64,000 nt of DNA from Octopus sinensis. Its lineage: Eukaryota. Made by a program: the position numbers and the translations under genes. Numbering within the stretch: position 1 is the first letter of the stretch; each line of letters starts with the position of its first letter. The notes under the pieces were generated by a model, which saw only the letters and a list, made by a program, of their open reading frames with translations, did not search any database and was not told the DNA's origin. Location of the stretch: NCBI RefSeq assembly GCF_006345805.1, contig NC_043004.1, positions 29,946,001-30,010,000 on the forward strand, given 5' to 3'. Shown here one piece after another: positions 1 through 64,000 of this stretch.

Positions 1-470
1 CTACAGCTGGATGCCCTTCCTAACGCCAACCACTCCGAGAGTGTAGTGGGTGATTTTATGTGCCACCGACACAGGTGCCAGACGAGGCTGGCAAACGGCC
101 ACGCTCGGATGGTGTTTTTTATGTGCCACCGACACAGGTGCCAGACGAGGCTGGCAGACGGCCACGCTCGGATGGTGTTTTTTATGTGCCACCGACACAG
201 GTGCCAGACGAGGCTGGCAGACGGCCACGCTCGGATGGTGTTTTTATGTGCCACCGACACAGGTGCCAGACGAGGCTGGCAGACGGCCACGCTCGGATGG
301 TGTTTTTATGAGGCTGGCAAACGGCCACGATCGGATGGTGCTTGTTACGTGCCCACAGCACGGAGGCCAGTCGATGCGGTACTGGCTACGGCCACGTTCG
401 GATGGTTTTCTTATGTGCCACGTGCCACAAAGATACAAATTCCATTGATGTTCATCTATTTTGATTTGTT
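1..470 (+). mobile_element. SINE-like interspersed repeat (5' part outside the window) with an internal ~62-63 bp tandem expansion (4 copies)
   Basis: The block ctacagctggatgcccttcctaacgccaaccactcc..gtgtagtgggtg recurs at ~4655, ~8328 and ~18500. The unit tgccaccgacacaggtgccagacgaggctggc starts at 61, 124, 187 and 249. Confidence 0.8.
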
Positions 471-481
471 TTGATTTGATT

Positions 482-505
482 TTCACTATATATATATATA
501 TATAT

Positions 506-594
<89 letters not shown>
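482..594. repeat. (TA)n microsatellite; similar tracts at 1087-1214, 1836-1980, 3620-3710, 3977-4180, 7079-7165, 10533-10657 and 34570-34620
   Basis: Direct inspection. Confidence 0.97.
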
Positions 595-598
<4 letters not shown>

Positions 599-770
599 AG
601 AGTTTATGAAAAAACAAAAGATGAAGACAGGAGGTGTACAAAACAAACAGATGTATTAGTATAACACTCAGGAATAGAAAAAGTCTTTTACGTTTCGAGC
701 CTACGCTCTTCTACAGAAAGGATCACAGGAAAAACAAGGAGAGAAAAAAATGTGTGTAGTGGCTAACTAC
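594..770 (-). mobile_element. Penelope-like element terminal-repeat (pLTR-type) fragment carrying a hammerhead-like motif
   Basis: A reverse-complement copy lies at 61405-61575. It contains the CTG-N-N-GA...GAAAC motif, and it abuts a (TA)n tract. Confidence 0.6.
683..720 (-). ncRNA. Minimal type I hammerhead ribozyme variant (family A)
   Basis: Minus strand reads cttt CTGTAGA a GAGC-gtag-GCTC GAAA CG TA aaag. Stem I is cttt/aaag, stem II is GAGC/GCTC, stem III is the palindrome ACGT. The core has A6>U and one extra A. Confidence 0.55.
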
Positions 771-1083
771 ACACATGTCATGTGTGGAGAAGTGCATGTC
801 ATGTGTTGAGAAGTTTGTGAATGAATGAATGAAGAATGTAAGGGGAGGTAACTGATGATCGTTATTACCGGGGACAGGGGAAGTAATTGCTCATCTTTTG
901 TGGGGTGGGGATGAATAAATATATATATATATATACAACGTAAAAAAAATAAGGTAAAAGTTTTTATTTTTCATTCATTTCGAAAATTGCTCTTAAATGT
1001 GGTTTTGGACGTTTTGACTGCTTCTTCCAGTGTGTAAAAAAATTACCTGTTAAAGGTAGTTTTCTCTTGTGTTTAACTGTACA

Positions 1084-1126
<43 letters not shown>

Positions 1127-1138
1127 GTACTAGTAGAT

Positions 1139-1218
<80 letters not shown>

Positions 1219-1228
1219 AGAGAGAGAA

Positions 1229-1730
1229 CAAACATCAAATTCGAGTCAACAACTTTATATATAACACCACACCTCCAAACATTTGATCATATATAAATAT
1301 ATAAATATTACCGAGATGCACTGAAATGGCCATAGATGTGTTTGACTTGATTTTGTGGAAATTTTTTGCTCCTGGACTTCAACCTACCATGGTTTTTATG
1401 ATATGAACTTTTCTGACATACTTTTTTGTTTGAGGGGAGTAAGAAAAAATTTTTTTTCGTTGATTGATATTTTATTTTATTTAGATTTTTAGTCACATGA
1501 CACACTTTAGAATTGTTAGTCAATTGTATATACCTTCTTGATAGGCTGGTCTGTATATCTGTATTTTTATTTGCATATATATTTTTTACCTTCTGTGTTT
1601 TTTTATATATGTATACTTTATATTTTTAAGGGCCATGGTAATATTTATATAAGATCAAATGTTTGGAGGCGTGGTGTAATATATAAAGTTGTTGACTTGA
1701 ATTTGATGTTTGTTCTCTGATCAATGTTTT
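1229..1730 (-). mobile_element. Degraded Penelope-like GIY-YIG endonuclease region with a 60-bp inverted duplication (1229-1288 / 1653-1712)
   Basis: aacatcaaattcgagtcaacaactttatat.. is the reverse complement of ..atataaagttgttgacttgaatttgatgtt. Broken reading frames resemble the PLE C-terminus (VIYKVVD; LKI*IK*NIN..SYSPQTKK). Confidence 0.45.
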
Positions 1731-1830
1731 TTTTTTATCTCTGTCTCAATTACATTTGAGTACTTATTTTTTGCAGTCTTATAATCCTTTTCATCACCAC
1801 AAAAAGAGGCAAAAATTATTTCTTGTCATG

Positions 1831-1954
<124 letters not shown>

Positions 1955-1979
1955 ATATTTATGTATGTATATATATATT

Positions 1980-3622
1980 TTTTTCCATCTAGTTTCAGCT
2001 CACGAGCTGTGGCCATGCTGGGGCACCGCCATTTGGTGTTGCTACATGATTTTACTTCACGAATGCTTTTTAGCAATTGACATTTGGTGCATGAAAGAGT
2101 TTGATGCAGCTGCCCTCATCTGCACCTCCTGCAGCGAAGTTGGTTCATCTGGGACACCTGACAGAAAGAGGTCCAGCTTTATTTTGAAGACACCTACATC
2201 TACCCCATGCAAGTCTCTCAAGTCTTTCGGGAGGATATTGAAGAGCTGTGAACCTCTGAAGCCCAGGCTATTGCAGTATCTGGTCCTACATCTTGATGGC
2301 AAATTTGGAGTCCTTGGCACTATGCAGTGGCGCCCAGTTCTAGTATTTGTGTAACTCTCAATGCCAAAGTTTGAGACAAGTCCTTCCAGAATCTTCCAGA
2401 TGTATATTATGGCATATCTTTCTTGCCTATGCTCTAAGGAATAGAGTCTTAACCTCTTGAGTCTTTCCCAATAGCTTATATGCTGCATAGAGGCTATCTT
2501 CTTTGTGTAGCTTCATTGGATTGCCTCAAGTTCTGAGATTAATTTGACATACTGGTTGGTGACCATAGCTGAGAGCAATAGTCAAAGTGGCTTAGGACAA
2601 GTGTTCTCCAGAGGACCATCATGGTTTCCTGGTCTCTTGTTCTGAAAGTTTTAAGAATCCATCCGGTCAGCTGCCTACATTTCATTGCCAATTTAGCAAC
2701 ATGCACATGAAAGGTTGCATCATTACTCATGTAAATGCCCAGGTCTCGCACTGATTGTGCCTCTGGGATTGCAATTCCTCCAGGTCCAGTGTATTTATTG
2801 GGTATTGCATTTAGTGTTGCATGCTGATAGCATAAAGCTTGAAACTTTTCAGCATTGAACTGCATGCTATTCTTTTCAGCCCACTTGTATATTTCATCCA
2901 GCTCACATTGCAGGTGCATAGTGTCTTCAGGGTTCTGTATTACCTGTGAAACTTTTGCATCATCTGCATAACTTGTTATCGTGGCTCTCTGTGTGGCTGA
3001 GGGCATGTCTGAGAGGGCCATTATGAACAGCAGTGGTTCCAAAACAGTGTCTTGCGGAACACCGCTCACTATTTGTGTGTCTTTGGAGGTGGCCCCATTG
3101 GCTACTACCACCTGACTTCTATCCTTCAGAAAGTCATGAAGCCATTCTCCCAATTTTCCAATTATGCCAAGATCATGCAGTTTGTGACATATTCCATGGT
3201 CAACTTTATCAAAGGCCTTTGCAAAGTCGAGATATATCACTTCCACAGTTGAGTGGTTGACCAGTTGTTTCAGCACCCAGTCATAGTGTTGTAAGAGCTG
3301 AGTTAGGCAGCTTCTTCCTGGTCGGAAACCATGTTGGGTGTCAGGCAGAAAGCCATTTTCTTCAAGGAAGGTGATTAGTTTCTTTCTGAATATTTGTTCC
3401 ATGACCTTGCTGATGTGTGAGGTCAGAGAGATAGGTCTGTAGTTCTTGGCCTCTGCTCTGCTACCTCCTTTATGAATAGGGCATATTTTACCCTCCTTCA
3501 GTTTTCTTGGAAGTTTGCCAGTTGCAAGGAAGCTCTGAAAGAGGAACTGCAGTGGTCTTGCTAGGATTGCTTACATACTTTTAGAAGGATTGCTGGGAAT
3601 CCATCAGGGCCAGTAGCTGTAT
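1980..3622 (-). mobile_element. 5'-truncated CR1/L2-group LINE, reverse transcriptase and C-terminal region
   Basis: ORF 2539-3402 has QHGFRPGRSCLTQLL, YLDFAKAFDKVDH, SGVPQ and YADD. Upstream in frame are GPDGIP and NYRPISLTSHISKVME. ORF 2057-2488 has LKRLRLYSLEHRQER. A stop/frameshift lies at ~2539. Confidence 0.92.
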
Positions 3623-3645
3623 ATATATGTATATATATGTATATA

Positions 3646-3713
<68 letters not shown>

Positions 3714-3759
3714 TGAATTGAAGAAATGGAGCTGAACGAAGATTGAACAGAAATCGTTT

Positions 3760-3852
3760 TATTTCATTCTACACGTGTTTCGAAAGGCACAATTTACCAA
3801 AATCCGATTGAATAATGAGACCATATTGTGTCTTTCTCTTCAGGAAGAAATA
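3760..3852 (-). ncRNA. Canonical-core minimal type I hammerhead ribozyme (family B)
   Basis: Minus strand reads tatttcttc CTGAAGA GAAAGACACAAT-[31 nt]-ATTGTGCCTTTC GAAA CACGTG T A gaatgaaata. Stem II is 12 bp with 1 mismatch, stem III is the palindrome ACACGTGT, the cleavage triplet is GUA, and stem I is 9 bp with a 1-nt bulge. Confidence 0.8.
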
Positions 3853-3975
3853 GGAAATCCGTTGGAAAAAACAAAAACAGAACAGAGGCGGAGCAAAACA
3901 AATCGAACTAGGCTCCTAAGAGCCCATGGTCAAACTTTTGATTAATCTGCCACAAGATTATTCATCTTTCTATTT

Positions 3976-4050
<75 letters not shown>

Positions 4051-4147
4051 GTATATATGTATATATATGTATGTAAATGTATGTATATATGTATATATAT
4101 GTATGCATGTATATATATATGTATATATATGTATATATATATATGTA

Positions 4148-4182
<35 letters not shown>

Positions 4183-4185
<3 letters not shown>

Positions 4186-4485
4186 TATGATCACCATGAC
4201 TGACCAGGCTAGCAGATGTTGCTACACATCGTTGGTCACAATGCGCTTCGCGTTATTTTAGCTTTCAAATGACACCACCTTGCTGGCTAAGCAAGCAGGC
4301 CAACAGAAGAAAGAGTGAGAGGAATTTGTGGCAAAAGAGTACAGCAGGGATCGCCATCACCCCCTGCCAGAGCCTTTTGGAGCTTTATTTTCGCTCAATA
4401 AACACTCACAACGCCCTGTCTGGGAATTGAAACCAAGATCCTACAACCGCAAGTCTGCTGCCCTAACCACTGAGCCATTGCACCT

Positions 4486-4487
<2 letters not shown>
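4183..4487 (-). mobile_element. tRNA-derived SINE
   Basis: The minus-strand head ggaggtgcaaTGGCTCAGTGGttagggcag...GGTTTCAATTCCcagac carries Pol III A and B boxes, followed by a non-tRNA body. Confidence 0.8.
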
Positions 4488-4534
<47 letters not shown>

Positions 4535-4535
<1 letters not shown>

Positions 4536-5195
4536 CATCATCATCATCATCATCATTTAGCGTCCGTTTTCCATGCTAGCATGGGTTGGACGGTTCAACT
4601 GGGGTCTGTGAAGCCAGAAGGCTGCATCAGGCCCAGTCTGATCTGGCAGTGTTTCTACGGCTGGATGCCCTTCCTAACACCAACCACTCCGCGAGTGTAG
4701 TGGGTGCTTTTTACGTGCCACCTGCACAGGTGCCAGACGGTGCTGTCAAACGGCCATGAACAGATGGTGCTTTTACGTGCCACCAGCACGGGGGCCAGGC
4801 GAGGCTGGCAACGGACACGAACGGATGGTGCTTTTACGTGCCACCAGCACGGAGGCCAGTCGGGGCGTCGCTGGCAACGGCCACGAACGGATGGTGCTTT
4901 TTACGTGCCACCGGCACGGGGGCCAGGCGAGGCTGGCAATGGCCACAAACGGATGGTGCTTTTATGTGCCACCGGCACGAGGGCCAGGCGAGGCTGGCAA
5001 TGGACACGAACGGATGGTGCTTTTACGTGCCACCGGCACGGAGGCCAGTCTGGGCGGCGCTGGCAACGGCCACAATTGGATGGTTCGCTTACTTGTCACC
5101 GGCACTGGTATCACAGCCGCAATTTCCATTGATGTTGATCGACTTCGATTTTGGTTCTGCTTTCTGATATCTGATTTGATTTTGATTTGATTTTT
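4535..5195 (+). mobile_element. SINE-like repeat with an internal ~60-68 bp tandem expansion (about 6 copies), same family as 1-470
   Basis: (CAT)n start, tttagcgtccgttttccatgctagcatgggttgg block, repeated ttttacgtgccacc..acggatggtgc units, and a (TTTGA)n end. Confidence 0.8.
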
Positions 5196-5324
5196 TGATT
5201 TTCACTTGCCTCAACGGGTCTTCACAAGTGGAGTTTTGTGTCCCAAGAAGGAAAGGTATGTATAAGTCGACTGGCTACATACCAGGTAGAGGCCTCACTA
5301 GTCTTGCTGGGTCTTCTCACGCAC

Positions 5325-5459
5325 AGCATATATATATATATATATACATATATATGTGTGTGTGTGTGTATATATATGTATGTATATCATCATCATCTAT
5401 ATGTATGTGTATATATATATATATGTATATGTATATATATGTATATATATATATGTATG

Positions 5460-5507
<48 letters not shown>

Positions 5508-5739
5508 TATATATGTATGTATATATATATGTATATATATATATTTATATATGTATATATATATATATTTATATATATATATGTGTGTGTCTATATGTAT
5601 ATATGTATGTTTATATATCAAAATATATATATATATATATGCATGCATATATATATATGTGTATGTATATATATATATATATGTGTATATGTATATATGT
5701 ATGTTTATATATATGTATATATATATGTTTATATATATG

Positions 5740-5780
<41 letters not shown>

Positions 5781-5916
5781 ATATATGTACATACATATAT
5801 GTGCATACATATATATGTGTGTTTATATATATGTGTGTATATATATATATATACATATATATATACATATACACATATATATATACATACATATATATGC
5901 ATACATATATATATAT
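5325..5916. repeat. Long compound (TA/TG/CA)n microsatellite; similar tracts at 25190-25410, 25960-26217, 37380-37465, 37700-37822, 58826-59115, 59386-59580, 60590-61268 and 61575-62050
   Basis: Direct inspection; these tracts are the source of the spurious IYIY ORFs. Confidence 0.97.
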
Positions 5917-6694
5917 CTCTTATTATAAAAGGCAGATTTTATCTGCCTCCCTTTGGGAGTTATACAAATCTACAATATAGGATTTCTTCAATTACAATTT
6001 ACCTAGCAGTTTTAAGAGTACAATGCATCGCGTCATGCCAGGTCCAGTTTTTAAAATTTAAACTCCAATTAAGCAAAATTTACAGAAAACTCACATTCTG
6101 GTGTGTGTGTCAAATGCTTTTCTTAGTCTGGTTTACACCACACGCAAACGCACACACACAGTGGGCAACGAATAAAATGAAAGTAAATGTAATATTTGTT
6201 TCTGTCTATCACGCTGATAGATACATGAGTAAAATGTATGGGAAGCTAACAGATAACAGTGAGTGAAAATGTTCTTGGAAGAGAGTAAATTAGCGACAGT
6301 GATTTGAGGAAGACTAAACTGAAACTATGAAACAGTGTTTATGTATAAACAGACGACACTTATATAAACCCTTTCGTTACCAAACCGCCCGAATTTACCT
6401 ATTCATATTTAAATGAGAATATCAGAGTAAATCTCTTTAGTACATTCGTGAAAACACGTATTATACTTCGTAAACACTTCAAATACAGTTTTGTACAAAA
6501 ATCGAAGTGTAATTTTAATTCCGTGAATTATGGGAGATTTTTTTCCGAAATTTGTTCCTATTGTGTTTTCAAAATTTGTAATTCTGACAAAAAATGGATA
6601 CGAATTTCATTATATGAAGCAGCGAGTCAGAATTCGAAGGATTTTCTACTGAAGACCTTCATAAATCTAACTCTATGACTGAAAAAAAAAAGCA

Positions 6695-7077
6695 TCTTTA
6701 TATAAGAGTGAAGTTGTGTGTCTGTCCCCTTCGATTTACATTCGTAATTACTCCCACATTTTGCGGTGCAGTTTAACCAAAAGCAGGTATCTTATAGTCG
6801 TGATCATATCGAGCCCTTCTGGGTATTAGCGCGCGTCTACGATGAGTCTACGATTTTAAAAAAATTTACCATCATATTTTTCCATTTTAATGCATTTTTT
6901 TCGCTTTTATATAAGGGAAGTAACTCTCTAAAAATATCTACGATGTGTCAACGATTTAAAAAAAATTTACCTTAATTTTTTTTCAATTTTTAATGCTTTT
7001 TTTTTGGCTATAACTCTCTAAAAATGCTTATATAGTTATTTCCCTTACAACCTGAGCAACGCCGGGCGATACTGCGA

Positions 7078-7078
<1 letters not shown>
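6695..7078 (+). mobile_element. Non-autonomous Helitron
   Basis: 5' end a|TCtttatataagagtgaagttgtgtgtctgtc; 3' GC-rich hairpin region gagcaacgccgggcgatactg then CGAG|t (a CTAG variant); inserted at A|T with no TSD. Confidence 0.7.
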
Positions 7079-7167
<89 letters not shown>

Positions 7168-7854
7168 AGAACAGTTGTTAGAATGTTGGAAAAAATGCTT
7201 TGTGGTATTTTTTTCTATTTTTATAATTTGAGTTCAAATCTCACAGAATCAAGTTTGCTTTTCTTCCTTCTAGGGTCGATAAAGTAAACTACCAGTCATT
7301 GCACTGAGGTCAATAAAATCGATCAACTGCCTCCTGTCAAAATTGCTTATCGTGTAATCAAATTAGAGGTATACCTACACAAGTGTGCCCCACTAGATAT
7401 TTTCCAATTAAATGTTTACAAATAACTTTCAGATGGCATAGATTACCATTAATATCGGAATTTAACATGACAAAAAAAAAATTTTTTTTGGAAATTTCAG
7501 GTTTCATTTTGTGACGTGAATCTGTGTATATGTGTGCAAGCCCTCCAGGTTTTTTGTTTTGTTTTTTTTTCTTTTTTCATATTAAATTCAGATACAATCA
7601 TAATATACACCATCTGAAAGGTAATTACAGAAAATTTCATTAAAAATATCCATTTTTTTGGAACGTTATGAAGAAATAAAGCCAACACATGTGAATTTTC
7701 TGAAATTTTCACATTGAGTTCAGATATAATCTGAATCTATTCCACCTGAAGCATATTTGTAAAAAATTTCATTAAACAATATCCATTTTTCTGGAAGTTA
7801 TGATGAAACAAAGTGAGTCCCGAGCACACACATGCCAGATTAGAAATTATTTGA

Positions 7855-8026
7855 TATTTCTGTCACAGGTATTTTCCACAGCAGGTTATTTGTAAGCAGG
7901 TTTCACAAAAGCTGTTTATTCTGTATATCAAAGGTAATTGCTATTTCTGTCACAGGTATTTTCCACAGCAGGTTATTTGTAAGAAGGTTTCTCAAAAGCT
8001 ATTTATTCTGTATATCAAAGGTAATT
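7855..8026. repeat. 87-bp tandem duplication (2 copies)
   Basis: tatttctgtcacaggtattttccacagcaggttatttgtaag.. starts at 7855 and 7942. Confidence 0.9.
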
Positions 8027-8199
8027 TCTGAACTTCCGGTATTTCTCTTATACCAGTGACAACAAACCATTATTATACCTGTCTCGTGTAGGTCCAGCTT
8101 GCTTTCAGGTGAATTTTGTAAGTGCTATTTTTATTTTAAAAATTATTTTTACTATTTTGATAATTTGTTTCTACCTTCTTACTAATACTAATTACATTA

Positions 8200-8385
8200 T
8201 CATCATCATCATCATCATCATCATCGTTTAACGTCCGTTCTCCATGCTAGCATGGGTTGGACGGTTTGACCGGGGATCTGGGAAGCCAGAAGGCTGCACC
8301 AGGCTCCAGTCTTATCTGGCAATGTTTCTACAGCTGGATGCCCTTCCTAATGCCAACCACTCCGTGAGTGTAGTGGGTGCTTTTT
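8200..8385 (+). mobile_element. SINE-like repeat, short form of the 4535 family
   Basis: (CAT)n followed by gtttaacgtccgttctccatgctagcatgggttggacgg...gtgtagtgggtgc. Confidence 0.8.
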
Positions 8386-8770
8386 ATATAAACAATTATA
8401 AAACAATTATAACTGCTGATGGGGGTAAGCAAAGAAAATAAATTTTCGTGAGTAAAATTTTTAAGAATATATATATAGCATGTTAGAAGGTCAGAAAATA
8501 TGCTTTGTGGTATTTGTTTGGATTCTTGCAGCCAGAGTTCAAACCTTGCTGAATCAAGTTTGCTGTACTTCCTTCTAGGGTAAAATAAAATAAAGTACCA
8601 GTCATGCACTAAGGTTGATAATGCACTGAGATCCTGTACAGTAAAATGTTAAACTGATCCTTAAATAATTTAGTCTCCCACCAAGAAAGGCATAACACCA
8701 CCATATTTACACGGCAAATATTTTTTTGTATATAGTTAATACTTTTTTTTCACTATTTCACATGCATTTA

Positions 8771-9220
8771 GGTACTTGATTCCATGCAAAAAATCCAAGT
8801 TTTTTTTTTTCTTAGTGAAAATCGTGCTGATGGAAAGATTAATGGGGGTGCAATTTCCGAGGCTTCCACCTCACCCCCACCCTGTTTTTCGGACCCCCAA
8901 AAGAGTTTTGCAACATACTAGGAGGTCACAGGAGTTCATTTCATCAGAAAAAAAAATTTCCAATGATTCCAGGATGGGAGGGGGATCCCCCATCGCCCCC
9001 CACCTTTTCCGAACCAAAATAAGAGATTTGCAGCATATTAGGAGGTCAGGGTACTTGATTCCATGCAAAAAATCCAAGTGAAAATCGTGCGGGTGTTACT
9101 CAAAAAATTTATCAGGTGGGAGGTATCTTGATAGTTTGGGTGGGGGGAAGCTATCTTGATAGTTTGCGTGGGGGGAAGCTATCTTGATAGCTTGCGTGGG
9201 GGGAAGCTATCTTGATAGCA
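8771..9220. repeat. Internally repetitive, probably DNA-transposon-derived block: 30-bp direct repeat with 279-bp period, plus four 28-bp hairpin-bearing units
   Basis: ggtacttgattccatgcaaaaaatccaagt at 8771 and 9050; tatcttgatag at 9124, 9152, 9180 and 9208. Confidence 0.8.
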
Positions 9221-9877
9221 GGGGGTACTGAACAGAGCTTTAAAAACTGTACTGTTTATAAAATTTGATAATGTTTTTCAAGAAAATTCACACAACACAA
9301 AATAATAAAATCAGGTTACATTTATTTAATCTGCAATGTACGGCGATGCAATGTAAAAAATTTTGGATTTAGTTTTTTTCAATTGCAAAATAGGAATTTT
9401 TTAAAAGGAAGTAAAAAATCTGAAAATTGGCTATAATGATGTAGTCTTCCAGTCTCATTGCTATGAAGGTATGATGTTGCTGAGAAAAAAATTGGAGGAA
9501 AATGTTACAGAAAAATTGAATTTTTAGCCTGTAGTGAGACAGAAATCTTTTGTGTTTAGCAGAGCAGTGTCAACTTTAAGGTTGTACTCTGTGAACTTTA
9601 TAGTTTAGAGTCTGTCACATGTTAATTGTAGGTTTCTAAATAAGCAGAAATACCTAATAAAATCAACATGTATCATCCTACTGTTTCTTTTGTCTCTTTG
9701 TTGATTATATGTTTTTAATTATTTTTTAAAATGTTATATTAATATATTTGCATGTGTTTACTTTATGTGTATTTCAGTATTATGTATACCTGTCATGTAT
9801 TTGTGTACATCATTAATACATAAGTGCATCTAGATGTATATATTCATATATAAATTTATATATACATTTATGCATTC

Positions 9878-9908
<31 letters not shown>

Positions 9909-10531
9909 AAACTCCAAAGTTGAGTAACATTTTCATGCTTGGATTTGTAAACCTCGATAAGAATAACTGGTCAACAGAGAACTTGTCTCAAAGGCACAGA
10001 AAAATATGCAATATACTAACACACAAAAAAATTAAAACAAAACCACACTGGTGAAAAGAATCTCATGGTGTGAAGAATCAAGTATGAAAAATCAACATAG
10101 AACAACGTGTGGCACAGACAATAGTGGTTGTCATGGTAACAAGCTGCTAATGCCATGCTATCTGTTGATTGGATAAAATTACACACATACGCATTTGTAA
10201 TTACCCACACTTTTTCACATACTGCTAAATCAAATGAATAGCGACCTCAGATTTTATGAATTTGATGAAACAACCTTTCTGTCCTTAAAGTGTCTAAAAT
10301 TTAATAAAGTTGTCCACGAAAGGGATGTAAAATTTTTTTTTTGTTAAAAGTATTGTTTTCAACTGTCTACAAACACTACAGGCTGAGGCATTTTGCTTAA
10401 ACTGCATTCTTCCAAGAGCGAATATCACGAACACAAATCTTCAAACTGGAGAGGCTTAAATTCTAATGTTGGTGGGGTTAAGCCATAGCACAGCATAGCA
10501 CCCCTATGATTACATGCCTAACGTAGAAATT

Positions 10532-10573
<42 letters not shown>

Positions 10574-10606
10574 TATATGTATGTGTGTGTATGTGTATTA
10601 TATGTA

Positions 10607-10659
<53 letters not shown>

Positions 10660-10660
<1 letters not shown>

Positions 10661-11870
10661 CACATACATACAGACTTGTCCTTTACCTGTGCTGGTACCA
10701 CATAACATGCACTTGTGCCAGTGCTGTATGAATGCACCCATGCCAGTGGTACATAAAAAGCACCCAGTACACTCTATAAAGTGGTTGGTGTTAGAAAGGG
10801 CATCCAGATGTTTGTCTCTTATACCCAATTTTTCTCTTAAGTCTCTTACACTCTGTTGTACATGGACACTGACATTGCACATCTAGTGGAGCATATTAGC
10901 TTCATTTCTTTCAAGCTTTCGCATGTCCTCTGCAGTCACAACCCATGTTTCACAGCCCTATAGCATGGCTGTTTGCACACAGGCATCATACAATCTGCTT
11001 TTCATCTGAGGAAGAGGCCCTTTGTTAGCAACAAAGCTAGAGGCTCTCTCAACATTGCCCAGCCTATTCTTATTCTAGCAGCTATGCTCCCAGAGCATCC
11101 TCCTCCGCTGCTGACTTGGTCACCTACATATTAAAAACTATCTACTACTTCTAAATTTCTCTCTAGGCATTTAATGAAGTGTATTTTCTGTGTATTTTTT
11201 CTAGTGTTTATTGTGCCTAAACTGCTACACACAAAAACTATTTTCACTGTTAACCTTCGTCTGATACTGTTGCACCTTTTATGTCTATAGCTAGCCCTGA
11301 GTACACCTTACTGAGTTTTTACAAACACCTTTTCTATGTATCAAGTAGAGCCATCTCCCTAAAGAGATTTGTGATTTGTCTGTATGCTAAACTTACTGGT
11401 CTTTGCTAAATGAACTCTAAAACCCTTTGATTACAGACTTTGCTCCCATGCCTGAAATGTCTTCTCTAGTTCTAGTAGTGATTCAGCTATAAGAACAAGG
11501 TCATCAGTATAGAGGAGCTCCCAGGGGCAGCCCATATTAAATTCCTCTGTCATACACATTTCCCATAAACTCTTTTCTGGAAAGCTCTTGCTATCTTACT
11601 ACAAAACCACCCCAGGAATGGATGTTTTTTCATACCAAGTGATATAACTATATACTTAATCCCCTGCTTAATTTGTTTCATCTTTTTCACAGCAACCGCA
11701 AACTGGATGTGCCTATTTATCTCCAACAATAGAGAGCAGTTGCCATATTTCATTCCATAACGGCTACCTCTGAAGAGCACAGGATTACATAATTGGACAG
11801 TTACCTAACACTCCATTGAGCCTCTGGTGCGAAACCAATTGGTAAGATCAGCCATAATGGATATATAATA
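10660..11870 (-). mobile_element. Degenerate RTE-clade LINE reverse transcriptase fragment with 3' region
   Basis: Broken minus-strand frames give GCPWELLYTDDLVL (YADD motif) and LEVVDSFKYVGDQVSSGGGC. Confidence 0.8.
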
Positions 11871-11901
11871 CTGTACACTTCAATTAATATATATGTATAT
11901 A

Positions 11902-12927
11902 CACAGAGGTTGGACAAAATAATGGAAATACCTTAAAATTTCAAACAAATTTATTTTAATATGGGGTAGGACCGCCTTTGGCAGTAATTACAGCTTGAAT
12001 TCTATGAGGTATGGACTCGTACAAAGTTTGAATTGTTTCCAAGGAATTTTTGTCCATTCTTCACCTAAAACAGTCTTCAGTTCTTGTAGTGATGATGGTG
12101 GAGGATATCAGCTCCTTACTTGTTTTTCTAAAATGCACCATAAATGTTCAATAATATTGAGATCTGGGGACTGTGGTGGCCAGATAAGATGTTTAACTTC
12201 ACTAGAATGTTCCTTGTGTCATTCAGTAACAACTTTAACTGTGTGAATTGGTACATTATCATCCTGATAGATTGCGTTTCCCTCCAGAATCAGTTCTGCA
12301 AACATAGGATGAATTTGATCAAATAAAATGCTTAAATAGTCTTGACTATTAATTTTACCATGAAGGGAAACCATTGGGCCAGTGGATTCCAAGATATACA
12401 GCCCCCTTCATCACAGATCTTGCTCCATGTTTAACAGTTGGAAGAAGGCAGTCTCCACTCGAGGTGGTCATTAAGCTCTGCAGTAATTTTGGGAACTGTA
12501 CTTTTATGATTCTTTCTAACAATTCACATAAGAGTCCGATGGTCCCTATCTGAAAATTTTACTTTTCTTTGGGAGTTTTGTTTTGTCGAGGAGGCTTTTC
12601 CCTCTTTCTCAAAAGCTGTCATTACTTTCAAGACAGTACTTCTTGATACACCAAACATTTCGGCTGTTTTCATTATTCTATTGTCTGCCATACGAGCACC
12701 AACAATTTGACCTCTTTGAAAGTCCGATAGATCTGTCATTTTAATGAATTTCAATTACCTTTTTCTTATGATATCTGAAAAGAAACAGCAATTTTAGCAA
12801 AACGTATTCAGCAACACTAATAATAACTCAAAAAAACATAAAAATAAACAAGCTTTTGACAGTTTTATAGATATTTCAAAATTATGATGCTATGATGCTT
12901 GGTGTTTCCATTATTTTGTCCATCACC

Positions 12928-12930
<3 letters not shown>
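11902..12930 (-). mobile_element. Tc1/mariner-superfamily element, internally deleted, with DD36E catalytic spacing
   Basis: ~30-bp TIRs (cagaggttggacaaaataatggaaatacc / ggtgtttccattattttgtccatcaccctg) in TA context. N-terminal HTH ORF at 12524-12754. CLLPTVKHG and QDDN..WPPQSPDLNIIE motifs; internal stops present. Confidence 0.9.
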
Positions 12931-12964
<34 letters not shown>

Positions 12965-12965
<1 letters not shown>

Positions 12966-13062
12966 TTTATTTAAAAGCAGCAGAAATATAGCTGTTACTC
13001 AGAGTTTCATGTGAAACTCTGTGTAACAGCTTTTGCTATATTTCTGCTGCTTTTAAATAAAG
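12965..13062. repeat. Fold-back inverted repeat (~45-bp arms, 2-nt loop)
   Basis: ctttatttaaaagcagcagaaatatagc..agagtttca TG tgaaactct..gctatatttctgctgcttttaaataaag. Confidence 0.9.
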
Positions 13063-13131
13063 CATATTACTCTACCTCCGGTACTTGAGTACTCTTTTTT
13101 CCACCTTGTTTCACATATATGTGCTTACTCC

Positions 13132-13171
<40 letters not shown>

Positions 13172-13172
<1 letters not shown>

Positions 13173-13497
13173 TCTTTTACTCTTTTTTTACTCTTTTACT
13201 TGTTTCAGTCATTTAACTGCGACCATGCTGGAGCACCACCTTTAATCAAGCAACTCGACCCCGGAACTTATTCTTTTTGTAAGCCCAGTACTTATTCTAT
13301 CGGTCTCTTTTGCCGAACCGCTAAGTAATGGGGACATAAGCACACCAGCATCGGTTGTCAAGCAATGCTAGGGGGGACAAACACAGACACACACACATAT
13401 ATACATATATATGACGGGCTTCTTTCAGTTTCCATCTACCAAATCCACTCACAAGGCTTTGGTCGGCCCGAGGCTATAGTAGAAGACACTTGCCCAT
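13172..13497 (-). mobile_element. 5'-truncated SINE; same family on the plus strand at 50122-50490 and on the minus strand at ~51040-51130
   Basis: Shares the gggcaagtgtcttctactatagcctcgggccgaccaaagccttgtgagtggatttgg block with 50200-50270. Confidence 0.8.
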
Positions 13498-14286
13498 ATA
13501 TATATATTGTAGTTTAAGATAGGGATTCAAGGAATTGTATGGCTATCACAGAAAGTTCCTCTTACAGACTTGGCTAACTGTAATAATAGTCCAATACAGA
13601 GAAGTTTAACACAGAATGACTATACAGTTGAAATCCAGAAGATCTGATAGATGAAACTATTTCCTGAGAAGTATATAAGACATAAATAGTTAGGAGGTAT
13701 GAGAAGTGAATATATCTATTTAACTACGTGACATCTTGCAGCATTCTATATGTAATCATGATTTTAGTATGGAAGAAATTATGTATATATGTTTGCATTA
13801 AAATGTATGCTGACCATTATACAGTACAACTGTATATTCACAAATCAGTACAAATAAAGAAAGCTAGCTCAACAGATCACCAGAACATCATAGTTATATC
13901 AATAATTCAAGGATGTCAAATGATTAAATAAAGATATTCACTTCTCGTAACTCCTGACTTTTGTTTGTTTGTTTGTATGTGTGCGTGTGTGTGTGTGCAC
14001 GCGCATGTACATGTGTGTGTGTATACATGCATACATGCATCTAGCCACAGAAAACATGCCAAAGTAGATACTGGAGCATGATGCAGGCCTTTGATCCATT
14101 GCATCCTTGTGAAACTGTCCAATCTATGCCAGCTTTGAACATGGATGTTAATTATCGATGATGATATATATATCAGTGCTTCCCAACCTGTGGTCTGCAG
14201 ATCTCTGATGGTCCACAAATGTAGTACTGGGTGGTGGGGGTCTGTGAATATGTTAAGCTATTCTAGGAAATATATATATATATTAA

Positions 14287-14671
14287 AAATGGGAAAGGCT
14301 AGTTTATGGGATTACCTTGGGTTTCCAGTCCATAAAGGGTTTAGCTTTATGGCATACCTCCAGATCCCAAAAACCTGTTGGCTCAAAACCTCTTAAAAAT
14401 ATGGAGGAGGAAATGTCTCACTACTCAAAGGTAACAATTGGGGATTATCTCCCTTCGCTATCAGCTATTGGAAGTCGATACTCAGAAGTCAGTAGCTGAT
14501 AGCAAAGGGAGATAATCCCCAATTGTTACCGTTGAGTAGTGAGACATTTCCTCCTCCGTATTTTTAAGAGGTCTTGGGCCAACAGTTTTTGGGATCTGGG
14601 AGTATGCCACAAAGCATCCCTTTATGGACTGGAAACCCAAGGTAATCCCATAAACCAGCCCTCCCCATTTT
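14287..14671. repeat. Long fold-back element (~180-bp arms, 25-nt loop)
   Basis: 14287-14467 is the reverse complement of 14493-14671 with scattered substitutions. Confidence 0.95.
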
Positions 14672-14924
14672 CAATATATATTGCTCTACATCTTACAGTG
14701 TGCTTCTTTCAGATTTATGTTTTTTACAAATGATACATATACATTGCAGTAAATCCTGTTGGGATTTACTGCAATGTAATAATGGATTGGAGTTTAAATG
14801 ACCTATTATTAATTGAGCTCTTAATTACTGCAAATTTATTCTTTTGATGTTTATACAGCGATTCTCAGTAGGGATGTGTAAATGTGTATATTAATTAAAT
14901 TTTTCTTTTTTATCTTGTAGGAAA

Positions 14925-15185
14925 ATGCAGATTTTTATAATGACATGGGAAAGCCGGACTATTACTATAGAAGTTCATACTTCAGATACTATTGAAAATG
15001 TAAAAGCTAAAATTGAAAATCACCAAGGTATTCCACCAGATCAACAACATTTGCTCTATAATGGAAAAGAATTAGAAAATGACAAAACACTTTTTGACTA
15101 TGAAATTGAAAACCAGACAACACTGTACTTAGTTTACCGACTGCCAGGTGGTATGCAGATTTGTCAGAAAACTCTAATGAGCTAA
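14925..15185 (+). CDS. Diverged ubiquitin-like protein (76-aa Ub fold ending RLPGG, plus a 10-aa extension derived from a second Ub repeat)
   Basis: 46/76 identities to canonical ubiquitin by manual alignment. Polypyrimidine tract and AG acceptor at 14900-14920, 4 nt before the ATG. AATAAA at 15243-15248. The ORF is uninterrupted. Confidence 0.85.
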
Positions 15186-15869
15186 ATGTTAAAATATCAA
15201 ACAATCTAAAAGTCAAAATTCAATACAAAGAACACAAAATTCAATAAAAATATACAACATTTGATCAATTAAGCAATCAAATTAAGACGTTAGTACTTCT
15301 CTGATGTCATTTCAATTGATTGTTAATCATATAAATTTGATGAGTTTAATTAACTGTTGAAAATTAACCAAAATAAATATGTTTAAAATTAAGTACATAA
15401 ATCATAATTTGCCTTTCATTCTGGGCACTAATCTTACCTCCTGAATTTCTTGTGATAATCTTTTTGAATCTGTACTTTGTAGTTTGTCAATCTCAAAGAA
15501 GCCCTTTCCTCAACAGTCTATTCCTAATTGACTTACACTAAATATTTTATGTAGCGCATCATGTTGGATTCAAAAAAGCTAACTCGTTAGTAGTTTATCA
15601 GGCCTGACTATAAAATAGCAGTTGTTAATGATATATTTCTCCAACATGTTCCACCATAAGGCCTTGTCCTTGTATATACCAGATGCTATGTAATTTTAAT
15701 ATTACACTAGATCCAAAAAGCTAATTGGTTAGCCTTTTGAATAATTTCACCAGAAATTTCAAACAACATTTGATAAAGTGATTTGAAAAGTATTTTCTAT
15801 GTTAGATTTCTGAAAAATGTTCAGATGCAAACAGTTAAAATTCAATTTAAAATGAAAAATAGAAATAAA

Positions 15870-16100
15870 CTATTTTGACCCTTGCTTTGCTCGGGTTTTG
15901 GTGGTGATGGCAACAAAATGGTAGCCCCGAGCAACTTGCAACCCTCCTCACACCATTGCCCACCCCATTTTACCCCCCAGTGTAAATTTTGGTGCCAATC
16001 CAACCCCATCTACCACCCCTTAAACCGTTCCCATCCCAAAGTGAAACAAATAACCAAGAAATCAAACAACTTTTTCACATTTCAGCTTTATAGATATTGA
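15870..16100 (-). mobile_element. Non-autonomous Helitron (231 bp)
   Basis: Minus strand: a|TCaatatctataaagctg... at the 5' end; 3' hairpin cccgagcaaagcaaggg then tcaaaATAG|t. Confidence 0.65.
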
Positions 16101-16179
16101 TTAAAGGCTTCTGTGCAAGGATTTATAGAAATTTTGTTCAAACTATAGGGAAGTGTCCTATCATTTAGAAAATGAATGG

Positions 16180-17380
16180 TTGAAAATCTTTGTTTTTGCA
16201 TCAGCAAGAGTTATATTTGCTCCTTGGAGTTGTTTGTTTAAGTTGCTTATTTCTCAAAGATGTTTGTCAAATACCTGACATATGCCTTGCTATCTGTTGT
16301 TGACAGAAACTTCCTTTCAGTTTTGTGTTCAAAACCTCACTGAGCTCATTAAATAACTCCATGAATCTCTTCAAGTAACTTCCTTTTGACAATTTCTGTA
16401 TGAAGTAATGATCAAACATGTACTGCACTTTGATTCACACAGAACAGCTTAAAAAGACATCCAAATGTAACACTTGATTTGATGGCATTAACACACTTGA
16501 TCACAGATTGCAGAATCTTGTGAAGAACAGGGGAAATTTTCTTGGCAATCAAGTTTTCTCAGTGGATAATAACACAATGTACAGTCAACATGTTTGGATA
16601 TTCCTCCTTCATCAGTTTTCAGCATCCTGTTTTCTTGCCCCATCCGCAGCATATGATATAATGTTTCCTTTTGGCATTTTGTTTGAATCCAAATAATTTC
16701 TTCAGTTTGCTGTAGAAATCAGCTGTAGTAACAGTCATTTCTACTGATTCACAAAACCACATCTCTTCCTGAAACTCCTCTTGATCAATATACTTCACAT
16801 ATGCCAATCACAGAGCATCACTATTCTTAAAGGTAGCTTCATCCATTTGTATTGAAAATTTCAATGATTTCAGTTTCTCAATTAGCTGTTCTTCAACATA
16901 TTTCCCCATGTCATCAATTCTTTTGCAGACAGTGTTATTACTCAGCAGCATGGCCATAAGATCTTTATCATCCTTTTGTATCAGTTTTTAAAAATACTGA
17001 GATAACTGGTTTAATCAATTCCTCTCCAATAGTATGATTCTTTCCAGGCTTTGCTATGATCAGAAGAATTTCATAGCTTGCTTCAAGAGTATGATTGTGG
17101 GTTGCATTTTGTACAGAGAATAATCTAGAGATTTTTTTTATCAATTTTCAAATTTTTCTTTTAGTGACTTAAAATATTCCAAATTTGAATTGGCGAGATT
17201 GGGATGCTTTACTCTCAGGTGTACTTTCAGTCAGCCTCCCTTCATTGGCTCATTAGTCAATGTCTCATGACACAATAAGCAGAATGGTGTGTGTTTACTG
17301 TGCACAGTGGGAATAAACCCAAACTTCAAAATTTCCAATGAATACTGATGAATCTTCACTTTACTTGGTTTGCTCATTTT
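16180..17380 (-). pseudogene. Degenerate hAT (Buster/Charlie-type, ZBED5/8-like) transposase remnant
   Basis: Broken frames give YSLEILKFGFIP..PFCLLCHETLTNEPMK, LSNNTVCKRIDDM, FSIQMDEAT and LAYVKYIDQEEFQEEM; many stops and frameshifts. Confidence 0.8.
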
Positions 17381-18379
17381 AAAAAGGGTGATAGAAATCT
17401 CTAAAAACGAAAAATTGCAATTATTTATGCAAGTAAAGAATGTAAAAGACCCTGGAGTGACAGAAGTGTATATGGCTTCTAATTTAGGCTACAACAGCAT
17501 GGCTAGTCATAAATGTTTATTATAAGAAAATTATAATGAAGCAAGAGAGCTGGGCCTAGATTAAGCACTAGGTTGATGCTTATGACCATTCTGTAGTTAA
17601 GTTTCTTTGAATTCTACTTTGTTTAAATTCACTTCTAGGTCAATATATGCTTAATAAATATCGTTTTTCATTACATTTCGCACTTTTTTAGACCTTTAAG
17701 GAAAAGTATCCAGCATATGAAAACTTATCAATGCTAAATAGTTGCTCATTATAGTTTTTACATTAGGTACACGCAGAGTAGAATTCCAGCCTATTCCTTT
17801 TCTGAATATTGAATGTGGCAGCTTACCAGAAGGTGTTTACTTTTCTCACCTCTTAACATTTTAGACTTTGCTAGGTTTACTAGACCTTTTGATTCTAGGC
17901 CCTGGTTCTATAATTAAAAATTCTTCTCTAAATATCAGACAGATTCAGCTATGAGAACTAGATTGCCAGCATAAAGGCATTCAGCCAGACTTGAACTTCT
18001 TTTGTGATAGCCTGGAGAACCATAATATGTATGAGGGGCAGAAACCCAAGTGCTAATGGATATCTCTCTACATGCTAAATTTCTCACTGAACTTGTAACC
18101 AACTCTCACTTCGCTTGCTCAGCCCCCATCTATTTTTATTAGCAGCTATTTATTATAGAGTGTGGTATCCTGTCAAAGACTGCTAGATATAGTAGTCAGC
18201 CCTCAGCAAAGAACTTCTGTAGCTGTACTGTTAAAAAGAAGGCATCGGTTGTACATTCTCTTGGCACAGCTTGGCCTATCTAAACATTCAGGATATGGTC
18301 CAGCAATTTGATGTCCAAAATTACTTCTTTTTTAAAGCAATTTCTTTGTCCTTGTACCAGTTGATGATAAGACTGTTAC

Positions 18380-19970
18380 ATCATCATCATCATCATCATA
18401 GTTTAACATCCACTTTCCATGCTGGCATGGGTTGGACAGTTTGACTGAGGACTGGCAAGCCAGGAGGCTGCACCAGGCTCCAATCTGATCTGGCAAGATT
18501 TCTACAGTTGGATACCCTTCCTAATGACAACCACTCTGAAAGTGTAGTGGGTGCTTTTTACATTTCACCAGCACAGGGGCCAGTCAGGTGGTATTGGCAC
18601 TGATCACGCTTGAATGGTGCTTTTTACATGTCACTGGCACAGGAGCCAGTCAGGTGGCACTGGCAACAACCACACTCAAATGGTGCTTTTTACGTGCTGC
18701 TGGCATTGACCATGTTCGTATGGTGCATTTTACATACCACTGGCATGGGTACCAGTCAGGCATTAGCCACACCAATGATTTCACTTGACTCAACAGGTCT
18801 TCTCAAGCACAATACATTGCCCAATGATTGAAGGGTACTCTTAGAGCCAGTTATGTGACACTGGCATAGACAACAGTTATGTTCACTTGGCTTGCTGGAT
18901 CTTCTCAAGCACAGCCTATTTCCAAAGGTCTTGGTCATTTGTCATTGCCTCTGTGAGGCCCAAAGTTTAAAGGTTGTGCTTCACCACCTCATCCTAGGTC
19001 TTCCTGGGTATACCTCTTCCATAGGTTCCCGCCACTGTTAGGGTGTGACACTTTTTGACACAGCTGTCCTCATTCATATGCAACACATGACCATAGTAGC
19101 ACAGTTGTCTCTCTTGCACACCACACTTGATGCTTCTTATGTCCAACGTTTCTCTCAGAGTGCTTACACTCTGTCATGTATACACACTGACATTACACAT
19201 CCAGCAAAGCATACCAGCTTCATTTCTTGCAAGCTTACGCATGTCCTCAGCAGTTACAGCCTATGTTTCACTGCAGTGTAGCATGGCAGTTCGCACACAT
19301 GCCTCATACAGTCTACCTTTCACTTCCTACTTTATCTACTTGATAATACAAGTGACTCATACATATCCTACTTTGCCATAGATTTTCAGTATCTTGGCAA
19401 TTAATGTTGATGGTCCTGCTGCTTTCCTTGACTTCATCTCCTTCATAACCACTTTCAACCATCTGTCAGCCTTTATAGCAGGTTTCACAGGTAGGTTTAC
19501 TCAGTTGAGTTTACCCCTCTCTCGCCCATGACACATAGTGACATTTTCATATCAGTCTTCTTGGCTCTGGGAAGCTGAGCATTCTGCAATCATTCCATAC
19601 ACATTGTTCACGGGTTATTTTCTGATCCACACTGATTTTGCCATGTGGAATATTTCATGTTTCTGGTCCTCACAGAATAGAACATGGGTAAATTTCTTAC
19701 ATTCAGGTTCTCTCCTTGCTAGACACATTTCTACCATATGATTTCACTAACATCTCACTTTCTGCATTGTTGAAAACATGGTCCATCCACAGATCTGATT
19801 AATGACTCCTCAAGAAATTTCCAGTTGTTTTCCATGTCATGAGGCTTCTCCCCACTCAATAGAGGTGTATGTGTGTGTGCATGCGCATGTGTGTGGCGGG
19901 GGATCACCTGGTACTGCTTTAACATATTACTGAGAGACCTAGCAGCTTCCTGATCTTCCTTTTCCAGCCA
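18380..19970. mobile_element. SINE-like repeat (18380-18960) adjoining a degenerate RTE LINE fragment
   Basis: The SINE block matches 4555. 19040-19290 is similar to 10850-10980 (RTE 3' region). Confidence 0.7.
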
Positions 19971-22900
19971 GTCACAAAACATATACCATCATTTTACAAA
20001 ATACAATATATATAAAATTTACATTTATCATATGAAAATATATACTTATATATTAACATATTAATAATACAACATGAATAAACACTTACACAATGTGAAG
20101 AATTTGCACTATAGATCAATTCAGTGTATTTCTAATATAGAGAATAACTAGACTAGATTATGAATATAAGCCAATCAATTATATTTTGAAAAGTTTTTAG
20201 AAATGACAAATGTTATTCAATACAAACCAGAAGAACAAATATAAATGGAAGAAAACAAAGTGGATTGAAGAATTTGTTTTATTAAGAAAAGTAAAGAAGA
20301 CAAACAGACTAAAAGTCAGATATAAGTTAAATTTAAAAAAAAAAGAAGTCCGATACAGTAATAGTGAACAATAATTGTGACAGCCCTCTCATGCATTGCA
20401 CCATAGTGAAGACTTTGTCCTCATGTAACTGATAAAGGACAACACAACTTGATGGAGCCAATTCCAAAGTACTTATTGAGCAATATAAACACCTGTTAAT
20501 TATTACAGTGCTCCTGCTGCTTACTGGTCCTCTTCACTGCCTAAGGTGCCTATTTACATAGCCATGTCACAGTGAAGTGGGTTACTTATGGATACAATTC
20601 AGTTGATGATGAAGATGTATAAATTGTCAACTGCCCAGCTGGGACTCATATACAACAAATAAAAAAAAAATTAAACAAATAATTGAAGACAATTTGAAAT
20701 GCTTCAATTATACAAAAAGATTAAAATCTTTTAAATCACATTTCCTAAATTGTTTTTTTCAACATATAATTTCGAAATTTATTTACAATCCATTGATACT
20801 CCACTTTATGTCTTCAATAAAGTACAGTATTTACAATCCAGTTTCTTTTAATATTAAGATATACATCTATTTTTGTGTTTAATTTTTTTTCAACTGGTTT
20901 CAACAATTATATATCTCTGGGGGTTTTCTTTTTACATTAACCACTTAGAACGTATGACATAAAACAATTGTGGTTGGTTGTCTTGCAGCTAGCATATAAC
21001 TATGCCAACACATTCTCTTATATATCACAGTGAGTACAAGAACTTTTCAATATTGGCACATCATCAATACATCTGAGAAGCAAATTGCAAAATATAGCAA
21101 GTAAAATGTAGCAATTAATTAAGGATTTTTAAAATGTAGCTCTATCATGAGGTATCACAGGACAATATCACAATCAGTTCTCAAATCTGTTTACTAGAGG
21201 CTTATTTGTACCTCATACAGTGAAAGAGTCCATGGATATGTGAAATTATGCTGACATTCAATGAAAGCAATTCAATTCAGTGACAAAATAAATGCATTTT
21301 TTTTTCATACAAACACTTGGTTTCTACTGGGAAACCATTTCTGCATTTCAAAGGCTATACAAAAGCCTATGACAAAAAACAAAAAATAAGCTCTACAAAT
21401 GGTAGAACCATAATTGCATAAAAAGGAAAGACTTATCAGCTTTAGTAAAACACATTGAGGCAATAAAAGATGTTAATCTGTTGAAAGAAATGAAATAACT
21501 TTTTGCTGAAATTATGATTTTACTAAAGTGCCAAATTCAGTAACAACATTATGAATGAACAATTTAACAAAATAAAAAAAACAAAAAAATTAATTTTTAA
21601 CAGTTTACTTCAGATAAGAGATTAAAATATGAATCCCATCCACTTCCACAATTTTAAACCAATAATAATAATACTGTAAGCTGGTAAACATGAGTTGCCT
21701 AGATAAAAAATATTACTGAAGCTGACACTATCATTACTAACATCATGATGTTTTTACCAATCAACTTAGCTAACTAATTATTGATCAGTCCACACAAGAA
21801 GTTACACAGATTGTTTTGTCATTACACTCACAACCATTGTACTCTTTGTAACTCAAGTAAATTTTGTTAATGTTTCTTTTTAGCAATTTGAGTATACCAA
21901 GAGCACTCTCTGATGCAGAGTAAACTCAAATGGATTGGCCATCCCTTTAGGGGAAGTCATCAAGAGTATATATTGACCCATAGTCTCACTGGGTCTGCCA
22001 AACAATAGATCACCTAACTCTGAAAGTCAGGGCTCCTTATATTCTAACAGGAAGATTCTTTAAGGTGAAATTCTACATTGCTACCCTTGGAATTAAAAGG
22101 AAAGAAGTTCATGTAGACAAAGATCAGTTCCACCAACACATCTACTCTTCATAAAATAAGACAGAAGAATAACAGTGGATTATTAAACAGCTGATAGTAA
22201 AAATGTGTGTGTGTGTGGGGGGGGGTGAAATTATTGAGGAAGTGATCTATGTGTTCATCAGTTTGTGCATCAATAGTGTGTTTTCTCAGAAGAATATTAG
22301 AGACAGAGAACAACATCCAAACTATTTAGTGTCAATAAATTTGTTTTTATTATCTGAAAAACAGATTAATGAATCACATGATCATTCCACAAATAGCTTA
22401 TGTTATTGAAGTGAACAATTTATAATAGTCTTTCTGATCAAATCAAATTTGCAGATGTCAATCAAACATGTTTTGTTCACAGGTATTACTGATGCTTCAA
22501 AAAAATACTGTGCTAAACATAGCTTATTTAAAAAAATTCACAGTTACTCTTCACACTGTGAAGAAATTTTACCAAGTATTCAAGGTAAAACATTGACCTA
22601 GAGAAAAGTTAAGTCCTTAAAACACTTCAAGAGAGTATGTTGTTCCCCTCCATAATGTAATGGAAAATAATAGACCATAACTCACCTGTGTTCAGAAAAT
22701 TATTGACTTATGTAGTGAAGGGGTTGGATGACTGATCTTGGCACTTTTGTAGAGAATATTTAGTCTCTACTTCAATGGAATTAATAAGTCACACAGACTC
22801 TGTATTGGAAGATGTCCACTCAATACTTGCTGCAATAGAGACAAGTATCTTCTCACTTATTTGGTGGAACATAAATGTTCACAGGCAAATGCAGTGTGAA

Positions 22901-24253
22901 AGTTTAGTTTATTCAAATACCTTATCTCACTAGAAACATAAGGAGATGTTCAATGTCTGTGGAATAGTGTGGCCAAGATGCCTTCAGATTATAATTATTC
23001 AGCTAGTAAATGTCCATCCATTTGTCTGACAGTCAGTGAATATTTGTGAAACACTATGCTCAAGACTGGCAAGACTGATGTAGAGCTTGCTTTATTGGTT
23101 AACTAGAGCAACCCCTGACTATAAATGATTTTTATTGTAGGTCGTAATTATCTTGATAGTTATTAGCATTGCCATCCATAGTGTTTGATCTCATCATCAC
23201 TTTAAGACTGAACATTGTTGGAAATATAATCACAGATACTTGTGGATATGGAATTACCAATTCCAAGGTTTTGAGTAGATCTACTTTCACAATTTACTTT
23301 ATATAAGGGGAACAAACAAACAGGTAAGGACTACCATTAATATAAGGCAAATAGTAATGACCCTTTGTAACACTAAATCACTGCTGGGTTGTGTTATTAT
23401 ATCGTTTGACTAATAATACATCCAGCATAACACCATGATGATTGTCTACAACAATTAAAGGTTAAAACAAAAAACGAAAACAATTAAGAGTTAGTTAATT
23501 CTGGATTAACTGTTAATGTATTTCAAGATTAATCCAGCCTACTGAAACTTTCTGTTATGAGACAGTGGACAAATGTTATTAAAATTGCATCCTGCAATTT
23601 CAAACATTTGCATATAATAGAGATTGTGGCTGGATATAATTAGACAAGAAGTAGGTGTAGAAAGTAGAGTTGATGGGAAAATGAAACTTGACTAAATTAG
23701 GAACAAAGAAAAGGCTTGGCTTTGATCAACAAGGTGAGCTGGCTAGATGTATGTGACTGCACAAGACAGCCATATAAGGAATGAAAAACTGAAGTTTACA
23801 CCTGAGGAAAGTGTGAAACGGTCACTTAATAAAATGTAATTGAAGACTGTGTTTGTGTACAAGAAAAAAAAAAATTCAATAGATTATTCTTGAAAATTAA
23901 AATTTTATCTAGAAAAATTACATTATTTTTAAGAAATATAATTTATATTCATTTAAAATATTTAGCAAACAATTACTTTTACCAGAATGGTTTTAGGAGT
24001 TGAATCCTAGTTAGTGATCCTTTAATTATAAATAGTTTGGTTTCACTACATTTACAGTAGTGTGAACACAAAACATCTTTGTTTCTATGGCAAGCAACTG
24101 GACTGATCAAATACTATGTTTTTTTGATTCTTCAAACAACATAGGAGCATTAAATTTTGGAAATCTGGGGTTTTTTAAACATGTAAGACATCAGTAAGTG
24201 GAAAGACATGAATGTCAAATGCCATAATATGCTCAACTTTACATAGAATAAAA

Positions 24254-24290
<37 letters not shown>

Positions 24291-24788
24291 CATACATATA
24301 TGGTAAGTAAACAATACCTTTTAATTTTAGTCACATTTTATTTTTGTTTGATTTAAGGAACACCAGATAAGACTACCAATGTTTTTCTTTTTATCAAAAT
24401 AGAAAAGTTCTAGATATACTTTATTTTTCATTTCATAATTAAAATTATTATAGTTGTTAGTAAAGCATTGGCTAATTCTTTGCTTAAATGTTTGATAAGG
24501 TAACATAGTTTATAGGAGTTCATTTAGGAACTAATGTAAAACTGATTTTAAAATAAAAATATTTCTGTATTTATTGTCCCTCCTAACTGAAATAGGAAGG
24601 CTCAAAATACTTGCAACTATTAAAGCTGTCTTTTTTTTTGTCTATTTTTTAAATGTAAAATGATTTTGCATTATAATGAGAGTCAATGAGTATTTTATTA
24701 TGAAGCAGAATAAGAATAATTTGGCAGTTGAAAATGTAAAATTTGCTGTTAATTGAAAGCTAAGTGATATTTCACTTTGCTCAGTTGA

Positions 24789-24838
<50 letters not shown>

Positions 24839-25209
24839 TAGAAACAGAGGTAGGTTATTAAAGGGAGATAAAGATCTGTGACTTACCTCCCTTCAAATTG
24901 CATACCCTTACAGAGATTTTATTACTAGGTAATCTTTATCTAGAATACTGTATGTGTGTGCACACATGTATGTTAACCTGTAGTATGTGCAGATTTGGCC
25001 AAATACATTTTTTTCAAAATTTATTTATGCTTGCAGTAGCTGGTTCTTTTGCTCAAACTATCATATATCCAGCCACTTCAAATGCCAAGAGTAGTATAAT
25101 CGTTTTCTATGGAGAGGTGAAACTATTTTTTCGTTTTCTGAAAAAGTAACATTGGATTTGCAACACTTCTGCATAACAGTAACTGTGTATGTATGTATGT
25201 ATGTATGTG

Positions 25210-25255
<46 letters not shown>

Positions 25256-25430
25256 ATGTATATATTTATAAACATGTATATATATATACACACACACATG
25301 TATATACATATATATGTAAATATATATATAAATAAATATATACAGGTATATATATACATATATACATGTATATATATATATATATGTATAAATAAATATA
25401 TACATGCATATACACATGGTTCTATAATGA

Positions 25431-25492
25431 TTCTATAATGAATCAATTTCGGAATTAATCTCATAATAGATTTTTTCCTCTTCAGTAGAAAA
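25431..25492 (-). ncRNA. Type I hammerhead ribozyme motif (family C), left arm of a fold-back
   Basis: ttttcta CTGAAGA GGAAaaAATCT-attatg-AGATTaaTTCC GAAA TTGA T TCA T T A tagaa. The core is intact, with one mismatch in stem III. Confidence 0.6.
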
Positions 25493-25642
25493 TATGAATA
25501 GAAATAAATGAAATACTTACATGTGCCCATGGAAAAAAAAAGCTGAAGCAAAAGTCATGAGTACATATTAGTACCCCAGATATATCTAAATATAAAATCC
25601 TTTGGTTGCGCATGTAAGTATTTCATTTATTTCTATTTGTAT

Positions 25643-25704
25643 TTTCTACTGAAGAGGAAAAAATCTATTATGAGATTAATTCCAAAATTGATTCAATATA
25701 GAAA
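25643..25704 (+). ncRNA. Type I hammerhead ribozyme motif (family C), right arm, G12>A
   Basis: tttcta CTGAAGA GGAA..TTCC AAAA TTG-att-CAAT A tagaaa. Stems I-III all pair, but G12 is lost through a CpG-type transition. Confidence 0.6.
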
Positions 25705-26110
25705 TAATGAACTTTTTAAAAAATTCTGTTGGTTAGCTTTAGCTTTCCTCGATTTCAGCACAACATACTTCTGTAGTGGGTATAATAATATGTGGAAATT
25801 GACGATTTAAAAGTCTGTTATCAACATATTGGCATAGAAATAATTTTATTTTGCCCTTGTTTTTAAGTTGTTTATAATTTTAACCTTTAAAGGTATTTTA
25901 ATATGCTGTCACTTTTTTGATGGAATTTTTTTCTGTAAAAAACTTCATCCTCTATTAGTAGTATATATATATATATATATGTATATATATACATACATAT
26001 ACATTTATATATACATATATATACACATGTATATATATACATATATATTATATATGCATATATACATGTATATATATACATATATATGTATATATATGCA
26101 TATATACATG

Positions 26111-26169
<59 letters not shown>

Positions 26170-27358
26170 ATATATATATATATGTATATATATAACATAT
26201 ATATATGTATATATATATTTGGCTTTTGACATTCACTACTAGATTTATGTTGATTACTAAAACAATCTTCCTTTAAAAATCCATTGAGCCTGTGGTCAGC
26301 TTGTGCATATAACAAACATTTCTGTCAGGTTTGTTTTGTTTAAACGAAACATTATTTATGATGATTGAACAAGGTTTTCTAATTTAACATTGATTAGCAC
26401 TATCTGTAGAAATTCCATGGCCTAATTTATAGTAAAGAGTCAGTCATAAACATCTCCTCACTCAGTAAAAACATCCTGTGATTTCTTTCACAATCCTTTG
26501 ATGAATTCTCAGGAATTCTTGTCTATTCCCCTTAGTTATGTTTTTCCTTCAAGCCTGTTTTGTCATTCTGGCTTGAGCAAAATATTCTTGCCAATCATCA
26601 TCACTCATATTTTGCCTTCTCTTTTGATTAACAATTATTATATTTTTCCCTATTAACTTTAGCTTCATCATATGGTACCTTCCTCACACATACATATGGA
26701 CACTAATACTGTGTGCACATACAAACATATCCCTATTCTGTCACACACACAGCCAATTGTTGTCTACATGTGTGTGCCCAAATAGTGTACATATATGTAC
26801 ATGTGTCAGCAGAATTTGTTTGAACCTCTCCCTCTCTATTTCTCTCTCTCACACACATTTCGCATTCCCTTTCTTCATCATAAGAGATTTTTTACACCAC
26901 AGGAATATATTGTTAGCATTACAATAGGTAAAACTTATCTTTTTAAAATCTAACCTTTCACTCAATATCAAACTTTAAAAAAATTATTATCATCTCTGAC
27001 ATAAAAACATCACAGGGTATTGACACTTGTTATTATTGAATTTATATTTAACAAAGAAAATTCAGATTTTAACTTTATATATATGCTAAATAATGTTAAG
27101 TATTTCTCATCACTAATTCTGGTCTAAAGAAGTAGTTTCCAAAGTACTAAGCACCTTATTGTCAGGTTTCCAAGCTCCACAGTATTTGTTAGATTTGAAA
27201 ATTAATTTCAGGTAGCCATTTTTTACATACATTTGTATCCTTAGGCAAAATTTATTTATATATTCTTACAAGTACTGTAACATAACATAAATGTTAAGGA
27301 GTTAATAAATAAAGGTTCTCAGTGAACCTAATATACTGATGAACATGTACCTCTCCCC

Positions 27359-27401
<43 letters not shown>

Positions 27402-28308
27402 CCCATGCTATAACCTACTATATGAGTGCTTGTTCTATTTTTCCCTGACATGAAAACTTATTGGACAACTATGTGTGTGTGTGTGTGTGTGTAAAAGAAT
27501 AAAAGCCACCTAGCTGAAAGACTAGACCAATAAAAAAACTTATTGTAGAATGCAGAAACAAAGTAAAGTTAATAGGGTGAAAATGTAGAATTATTCTAGT
27601 GTAAAGACATTTTTGGAATTTCGATATGTAATATTTTAACAGGACATTACAAGAACATCATTTCTGTATGATGTTTTCTTTGATGCAATTAGAATTTTTT
27701 CTTTGGTCTTTTTTTAAAAAAAATTCTTGCAACTTCCATTTTAAAGTTAAATTAACTGCAGGGAAAAATATATCAGGGAATTTTAGTGAAGAAAAGTTAT
27801 CATTAATTTCTTCATGTATATCAATGAAAATTACAGTATTTCAGAAATTACGTAAAATAAATGTAATGAAACTGTTTAGAAATAAGATATCTTCATATCA
27901 GAGAATTATTTAGGCAATAAAAACAGATTAATAAACTAAATATTTTAGAATTAATAAAAAAATTAATTAATATGAATTTAGAATGTTTCTTTTTTCACTA
28001 AGATAAAGATAAAATACATTTTATAAATTTTCTTTTTTTTTTTAAATAAATTTTTGCTGAGAAATTAGTATAATTTCTCCTTTAATTTTCTTTTAAAAAT
28101 AATAATTGCTGGGGGAATAAAAGCTTTGATACAAACTAAAATTCAAAAAGAAAATATTGTAAACAATATTATCCTTGCAACAAGAATACAAGAAGAACCA
28201 TTTCCTTATTGGTGTTCTTGCATACAAATTAGGATGGAGTTTATTCCAATCACTGGAAGTCACTGACGGTTGAACGGTGCATTTACAGTCACTTATTGAG
28301 AATTGGCT

Positions 28309-28732
28309 TCAGAGAATGTTATCATAATCTTCATCTGCATCCATGTCTCCTTCTAATAATTCCTCTTCTTCTTTTTCTAAACGGTCACCATCCTGACTTT
28401 CTTTTGGAGGTCTTGTAGTAGTTAATAGGCACTGTTCATCTTCTTCCTCATCTTCTTCATCATCATCACTTAAACCAATGATCTCTTGTGGTGGAGATTC
28501 ATCATATTCTTCTTCTTCTTCTTCTTCTTCTTCATCTCCATCATCGTCATCATCTGCATCTTCAGCTACCATTTCCTGGTCATTTTGGCACTTCTGGAAT
28601 GTTAGAATACAATGGTCATTGCTATCAAAAAGCTTCTGTAGATTTTTTCTTTGACGAATCCCTCTTTCCAGTCTGCGAATATCAAGAAAGTCTGGGGCTT
28701 TACAGTTGAGATCTGTTAGAATGTGGTCCCAC
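28309..28732 (-). CDS. BIVM: BIVM-like last coding exon (phase 2; [11 protein letters not shown]...acidic tail...DYDNIL*)
   Basis: Acceptor tttctctttag|G at 28733; stop at 28309-28311. Confidence 0.9.
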
Positions 28733-31700
28733 CTAAAGAGAAATGACAAAAATTCATCATCACAAAACACTTTAATTAACTTGCATAAATGTTCAAAAAT
28801 TAAAATGGTTTTATGAATTATAGAGAATCATGTGGCTAGTGTTTATTGATTCTGCTGTCTTTAGTGTTACATTGAGGAAGAACAAGACTGTTGCTATATC
28901 AGTAGCTAGTCACAAGGGGACAAATTCCAGGAAAGTTCTACTAGTTAAGAATCAATAAATGGATATAGTAAAATTGAATGTGAAAAAATAAGCAACATTT
29001 ACACATGAATAAATTCTTAATAAAGCAAACTGATAGAACTAACAAACATATTTTGTAAATATATGAAAAAATTAGATTTCTGGAATCTGAAAAAATATCA
29101 AATGAATTTTAATTGGTACTAAATAATTCTGTAATTCTTTCTATTGCAATAAATAATTAGAAATGAAAATGTTTTGTCATATTCCCATGAATTATATTAA
29201 TAATTGTGCCTTTAGTTGAAAAGGTAAAGTTCCAAACAGTCTTTACCTAAATTCAAACCATGATGAGCCTTGCCATTTTTGCAAATAAGCAGTTGTCAAA
29301 TTCCATTTCTCTTCATAGATTTCTGCTGTACACTATGCTTCAATTACCTATTATTTGCACCAATTTCACCTCCAACCAGTTCTATTTACCCTAAACATAC
29401 ACTATTATTAAATAAGAACATAAGAAAAATAACCAGGATTTAAGTGATGTAAAGCCTTTAATATGGCTTGTAATCAATATCAGTTAAAAATGACAATAAT
29501 TAAAATTGTTACTGTATAAAGTCACAACATCACTCCATATTTCTTGACCTGTTCAAATCTCTATATAGCTATCTATTCCAGTCTTGGCCCTGTCAGCTGC
29601 ATTAAATTTTTTTATTTCCTGGTCTTATGTCATTCAAAGATGACAACAAATTAATTGCCTGCTGAAAAATCTTAGAAGTCAGATTTTAGCAAAGAAGCTT
29701 AGTCATTGCAGTCTTTTAGGAAAGAAAAGTAATCGAGGAAATAAAATGTTATGTTTTATGAATGAGATTGAGGCTGTAGAGAATAAGTGTATTTTTATTA
29801 AAAGGTAAACTGAGCGGTGTGTAGTGTATGTTAACACAATAATCATTGCAAAGATAAATTATAAAAATAATGAGTTACTTACTTCTTACACTGTAAACTG
29901 GGGTATTTGCTGCTGGTGTCTCCCAAAATAATCCATGTCTCTAGGTCACCAGAACATAAATCAGACCTAAAATAAAAATAATAAAAATAATAATAATAAT
30001 GATGATGATGATGATGATGAATGCCCTGATGCAGTACCAGGCAGTGGCTTTCATGGTTTCTGATCTTAACCGATTGAAAGTGATATCATGTACATTTTTC
30101 TTTTGTCTAGGTATAAAAGATGGGCTACGGCAAATATTCTGTTCAATACCACAGATTTGCTTGTCATTTGTTTGACCTTAACCAGTTGAGCATGTCCCTT
30201 AGTGGCTGACGATATGTGCTTCTCTGATCACGAGCAGAAGTAGTGGGGGAGCATCATAGCCATGTGTTGAGAAGGATTCTTTGGGGTTTGAATAATTCAC
30301 CTCTGGAAACATGGGTGTTTTGTTCAACGTCCTTAAACAACCCTTATTCAGGGACCTTTTGAGTGGGATGGGCTACTTAGCTGAATAAAATTCTAACTGG
30401 GCTCCACCTGCAAGGTCATGTGCTGTTTATCTTGATATGAGATCACCATGTTGTGCACATATGGTTGTGATGCATGTGCCTGGTGTACCCTTATCAGACG
30501 GGTAGTCATGATGGGTATACTGGGCTTCGTATATTTTACCCCAGTGTCACTTTGATGGCATGCTCTGCTCGCTCACTCAATAATAATAATAATAATAATA
30601 ATGACGACGATGATGACGACAATAAACACGACGACGACGAGGATAAATGCCCTGATGCAGTACCAGGCAGTGGCTTTCATGGTTTCTGATCTTAACTGAT
30701 TGAAAGTGATATCATGTACATTTTTTTTTTATCTAGGTATAAAAGATGGGCTACGGCAAATATTCTGTTCAATACCACAGATTTGCTTGTCATTTGTTTG
30801 ACCATAACCAGTTGAGCATGTCCCTTAGTGACAGACGATATGTGCTTCTCTGATCATGAGCAGAAGTAGTGGGGGAGCATCATAGCCATGTGTTGAGATG
30901 AATTCTTTGGAGTTAGAATAATTCACCTCTGGGAACATGGGTGTTTCATTCAACATCCTTAAACAACCCTTATTCAGGGACCTTTTGAGTGGGATGGGCT
31001 ACTTAGCTGAATAAAATTCTAACTGGGCTCCACCTGCAAGGTCATGTGCTGTTTACCTTGATTAGATACTGATATATTAGTGATGAGTCATACTTCAATG
31101 GGTTTACAGCAATTTTTGCACTTTGTAAGGTGGCTAGCATTAGGAAAGGCATCCATCTATAGAAACCATGTCAAAGCTGACATTCAACTTTGATGCTGTT
31201 CTTTGGCTTCTTAGATCCCATTGAACTGTCCAACCAATGCCACTATCAAAGAAGGATGTTAAATGATGGTGATGATTATTACACAATGATTATTACACAA
31301 CCTTTCTAATTCAATAGTTTGAATAATTGGAAATATGACATGCAGAGTTATGATTCAAGAAGTTTCAACTTCTAATAAAATATACTTAGTCTGCATACTG
31401 AGTACTTTTTCTCTAGTTTGTAAACAAAAGTTTATGAATCCATACACATATGTATGAACATATTTCTTTCCAGCCTCATGGTTTTCTGCTTAGTCCTACT
31501 GTGTGGCACCTAGGGAAAGAGTTTTCTACTTTGGTCCCAAGCTAACCAAAGCCTTGTGAGTGGATGTACACACACACACACAAATGGGCTGAGGTTCACT
31601 ACAGCTGTTTCAGACATGTTTTTTTATTGATGAACACATCAGTTACATAATTGTAATTGATTTGTTCATCAAAACAAAAACATGTCTGAAACAGCTGTAG

Positions 31701-34227
31701 TGAACCTCAGCACTCTTATGTTACTATTTATACTACACCACACTCGTAAACTTCCGTGTTAGATCTTGAGCCTACAGTGGACTGTGGACTGCATGCTGGA
31801 GTATACTCTTGTAAGATTTTATGTATACATTGCATGTATTTGTATTTGTGGATGTATGTGTAACTGGAAGGACAAATCCGTATATGTTTTAGTAAGTACA
31901 TGAGCATCCATACACACTGTTAATTTACAGGTATGCTATCCTTGACTCTACCTTGGTGCATTTGTTATTAAAATACCTCGATTCTATTAGATCCTGAAAA
32001 TAGTTTTATATATATATGTTTATGTGTATGTATTATGCATGTGTCTCCTTGTCATAACACCGCATGGTAGTTTCAAATGAGTGTCACTTTCATACAAGCA
32101 CTGTTATACATTTCCAATATTTTGTGAAAACATGTCTAGCTATGGGAAATATCATCATCTTGTTTGGAAATATGTGAGGACTGGTGACAGGAATGGCATC
32201 TGACTGTTGAAAGTCTGTCTCAATCTAACCCATGCAAGCATGGATAAGTGGAAGTGAAAACAATTATCATGATAGGTATGTCATTCAGTAAGTATATTGG
32301 CAAAGATGTGCTCATCAGGTGAGAAAACTGAAAAATAGATGTTTTTTTAACAAAGTGATATTTGTTCTGCATCAAGTAACAGATACTCCTGTGTCACTCT
32401 GCTTATCAGAAATACAATTAAACAGTGATTGGTTCATGAAGAATCTGTAACAATGACAGCAATGGTGACAAAAATTAAAGGCTTATTTTTCTAAAGGTTC
32501 TATTGGCTATGGTGCACTTAGAATAGTTCTTTCTGTTTGTTCACACATCCAGCCAGCCATAACAAAGATAACTGTTACCGAAACAATATTTATACAAAAT
32601 TACTACTTACGAATATGCATCAGTAGCTCTCAATGGAGTATTTTCATAACCAATTGGACACAAGAAATGCTTCTCACAGTGGTAAATATAGGCTGTCTGC
32701 TTACTTTTCAGTCCTTTCTTGAGTAAAGCAAGAGCATAATCTTCTTTTAAGTTTGTTGCATCAGCTCCTTGCAGTTTTAAGAACACACCACCACGACCCG
32801 CAACCTCAAAATGTTCATTTAATTTTTGAAATGATCTGAAATAAAAATAAAAACAATTTTTATATTAATACAACGAGGGAGCCTCTAGGGCAGGGGTTCT
32901 CAACTGGGGTCTATATAAGATTTTATTGTCAAAACTTTTGTGCAATATATTAGTTATATTTCTACAGTACACAAAATATTAAAATTTTTTATATAATTAT
33001 TTAATTAATAAAATACACTTAGATTTTTTTTTGTTCATATACAGTGAATAGCATGGGTCCATCTGAGTAAAATAGGAATCAAAGGGGTCCATAGGTGAGA
33101 AATGGTTTGGGAGCTAACATAATCTAATACAAAAAGCAGCTAAATTCCCTCAAACTAAACAGTAACATCTTAAAAAATAGAAAGACACAATTTGGAAAGC
33201 TGCCTTGGATGGATTGTCTAAAAATAATAAGGGATGATCACAGCTGGAATATTTTGATCAGTCTTCTCAATCAGGGCTGACCTGGGGTTAAATAACAAAC
33301 ACCATCAATTTCTTAGAGAGAGAGAGACCTTTTTACTTTCCCACTTCTCTCTTTTCCTTTTTCTTGTTCCTTTCTATTCTTGCAAGTTACTTGGTAACCT
33401 TGCTAGTGCAGGTGGCACAAAAAAAATGCACCCAGTATATTCTGTAAAGTGGTTGGCATTAGGAAGGGCATCCAGCTGCAGACCATGCCAAAGCTGACAC
33501 TGAAGCTCAACATGGTTTTATGGCTTGCTGAATCCTGTCAAACCATCCAACCCATGCCAGCATAAAAAACAGACTTAAGTGAATATGATGACAATGGCTA
33601 TGGTAGATCTTGCAGCTTGCATTTCCAGCTCAGAACCTCCATCTTAGGCAGAATATTGATCTACTGAAAGCTATCATGAGACATGCAATCAGATAAGTAT
33701 CCACTGTCAGTTACTTATACTTAGAATGTATTGTTTCTTTGGGCACTGACACGATAAAGGGTCAATGTGTAACAGCTGACTTTGGCTGAATTTCACAAGA
33801 TTATCCTTTATATTTCCAACAACTTCAGTCACTTATTAAATTCAATACTCCTACCACTTATGGACATGCTTATAAAATTAGGAAAAAATCCAACAAGTTC
33901 CCATGATATTTTGAAACCTCTTTTTTCATGCACAAAACTGCTGAAGCATGAAATCAACTACTTGCATCAGTTGTTAGTTATCAGAACACTATAGACTTCA
34001 AAAAATTCCATGCTTCCCAAAATTCACCAACACTATTCCTGGGGTACGAATGAACCTTTCCCTCTTTTATTCCCTTTTACATCTTTTTGTTTTATTCTGT
34101 ATACTAGATTATTTGTTCTTTACTTTTCCCTCTTTTAACCTCTTCTGATGAATTATAGAGCACCTGAGCTCTGTATGCAATAAGCTCATTATAATTATAG
34201 CAAAAGATGTCTTTGTCTGTTAAAACA

Positions 34228-34269
<42 letters not shown>

Positions 34270-34564
34270 CGGAAAGAAAAAAAAATTTGCTTTAATTTAA
34301 TGGTCAAAGAGACTTACTTTATCAAACCCTGGTTCGTTACAATGTCTTGAGAATCTATTTCTGAAAATGGTGGTTGATAACCAAGTATCGTTAAAGCAAC
34401 CTCTTGACTTACTGGATCACGGCTGAAATAAAAGGAACTGTAAATTAGCTTTTTATCATCACAGATAACAAGCAAAAATAATTGATTTAGAAATGTTAGA
34501 GAAAAGGAAGTGCAAGAAATGAGATTTTTTGAGAAAACAACAAATGATATACATGCTTATATAT

Positions 34565-34621
<57 letters not shown>

Positions 34622-37424
34622 TAGCAGAAATATCTGACGTTACCTGGGTTAAAGAAAACAATGAAATTTAAAAACGCTGTCTAGATTACACAGGTCTTAA
34701 CTGCTAGTAGCTGAAATACCAACTTTCTACATAACTCTGCAACCCATGCCAACACAGATCATAGACATGAAGTGAAATGTGAAAAGAAAATTTTCAAGTC
34801 ATATATGTATATAAAGTAAATACACATTTGTCTAACTTATTTCGTAGCCAAACAAAGGTACAGATTATAAACAATGAAAGGCCGTGTGTAGAGTACACAC
34901 ACAAACAGACAGCAAATATATCACGTTATTGTTTCACTTATATACACAGATATATATTCACGCATGTCAGTCAAAAAGTGAAAGTGTTATAGTAATACTG
35001 TAACACTCAATGGTTTTACACTTTTGTATATGACATAGACATATGATTCATGTAAGTGCTTCTTCATGTCCTATGTCTTCTGTCTTGCCATGTTTATCAC
35101 TGAGAATGTAGAAGTTCTTTTCATCTTGAAGTGTAGAACATTCTCACCCATCATGTTGCCACGATGGAGAAGAGGTTTCTCAGCTGCGTAGGAGACTCAC
35201 ACATTTGTGCCTCTGTCAGAGTGGTATCCCAGTGTGCCTCATCTTCCAGAAGACCTCTGAGATGGCAAGCCTGGCGATATGTTTGACATACTGTTATCAA
35301 CCATATGTAAGGCTGTAAATGACGTAGGTCCCTTGACTCTTAGATAGTAGCACTCTGAGAAGTTGTGATGGACAACATAGACTCTGCCAAGTGTGTCTGA
35401 TTTCTTGATTTCCAGATGATGCGTGAGTGTTCCAAGTGCAAGTCTTTTCCATTTGATTTAGTACCAGGTATAGAATTGTGGAACTTCATTGTATAGCACT
35501 CTTGAAGCAAATTCATCCTCATGACAGAGCTTGAAGAATGCTGTGTGATATTTTTGGGTGCTTCCATTTGTCTCTGAGATGGAGGACAATATCAAGCTTG
35601 TCATGTTCTTGCCCAACCAGAAACACAGCTATTTCATTTGCTGTTGGCCCCTTAAACCTCCCTTCATGTTAACTTGATGGTTTCTTGTCTAATCTGATAA
35701 CTACCTTGTAATCCATGGTATCGGGTGGAATTGTTTCAAGCACAGTCATGAAGCTTCTGATCAGGTTGTTGTTGTTATGCAGCATCTTTTGCAGAGACAC
35801 TACAATGTTCATCCTGATGCCAGAAATGTTCTTGCACCTCTCTTGCTCTTGTTGAGAATCACCCATAAAATATATTTGAAGGAATTTTGGTGATTCACTT
35901 GACAGAGGTAGTAGAGAGCCAATCTAATGATAAATCTGACCTTGGATCTTGAAAGTTTGTACGAATCCTGGCTCAGTTAAATCTCTTGTGGCTCCAAATG
36001 ATGTCATCTGTAGTGCAGCATTGTATTGTCTAATTTTGTTTTGGAAGTGCTTGGAATTTTGATCAGTTGATGACAACAGTTTCTTCAATGGCTTTGGAGG
36101 TTGGAGGATTGCAGGGAGTTTAACCTTTTCATCACTGCAGCACAGTGCAGGTGTCTCTCCAGACTACTTATTTGCTTTACAATGAATGCACTCAGTTGTC
36201 ATTGCACCAATGGAAATTCTGCATAATGAACTGCTTCATAGAAGTTGCTTCTTTGAGCTGTTGCAACTGCTCTTCATTCTGCAGTGGAGATCCTATTCCT
36301 TGTCAGTCGTGCATACCTCTGTTCATCACTTTGAGATGCTCTGACTTTTGTAGTGCACAGTCAGTTCATTTCTTGGCATGCTTCCCTTTCCGCAGCAATC
36401 TCTCTTTCCCTGGACAAAGACATTCTTTTGGCTGACCTTGATATTGTAGACAAATGGCAGCTCATCTTACAGAGGTGTCAGGTGAAACCTGTGAAGGTGC
36501 TTGGCTGTTCCAATGCCTTAGCCCTACCATCACTCATGGTAATGTTGCATGTTGACTTGTTTCAGTAGATTCCGTTGAACCTTGTGGTGTGAGACCAATT
36601 GGTGTTGAATTGATGTTTCTTTCTTTCTTTTTCTTTTTTTCTTTCTTCCTCTTCTTTTTTTTTTCTTCACTCATATTTCTGTTTTTTTCAGCTTTGGATT
36701 TGTATTTTGCGTTTTTTTTGTTATATATCTATCATATACATGTGTTATATATGTAATTATTAAATTATCTAAATAAAAAAATAAAAACGACCCCAAAAAT
36801 TTAAGATACGGAAGAAAATTGCTTTTATTTAGTTTGCCTTTATTTCACCTGCTATGCAAAGGGTTCTCAGCCCAATAGTAACATGCAGTTATATATAGCT
36901 TTATTTCCTTTGTTCCAGAAGGAAGAAAAAAAAAAAAGAAATATTTTACATATTCTCGAAATTTATAACTTCTTGTTACATGAAAAATATCATAAGATGC
37001 TTTCCATGTCATATATACTCATTAAGTGGGTATCCCAGTTTCCAAAGGGTATATATTCCTCATTGGACAAGATGTAAGTCCATTACAATTACTTGCTGAG
37101 TGGACAGGAGCAACGTGAACTGAGGGCTTTTGGTCAAAAACACAATGCTATGCCCTGTCCAAGAATCAAAACCACAATCTTATGATCATGAGTCCAACAC
37201 CCTAATAACTAAGCTACGTGTCTACACACACACACATTAGTGTGGATTTTCATTATTTAGTATATAAAATGTATTTCTCTTACAAGGCATTTTTCGTGTA
37301 ATAAGGGAGATAACTCTGAAGCAACTGTAGACTGATTTTGCTCTTACATTTCGTTTAGTTGGTACATATATATGCTTTTATACACACGCACATACACACA
37401 CACATATACATACACATATACATG

Positions 37425-37459
<35 letters not shown>

Positions 37460-40400
37460 TATATAGATAAGAAAGTTGGTTTGTGAAAGCACGTGGGTGA
37501 AGATATAGAAAATAGTAAAGAGTGAAAAAACTACAGAAGGCTTAAATGTTAAAAAATATATATATTGCGTCAATATGTCTGAAGAATATTAAAAAATTAA
37601 AAAAAAATTTTTAATATTCTTCAGACATATTGACGCAAATATATATATTTTTTAACATTTAAGCCTTCTGTAGTTTTTTCACTCTTTACTATTTTCTATA
37701 TATATATATATACATATACATATACATACACACACATATGTATATACATATACATACATACACACATATATGCATATATATACATGTACATACATATACA
37801 CATTCATATATGCATACACACATACGAAGTCTGATCAATAAGTATCTGGACTGTTGCCATAGTAACAAAGCTAAAGCATGCAGAGTGAAGCCTCTTAGCA
37901 CAGATTGACTTTGAATTCTGCTGTGCAAGCGCACTCAGTTTTAACATTCTAGCTCACTTCCACTGTTTACAGCAGTGATTGGAAGGAAGGTGTGTAGTGT
38001 GTGATCATTGCATTGACCATGAGAGAGAAAGTTGTGATGGTGATACCTGCTCAGAGGCCTATGCAAAGTGGCAGAAAGTGTATAGAGAGGAGTGTATAAG
38101 CTGCACACAAGTGTATGGGTGGTTCAGATGTTTCCAAGATGGCTGAAAAATGTCAATATTGACAAACGTACAGGGAGACCCGCAGACAGCAGAACATTGC
38201 AGATGTGCGTGCACCTGTGAGAGGAAATCAGTGAATCCCTATCCATGAGTTATCAGAGGATATGTAGATTAGTTACGGTTCAGTTCAGTCCATTATCACT
38301 AAAGATTTGGGTATGAGATGCGTGTCCATCAAGTTTGTGCCAAAACTGCTTTCAGCTGACCAAAAAGATATTCATCTTTCAGTTGCACAAAATGTCTTTG
38401 ATTGTGTTGAGAATGATGAAAGCTTTTTGAAAATTTTGCATAGGTCTCTGCGCAGGTATTATCAAGCTTTTGGCAAAATTCGATGCTGATTCTCTGCTCA
38501 ACTTTCTTTGTTATTGTCAATGTGATGATCACATGCTACACATCTTCCTTCCAAGCATTGCTGTAAACAGCAAAAGTGAGCTAGAATGTTAAAACTTAGT
38601 GTACATGTACAGCAGAATTCAAGGTCAATCAGTGCCACGCGGTGTCACTCAGCATGCTTTAGCTTCATCACTATGGCAACAGTCTGGATACTTATTGATC
38701 AGACCACGTATATATATGTATATATATATATCATTCATCATCATTATCATTTACTGTTTGTCTTCCTTGCTGGCAGACACACACATACATGCGCATGTAC
38801 ATACATATATGCATCCATCCAATTTTATGTTGGAGAGGAAAGAGGTGAAATATATTTCATGATATTTTAAAATTTGATTTAAATTTAATTTTGTTATAAA
38901 AATTAGTTCATTGTTTTTACAAATTTCAGTCATAGGATTATTTGGCCATGCAGCATCATTCCCTTATAATCAATTACATTGCTTCCATAACTTGTTTCAT
39001 TCCCTGTTACTTATCTCATTGATTTCTGAAGGTTGAGAGGTAAACTTGACATATGCCGGATTTGAACTAAGAGCATAAAATCATGTGTCCAACGCTTTAC
39101 TGATCCTACAACTCAACCACCCACCTATGGCCATCAGTTCACTTCTCTGAATAGTCTGTAAAAGCCTGACAATCTTTTAATATATATAAGTATAATTGCT
39201 GGATGCCTGCCACTGAGCAACTCCAGCAGACTGAAATCATGAGATCTAACAATTCCAGCATCCATAACAGATGATTCTCATCTGCTATGATACATATCTG
39301 TGCTTTTATGTACCATGTGTTTCAAGGCAAATATTACAGTGTTTGGCATTTTAACAAGATACATTAAGTTAGATGTAAAGATTGCTTTTTGGTAATACTA
39401 ATACTGCTTCTGCTGTGAATAATTATTTTATTGTATAATTAGAAATAAATTCTTGTTATCAAGAAAATTTATTAAATTTAATGTTTCTGTAGAAATGTAG
39501 TTCAATCATTAATTGCATTCAGTAATAATTACTAATTATAACTAAAAGCCATAATTTTATCTTTTATAATTGACAGTTTTATCCAATCATATATCTTTTC
39601 CGCTGTTCTAATTAGAAACAACCATCATTAAACTTTCTGGTTAGATTCCCAAGTATGACCAACTGAGACTAAGGATATTATTCAAGTATCTTTTTTCTTG
39701 GACAACCTTAAGGTATCCTGATAGTTAGCTCATCTTAAAGAATCCTGCTTGTTCGTCTTTCCTGTGACATTCTAATCATGAATGTCATACCAGAGCTGTG
39801 ATCTCTCAACGAGGAGAAGGAGTGGCTTGACCTGGAGTGATTCCTTGATCTGAGCTTTTCATACCCTGTTAAGTAATGTTATTCAAGAGACCCTTCAGAG
39901 GAACCCCTTTCAGTTGCTTGTATTCGCAAAAGTAAACTTTCTAGTTATATTATACTTAAATAATTTGTATTAATTTTACCATTGGTTTCAATGGCTGCTG
40001 TATATGACTGTGGCTTTGAACTGGTTGGTCACCCTCCCTATTCCCTTGATTAGGCTCCATCTGACTATCAACTGATGATGACCTTTTTTAACCAATAGAA
40101 TGAAAGCTTTTTACCAATTGGATCCAAACACTGCAACACTAATGGAAGGAGTGTGTAGACTACAAGAGGACCATGTCGAAAAATAAACCTCATTTGGTCA
40201 CAATCCATGCAAGCATCTTTGTCAACCTATGAACTTATCAATCGACTCCTGTCTATATCTTGTTTAAACTTTAAACTACTGTACTTTTGTTCAGAAACAT
40301 GAGAATAGTTTTACACTGAAAATCAATTATTAACAAACAACAGAAAACTAGGGGAGTGCTGTTTTCTAAAGAATTACTCTGATAGATAGACTTTAAAAAA

Positions 40401-41440
40401 TTTTTTTTTTTGAGTAGGGATATTGAGATTTTAACTGTTCACTTCAATTCGAAACAATAGACAGAGATATACAAAATCAAGAGGGTAGGCTGAGCATGAC
40501 TGGAAAGGTTTAGATCATTGATCAGCTTAGTCACAGCTGACCAAGTTTTAGAGGTTATTAGATTAATATATTCAATAAGTGCATAAGCACTATTAAATAT
40601 ATATTCACTGAATTTAAGATCTCATTTGCTTAAGATATTGTTAAACTGCAATATATCAAAACTTCAATACAATATCCACAATAGGAATGAGTTCAGAGCA
40701 GAATATTTAGAAGAATAAAAAGTAAAAATTTCACAGATATTTCATAATTTCATGCTAAGTTCTGCAATTGTTTCCATAGTCCAAAAACAAAACATCATCA
40801 TCAACATAATCATTACATAATTAATATATAAAAAAAGATAATCAATTAATTTGAATGAGATGAATAAACTATATCATCAGGAAATTAAATTTGAAATATT
40901 AGATTAGAAATGCAGAAAGAGGCAAAGAATAAGTGAAGAGAGAAGGAAGATGAGGCAGAGAAATAATAAATCAGATGTACCTACTTTCCTTGACCAAGGG
41001 TACTGTATAGGTAATTCCAACAGGATACTAGTGCTGAAATCCCTGCTGATGAAGGATACTGGGGTCGAGACATGCAATACCTGTTTGATAGACAAAGTAA
41101 GACAGATAATAAAACTGAAGAAGTTCAATATTTATATTAAATATGGCTAGTTGCTACTACCAATTGATTTCTTTTATCTAGACCCTGATTTTAGTCACTG
41201 GACACTGATCATATTAGGACACCACCAGATATTGATGAAGTTAGGGAAAACACAGAATTGAGTTGTGTGGAAGTATGTTGTATTTACAAATCTGCCCAAC
41301 CCACACCAATGTGGGAAAAAATATAACTAAAAACTAATGATGATGATGACAACTACAACAATGATGACAACAATTATAAAAAGATGAATGAATTTTATCC
41401 AGCATGCTAACCATTCTGCCAGCTTGCTATAATAATAATG

Positions 41441-41479
<39 letters not shown>

Positions 41480-41690
41480 GTTTCAAATTTTTCCACAAGG
41501 GCAACAATTTTGGGGCAGGGGGTGAGTCAATTACATCGACTCCAATGTTCAACTGGTACTTATTTTATTGACCCTTAAAGGATGAAAGGCAAAGTGAACC
41601 TTGGCAGAATTTGAACTCAGAATGTAGTGATGGGCAAAATACCGCTAAGCATTTTGTCCAGCGTGCTAACAATTCTGCCAGCTTGCTGCC

Positions 41691-41722
<32 letters not shown>

Positions 41723-44700
41723 CCTTTCTACTGAAATTTGGGGGAGGGGACTAGTTGATTATATTGACCCCAATCTTTCACTAGTACTTAATTTATCAAC
41801 CCCCAAAGGATGAACAACAAAGTTGGCCTCAGTGAAATTTGAACTCAGAACATAAGGACAGATGAAATGCTGCCTTCCTTTTTACTATAGGCACAAGCTT
41901 GAAATTTTTTGGGGAGGCAGCTTGTCAATTATTGATACTTAATTTATCAACCCCCAAAAAGATGGAAGGCAAAATCGACCTCAGTGGAATTTGAACTCAA
42001 CATAAAATCAGATAAAAATGCTAAGCATTCTGTCCAGTGTGCTAATGCTTCTGCCAGTTTGCTGCCTTAATAATCCTTTCTCCTAAAGGCATAAGGTCTG
42101 AAATTTTAGGGGAGGGGACTGGTTGATTACATCGACCCCAGTGTTTCACTGGTACTTAATTTATTGACCCCAAAAGTTGGCCTCGGCGGAATTTGAACTC
42201 AGAATGTAGCAACAGGTGAAATACCACTAAGCATTTCATCCAGTGTGCTAATGATTCTGCCAGCTTGCTACTTTCTTAATAATAATAATAATAATAATGG
42301 TTTCAAATTTTAGCACAAGACCAGAAATTTTTAGGGAGGGGGTAAGTTGATTAGATCAACCCAAGGATTCAACTGGTACTTATTTTATTGATCCTAAAAG
42401 GATGGAAAGGTAAAGTCAACCTTGGTGGAATTTGAACTGGAGTTATGAAAGACAAAGTTGATTTCATCACTATTTTATAGTTACTACTACTACTACTATT
42501 TGTAGTAGTAAGTCATAACTTGTTGGGGACATTATAAATGCAAAATATTTAGAAACAATAAATAAAAATCAGCAGGGAATTTACATGGAGCAAAAAGAGG
42601 TGACATCAACAATAATAAAAAAAAAGAAAATAATGATAATAATAATAATAATATTTTAAAAGGATTAATGTAACTCTTCACAAAGGTAAACAGACAAGTC
42701 GAAGAGCATGAGGCAAATGCAATAGATACTTTATTGGTTGAACAATATTTCGACAGCAAGCCTGTCTTTGTTGAGTTCAAAATAAAAAGTGATAAAAATT
42801 CAAAATTATAGAAATTCAAATTTAAAATATAAATAAGAGCAACCAGTGTCAATTTTATAACTGGCGAAAAGAAAAAGACAGAAAAAAAGACTGGTGATGT
42901 CATTCCATCAATGTATGGATGCTGGTTGCTCTCGTTCATCTTTTAGATTTGAGTTTTTATCACTTTTTATTTTGAACTCAACAAAGACAGGCTTGCTGTC
43001 GAAATATCGTTCAACCAATAAAATATCAATTGCAACCGCATTGCACTCTTTGTTTTGTCTAATAATAATGATAATAATGATTTCATTTATTTGCCACAAG
43101 GGCGAAGGATGAGAAGGACAATACAAAGATAGACATAAAGTGTTGGGAGTTTACATATAATGAAATGATAAAAAAAAAATATAGAAAGAAAGAAAGCCTC
43201 TAGGGATAATCAAGGAACCCCACTGTCCAAGATTTCCCTGAAATCCCAAAAGCAAGTGCCCTCTCCAATTCCTTCTCTCTGACTCACAGGTCTATACTTA
43301 GAGAGGTACCATCCACTCTTACCATTTTTGCAACTTTCACCCACCTTTCAATAAACTCACTCAAGCACAGCATTTCCCTCTCCACTCTTAATTTCCTTTT
43401 CAAGTGAAGCTTGGGAAGTCACTGAGAGCTCTACCAAAGAGGAATGTATCTGTCCTCATGCCTTTCAGCCTTAATAATAATAATAATAATAATTAGTGGG
43501 ACCTATGGAAATTCCACAGAATGAAAAAGATTAAGAGAAGCTATTTAAGAAAGGATAATTTTTATTTTTATTTTGCTAAGTTATTTCACTTCCAGTCACA
43601 AAAATATATTATTTGATTTTAAAATTTCCCTCTACTAAGCACGTTATATTCCTCTCTTTTACTCTACTTCTTCAACAAACTTTTTAACCATGTAATTTCC
43701 CTCTTCCTGTCTTTAACATTTCTCTCTTTCTCTTCATCTTTCACTTCCACTAACCACATGAGTGACAGCATAACGCATTGGCTGGCTATCTGTTCTCTCA
43801 CTCACTCTCACATTCGCTCTTATTTTCTCTCACTACACTTCCTCCTCCTCTTTAACAAAGTAAAGCATAAAGAGTGAATGAACAGGGAGAAGAATAATAA
43901 TATAGAATTAGTTCAGTAAAAAGAAAAAACACTTTTCACTATCAACACACAACCACCATCACTATAGTTTTTAGTAATAGAGCTCATTTCATTTCACTTC
44001 AGTCCAGCTGTTTGTTTATATCTACTTTTTCTTGCTGTCAATGTATCTCTACTCTAACAATGCAAACGCTATCTGTCTGTCTGTCTGTCACTTTCTCTCT
44101 TAATGTAACTGCCTCCCCTTTCCATCTCTCTCTATTTACCTTTCTTTCACCTCACCACCCAGAACATCACCTTCTGCTAAAAAGTGTATACTTAAACATA
44201 TCTCTTTCTCATTACCTTTTTCTCCCCACCTTACAGCACATTGTTAACATTTATCTCTCCTTCTTTTCTCTTACCCTTTTCTCTTGCTCTTTGCCTCTCA
44301 CTTCAACTAACCATGTGATGCATTTGGCCTTATTATACATCTTTCTGTACTTCTTCTCTACTCATGCTCCTCCTCTCTCACTCTCACTTTTACCCGACCT
44401 ATACCTCTCTAACAAACGAACAAGCAGATTATTATACAGATGGTTTCAAATTTTGGCACAAGGCCAGTAGTTTTGGGGGAAGAGAATAAGTCGATTACAT
44501 TAATCCCAGTGTTCAACTGGAACTTAATTTATCGACCTTGAAATGATGAAAGACAAAGTCAACCGTGGCAGAATTTGAACTCAGAACATGAAGACAGACT
44601 AAATGCCACTAAGCATGCCAGCTCACCACCCTACAATAATAATGATGATGATAATGGTTTCAAATTCTGGTACAAGGTCAGCAAATTTGGGGGAGGAGAC

Positions 44701-44868
44701 TAGTTGATTACATTGACCCCAGTACTAAATTGGTACCTATTTTATCAACCCTGAAAAGATGAAAGGCAAAGTCAATCTTGGTGGCATTTGAACTCAGAAT
44801 GTAAAGACAGTTGAAATACCGCAAGGCATTTTTGCCTAGCACAGTTATAATTCTGCCAGCTTGCCACC

Positions 44869-44909
<41 letters not shown>

Positions 44910-47900
44910 TCTTACTACTATTGGCGCAAGACCTGATATTTTGGAGGAAGGGGCTAGTCATTTATATTGGCCCCAGTGTTCAATTGGTACTTATTTTATC
45001 AACCCACAAAAGGATGAAAAACCAAGTTGACCGTAACAGAATTTGAACTCAGAATGCAAAATCAGAAGAAATGTTGCTAATGATATTTTTGAGTGAAATG
45101 ACTCCTTGGAGTGAGTAAACCATATATCTTAGACATTCTTTATATTAGATGGTCAAGCTTCTTAACTGCCACAGCCACTTCTACCCCATAGACTATATTT
45201 AAGCTTCTATCTAATGTTAGTAATTCTCATGATATCAGTTCAACTTCAGGCAGACATCATCACCAGAACCATAAAGACAGGTTTTCTATGAATATATTCT
45301 CCACAGAAAAATGGTAAAAAGAAAACAAGAAAAGATAATTGTTATCAGTTGTTGTTCATGTTGTAGAATAATTTCCAATTCAATTTAAGCTCCACATGTA
45401 TCGGAATCTTGTACTATTGCAACAAAAATAGATTTTTTTTATTTACCCAATCATACAAACTTGCTAGAAAATTAGATCTCTATAAAGAATTTCTTCATGA
45501 AAAAACTTTAAAAAGAATACAAAATAAACAAAAAACTATTTCTGAAGCAAAACTGCGTAGAGCTAGTAATGTTGACACAAAGATTTACTGTCATCATCAA
45601 TTATCCTTAAACTGCTTCACAATCAGTTCTTACAGACTGCTCAACTAACGTATGCCTAGACAATGTATTTTTTGCATCAATTTATTGTTATTTATTTGCT
45701 ATATACAACTTGCTTGTTTGCTTAATTAGGTAAACAAATGAAAATAGGATAAAGAGAATAAAATATTCTATTTCTCCGGTTTCTAAGACAGAATACTGAA
45801 ACTTCCTTTTATATCACAATACAATTTAGGTTAAAACTCAAATCTAGCAAAGGAATGTATCTTCTGTTGTCAGACACAATGACAAACCTACCACAGAATT
45901 TGTGAGCCAAATCTTGATAATTACCAGATTTGAGTAATCAATGTACTTCTAAAAGATAATAATCCATGAGGTTTATTGATTCTTACAGGAATACAAGGGT
46001 CTTTAAAACATAAGCAACATTGTAAAAAATTGTTTCTAATTCTCAGTCAGTCTTTTGTTTTAAGAAACTACGAGAACCCTAGTATTAGACTGGTACATAT
46101 TGATCCCAGAAGGATGGAAATGGACTTCAATGGGATTTAAAATATTAAGTATTAGAACTAAATATTGATCTCAAATTTTGACATAAGGCCAGCAATTTTG
46201 GGAGAGGGTTAAGTCAATTACATCAACCCCTAGTGTTCAACTGGTATTTACTTTATTGGTCCTGAAAGGATGAAAGGCAAAGTCAACCTCAGTGGAATTT
46301 GAACTCAGAACATGAAGATGTATGAAATGCCACTAAGCGTTTTGCCTGACATGTTAATGATTCTGCCAGCATGCCACCTTACTAGAACTAAATATTGCAA
46401 GGCATTTCATCACTGTTAATTTTAAAAATATGTTAGTCATAATAACAGTCATTATTTTTGCAGGCCCAGCCTGATGTGGACAAAACTCCACTTAAAGAGA
46501 GACAAGCTCCATGAGAAAATCATAGGCAGAAAGGGGACAAGAGCAGTGAGTTGTGGAGGTAGCATCTGGCTGAACACTTCAAGAAGGATAAATCCTTTAT
46601 AGGTAACCAAGGACAGATGTTGGTGTTAAATCAGACACCATTAAAAAAATCGAACGACCAGGCGCTGGTGTTAAACCAGACCTGATTTAATCTGAAGAAG
46701 AGATGTTAATCTAGTTCTTGAGATATTTCATGAATAATCATTACATGAACACAACTCCAACATCAAAAATCTCAAAGCAGGCACTGAGATCATTGATATA
46801 CAAAGCATAGATGTTGACTTGTTTGCAGACAAGTACATGGAGCAATCTGCTGTCCACTGTAGAACATACAACTTGCCCATGGTTTCAGAGGTGGCAGTAA
46901 TCATGCTAGAGATAAATGCTGGCAACAATGATGTTAGGTTCAGAGCTGAGATGGAAGATTCCAGAGAATTAATCAGCTTCACCAAGTTTACAATCCTCTG
47001 TTTTGTACTGCTCTTCCTACATGGTGATGATGGCTAGCAGTTTGGACTGAAGAAGATCATCAATCACGATTTGATATCAATACATTTGATATCATGTTGG
47101 TTCCAGATGTAACAGGATTATTTCAGTACTACCATGAAGAAAACAATCCATGCAGCCATATTGAGTTATTGAACAGGTAAAAATTGAGTACAACAAACTG
47201 TCCTGATCCAAAAACAACTAATTTGCAATATGGGTCTGTTTGATGAAATGATACTGTCAATGTTGGCCAAGAGATTATCCTGTTACCATTATTATATGAC
47301 AACAAACTCTTTTACAATGGATTTTTCTAAAACTGAATGACAGTCATCTGGTACTATGACAAACCAACTTTCTTCATTATTAAGACCACCTAAAGTGACA
47401 AGAAATGACAACTACTGTCAATCCAAAAAGGAAGGTCAGGGATTAACCTAATCTGTGTAAGAACTTACAGAACAAAGTATGGTAGTCTTTTTGATGAAGA
47501 TAAAAATCACTCAAAGAGACTGACAAACAAGGTAATGATCAGTGAAATTCTAGACAAAAGAAGAAGAATCTTGAAGTAGTATTCCACCACTTTGGCAAAA
47601 AAGAGAAAGAAAGAAAAAAATCATGCATGACCCCCGTGCTTCTATCTAACCAAAAAGCTTCCATTGGAGGATTAAGGTCAAAACTGACACTGCACTAAAA
47701 GATTCCCAAAGTTTCTTGGAAACTTCACAATTGTAGGCAAGAATTCATATCTTCAATGCCAATAAAGATCTGCCAGGAAGGGAGGCCACGTCCATGAAAT
47801 CAAGCCAGAGAGATGGGCAGAAGATCAAACTGGACAACCAGTGGACTATATCATACTATCTACTCCTTTTCTTGCCACATTAATTCAGTGTCCAGGCTGT

Positions 47901-50900
47901 GAAATATGTCTATAAATAATAGAAGAGTCAGGTCACGTTTACTTTCAGAAATGAGCCTGGGAAATGGAAGAAGTAGATAATGATAGGATTTTTACCAATG
48001 CATGATATGTGTTAAGCAGCCAGTCTTTCTGAAGAGTCTACCAGTTACTGTTTCACAACAAAGAGCCTCTTGTTGAGAAGCTGCTCTGATAACTGAAGTA
48101 CAAGATGTTTTCTACCCATTTCCATGTATCTATCTGGAAGGATAAAGTGCAGCAAAGATACAAAAAGCTGAATGAGAATAATTAGCTGATGGTTAAATCC
48201 TCCTAACAATCTCATTCAGCTGTGTCTAAGTTAAGGTTTATTATCTGCAAATTATGCAATCACAAAACAAGTGCAACCTTGTATCAGGACTTGCATATAT
48301 TCCAAGGCAGTGAATATGTAACACTTCAAATATACTCCTTGATGACGATGATTATAATAAGAGAACTAGGACCATGGAAGAAGTTTTGGCTAAAGTTTAG
48401 AGAAATTTTACATATGATCCTTCTTATTATATGTCTGTTGCATCCTGGTATTTTGGAACAGGTAAAAAAGCAAAGGGACAAATATGGTGGAGCTCAAGGT
48501 GTACATGATACTGCCTAAGAATCAGGAGTAGTTTGAGCTCAAATGAAAGGATCTACATTTCAAGAATGGGCTGTTATAGCTAGACCTGAACATGTCTGTT
48601 CTGCATCCTAAGTGGGAAGATGGGTCCAAAGTGGTGCAGCTAGAAGCAAATATGAAAGAGGTGTTGCCAACATTGAATTCAGAATAGCAGTTATTTGCTT
48701 TTTTCAAGTGTTCTCACCCCATTAAATAACAAATAAAGCAAAATATTCTACTTAAATAGAAGTGGTGACACCAGCAAGACATATGTCATCACCGTGTTCA
48801 CAAATGCAGTGAGTATCTGTTGAAAGGAATGACAGTACACCAGTCTGGTGACTGGAAATAGATCTTGCCTGTGATTAAACACAGATCTTGGACATAAGTA
48901 GTACAAGTGAAACTGGAGAGGTCAGAAATTTTGAAGCCAAGGAGATTTTTGGAGTTTATGGCCAAACAGCAGATGATTGCTGCCACCAGTGCTGAAGATA
49001 TGATGTCCACTACAAAAGTTGTAGGGTCTTGAGAGTGGACAAATTAAATGTGAATTACCTACTTGGTGTGTAAATGGAAGCAGACGTAATAAATATAGTA
49101 AGATAATTATAAATATTGGTTCCAAATTTTGGCACAATGCCAGCAATTTTGGGGGAGGAGATAAGTTGGTTACATCAACTCCAGTGCTCAACTGCTACTT
49201 ATTTTATCGACCCCAAAAGGATCAAAAGCAAAGTTGACCTTGGTGACATTTGAATGTAAAGACAGATGAAATAGCACTGAGCATTATTACCCAACACAGT
49301 AATGATCCTGCAAACTTGCCACCTAAGAGTAATTATAAATATTATCACCCAATTAACCATTCTGAGACTAAACTACCCAACATAATATGCATTTTAAAGT
49401 GATCTAAGTTAAAAGCTTTCATCAAAATTTCATGCTAATTCATGTTCCAAACACCAGCTTAATGAAGAAAAGTTATTTTACCAGATTCTTTATAATTTTC
49501 AAAATTAACTGAAACAAAGACAGTGCATTTCAACAGAAATATGGTAGCAAAAGAGTTAAGAAGAGTGTGTGTGTGTGTGTGGGGGGGGGGTAAAAACCCA
49601 ACTATTTAAGAAAACTCACCATCGTTTAATGTCGAGATTCTTTCTGAGATTGATTATCTGAGATAGACTATTGTCATCATTAAGGAAGGAATATTCAGAT
49701 GACTCAGCAGTCATAGGTGACAGGACTACGAAAAAGAAAAGAAAAAGGATTTAGATATATAAAACATTGTATTAGGGGTATAAAATAGATTATATTAAAT
49801 ATATAAAATATATTGTATCAGATGTATAAAATACGTTACATGAATAAAACTAGATGTATAAACTATACTGAATTCGATATAGAAAACAGATTGTATTAGG
49901 TGCACAAAATAAATTACATTAAATGTACAAAGTTAAAATATATTATATGAAATATATTGATGTATAAAGTATATATTAGATGTATAAAACATATTATCAT
50001 CACATACTTTCAAATACTAATTGCACCATGATCTCTCTTAATAGAATTTTGTCTAAAACTAAACATTCATATAAACTCAACACTAGTTCTGATGAAAATT
50101 ATAGAAATGTAAACATCTACTGGTGCAGGTGTAGCTGTGTGGTAAGAAGCCTGCTACCCAACCACATGGTTCTGGGTTCAGTGCCACTGTGTGGCACCTT
50201 GGGAAAGTGTCTTCTACTATAGCCTCTGGCCAACCAAAGCCTTATGAGTGAATTTGGCAAATGGCAACTGAAAGAAGCTCGTTGTGTACATGTATGTGTG
50301 TGACTTTGTGTCTGTATTTGCCTCCCTTCACTGCTTGACAACCAGTGTTGGTGTGTTTACAACCCTGTAACTTCAGCAAAAAGAGACCAATAGAATAAGT
50401 ATTGGGGTCGATTCATTCAACTAAAAACTGTTCAAGGTGGTACCCAAGCATAGTTGCAGTCAAATGACTGAAACAAGTAAAAGATAAAAGCTCATATGAT
50501 ATATTTAATTCTGATTTTGCTTTGCAACAATTTTCATTTGAAACCATGAGCTGAAACCAATACTGTTATATTTGAGAAGAGTCACAACAGATAAACTACG
50601 AATAAACTCACGAGTTAATCTATATTGCACTTGTCTTTCTTTTCTCTAAAGCAGTTAATGTTTATGTTCTGAAAAATATTTTTTCTCCACCCTGTTGTGG
50701 TTAGATATATTTCTCAATTGTTTATATATATCTTTTCTTTTAAATGCTTGATATACACTGTTGTGTTTGGGGAGAGTCATTTTCGTTTTCTGCCTTATAA
50801 TGTAACACACTCACCGGTAAAATTTCCACTTTTTTCTTATTTTTATTTTCCTAAAATTTTTGTTGTGTCTTGCAACCTTTTCAAAAGTTTTGACTCTCTT

Positions 50901-52020
50901 GATATACATAGATATATTTAGTTTAACTGTGAGACATAAACTACACAACAGACTTGGTCCGATCTCAGAATATTGCCAAAATTGTAATATTAAATTTGGA
51001 TTCCGTAATTTCTTTAAATATATTTAGACATATTGAGACACAGGTGTGACTGTGTAGTTAAGAGACTTGCTTTACAGCCATGTAGTTTTGGGTTCAGTCC
51101 CACTGTGCAACACCTTGGGCAAGTGTCTTCTACTTTAGCCCTGGGCTCTGTGTGTGTATGTGTGTGCACGCATATGCACACATGCATGTATGTGTTTGTA
51201 CTGTGCAAGCTTGTCTCCACATAATGTGATATTGTAAATGAACACCACTGTCATCCAAGTGATGTTGTTTGTTCTCAGTCTTCCAGTGGAAAACAAGTTG
51301 GCAAAGGGAAATAATAATAACTTGCTTGGAAACAAGTGAGGATTGGTAACAGGAAGGGCATCCAACCATAAAAATTCTGCCTCAAGAATTTTGTCCGACT
51401 CACGCAGGCATAGAAAAGTAGATGTTAAAATGATGATGTTGATGATATTTAAACATACTAACTGTAATGTGTGTTACATTTGTCATTGTTCATTTTTATG
51501 TCTTGGATGAAGATTTAATTGTTTCAGTCATTGAACTGTGACCATGCTGGGGCACTACCTTGAAGGGTTTAGTCAAACAATACTGCCTTCATCAGTTAAT
51601 TTTAGGTTCGGTACTTATTTTATAGTCTCTTTGGTTGAACCACTAAGTTATAGGGATATGATCAAACCAACTCTGGATGTCAAATGGTGGTGGTGGTGGT
51701 GGCAGTGGGGAACAAATGCAACGACACACACATTATGGTCCTGATAAGGTAGAAAGTTGGAGTGTTGTTTCGTCCCTGTATAAGCAACATACAACAATTA
51801 ACCATTGCACAATATAAAAGCACACATTTTGATGCAAGTCTTTGCCACTCTAATGTATAAAAAGTACTTTTACATAATACCTTGGTTATGTAAAGTATTG
51901 TGTAACTTTCCATATGAAAATTTTGCATGCAATGACATTAAAAACAGGATGGTACTGAAATAATTTTAACTGGTAATTAAAGATGTGCCAGATTCTTTCT
52001 TTGTCTTTTTTTATCATGAT

Positions 52021-52090
<70 letters not shown>

Positions 52091-52431
52091 TAAAGACCCC
52101 CTTCGGTCATGAATGACCATGGGATTGCACCTAGAAAGTTACCCTCCTAGACACAAGTCCGGGCAAGGTTGTTTATGGAAGGCTAGCAGTCGCCCATGCA
52201 TACCAGCCTCCCCTCTCCACGCCACCAGTGTTATCCAAGGGAAAGACAAAGGTCGATACAGCTTGGCACCTGTGACGTCGCAACTCATTTCTACAGCTGA
52301 GTGAACTGGAGCAACGTGAAATAAAGTGCCTTGCTCGAGAACACAACACGCAGCCCGGTCCGGGATTCGAGCTCACAACCTCACGATCGTAAGCTCGACG
52401 CTCTAACCACTGAGCCATCCACTTCTGACAG

Positions 52432-52476
<45 letters not shown>

Positions 52477-52887
52477 CATATATATATATATATATACACA
52501 CACACATACACATGGGAGAGAAAGAGAGAGTGTCCAACAATAACAAATAGAATATAATTCAAATGCATACGTGTATGTTGTTTCTTGATGGGGTCCCATT
52601 CAGAGTTTCCAACATCCCACGTGATGTCATATGATTCCATGCTGCCTTCTGTGTCAAAAGATTTTGCTTGTTCCACTTCTTCAGACTTCCGTCTTAGCTG
52701 CTTTAAAGTATTTGATGAATCAGCATTCGCTAACACTGCACATAGAGATAATTAAGTAACGGTTAAGATAAATAGAATCACACACATCTAATGATTTGTA
52801 GAAATCGTTCACTTGTTTTTAATGTGGTTTTCAATACCAAATGCTTTCATCACATTCTTGCGACCTATTCACTTAATTCTGTTACAT

Positions 52888-52934
<47 letters not shown>

Positions 52935-52977
52935 AGAGAGAGAAAGAGAGAAATCATATGGAAGCCTGCTGAGTGAG

Positions 52978-53016
<39 letters not shown>

Positions 53017-56000
53017 AAGTGCGTGTGCATGTACATGCACATTATTGCATTTATTATGAACTAATTACCAATCCACATGATCTAAAATTAGGGCTCTTAT
53101 CAGAAAGCGAAGCTTAGTGACAAATTTAACATGTGCCTTCTCTTCAAACTGGAATTCATTCAGGATTTCTAAGTCTGTGGAAATTTCTGTTTGCAGAATT
53201 AAAGAAAAATCAATTTGTAACTTAAAAGAGTGGATGACCTGATTTAGATGATCTTAAGGTGAATATTGTTGTAATCAATATAGTAGATAGTAACAAGAAT
53301 AAAAATAATATAGACCTATATTCCATTGGGAACAGAGAAACAGTTTTGCTCTTTTTGCACAAACCATGTACCCAGCAGGTTCAATGGGAATCTCTGGCAA
53401 ACTAGCAGAAAATCAGGACTATGATACATTCATTAGATTAATGGTGTGCCCCCATGCACTGATTCAGGCACCATTGGTAAAAGCCAAACATAATTAGAAA
53501 GTAAAAGAAAAAAGCCAGCATTTTGCCTATCAGTCTTTGCAATCAATTTAATTACAGTTTAATTAAAGTGTTCTAAAAAGGGTTGCCTTAAGTTAGCTAT
53601 AACTGGAGACCATTTTGAACATTAAAGAATTTTCCTCTTTCTTTGATTAACCATTCATGAACAAGCTGCTCTTAGATCCACCCGTCTACTTTTTCTGGTT
53701 TCACCTCCACAGAATGGAAACAGATGCCTTAATTAACAAAGCCTGTTAAACCACATGAGAAATCATTTGCCATTTGTTATTTCGACTAAAAACATGTTAT
53801 CTGCTTTTTCTCTTTATTGATAGCCATTATCTGCTTGTAGACAGTTTATCGTAGAAACATGGAAATATGATTAACACCTTTTCTAAAATACAAATTACAC
53901 AGTTGATTTGGTAAAACACAACGACATACATTTTCTCAAAGACATTTTATGTAAACTTATATTGATTGATGTGTTATACTCAATGTCTAAATAGCTGTTC
54001 TATTTAAAACCAGTGCTCACAGACCATGTGCTACAATCTAACTACAAATCAACTTGTACCAATAAGATTTGAAGAGATCTACTTCTGCTGGTATGTGGAA
54101 AATGAGGAGTGAATGATTCATAATCTATTATTGTTGTTGTTGCTATCTATGAACATTCCTTTGTCTACAAACACTTTTCTTTGGATACATATGCTAAGAA
54201 GGAGTGTAAGAAAGAGGGAGACACTGAGAGAGGGGCTTAGTGATTTAAAGTATAATTGAAATTCTATAATTAAGTAGTTGTAGTTGTGTTATAACAAAAA
54301 TAAGGAGCTTGTAGATTCAGAAAGTTTTCAGCAGAATTCTAAGACCTGTATTTTAGTATTTGTTGAATTAAGAGAAGTTGGCAAAAATAGTAACATTTCA
54401 GACTATAACATTAGTTAGATTAAGTATTAGTATATTTAATAGTCAGAGCATCAAAGAACTAATTAGAAATAAGTATGTATTGAGATAAATCGGTAACTAA
54501 GTGCTAACATATTTAATGCTTTAGAGCATTAAAAGGCTAACTAACAATAAATGTATAGAAATATAAACAGATAGACATAGAGACTGGGAAGTTAGCATCA
54601 AGATGTTTCAGGCAGAGAGCATTGAAAAGCTAATGTGTGTGTGTATGTGTGTGTGTGTTAGTTCTAACTTAATATCATTTTCATTTTTTAGAAGAATTAC
54701 AATATTTAATTTTGAATCTCCAGGTTCTAAGTCCAAATTTCCACAAAGACAGCTTTACTTTGCTTCATTCAATTGATCCTACCAAAATCATACAACTGAA
54801 AAAATGTCTTTTTTGTGTGTGTGTGTGAGTGGAGAAGGGGTGGGAGAAGAGTAAGTTTACAGAAACACTGGTAAATGAATATCCTAGAATGAATTGCAAA
54901 AACTGAGGAGTAACATGAGTGCTACCATAACGAATATAGTGAACCAAGAAATTTTAATTAATAAAATTACAGCCAAGACAGGTGAAAAGAAACAATACCT
55001 TTATGATTAATTCTGGTCTAGAGACGGGAGTCAACCATAAAATTTTATTTAATTAAAATTAGAATAAAGTGGAATGGATTTTATGTAGGACAGTATGGAT
55101 ATAACTCTGAATATATTTTTATGTTATTAAATCACATCAGTAACGTATAGTCCAGTGGTTCTCAAACTGGGGTCTGTGGTCCCTTAGGGGACTGTGAAGT
55201 GATTTTAGGGAGCCCACGAAGAGACAGTGGAGTACTGTGAAAATGGGGTGGCTTGAGACAGTTAAGTTTTAAAATTTCAAGACTTTCAATTTTTTTTTTT
55301 GCATGCTATCCTCCTTTTTTGTCATTGGCGTCAAAAACCCATGTCACTCCTACACACTCATTTGCTATTCACACCTGTGTGAATATACACACAAGTGTGA
55401 CTGGCTGACAGAAAATATGCGGTTATAAGAGTTGATCATGCATGTGTTGTTGGTATTTTTCGTTTCTCATTTGTTTTGTTGTTTTGTAACTAATTAATCA
55501 ACTGATTCCCTGTATTTTCACAAGCATTTATTGTATCCCAATGGGGCATTGTCTAAATTAAGTTGTGGATTTTGAGGCTGCGGGTCTATGAGCAGTGCGG
55601 TTCAAAGCCTGGAAATTATGGTACATAAATGCATGTTCTTTTTCTCCATGCAGATTATCTTGCATTTTATAGGGGACCATGAATCATCAAAAAAACCTCT
55701 ATGGGGACTGGCACATAAAATTCTTCATAAAGTTTGAGAACCACAAGTATAGTATACCCATTACGTCTACAAATCAGAATGAATAGAGAAAATATAAAGA
55801 GAATAAACTTAAGATGGAAACATGGACATAGTGGTCACTGTATCAAATTTGCTCACCATTGTTTTTCATTGCTATAATCAATTTTCATCAATTAAAATTC
55901 TAGGATTGTCTCCCCTACTTTTGTGACCAGTTAGTCATTTACATTTTGATTTTCTTATCCACACTATGAATGTCATTTTTAGGGTATGAAAATGTCTTGG

Positions 56001-58619
56001 GTCATTAAATCAAGTACATTACATAAAATTAAGTACATTTATAGTGTTAGGTTTTTGTGAGGTCAATTTTAACATTTGAACAAGTATAAATAAACTAAAT
56101 ATTAATAATCAATAGGGGTTTATTTAATTTAGTTGATTACACCAGTCAGTGAAGAATACAAGGCTTTCTGTTTAGTCAAACAACAATTGTTACAAGAAGA
56201 TGTTTTGAAAAGTTGACCACTAATAATGTTATTTAAGCAACATGAAACCTCTATTGTTACTTACATCTGTGTGTGTAACTGCAAACTAACATATTGCTAG
56301 TTAGCTACATCATCTGCCTATACACATCACAATGTGTATTTATTTTTGGAAATCTAGATTGCTAGTTACCTGTATCCCCTATCTACACATGTCATAATAT
56401 GTATATCTGCACATCACCTCCATACACACCACAATGCATGTGTCTGTTTGCAGAGAAATACATTGATATAGTTAGCTATATCAGTATCGCTACACTCACA
56501 TCATAATGTGTATAATAACTAACTGTAGTTAGCTAGCTACATTACCTACCTACACTAACGTCAAACAATGTCGGTATACTTTAGAAATTCAATCAAGAAA
56601 TCATGTTTAAGCTATAAAGTATTGAATAATCACCCAACAGAAATATTTCTGTTTTCTGCTATAAAAGCCACAACAGTTACTAGCACATCATTCCACTTGA
56701 TAGATATAGTAGCTAAATTTCCCTAAAATGATGCTCTCTAATCTTAAAACTGGATGGACATTGGACATGGTCATCTAATACAAATCCTAAAAAGGTAGGG
56801 TGGTCATGGATTTTCATTCTAGGTTAGGTGTGACCTGGGCTGACCTGGGACTAATCAATGATACCCACCGAAACATAAATATTAACCTCACACACTGCCA
56901 TCACTTGCAGCTAAGTTTACTGATTTTACACAGTTAAGACTCAACTGTAAAACTCTACTGAAGGGAAATGGAATGTACTTAAATTTATATCTATTTTATA
57001 GGTTAGACATAGTAATTAGGGAACATTCATGACAATTTTTAGGGCTTCCAAAACTGATAGCAGGTAATGAAGAAGTTATTTTGAGAGGTAACATTGACCT
57101 AAATGCTTGCAACAGAAAGCATCTGCTAAAGACATCCAAGCATCAAGAAAGAGCCAGTGTTGAACTGAATGATGGATTAAAGGTCAGCAGGTTGTGTTAA
57201 ACTGGAGAATGGATTAGGGGCCAGTTGATAGTGGAGAGACGAGAGAAAGATAGGGGGAGTTACCTCCCGCTTTTATGCTAATTTTTGCTGTCATATTTTC
57301 ATTTCTAACTCAATCCATTCACATACACTGTCTTCCTCTCCCACACATATACTTTACCCTCCCCCACATAGACACTCTTTACCCTTTCCTGGAAGTATTT
57401 TGAAAAAAATTAGTTAATTTTTGAGCTGGATGTTTGGATGTAATTATTTGATATATTAGAAGAGTTGAAAGTCAATAAATAGAACAGGCATTACTCTTAT
57501 ATCAAAAAGTGTAGCAGACACTATTTATAAATATATAATCAAAGTAGATATTGCTTATAAATAAGCATTCATATATTACTTATAGATTAACAAATACATC
57601 AAACATTACCTTTAAAGACAACAAGTCTATAACATATAGCAAATAGACCAAACATTTACTTTTAAAGATCAGAAGTAGATCAGACATTACTTATAAAACA
57701 ATATATAGAGTTGCTTATGAAGACAATGAGCCAAAGAGGGAACCTCTACATAGTTGCTCAACCTGCAACAAGTAGTAGCCAAACTGCTTTTAATCACACA
57801 CAATCATCTTAAAAAAAAAGTAAGAAAACAATTAATAGTGTAGTCTTAGATATTACAGAGTCTGAAAATAAGATGTATTATGTCTGCTTTATCTCTGACT
57901 ATAGGTCTGCTTGGTCAAAGCTGATATTGGGTTAAACAACAAAATAAATACAGCAGATGTTACTTACAGGCAGGAGAAGCCATATTCTGTAACTGTAGAC
58001 GTAAAGTTAATGAGAGCGCCGACTGGTAATCCTGGCCACCATCAGAGATATGTGACAACAATTCTTCGACTTGAGCTATCAAATTGGCTAATACTTCAAC
58101 AGGAACACAATCAGCAGAATGTTGGCTAGTCTCTAGACTTGCATCAGTTTGGGTTGATCCATCTACCCATGACGTATTCAACAAATTGAGATGTTTTATT
58201 TCAATTTGTTTAGTCTTTAACAATTTACGTTCACGAATTGAACGTAATGTTTCAGCTAAGAGTTCATGTGAACTGCTGCTGGTATCTTCATCATCACCAT
58301 CTTCATCCTCTTCTTCTTCATCTTCTTCTTCCTCCTCTTCAGCTTCAGCGTTCGAGTCAACGTAAGCCAGTTGACTCTTGTCTGCTTCTTCAGCATCATA
58401 GAAGACATCTTCACCTGAGTCAAAGTCATCATCAATATCACATTCAGTTTCTTTGTGGACAACAGGTTGTAAGGTGTTCTCCCCTAATTTGACTTCAGTT
58501 GCTGTTGGAGTTTCATCTCCATCAGTTGACTTTGTAGCAGCAAAAGTCTCCTTACAGTTGTTGGAACATTCATCATTGATACCTTCTGATGCTGGGTCCT
58601 TGTCCACCTTGTTTCCCAT
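28309..58619 (-). CDS. BIVM: BIVM-family (basic immunoglobulin-like variable motif) protein, 8 coding exons, 1857 nt = 618 aa plus stop
   Basis: The spliced product contains [51 protein letters not shown] and [22 protein letters not shown], matching recalled vertebrate BIVM motifs. All introns are GT-AG with matching phases. Confidence 0.9.
29883..29966 (-). CDS. BIVM: BIVM-like exon (84 nt; [27 protein letters not shown])
   Basis: ttttattttag|G ... AA|gtaagt; phase 2 to 2. Confidence 0.9.
30010..31062 (+). repeat. Tandem duplication of a retroelement-tail repeat (full copy ~30010-30578 with AAT tail; truncated copy ~30646-31062)
   Basis: Two nearly identical copies of aatgccctgatgcagtaccaggcagtggctttcatgg..., about 625 bp apart. 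Confidence 0.9.
31588..31711. repeat. Near-perfect 124-nt hairpin in a BIVM intron
   Basis: gctgaggttcactacagctgtttcagacatgttttt..ttaca TAAT tgtaa..aaaaacatgtctgaaacagctgtagtgaacctcagc. Confidence 0.95.
32611..32835 (-). CDS. BIVM: BIVM-like exon (225 nt; [11 protein letters not shown]...[28 protein letters not shown])
   Basis: tttttatttcag|A ... TC|gtaagt; phase 2 to 2. Confidence 0.9.
34318..34422 (-). CDS. BIVM: BIVM-like exon (105 nt; [35 protein letters not shown])
   Basis: cttttatttcag|C ... AA|gtaagt; phase 2 to 2; matches PITQEEALHILGFQPPF. Confidence 0.88.
34621..36800 (-). mobile_element. Internally deleted Helitron derived from an autonomous element (5' end approximate)
   Basis: 3' end aacccaggtaacgtcagatatttctgCTAG|t. 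Coding remnants: [60 protein letters not shown], then [11 protein letters not shown] and [10 protein letters not shown]. Confidence 0.88.
37503..37701. repeat. Near-perfect fold-back (~95-bp arms, short A-rich loop)
   Basis: atatagaaaatagtaaagagtg..tgtctgaagaatatt / aatattcttcagaca..cactctttactattttctatat. Confidence 0.95.
37825..38708. mobile_element. Mariner-derived non-autonomous element with ~220-bp inverted ends
   Basis: TA|cgaagtctgatcaataagtatc ... gatacttattgatcagaccacg|TA. Internal [29 protein letters not shown] on plus and [12 protein letters not shown] on minus. Confidence 0.88.
40985..41080 (-). CDS. BIVM: BIVM-like exon (96 nt; [31 protein letters not shown])
   Basis: ctttgtctatcaaacag|G ... 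AA|gtaggt; phase 2 to 2. Confidence 0.92.
41400..42450 (-). mobile_element. Head-to-tail array of about 5 copies of a tRNA-derived SINE with (ATT)n tails; further copies at 44440-45065 (3), 46170-46430 and 49120-49325, and in opposite orientation at ~7170-7365 and ~8480-8620
   Basis: Repeated ggtttcaaatttt..ggtacttattttat(t/c)gacc..aaggatgaaaggcaaagt..gaatttgaactcagaa units separated by (AAT)n. Confidence 0.85.
42718..43034. repeat. Inverted repeat (~90-bp arms, ~130-bp spacer)
   Basis: ttattggttgaacaatatttcgacagcaagcctgtctttgttgagttcaaaataaaaagtgat and its reverse complement at ~42955-43020. Confidence 0.92.
46600..49050 (+). pseudogene. Heavily degraded Helitron Rep/helicase coding remnant
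   Basis: Ordered motif remnants: [73 protein letters not shown], then a GDF helicase motif near 48940. Confidence 0.65.
49620..49725 (-). CDS. BIVM: BIVM-like exon (106 nt; [35 protein letters not shown])
   Basis: cttttcttttcgtag|T ... TG|gtgagt; phase 1 to 2; matches RKVLDLRRW. Confidence 0.9.
50122..50490 (+). mobile_element. Full-length tRNA-derived SINE
   Basis: Head ggtgcaggtgtagctgtgtggtaagaagcc..gggttcagtgcc; body as at 13172-13497. Confidence 0.8.
52088..52428 (-). mobile_element. Young tRNA-derived SINE with a CORE-like central block
   Basis: Minus-strand head gaagtggaTGGCTCAGTGGttagagcg..GCTCGAATCCcgg; gtgttctcgagcaaggcactttatttcacgttgctccagttcactcagctg; CpGs largely retained. 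Confidence 0.8.
52571..52735 (-). CDS. BIVM: BIVM-like exon (165 nt; [12 protein letters not shown]...[18 protein letters not shown])
   Basis: tatctctatgtgcag|TG ... C|gtatgc; phase 1 to 1. Confidence 0.82.
55153..55746. mobile_element. hAT (Charlie/Buster-type) MITE
   Basis: TIRs cagtggttctcaaact / agtttgagaaccacaa; 8-bp TSD gtatagtc (55145-55152) and gtatagta (55747-55754). Confidence 0.88.
57968..58619 (-). CDS. BIVM: BIVM-like first coding exon (acidic, probably disordered N-terminus; exon acceptor at 58626)
   Basis: ctctattttgttag|GCTATAATG ... T|gtaagt; open 652 nt; phase 1 matches the next exon. Confidence 0.8.
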
Positions 58620-59221
58620 TATAGCCTAACAAAATAGAGAGAAATAGAATGCTGAAATTTGTAGATTATTGTATGTATGACGAAAGACAAGGTTAGAGAA
58701 AAAAATCAAAGATTATAATAAAATACCATCATACTACAATGTAAAACATGATTAATAAAAATAATAGGAGATATAACAAAACTGGAACCCCACTTGCTGT
58801 AAAATGGTACCATCACTTATATTCTTATATATATATATACACACACACATATATACATACATATATATATATATATATACATACATACATATATATGCAC
58901 ATATACAAATGTATTCATATATAATGTATATGTAATATATATATATATATATAATATATCAATATATATGTATATATATATATGTATACATATGTGTATA
59001 CATATATATGTATATATATGTGTATATATATATGTATGTATACATATATATGTATATATATATGTATGTATATATAAATGTATATGTATGTGTGTGTATA
59101 TATATATATATATATAATTAATAATAATAATATTAGGGAGTAAATCCAAACTTACAGGGAAAAATTAGATTTAGGATTAAATCTAATTTTAAAGTATAAA
59201 TATATATATATATATTTATAT

Positions 59222-59385
59222 TAAATTAGAGATAAAACCACTATTAGGCAAATCAAACAGTGAAAATCATAAACCAATACATAATTTTATATTTTATATT
59301 TTTTTTATTAATTAATTTTATTTCTATGTATTGGTTTATGATTTTCACTGTTTGATTTGCCTAATAGTGGTTTTATCTCAATTTA
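59222..59385. repeat. Fold-back (~61-bp arms, 41-nt AT-rich loop)
   Basis: gagataaaaccactattaggcaaatcaaacagtgaaaatcataaaccaatacata and its reverse complement. Confidence 0.92.
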
Positions 59386-59691
59386 GTATATATATATACA
59401 CATATACATGTATGTATATATATGTATATATATACCCATATATGTATATATATATATATACACATATATGTATGTGTATATATATATACACATATGTATG
59501 TGTATATATATACACATATGTATATGTACATATATACATATATGTATATATAATACATATATATATATATATGTATATTATTATTATAATTATTAGGGAA
59601 GATTAATTCCAAGTCCACAGGAATGAGACATTCAAATTAAAGGCACTAAAGTGAACTTCTCTCAATATTTTATTCATATATATAAAAGCAG

Positions 59692-60583
59692 TTTTAGAGA
59701 CAGAACCACCCTCAACTCAATCAACATTGAAAGACATTATACACAACCGAGCCATAAAATATTAAATATGATATTTACTATATCTACTCAGAATCCCATA
59801 CTTTCCATTTTAAAGACAACACATGCTTCATGACAGTATGTTGGTATTGTTGAGATATAAGGTCTCTAGTTTCAATACTCAATTAGATTGACGTACTCCC
59901 AATCTTCAGGTCTGGATTCTACACTTTTTTTTTACTCTATCTACATCCTATATAATGATAATTGAAATTATTTTACTAAAAATTGTTAACATAATTTTAC
60001 TTTAAAAATTAATGAATAAAAAAAAAGAAACAATGAATGAACCTAAAAATTTAAGGAATAAAAGAGGATAAAGAATACGAATAAAAAATACAAATAAATA
60101 ATATGAAATAAAAATAAAAATAATGAACAAAATGCATGTTAACTTATCTATTTGTGGTTCCCTCCCAGCGAAAATTAAACATGGCTACATTTTGCAAATA
60201 ACGTTCAATCCACACTTGATAATTCTGATGTTCATTGTTTTTATTTTTATTTTTATTCATTAATTTGTAAAGTAAAATTATGTTAACGATTTTTAGACAA
60301 ATAATTTCAATTATCATAGAGTTATATAGGATGTAGATAGAGTAAAAAACGTGTAGAATCCAGACCTGAAGATTTGGAGTACGTCGATCTAATTGAGTAT
60401 TGAAACTAGAGACCTTATATCTCAACAATACCTACATACTGTCATGAAACACATGTTGTCTTTAAAATGGAAAGTATGGGATTGTGAATAGATATAGTAA
60501 ATATCATATTTAATATTTTATGGCTTGGTTGGGTATAATATCTTTCAATGTTGATTGAGCTGAGGGTGGTTCTGTCTCTAAAA
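59692..60583. repeat. Large inverted duplication (~345-bp arms, ~190-bp spacer) of a PLE-like terminal segment
   Basis: 59692-60037 is the reverse complement of 60231-60583; the right arm ends at a (TA)n tract. Confidence 0.92.
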
Positions 60584-60815
60584 TTATATATATATATTAT
60601 ATACAGATACATATGTACACATATATATATGTATATATACATATGCATATAAATATATATATACATACACACACATATATATACATATATATATACATAC
60701 ACACACACACATATATATACATATATATATACATACACACACACACATATATACATATATATATACATACACACACACACATATTATACATATATATATA
60801 CATACACACACACAC

Positions 60816-60851
<36 letters not shown>

Positions 60852-60925
60852 TATATATACATATATATACATACACACACACACATATATATACATATAT
60901 ATATACATACACACACACAATATAC

Positions 60926-60956
<31 letters not shown>

Positions 60957-61020
60957 TATATATATATAATACACACATATATATATATATATATACCAAT
61001 ATACATACATAATATACACC

Positions 61021-61055
<35 letters not shown>

Positions 61056-61105
61056 TATATATATATATATATACATATATATACATATATATATATATAT
61101 ATAAT

Positions 61106-61150
<45 letters not shown>

Positions 61151-61171
61151 TATATATATATATATATACAC

Positions 61172-61250
<79 letters not shown>

Positions 61251-61449
61251 TATATATATATTATATATACATTGTGGTGTGTGTAGGAGGTGATGTGCAG
61301 GTATACACATCGTTTTGGGATCTCCACTACTTTATTATCTCCCTTTCTTCTTAGCTCTCCTGTGTGACCCCTCCGTCCAGCATTTGCCATGATAGATTGC
61401 TAGCCACTAAAGCTTTTTCTTTTTTCTCTCCCTGTTTATTTCTGTGTTC

Positions 61450-61488
61450 CTTTCTGTTGAAGAGCATAGGCTCAAAATGTAAAAGACT
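61450..61488 (+). ncRNA. Decayed hammerhead family A copy within a pLTR-type fragment (61405-61575)
   Basis: cttt CTGTTGA a GAGC-atag-GCTC AAAA TG TA aaag; three CpG-type transitions relative to 683-720, including G12. Confidence 0.5.
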
Positions 61489-61758
61489 TTCTCACTTTCC
61501 GAGTGTTAAACTAATACATCTGTTTGTTGTTTACGCACCCGTCTTCATTTTTTGTTTTTTTGTAAATTCTCACTATATACATATATACATACATATATAC
61601 ACTTACATATATATATATACATATATACATATATACACATACATTTACATATGCATATATTTATATACATATATATACATATTTATATACATATACATAT
61701 ATATATACATATACATATATTTATATACATATCTATATACATATACATATATATATAT

Positions 61759-61789
<31 letters not shown>

Positions 61790-61953
61790 CACGCACACAT
61801 ATATATATATATACATATAAACATATACATGTTTGACTAAAATGTGGTGCTCCAGGATGGCCATAGTCAAATGACTAAAACAATATAAGGAATGTATATA
61901 TATATACATATATACCTATACACATATATACACACACACACACACATATATAA

Positions 61954-62007
<54 letters not shown>

Positions 62008-62289
62008 TATATATATATATATATACACATATACATATACATAAATTATATATATATTTACTTTGATATTTCCATTTGTGATACTTAATGTAATTAATAT
62101 TTTTAACAAGAGAAAAAAACTCATTATTTGATTATCACAGTTTATGTGAAGATCTTTTCATAATCTTAAGGAAGGTACTTTAATCATCAGAAAGTAAAAT
62201 CATTCTTAGTAAATTATTATTAGCATATAAAACATCAATAACGAAAATGAATTAAGATACACATTGAAATCATTTTTATCAAGCAAAAA

Positions 62290-63650
62290 AGAATAGTGAA
62301 GAACTCTTTTGATGTCACAATGGGAAGCTATGACAGTGCAGTTGTGTATCTAGTTAGGATTTTTTATCCTATGTATAATCCAAGCAATAAAGGAAAGGAG
62401 GCCAATATAATATAAAGGTGGTATATAATAAAATGGATAGTATTAGGAAATAACTGGGAATATTAACACAACTTTGATCTAAGAATCACTGGCAAAACCA
62501 ATTTTAAAGCATTCAAGTAGTTTGACATTAATATAGACCTTAGTACAGATAAATATTATCCCTGCCATAAACTAAATGAAAAAACCATGAACATAAATAG
62601 ACACTCAAATCTCCCACCATCTATTATAGAACAAATTACCAAAAATACAAGTAGACGCATTTCAGGCATATCTTCAGATGAACCCACTTACAATAAAGCT
62701 GTTGTAGACTATATAAAACAACGTACTGGTGATGTCCAACTTTAAAAAAAGATCCTGTGGTTCAATCCACCAAATGGTATGAATGTAATAACAAACACAG
62801 CTAGATGTATCCTCAACCCTAGTCAACATTGACTTCACATGAACACAAACATAAATTTGAAATATTCAACAGATGTACAGTTTAACTAAGTTAAAGCTAC
62901 ATTCTTAACAAGCTTACAAATCTTCAACCACAAAAAACCCCAGTTTACTCTGCACAATACTTATGCAACATCAGATCTCCATGAACACTGTCCTTGAGAA
63001 ACATCCCTGATGTACATGGCATGATAAAAAATTGTATTTGACTTACAGGGAACATCTTTAAGAAAATATTCACACAATATTCATTCAGAGTTAGAAGCAA
63101 ATGTAATATGATAACATTATCCAAACCTGTATAGATCCTAAAGGACTGCTGAGTAGTTAATCCATTCATAAACTGGAGTATTGTTGCTAAAACCAATCAA
63201 TATAATGGATAAGGCAGCAGGTGTAATCTCTGCATTACAGAGAAGCTAAAGGCTTTGACCTTATCAGCAAATGCAATCAATATATGGTAAGAAACATTTT
63301 CTCCTTGCATAAACAGAATCCATTTCAAATTACAAAGTTTTATACACATCCCCAACCATCAAACTATAAACGCAACCTGATTGTTCTGGCTCTTTTCACA
63401 CCTCGTACTCCATTTTCTAAGTTCCTCAACTCTACAACACTCCACAAACACAACATCTATTTAGTTTATAAATACTTAAACCCTGTAAAACCCTACACCT
63501 CCCAAACTGATTACATCCATCATCTAAAAACTTAATATCAACCTTTAACAATACAACAGCAAATATACACCAACAGATCAAATCTCCAACAACTAAACCC
63601 TCCTCCTGCATTCACAAAACACCTTCCCAAGAATGAATGAAAGCATTTTG
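62290..63650 (+). mobile_element. Degenerate Penelope-like element RT and C-terminal region (Naiad-like motifs), interrupted at ~62940-63270
   Basis: Broken frames give LFDVTMGSYDS, KYYPCHK..INRHSNLPPSIIEQI..RRIS, LWFNPP..NVITN and YKYLNPVKPY. Confidence 0.75.
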
Positions 63651-64000
63651 CATCATTTTCAGAATATAATATAAATTGAACGCACACCAATATTTACATA
63701 TAAAATTTGTGAATATATATTTATAATAACAATGGGCAAAGAATAAGACATGGATGCAAAACAAGAATGCCTCTCTCTCAACCTGTACCCATTATTCATA
63801 CATCTGCTATGCAACATAAGGTACTGTATACTCTGTTCCCAATTATCTATCAACCATATTGCAGTGACACTGAGATAGTCTAGTGATGGTACTATACACT
63901 CAATATTCAGTCACACCATATACACAATGGTTGATAAGAAATAGGAATGATTACCTATGAGGTAGACATATTGGAGACACTTGATACAATATACGTACAA

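What the first reader, a model, noticed from the sequence alone, without database searches (positions are those of the whole stretch)
14925..15185. Diverged ubiquitin with rewired surface and RLPGG end: candidate lineage-specific modifier
Ubiquitin is normally almost invariant, but this intact ORF is only ~60% identical. K6, K11, K33 and K63 are lost (M, R, H, N), while K27, K29 and K48 are kept and K54 is new. The hydrophobic patch is altered (L8W, I44L, H68Y, R42H). R72 and the di-Gly are kept, but R74 is Pro. The structural core ([17 protein letters not shown]) is conserved, and there are no stops or frameshifts in the 76-aa unit although the following repeat is wrecked. This pattern fits purifying selection on fold with changed partners. 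A UTR-intron acceptor and AATAAA flank it as in real polyubiquitin genes. It could be a new UBL, a DUB-resistant or decoy ubiquitin, or a young pseudogene.
Basis: partly seen in the sequence, partly recalled or inferred. Interest (0 to 1): 0.72.

Follow-up and report, generated by a model that had tools for sequence, protein, structure and literature searches.

The report
Diverged single-unit ubiquitin gene in Octopus
This is an intact but heavily diverged ubiquitin copy, the last surviving unit of a decayed polyubiquitin-type gene found so far only in Octopus; selection kept it for a long time, but it now evolves almost freely and nothing shows it is expressed.

Summary
Window 14925-15185 (+) is an 86-codon ORF: a 76-residue ubiquitin unit, 46/76 identical to ubiquitin and ending RLPGG, then [10 protein letters not shown]-stop, the stump of a second head-to-tail unit.

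The window is about 99.5% identical to Octopus vulgaris chromosome OX597821.1. The ORF is annotated there (CAI9726747.1) and has an 86-aa, 87%-identical orthologue with the same stop in O. bimaculoides (A0A0L8GD74). No other protein among 5.8 billion clusters shares its distinctive words.

A young pseudogene is unlikely:
- The joint chance of no stop and no frameshift at 30 neutral replacements is about 1e-3.
- The replacements are more conservative than neutral ones (P=0.001), and none is radical in the core.
- The predicted fold is ubiquitin's (TM 0.95).
- The adjacent second unit has decayed almost beyond recognition.

Recent constraint is weak. There are 11 replacements between the two species against a published 7.6% genome divergence, so omega is about 0.8 (0.4-1.4). 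Seven of the nine replacements within the unit hit residues that had stayed ubiquitin-like.

Expression is untested, because the gene models may rest on homology or ab initio prediction. It is best read as an old, Octopus-restricted ubiquitin paralogue under relaxed selection. A modifier role is unproven.

The parts
14900..14920 (+). Pyrimidine tract (14900-14916) and AG (14919-14920): candidate 3' splice site four bases upstream of the ATG. The exon would start at G 14921.
   Evidence: Sequence. The O. vulgaris model CAI9726747.1 (MKQNLPWK+ORF) joins a 23-nt first coding exon (L001 10001-10023, outside the window) to this site. No transcript evidence was available here.
14925..15152 (+). Ubiquitin-like unit 1: 76 codons, intact, ending YRLPGG.
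   Evidence: 46/76 identical to ubiquitin. PF00240 at 3.4e-24. AF2 pLDDT above 89 over residues 1-70 with a beta-grasp fold. Foldseek TM 0.95 to ubiquitin. GC 33%, GC3 22%.
15153..15185 (+). In-frame stump of unit 2 ([10 protein letters not shown]) and the TAA stop at 15183-15185. It would be a 10-residue C-terminal extension of the precursor.
   Evidence: 6/8 identical to MQIFVKTL. The same length and stop occur in O. bimaculoides (MKISQKTLMS). Predicted disordered.
15186..15340 (+). Decayed remainder of unit 2, with frameshifts, stops and a net deletion of about 18-22 nt.
   Evidence: NLKVKIQYKE at 15203-15232. Direct repeat 15254-15284 versus 15044-15074, 74% identical, spacing 210. Three-frame translation. 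As a whole it is not significant against shuffles, so the outer limits are approximate.
15243..15248 (+). AATAAA hexamer 58 nt after the stop: a possible poly(A) signal. A second copy lies at 15372-15377.
   Evidence: The hexamer occurs 101 times on the + strand of the window, 1.6 per kb, so its presence is weak evidence.

Best explanation
This is an old ubiquitin paralogue, found so far only in Octopus, that arose by DNA-level duplication of a polyubiquitin-type gene.

Origin (shown). The copy keeps an acceptor a few bases before the ATG and the head-to-tail junction GG|MQI. All units but the first were lost, and the second is now a 10-codon stump plus debris.

History (shown or inferred from sequence statistics). 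For most of its history, selection kept the first unit as a folded beta-grasp protein with Met1, K27/K29/K48, R72 and Gly-Gly. Its interaction surfaces drifted or were remodelled: L8W, R42H, I44L, H68Y, L71Y, R74P, and loss of K6, K11, K33 and K63. Since the O. vulgaris / O. bimaculoides split it has evolved at close to the genomic background rate, while staying open in both species. That means relaxed selection.

Mechanism if it is expressed (inferred, not shown):
- An 86-residue precursor would need a hydrolase to remove [10 protein letters not shown] and expose G76.
- R72 points to a ubiquitin-type E1. R42H, L8W and L71Y should weaken charging by that E1. The altered Ile44 patch should weaken recognition by standard ubiquitin receptors, and P74 should weaken handling by many DUBs.
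- The product could not replace ubiquitin. At best it would be a low-abundance variant modifier or a free ubiquitin-fold binder, comparable in kind to the ubiquitin variants encoded by human UBBP4.
For: - Identity and fold.
- Polyubiquitin origin: in-frame MQICQKTL after GG, colinear remnants, and an acceptor used by the O. vulgaris model. A snail ubiquitin gene also has an acceptor-like cag four bases before its first ATG.
- Long-term selection on the reading frame: P(no stop at 30 neutral replacements)=0.085; the joint chance with no frameshift is 1.2e-3 at an indel/substitution ratio of 0.1.
- Long-term selection on chemistry: mean BLOSUM62 of the replacements is +0.50 against -0.44±0.29 for neutral ones (P=0.001); 15 positive against 9.4 expected (P=0.018); 0 radical changes among 14 aliphatic core residues (P=0.043).
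- The neighbouring unit 2 has decayed almost to noise.
- An orthologue with the same 86-codon frame exists in O. bimaculoides. The split is put at about 34 My (PMC10700109). P(both intact under neutrality)=0.014-0.073.
- Age: dN from ubiquitin is 0.27, about 240 My at the neutral rate.
Against: - My proxy for omega since the species split is 0.78 (95% CI 0.39-1.39). It uses the published 7.6% genome divergence (PMC6472339) in place of dS, so neutrality is not rejected.
- Seven of the nine recent replacements within the unit fall on residues that were still ubiquitin-like: E24G, A28S, P38T, Q40H and D58A in O. bimaculoides; Q31E and D52N in O. vulgaris.
- Recent replacements are not more conservative than random (P=0.19).
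- GC3 is 22%, fully equilibrated to the AT-rich background.
- No expression or peptide evidence. The O. vulgaris model is CDS-only, and its pipeline used aligned O. bimaculoides UniProt proteins and Augustus, so it may be circular.
- No orthologue beyond Octopus was found among 5.8 billion protein clusters, although how well that collection covers other cephalopods is unknown.
- Ubiquitin pseudogenes are abundant (PMC7066184), so a look-elsewhere effect applies.
Confidence: 0.55

Rival explanations
1. It is now a dead relic. It was once a functional diverged ubiquitin gene, lost its function around or before the O. vulgaris / O. bimaculoides split, and has stayed open in both species by chance. 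The gene models would then be annotation artefacts carried over by homology.
For: - Omega about 0.78, with a CI that includes 1.
- Recent changes hit ubiquitin-invariant residues E24, P38, Q40 and D58 and are chemically random.
- The model is CDS-only, with a 23-nt first exon 16-21 kb away beside a dispersed repeat.
- The annotation pipeline used the O. bimaculoides proteome and ab initio predictors.
- No Logan or other transcript-derived protein with this sequence is on record.
- GC3 is 22%.
Against: Under neutrality at the published divergence, both species should keep an open 86-codon frame only 1.4-7% of the time. The start codon, acceptor AG, GG and stop position are all kept. Omega below 1 is also compatible with the data.
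Confidence: 0.33
2. It never had a function of its own. It is a polyubiquitin pseudogene that drifted neutrally from canonical ubiquitin and kept one open unit by chance: the reader's pseudogene option in its pure form.
For: Ubiquitin pseudogenes are among the most abundant pseudogene families (PMC7066184). The scan selects for open frames. The composition matches the background.
Against: - The joint probability of no stop and no frameshift at this divergence is about 1e-3 (1e-2 to 2e-5, depending on the indel rate).
- Independently, the replacements are too conservative (P=0.001) and spare the core (P=0.043).
- The adjacent unit shows what neutral decay over the same period looks like.
- dN of 0.27 would need about 240 My of neutral drift.
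Confidence: 0.05
3. It is a functional, conjugatable, lineage-specific modifier or a DUB-resistant or decoy ubiquitin under positive or diversifying selection. On this reading the high omega reflects adaptation rather than relaxation.
For: - GG, R72, K48 and Met1 are retained.
- 18 of the 30 changes lie in the three surface regions that engineered ubiquitin variants diversify (region limits from my own knowledge).
- The large dN needs either great age or an accelerated phase.
- There is precedent: UbKEKS is conjugated to distinct targets (PMC7066184).
Against: The enrichment in binding-surface regions is not significant (P=0.10). Recent changes lie mainly on the helix and the 'tolerant' face, not on the binding patches. 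No E1, DUB or expression data exist. R42H, L8W and L71Y are expected to impair E1 charging (established ubiquitin biochemistry, from my own knowledge).
Confidence: 0.07

Closest known systems
Canonical ubiquitin / polyubiquitin genes (UBB/UBC type)
   Same: Beta-grasp fold (TM 0.95). MQIF start. K27, K29, K48, R72, L73 and G75-G76 kept. Head-to-tail junction GG|MQI. An acceptor a few bases before the ATG. The best PDB sequence and fold matches are all ubiquitin.
   Different: 30 of 76 residues differ, whereas ubiquitin is nearly invariant across eukaryotes. Four of the seven lysines are lost. The Leu8-Ile44 patch, His68, Leu71, Arg42 and Arg74 are changed. Only one unit survives. It is AT-equilibrated (GC3 22%).
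Ubiquitin variants encoded by UBB pseudogene 4 (UbKEKS; Dubois et al. 2020, PMC7066184)
   Same: A ubiquitin-derived locus that looks like a pseudogene yet encodes an intact GG-ended variant with an altered set of lysines. The proposed outcome is also similar: low abundance and non-degradative modification.
   Different: UbKEKS differs from ubiquitin at 4 positions; this protein differs at 30. UbKEKS has RNA, peptide, conjugation and knockout evidence; this one has none. The two arose independently, in human and in Octopus.
NEDD8 (a ubiquitin-like modifier about 58% identical to ubiquitin)
   Same: A similar distance from ubiquitin. It shares Tyr45 and Lys54 with this protein. It ends in GG behind a short C-terminal extension that a hydrolase removes.
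   Different: Only 30/76 identical to this protein. NEDD8 has Ala72, the determinant that excludes it from the ubiquitin E1 (my own knowledge), while this protein keeps Arg72. NEDD8 is universal and strongly conserved.
Engineered ubiquitin variants (UbVs) that bind DUBs and E3s
   Same: Substitutions cluster at residues 2-14, 42-49 and 62-74 (18 of 30). UbV complexes are among the structural matches (5hpt, 5hpl, 4i6l).
   Different: UbVs are selected in vitro for tight binding. Here the clustering is not significant (P=0.10), and no partner is known.
Virus-encoded ubiquitins (for example baculovirus v-ubi)
   Same: Diverged single-unit ubiquitins with a GG end and a short tail.
   Different: Nothing in the surroundings looks viral. 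The second-unit stump, the intron acceptor and the syntenic orthologue in a second Octopus species point to a host polyubiquitin origin.

Membership tests
Ubiquitin family (Pfam PF00240, beta-grasp) | Significant match to the family profile over the whole domain | tested here: met
   84.8 bits against a cut-off of 25.4, residues 3-73 on profile positions 1-71 of 72.
Ubiquitin family (Pfam PF00240, beta-grasp) | Beta-beta-alpha-beta-beta...beta grasp fold | tested here: met
   Prediction only. AF2 mean pLDDT 86 (above 89 for residues 1-70), with E2-6, E12-16, H23-34, E41-45 and E66-71. Foldseek TM 0.95 and rmsd about 1 Å to ubiquitin.
Canonical ubiquitin (functional equivalent) | Near-invariant sequence | tested here: not met
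   46/76 identical.
Canonical ubiquitin (functional equivalent) | Seven acceptor lysines (K6, K11, K27, K29, K33, K48, K63) | tested here: not met
   K6M, K11R, K33H and K63N. K27, K29 and K48 are kept, and K54 is new.
Canonical ubiquitin (functional equivalent) | Leu8-Ile44-His68-Val70 recognition patch and the LRLRGG tail | tested here: not met
   W8, L44, Y68 and V70; the tail is YRLPGG.
Polyubiquitin-type gene | Head-to-tail units with no spacer | tested here: inconclusive
   There is one intact unit and then an in-frame stump of a second ([10 protein letters not shown]-stop) with decayed remnants. This is ancestry, not the present architecture.
Conjugatable ubiquitin-like modifier | A C-terminal Gly-Gly that processing can expose | tested here: met
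   At sequence level only: G75-G76 followed by a 10-residue, predicted-disordered extension. Cleavage was not tested.
Conjugatable ubiquitin-like modifier | Activation by an E1 and covalent conjugates in vivo | not testable with these tools
   Needs biochemistry or proteomics. R72 is kept, but R42H, L8W and L71Y argue for poor UBA1 charging (inference from known ubiquitin-E1 contacts).
Conjugatable ubiquitin-like modifier | Expression of the gene | not testable with these tools
   No read data were available. The exact-product look-up found only the genome annotation. The annotation pipeline could have produced the model from homology or ab initio.
Pseudogene | Disabling mutations in the reading frame | tested here: not met
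   Unit 1 has none, in O. vulgaris-type sequence (two assemblies) or in O. bimaculoides. Unit 2 is disabled.
Pseudogene | Neutral rate of protein change (dN/dS about 1) | tested here: inconclusive
   Since the species split the proxy omega is 0.78, CI 0.39-1.39. The long-term pattern is clearly non-neutral. A true dS needs O. bimaculoides DNA, which I could not retrieve.

The most novel reading that the evidence does not exclude
Octopuses have a private ubiquitin-like modifier. It would be charged through Arg72 by a ubiquitin-type E1. Its Trp8/Leu44/Tyr68/Tyr71 face and Pro74 tail would redirect it to different readers and make its conjugates resistant to standard DUBs. It could form only K27, K29 or K48 links. 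It would have arisen through an early burst of adaptive change in a polyubiquitin duplicate, and it would leave a diagnostic Lys-LPGG remnant (+324.18 Da) instead of Lys-GG after trypsin.
Probability: 0.1. Interest if true: 0.65.

Novelty: new member of a known kind. Interest (0 to 1): 0.3.

Why it matters
Ubiquitin is among the most conserved eukaryotic proteins. Natural copies that keep the fold and the Gly-Gly end while their recognition surfaces change are therefore natural experiments on what the conjugation machinery tolerates. The human UBBP4 case showed that such 'pseudogene-like' copies can be real modifiers. If this octopus copy is expressed, it would be a far more diverged example, with a built-in mass-spectrometry signature (an LPGG remnant). 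If it is not expressed, it is a well-dated example of how slowly a small, robust fold loses its reading frame. As the evidence stands, it is an already annotated but uncharacterised ubiquitin-like ORF of modest interest.

Tried and rejected
- Exact-product look-ups of the 86-aa ORF and of the O. bimaculoides protein found no contig. I therefore had no O. bimaculoides DNA and could not compute a true dN/dS.
- A word-masked profile search, with the ubiquitin-conserved middle replaced by X to keep ordinary ubiquitins out, returned only the two Octopus proteins. The 90% clusters of both hold one member each.
- A degenerate-codon scan of metagenome contigs for residues 5-19 found nothing.
- Full-text search for accession A0A0L8GD74 found nothing, and a search for octopus plus polyubiquitin found nothing about this gene.
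- I tried to show that the whole second unit is statistically detectable. A frameshift-aware protein-to-DNA alignment scored 33 against 27±4 for shuffles. A DNA alignment beyond the first 30 nt was reached by 76 of 500 shuffles. Neither is significant, so only the stump and two short colinear pieces count.
- AATAAA as evidence for a real 3' end: rejected as weak, at 1.6 per kb.
- Enrichment of the changes in UbV-type binding regions is not significant (P=0.10).
- A processed retrocopy is unlikely, because an acceptor sits where polyubiquitin genes have their 5'-UTR intron. A viral or transposon-borne ubiquitin is also unlikely, because the flanks show nothing viral and the locus is syntenic in a second species.
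- No tRNA was found beside the annotated exon 1.

Full report
**What is in the sequence**

Window 14925-15185 (+) is an ATG-initiated ORF of 86 codons ending in TAA. Its first 76 residues align with ubiquitin without gaps: 46/76 identical, 61/76 positives, E=3e-35. They match Pfam PF00240 over the whole domain (3.4e-24). tblastn finds no other ubiquitin unit in the window, or in the 41-kb reference locus L001, which covers window ~490-25200 and reaches about 11.7 kb beyond the window's upstream end.

- K6M, K11R, K33H and K63N.
- K27, K29 and K48 kept, and R54K.
- L8W, R42H, I44L and H68Y.
- R72 and G75-G76 kept, and R74P.

V70 is kept.

**Where it comes from**

The best protein hit is a 94-aa Octopus vulgaris protein (CAI9726747.1 / A0AA36B4E1) that consists of MKQNLPWK plus this ORF. 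Its gene lies on chromosome OX597821.1 at 44.67-44.72 Mb of assembly GCA_951406725.2.

The window is colinear with that locus but not identical: 120 mismatches and 60 gap openings in 24.3 kb, and one 4.6-kb insertion difference. It therefore comes from another O. vulgaris assembly or individual, or from a very close relative. Within the ORF the two differ by one synonymous base (Y71, TAC/TAT).

A second hit is an 86-aa Octopus bimaculoides protein (A0A0L8GD74), 87% identical and with the same length and stop.

I also searched with the ubiquitin-conserved middle masked, so that only proteins sharing the distinctive words could be candidates. That search returned only these two proteins out of 5.8 billion clusters. 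No other annotated orthologue or paralogue is on record there. How well that collection covers other cephalopod proteomes is unknown.

**Gene anatomy**

Four bases before the ATG lies a pyrimidine tract followed by AG (14900-14920). The O. vulgaris model uses it as the acceptor for a 23-nt first coding exon that lies outside the window, 16-21 kb upstream.

That model is CDS-only: it runs exactly from ATG to stop. The published pipeline aligned the UniProt O. bimaculoides proteome to the genome and ran Augustus and GeneMark (PMC10700109). The model is therefore not evidence of transcription. A dispersed SINE-like repeat starts about 20 nt after the annotated exon 1.

Directly after G76 the frame continues with [10 protein letters not shown]-stop, which is 6/8 identical to the start of a ubiquitin unit. 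Downstream, in other frames, there are two further remnants:
- NLKVKIQYKE at 15203-15232, matching Ub residues 25-34 (7/10).
- A 31-nt direct repeat of unit 1, 15254-15284 versus 15044-15074, 74% identical. The spacing is 210 nt instead of 228.

Apart from these pieces, the second unit cannot be told from shuffled sequence. The remnant shares the CAACAT (Gln41-His42) of unit 1. Either R42H predates the loss of unit 2, or a CpG codon changed twice in parallel.

AATAAA at 15243-15248 is not informative, because the hexamer occurs 1.6 times per kb.

The locus is thus a DNA-level derivative of a polyubiquitin-type gene that has kept one unit. In a land-snail ubiquitin locus fetched for comparison, the first unit also has an acceptor-like cag four bases before its ATG. 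This is weak support for a conserved 5'-UTR intron position.

**Is the intact unit more than chance?**

I simulated neutral, AT-biased substitution from a parsimonious ubiquitin-coding ancestor until 30 residues had changed.
- Only 8.5% of runs were free of stops, after a mean of 52 substitutions.
- With an indel/substitution ratio of 0.05, 0.1 or 0.2, the joint probability of an undisturbed frame is 1e-2, 1.2e-3 or 2e-5.
- Locally, the ratio of gap openings to mismatches between the two assemblies is 0.5. Microsatellites inflate that figure.

Independently, the 30 replacements are more conservative than stop-free neutral ones:
- Mean BLOSUM62 is +0.50 against -0.44±0.29 (P=0.001).
- 15 are positive against 9.4 expected (P=0.018).
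- The 14 aliphatic core positions show only V5I and L15I, with no radical change (P=0.043).

AlphaFold2 predicts a confident beta-grasp for residues 1-72 (block pLDDT 89-97) and a disordered tail. The model superposes on ubiquitin with TM 0.95 and rmsd about 1 Å.

Even allowing for many ubiquitin pseudogenes per genome (PMC7066184), drift alone does not explain the unit. It was kept as a folded protein for most of its divergence.

That divergence is large. At least 37 nonsynonymous changes in 163 sites give dN=0.27. The local neutral rate follows from two published figures: 7.6% genome divergence (PMC6472339) and a 34-My split (PMC10700109). At that rate, dN=0.27 needs about 240 My. So 'young pseudogene' does not fit. 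Either the gene is much older than the genus Octopus, or it went through an accelerated phase.

**Is it still constrained?**

I could not obtain O. bimaculoides DNA, so I used the published whole-genome divergence as a stand-in for dS.

The two orthologues differ at 9 of 76 unit residues and 2 of 10 tail residues. All are single-base changes. With 185.8 nonsynonymous sites, 14.1 replacements are expected under neutrality and 11 are seen. That gives omega of about 0.78 (95% CI 0.39-1.39; P(≤11)=0.25). If the true neutral divergence is 10-15%, omega falls to 0.6-0.4.

Polarised with ubiquitin, seven of the nine unit changes hit residues that had stayed ubiquitin-like until the split:
- E24G, A28S, P38T, Q40H and D58A in O. 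bimaculoides.
- Q31E and D52N in the O. vulgaris lineage.

The distribution does not differ from uniform (Fisher P=0.47). The recent replacements are no more conservative than random (P=0.19).

The only positive sign of present constraint is that the 86-codon frame is open in both species. Under neutrality that has probability 0.014-0.073. I read this as relaxed purifying selection. Recent loss of function is a serious alternative.

**What it would do**

This part is inference from established ubiquitin biochemistry.
- Translation from the ATG at 14925 gives an 86-residue precursor. A hydrolase must remove the 10-residue tail to expose G76.
- Arg72 is the determinant that directs ubiquitin, rather than NEDD8, to the ubiquitin E1, and it is kept. 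Arg42, Leu8 and Leu71, which also contact the E1, are changed.
- The Leu8-Ile44-His68 patch used by most ubiquitin receptors, and by the proteasome pathway, is altered.
- Pro74 replaces a tail arginine that many DUBs read.
- Only K27, K29 and K48, plus a new K54 and Met1, remain as possible linkage sites.

The protein cannot stand in for ubiquitin. At most it is a low-abundance variant modifier with different readers, or a free ubiquitin-fold binder. None of this has been tested.

**Comparison with known systems**

It is a member of the ubiquitin family by profile and by predicted fold. It fails every test for canonical ubiquitin.
- It is closer to ubiquitin (46/76) than to NEDD8 (30/76).
- The nearest functional analogue is the set of ubiquitin variants encoded by human UBBP4 (UbKEKS). 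These come from a locus annotated as a pseudogene, are conjugated to distinct targets and are non-degradative (PMC7066184). UbKEKS differs from ubiquitin at four residues and has experimental support. This protein differs at thirty and has none.
- Eighteen of the thirty changes fall in the three regions that engineered ubiquitin variants diversify, but this is not significant (P=0.10).

**Verdict**

- Historical selection on the fold with a remodelled surface: yes.
- A young pseudogene: no.
- A currently functional modifier or decoy: unproven, with near-neutral recent evolution.

The protein is already in public databases as an uncharacterised ubiquitin-like protein. I rate it a new member of a known kind, of modest interest. 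The decisive data are transcript mapping, codon models across octopod genomes, and a proteomic search for its peptides and Lys-LPGG remnants.

Noticed in passing
window 14276-14681: A near-perfect 406-nt palindrome: arms 14367-14470 / 14490-14593 are 92% complementary, and outer arms 14276-14339 / 14618-14681 are 94%. It lies 244 nt upstream of the ORF's ATG, inside the annotated intron. It is probably a foldback or MITE-like element.
   Followed up: partly
L001 24095-28734 (absent from the window between 12943 and 12944): A 4.6-kb insertion in the O. vulgaris reference assembly that the window lacks. It carries an uninterrupted 1045-aa ORF with endonuclease (Exo_endo_phos), reverse transcriptase (RVT_1, 1e-29) and a weak PHD match. 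This looks like a young, possibly active LINE that is polymorphic between the two sequences.
   Followed up: partly
window 2057-3402 (-): A fragment of a non-LTR retrotransposon: a 287-aa ORF with RVT_1 (7e-19), followed by a 143-aa C-terminal ORF.
   Followed up: partly
window 54-307, 4703-5105, 18550-18693: Related GC-rich minisatellites of 61-66 nt units (GGTGCTTTTTACGTGCCACCGGCACAGG...), in 2-5.5 copies each. They produce spurious 130-145-aa ORFs.
   Followed up: no
window 5328-5916, 25962-26218, 58826-59116, 60585-61269, 61574-62057: Very long degenerate (TA)n / (TATG)n tracts, up to about 690 nt. They create many 'YIYIYI' ORFs and account for the low-GC bins of the window.
   Followed up: no
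window 57960-58619 (-) and 28309-28770 (-): Two ORFs (219 and 153 aa) with long acidic Glu/Asp runs and otherwise complex sequence, with no Pfam match. They may be coding exons of real genes on the minus strand.
   Followed up: no
L001 10045-10204; window 51047-51134, 31463-31564, 13349-13460: A dispersed SINE-like repeat. One copy begins about 20 nt after the 23-nt first coding exon of the O. vulgaris gene model, which adds to the doubt about that exon. No tRNA was detected there.
   Followed up: partly
L002 3001-3228, 5385-5612, 7612-7837 (Bradybaena similaris AP039604.1): In this land snail, ubiquitin units lie about 2.3 kb apart. Each is preceded by ...acag and followed by GT: GGAG|GTATGT, with ...acag|GT before the second and third units completing the Gly76 codon. 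Single units therefore seem to be separate exons. That would be an unusual polyubiquitin architecture. The third unit has a frameshift.
   Followed up: no
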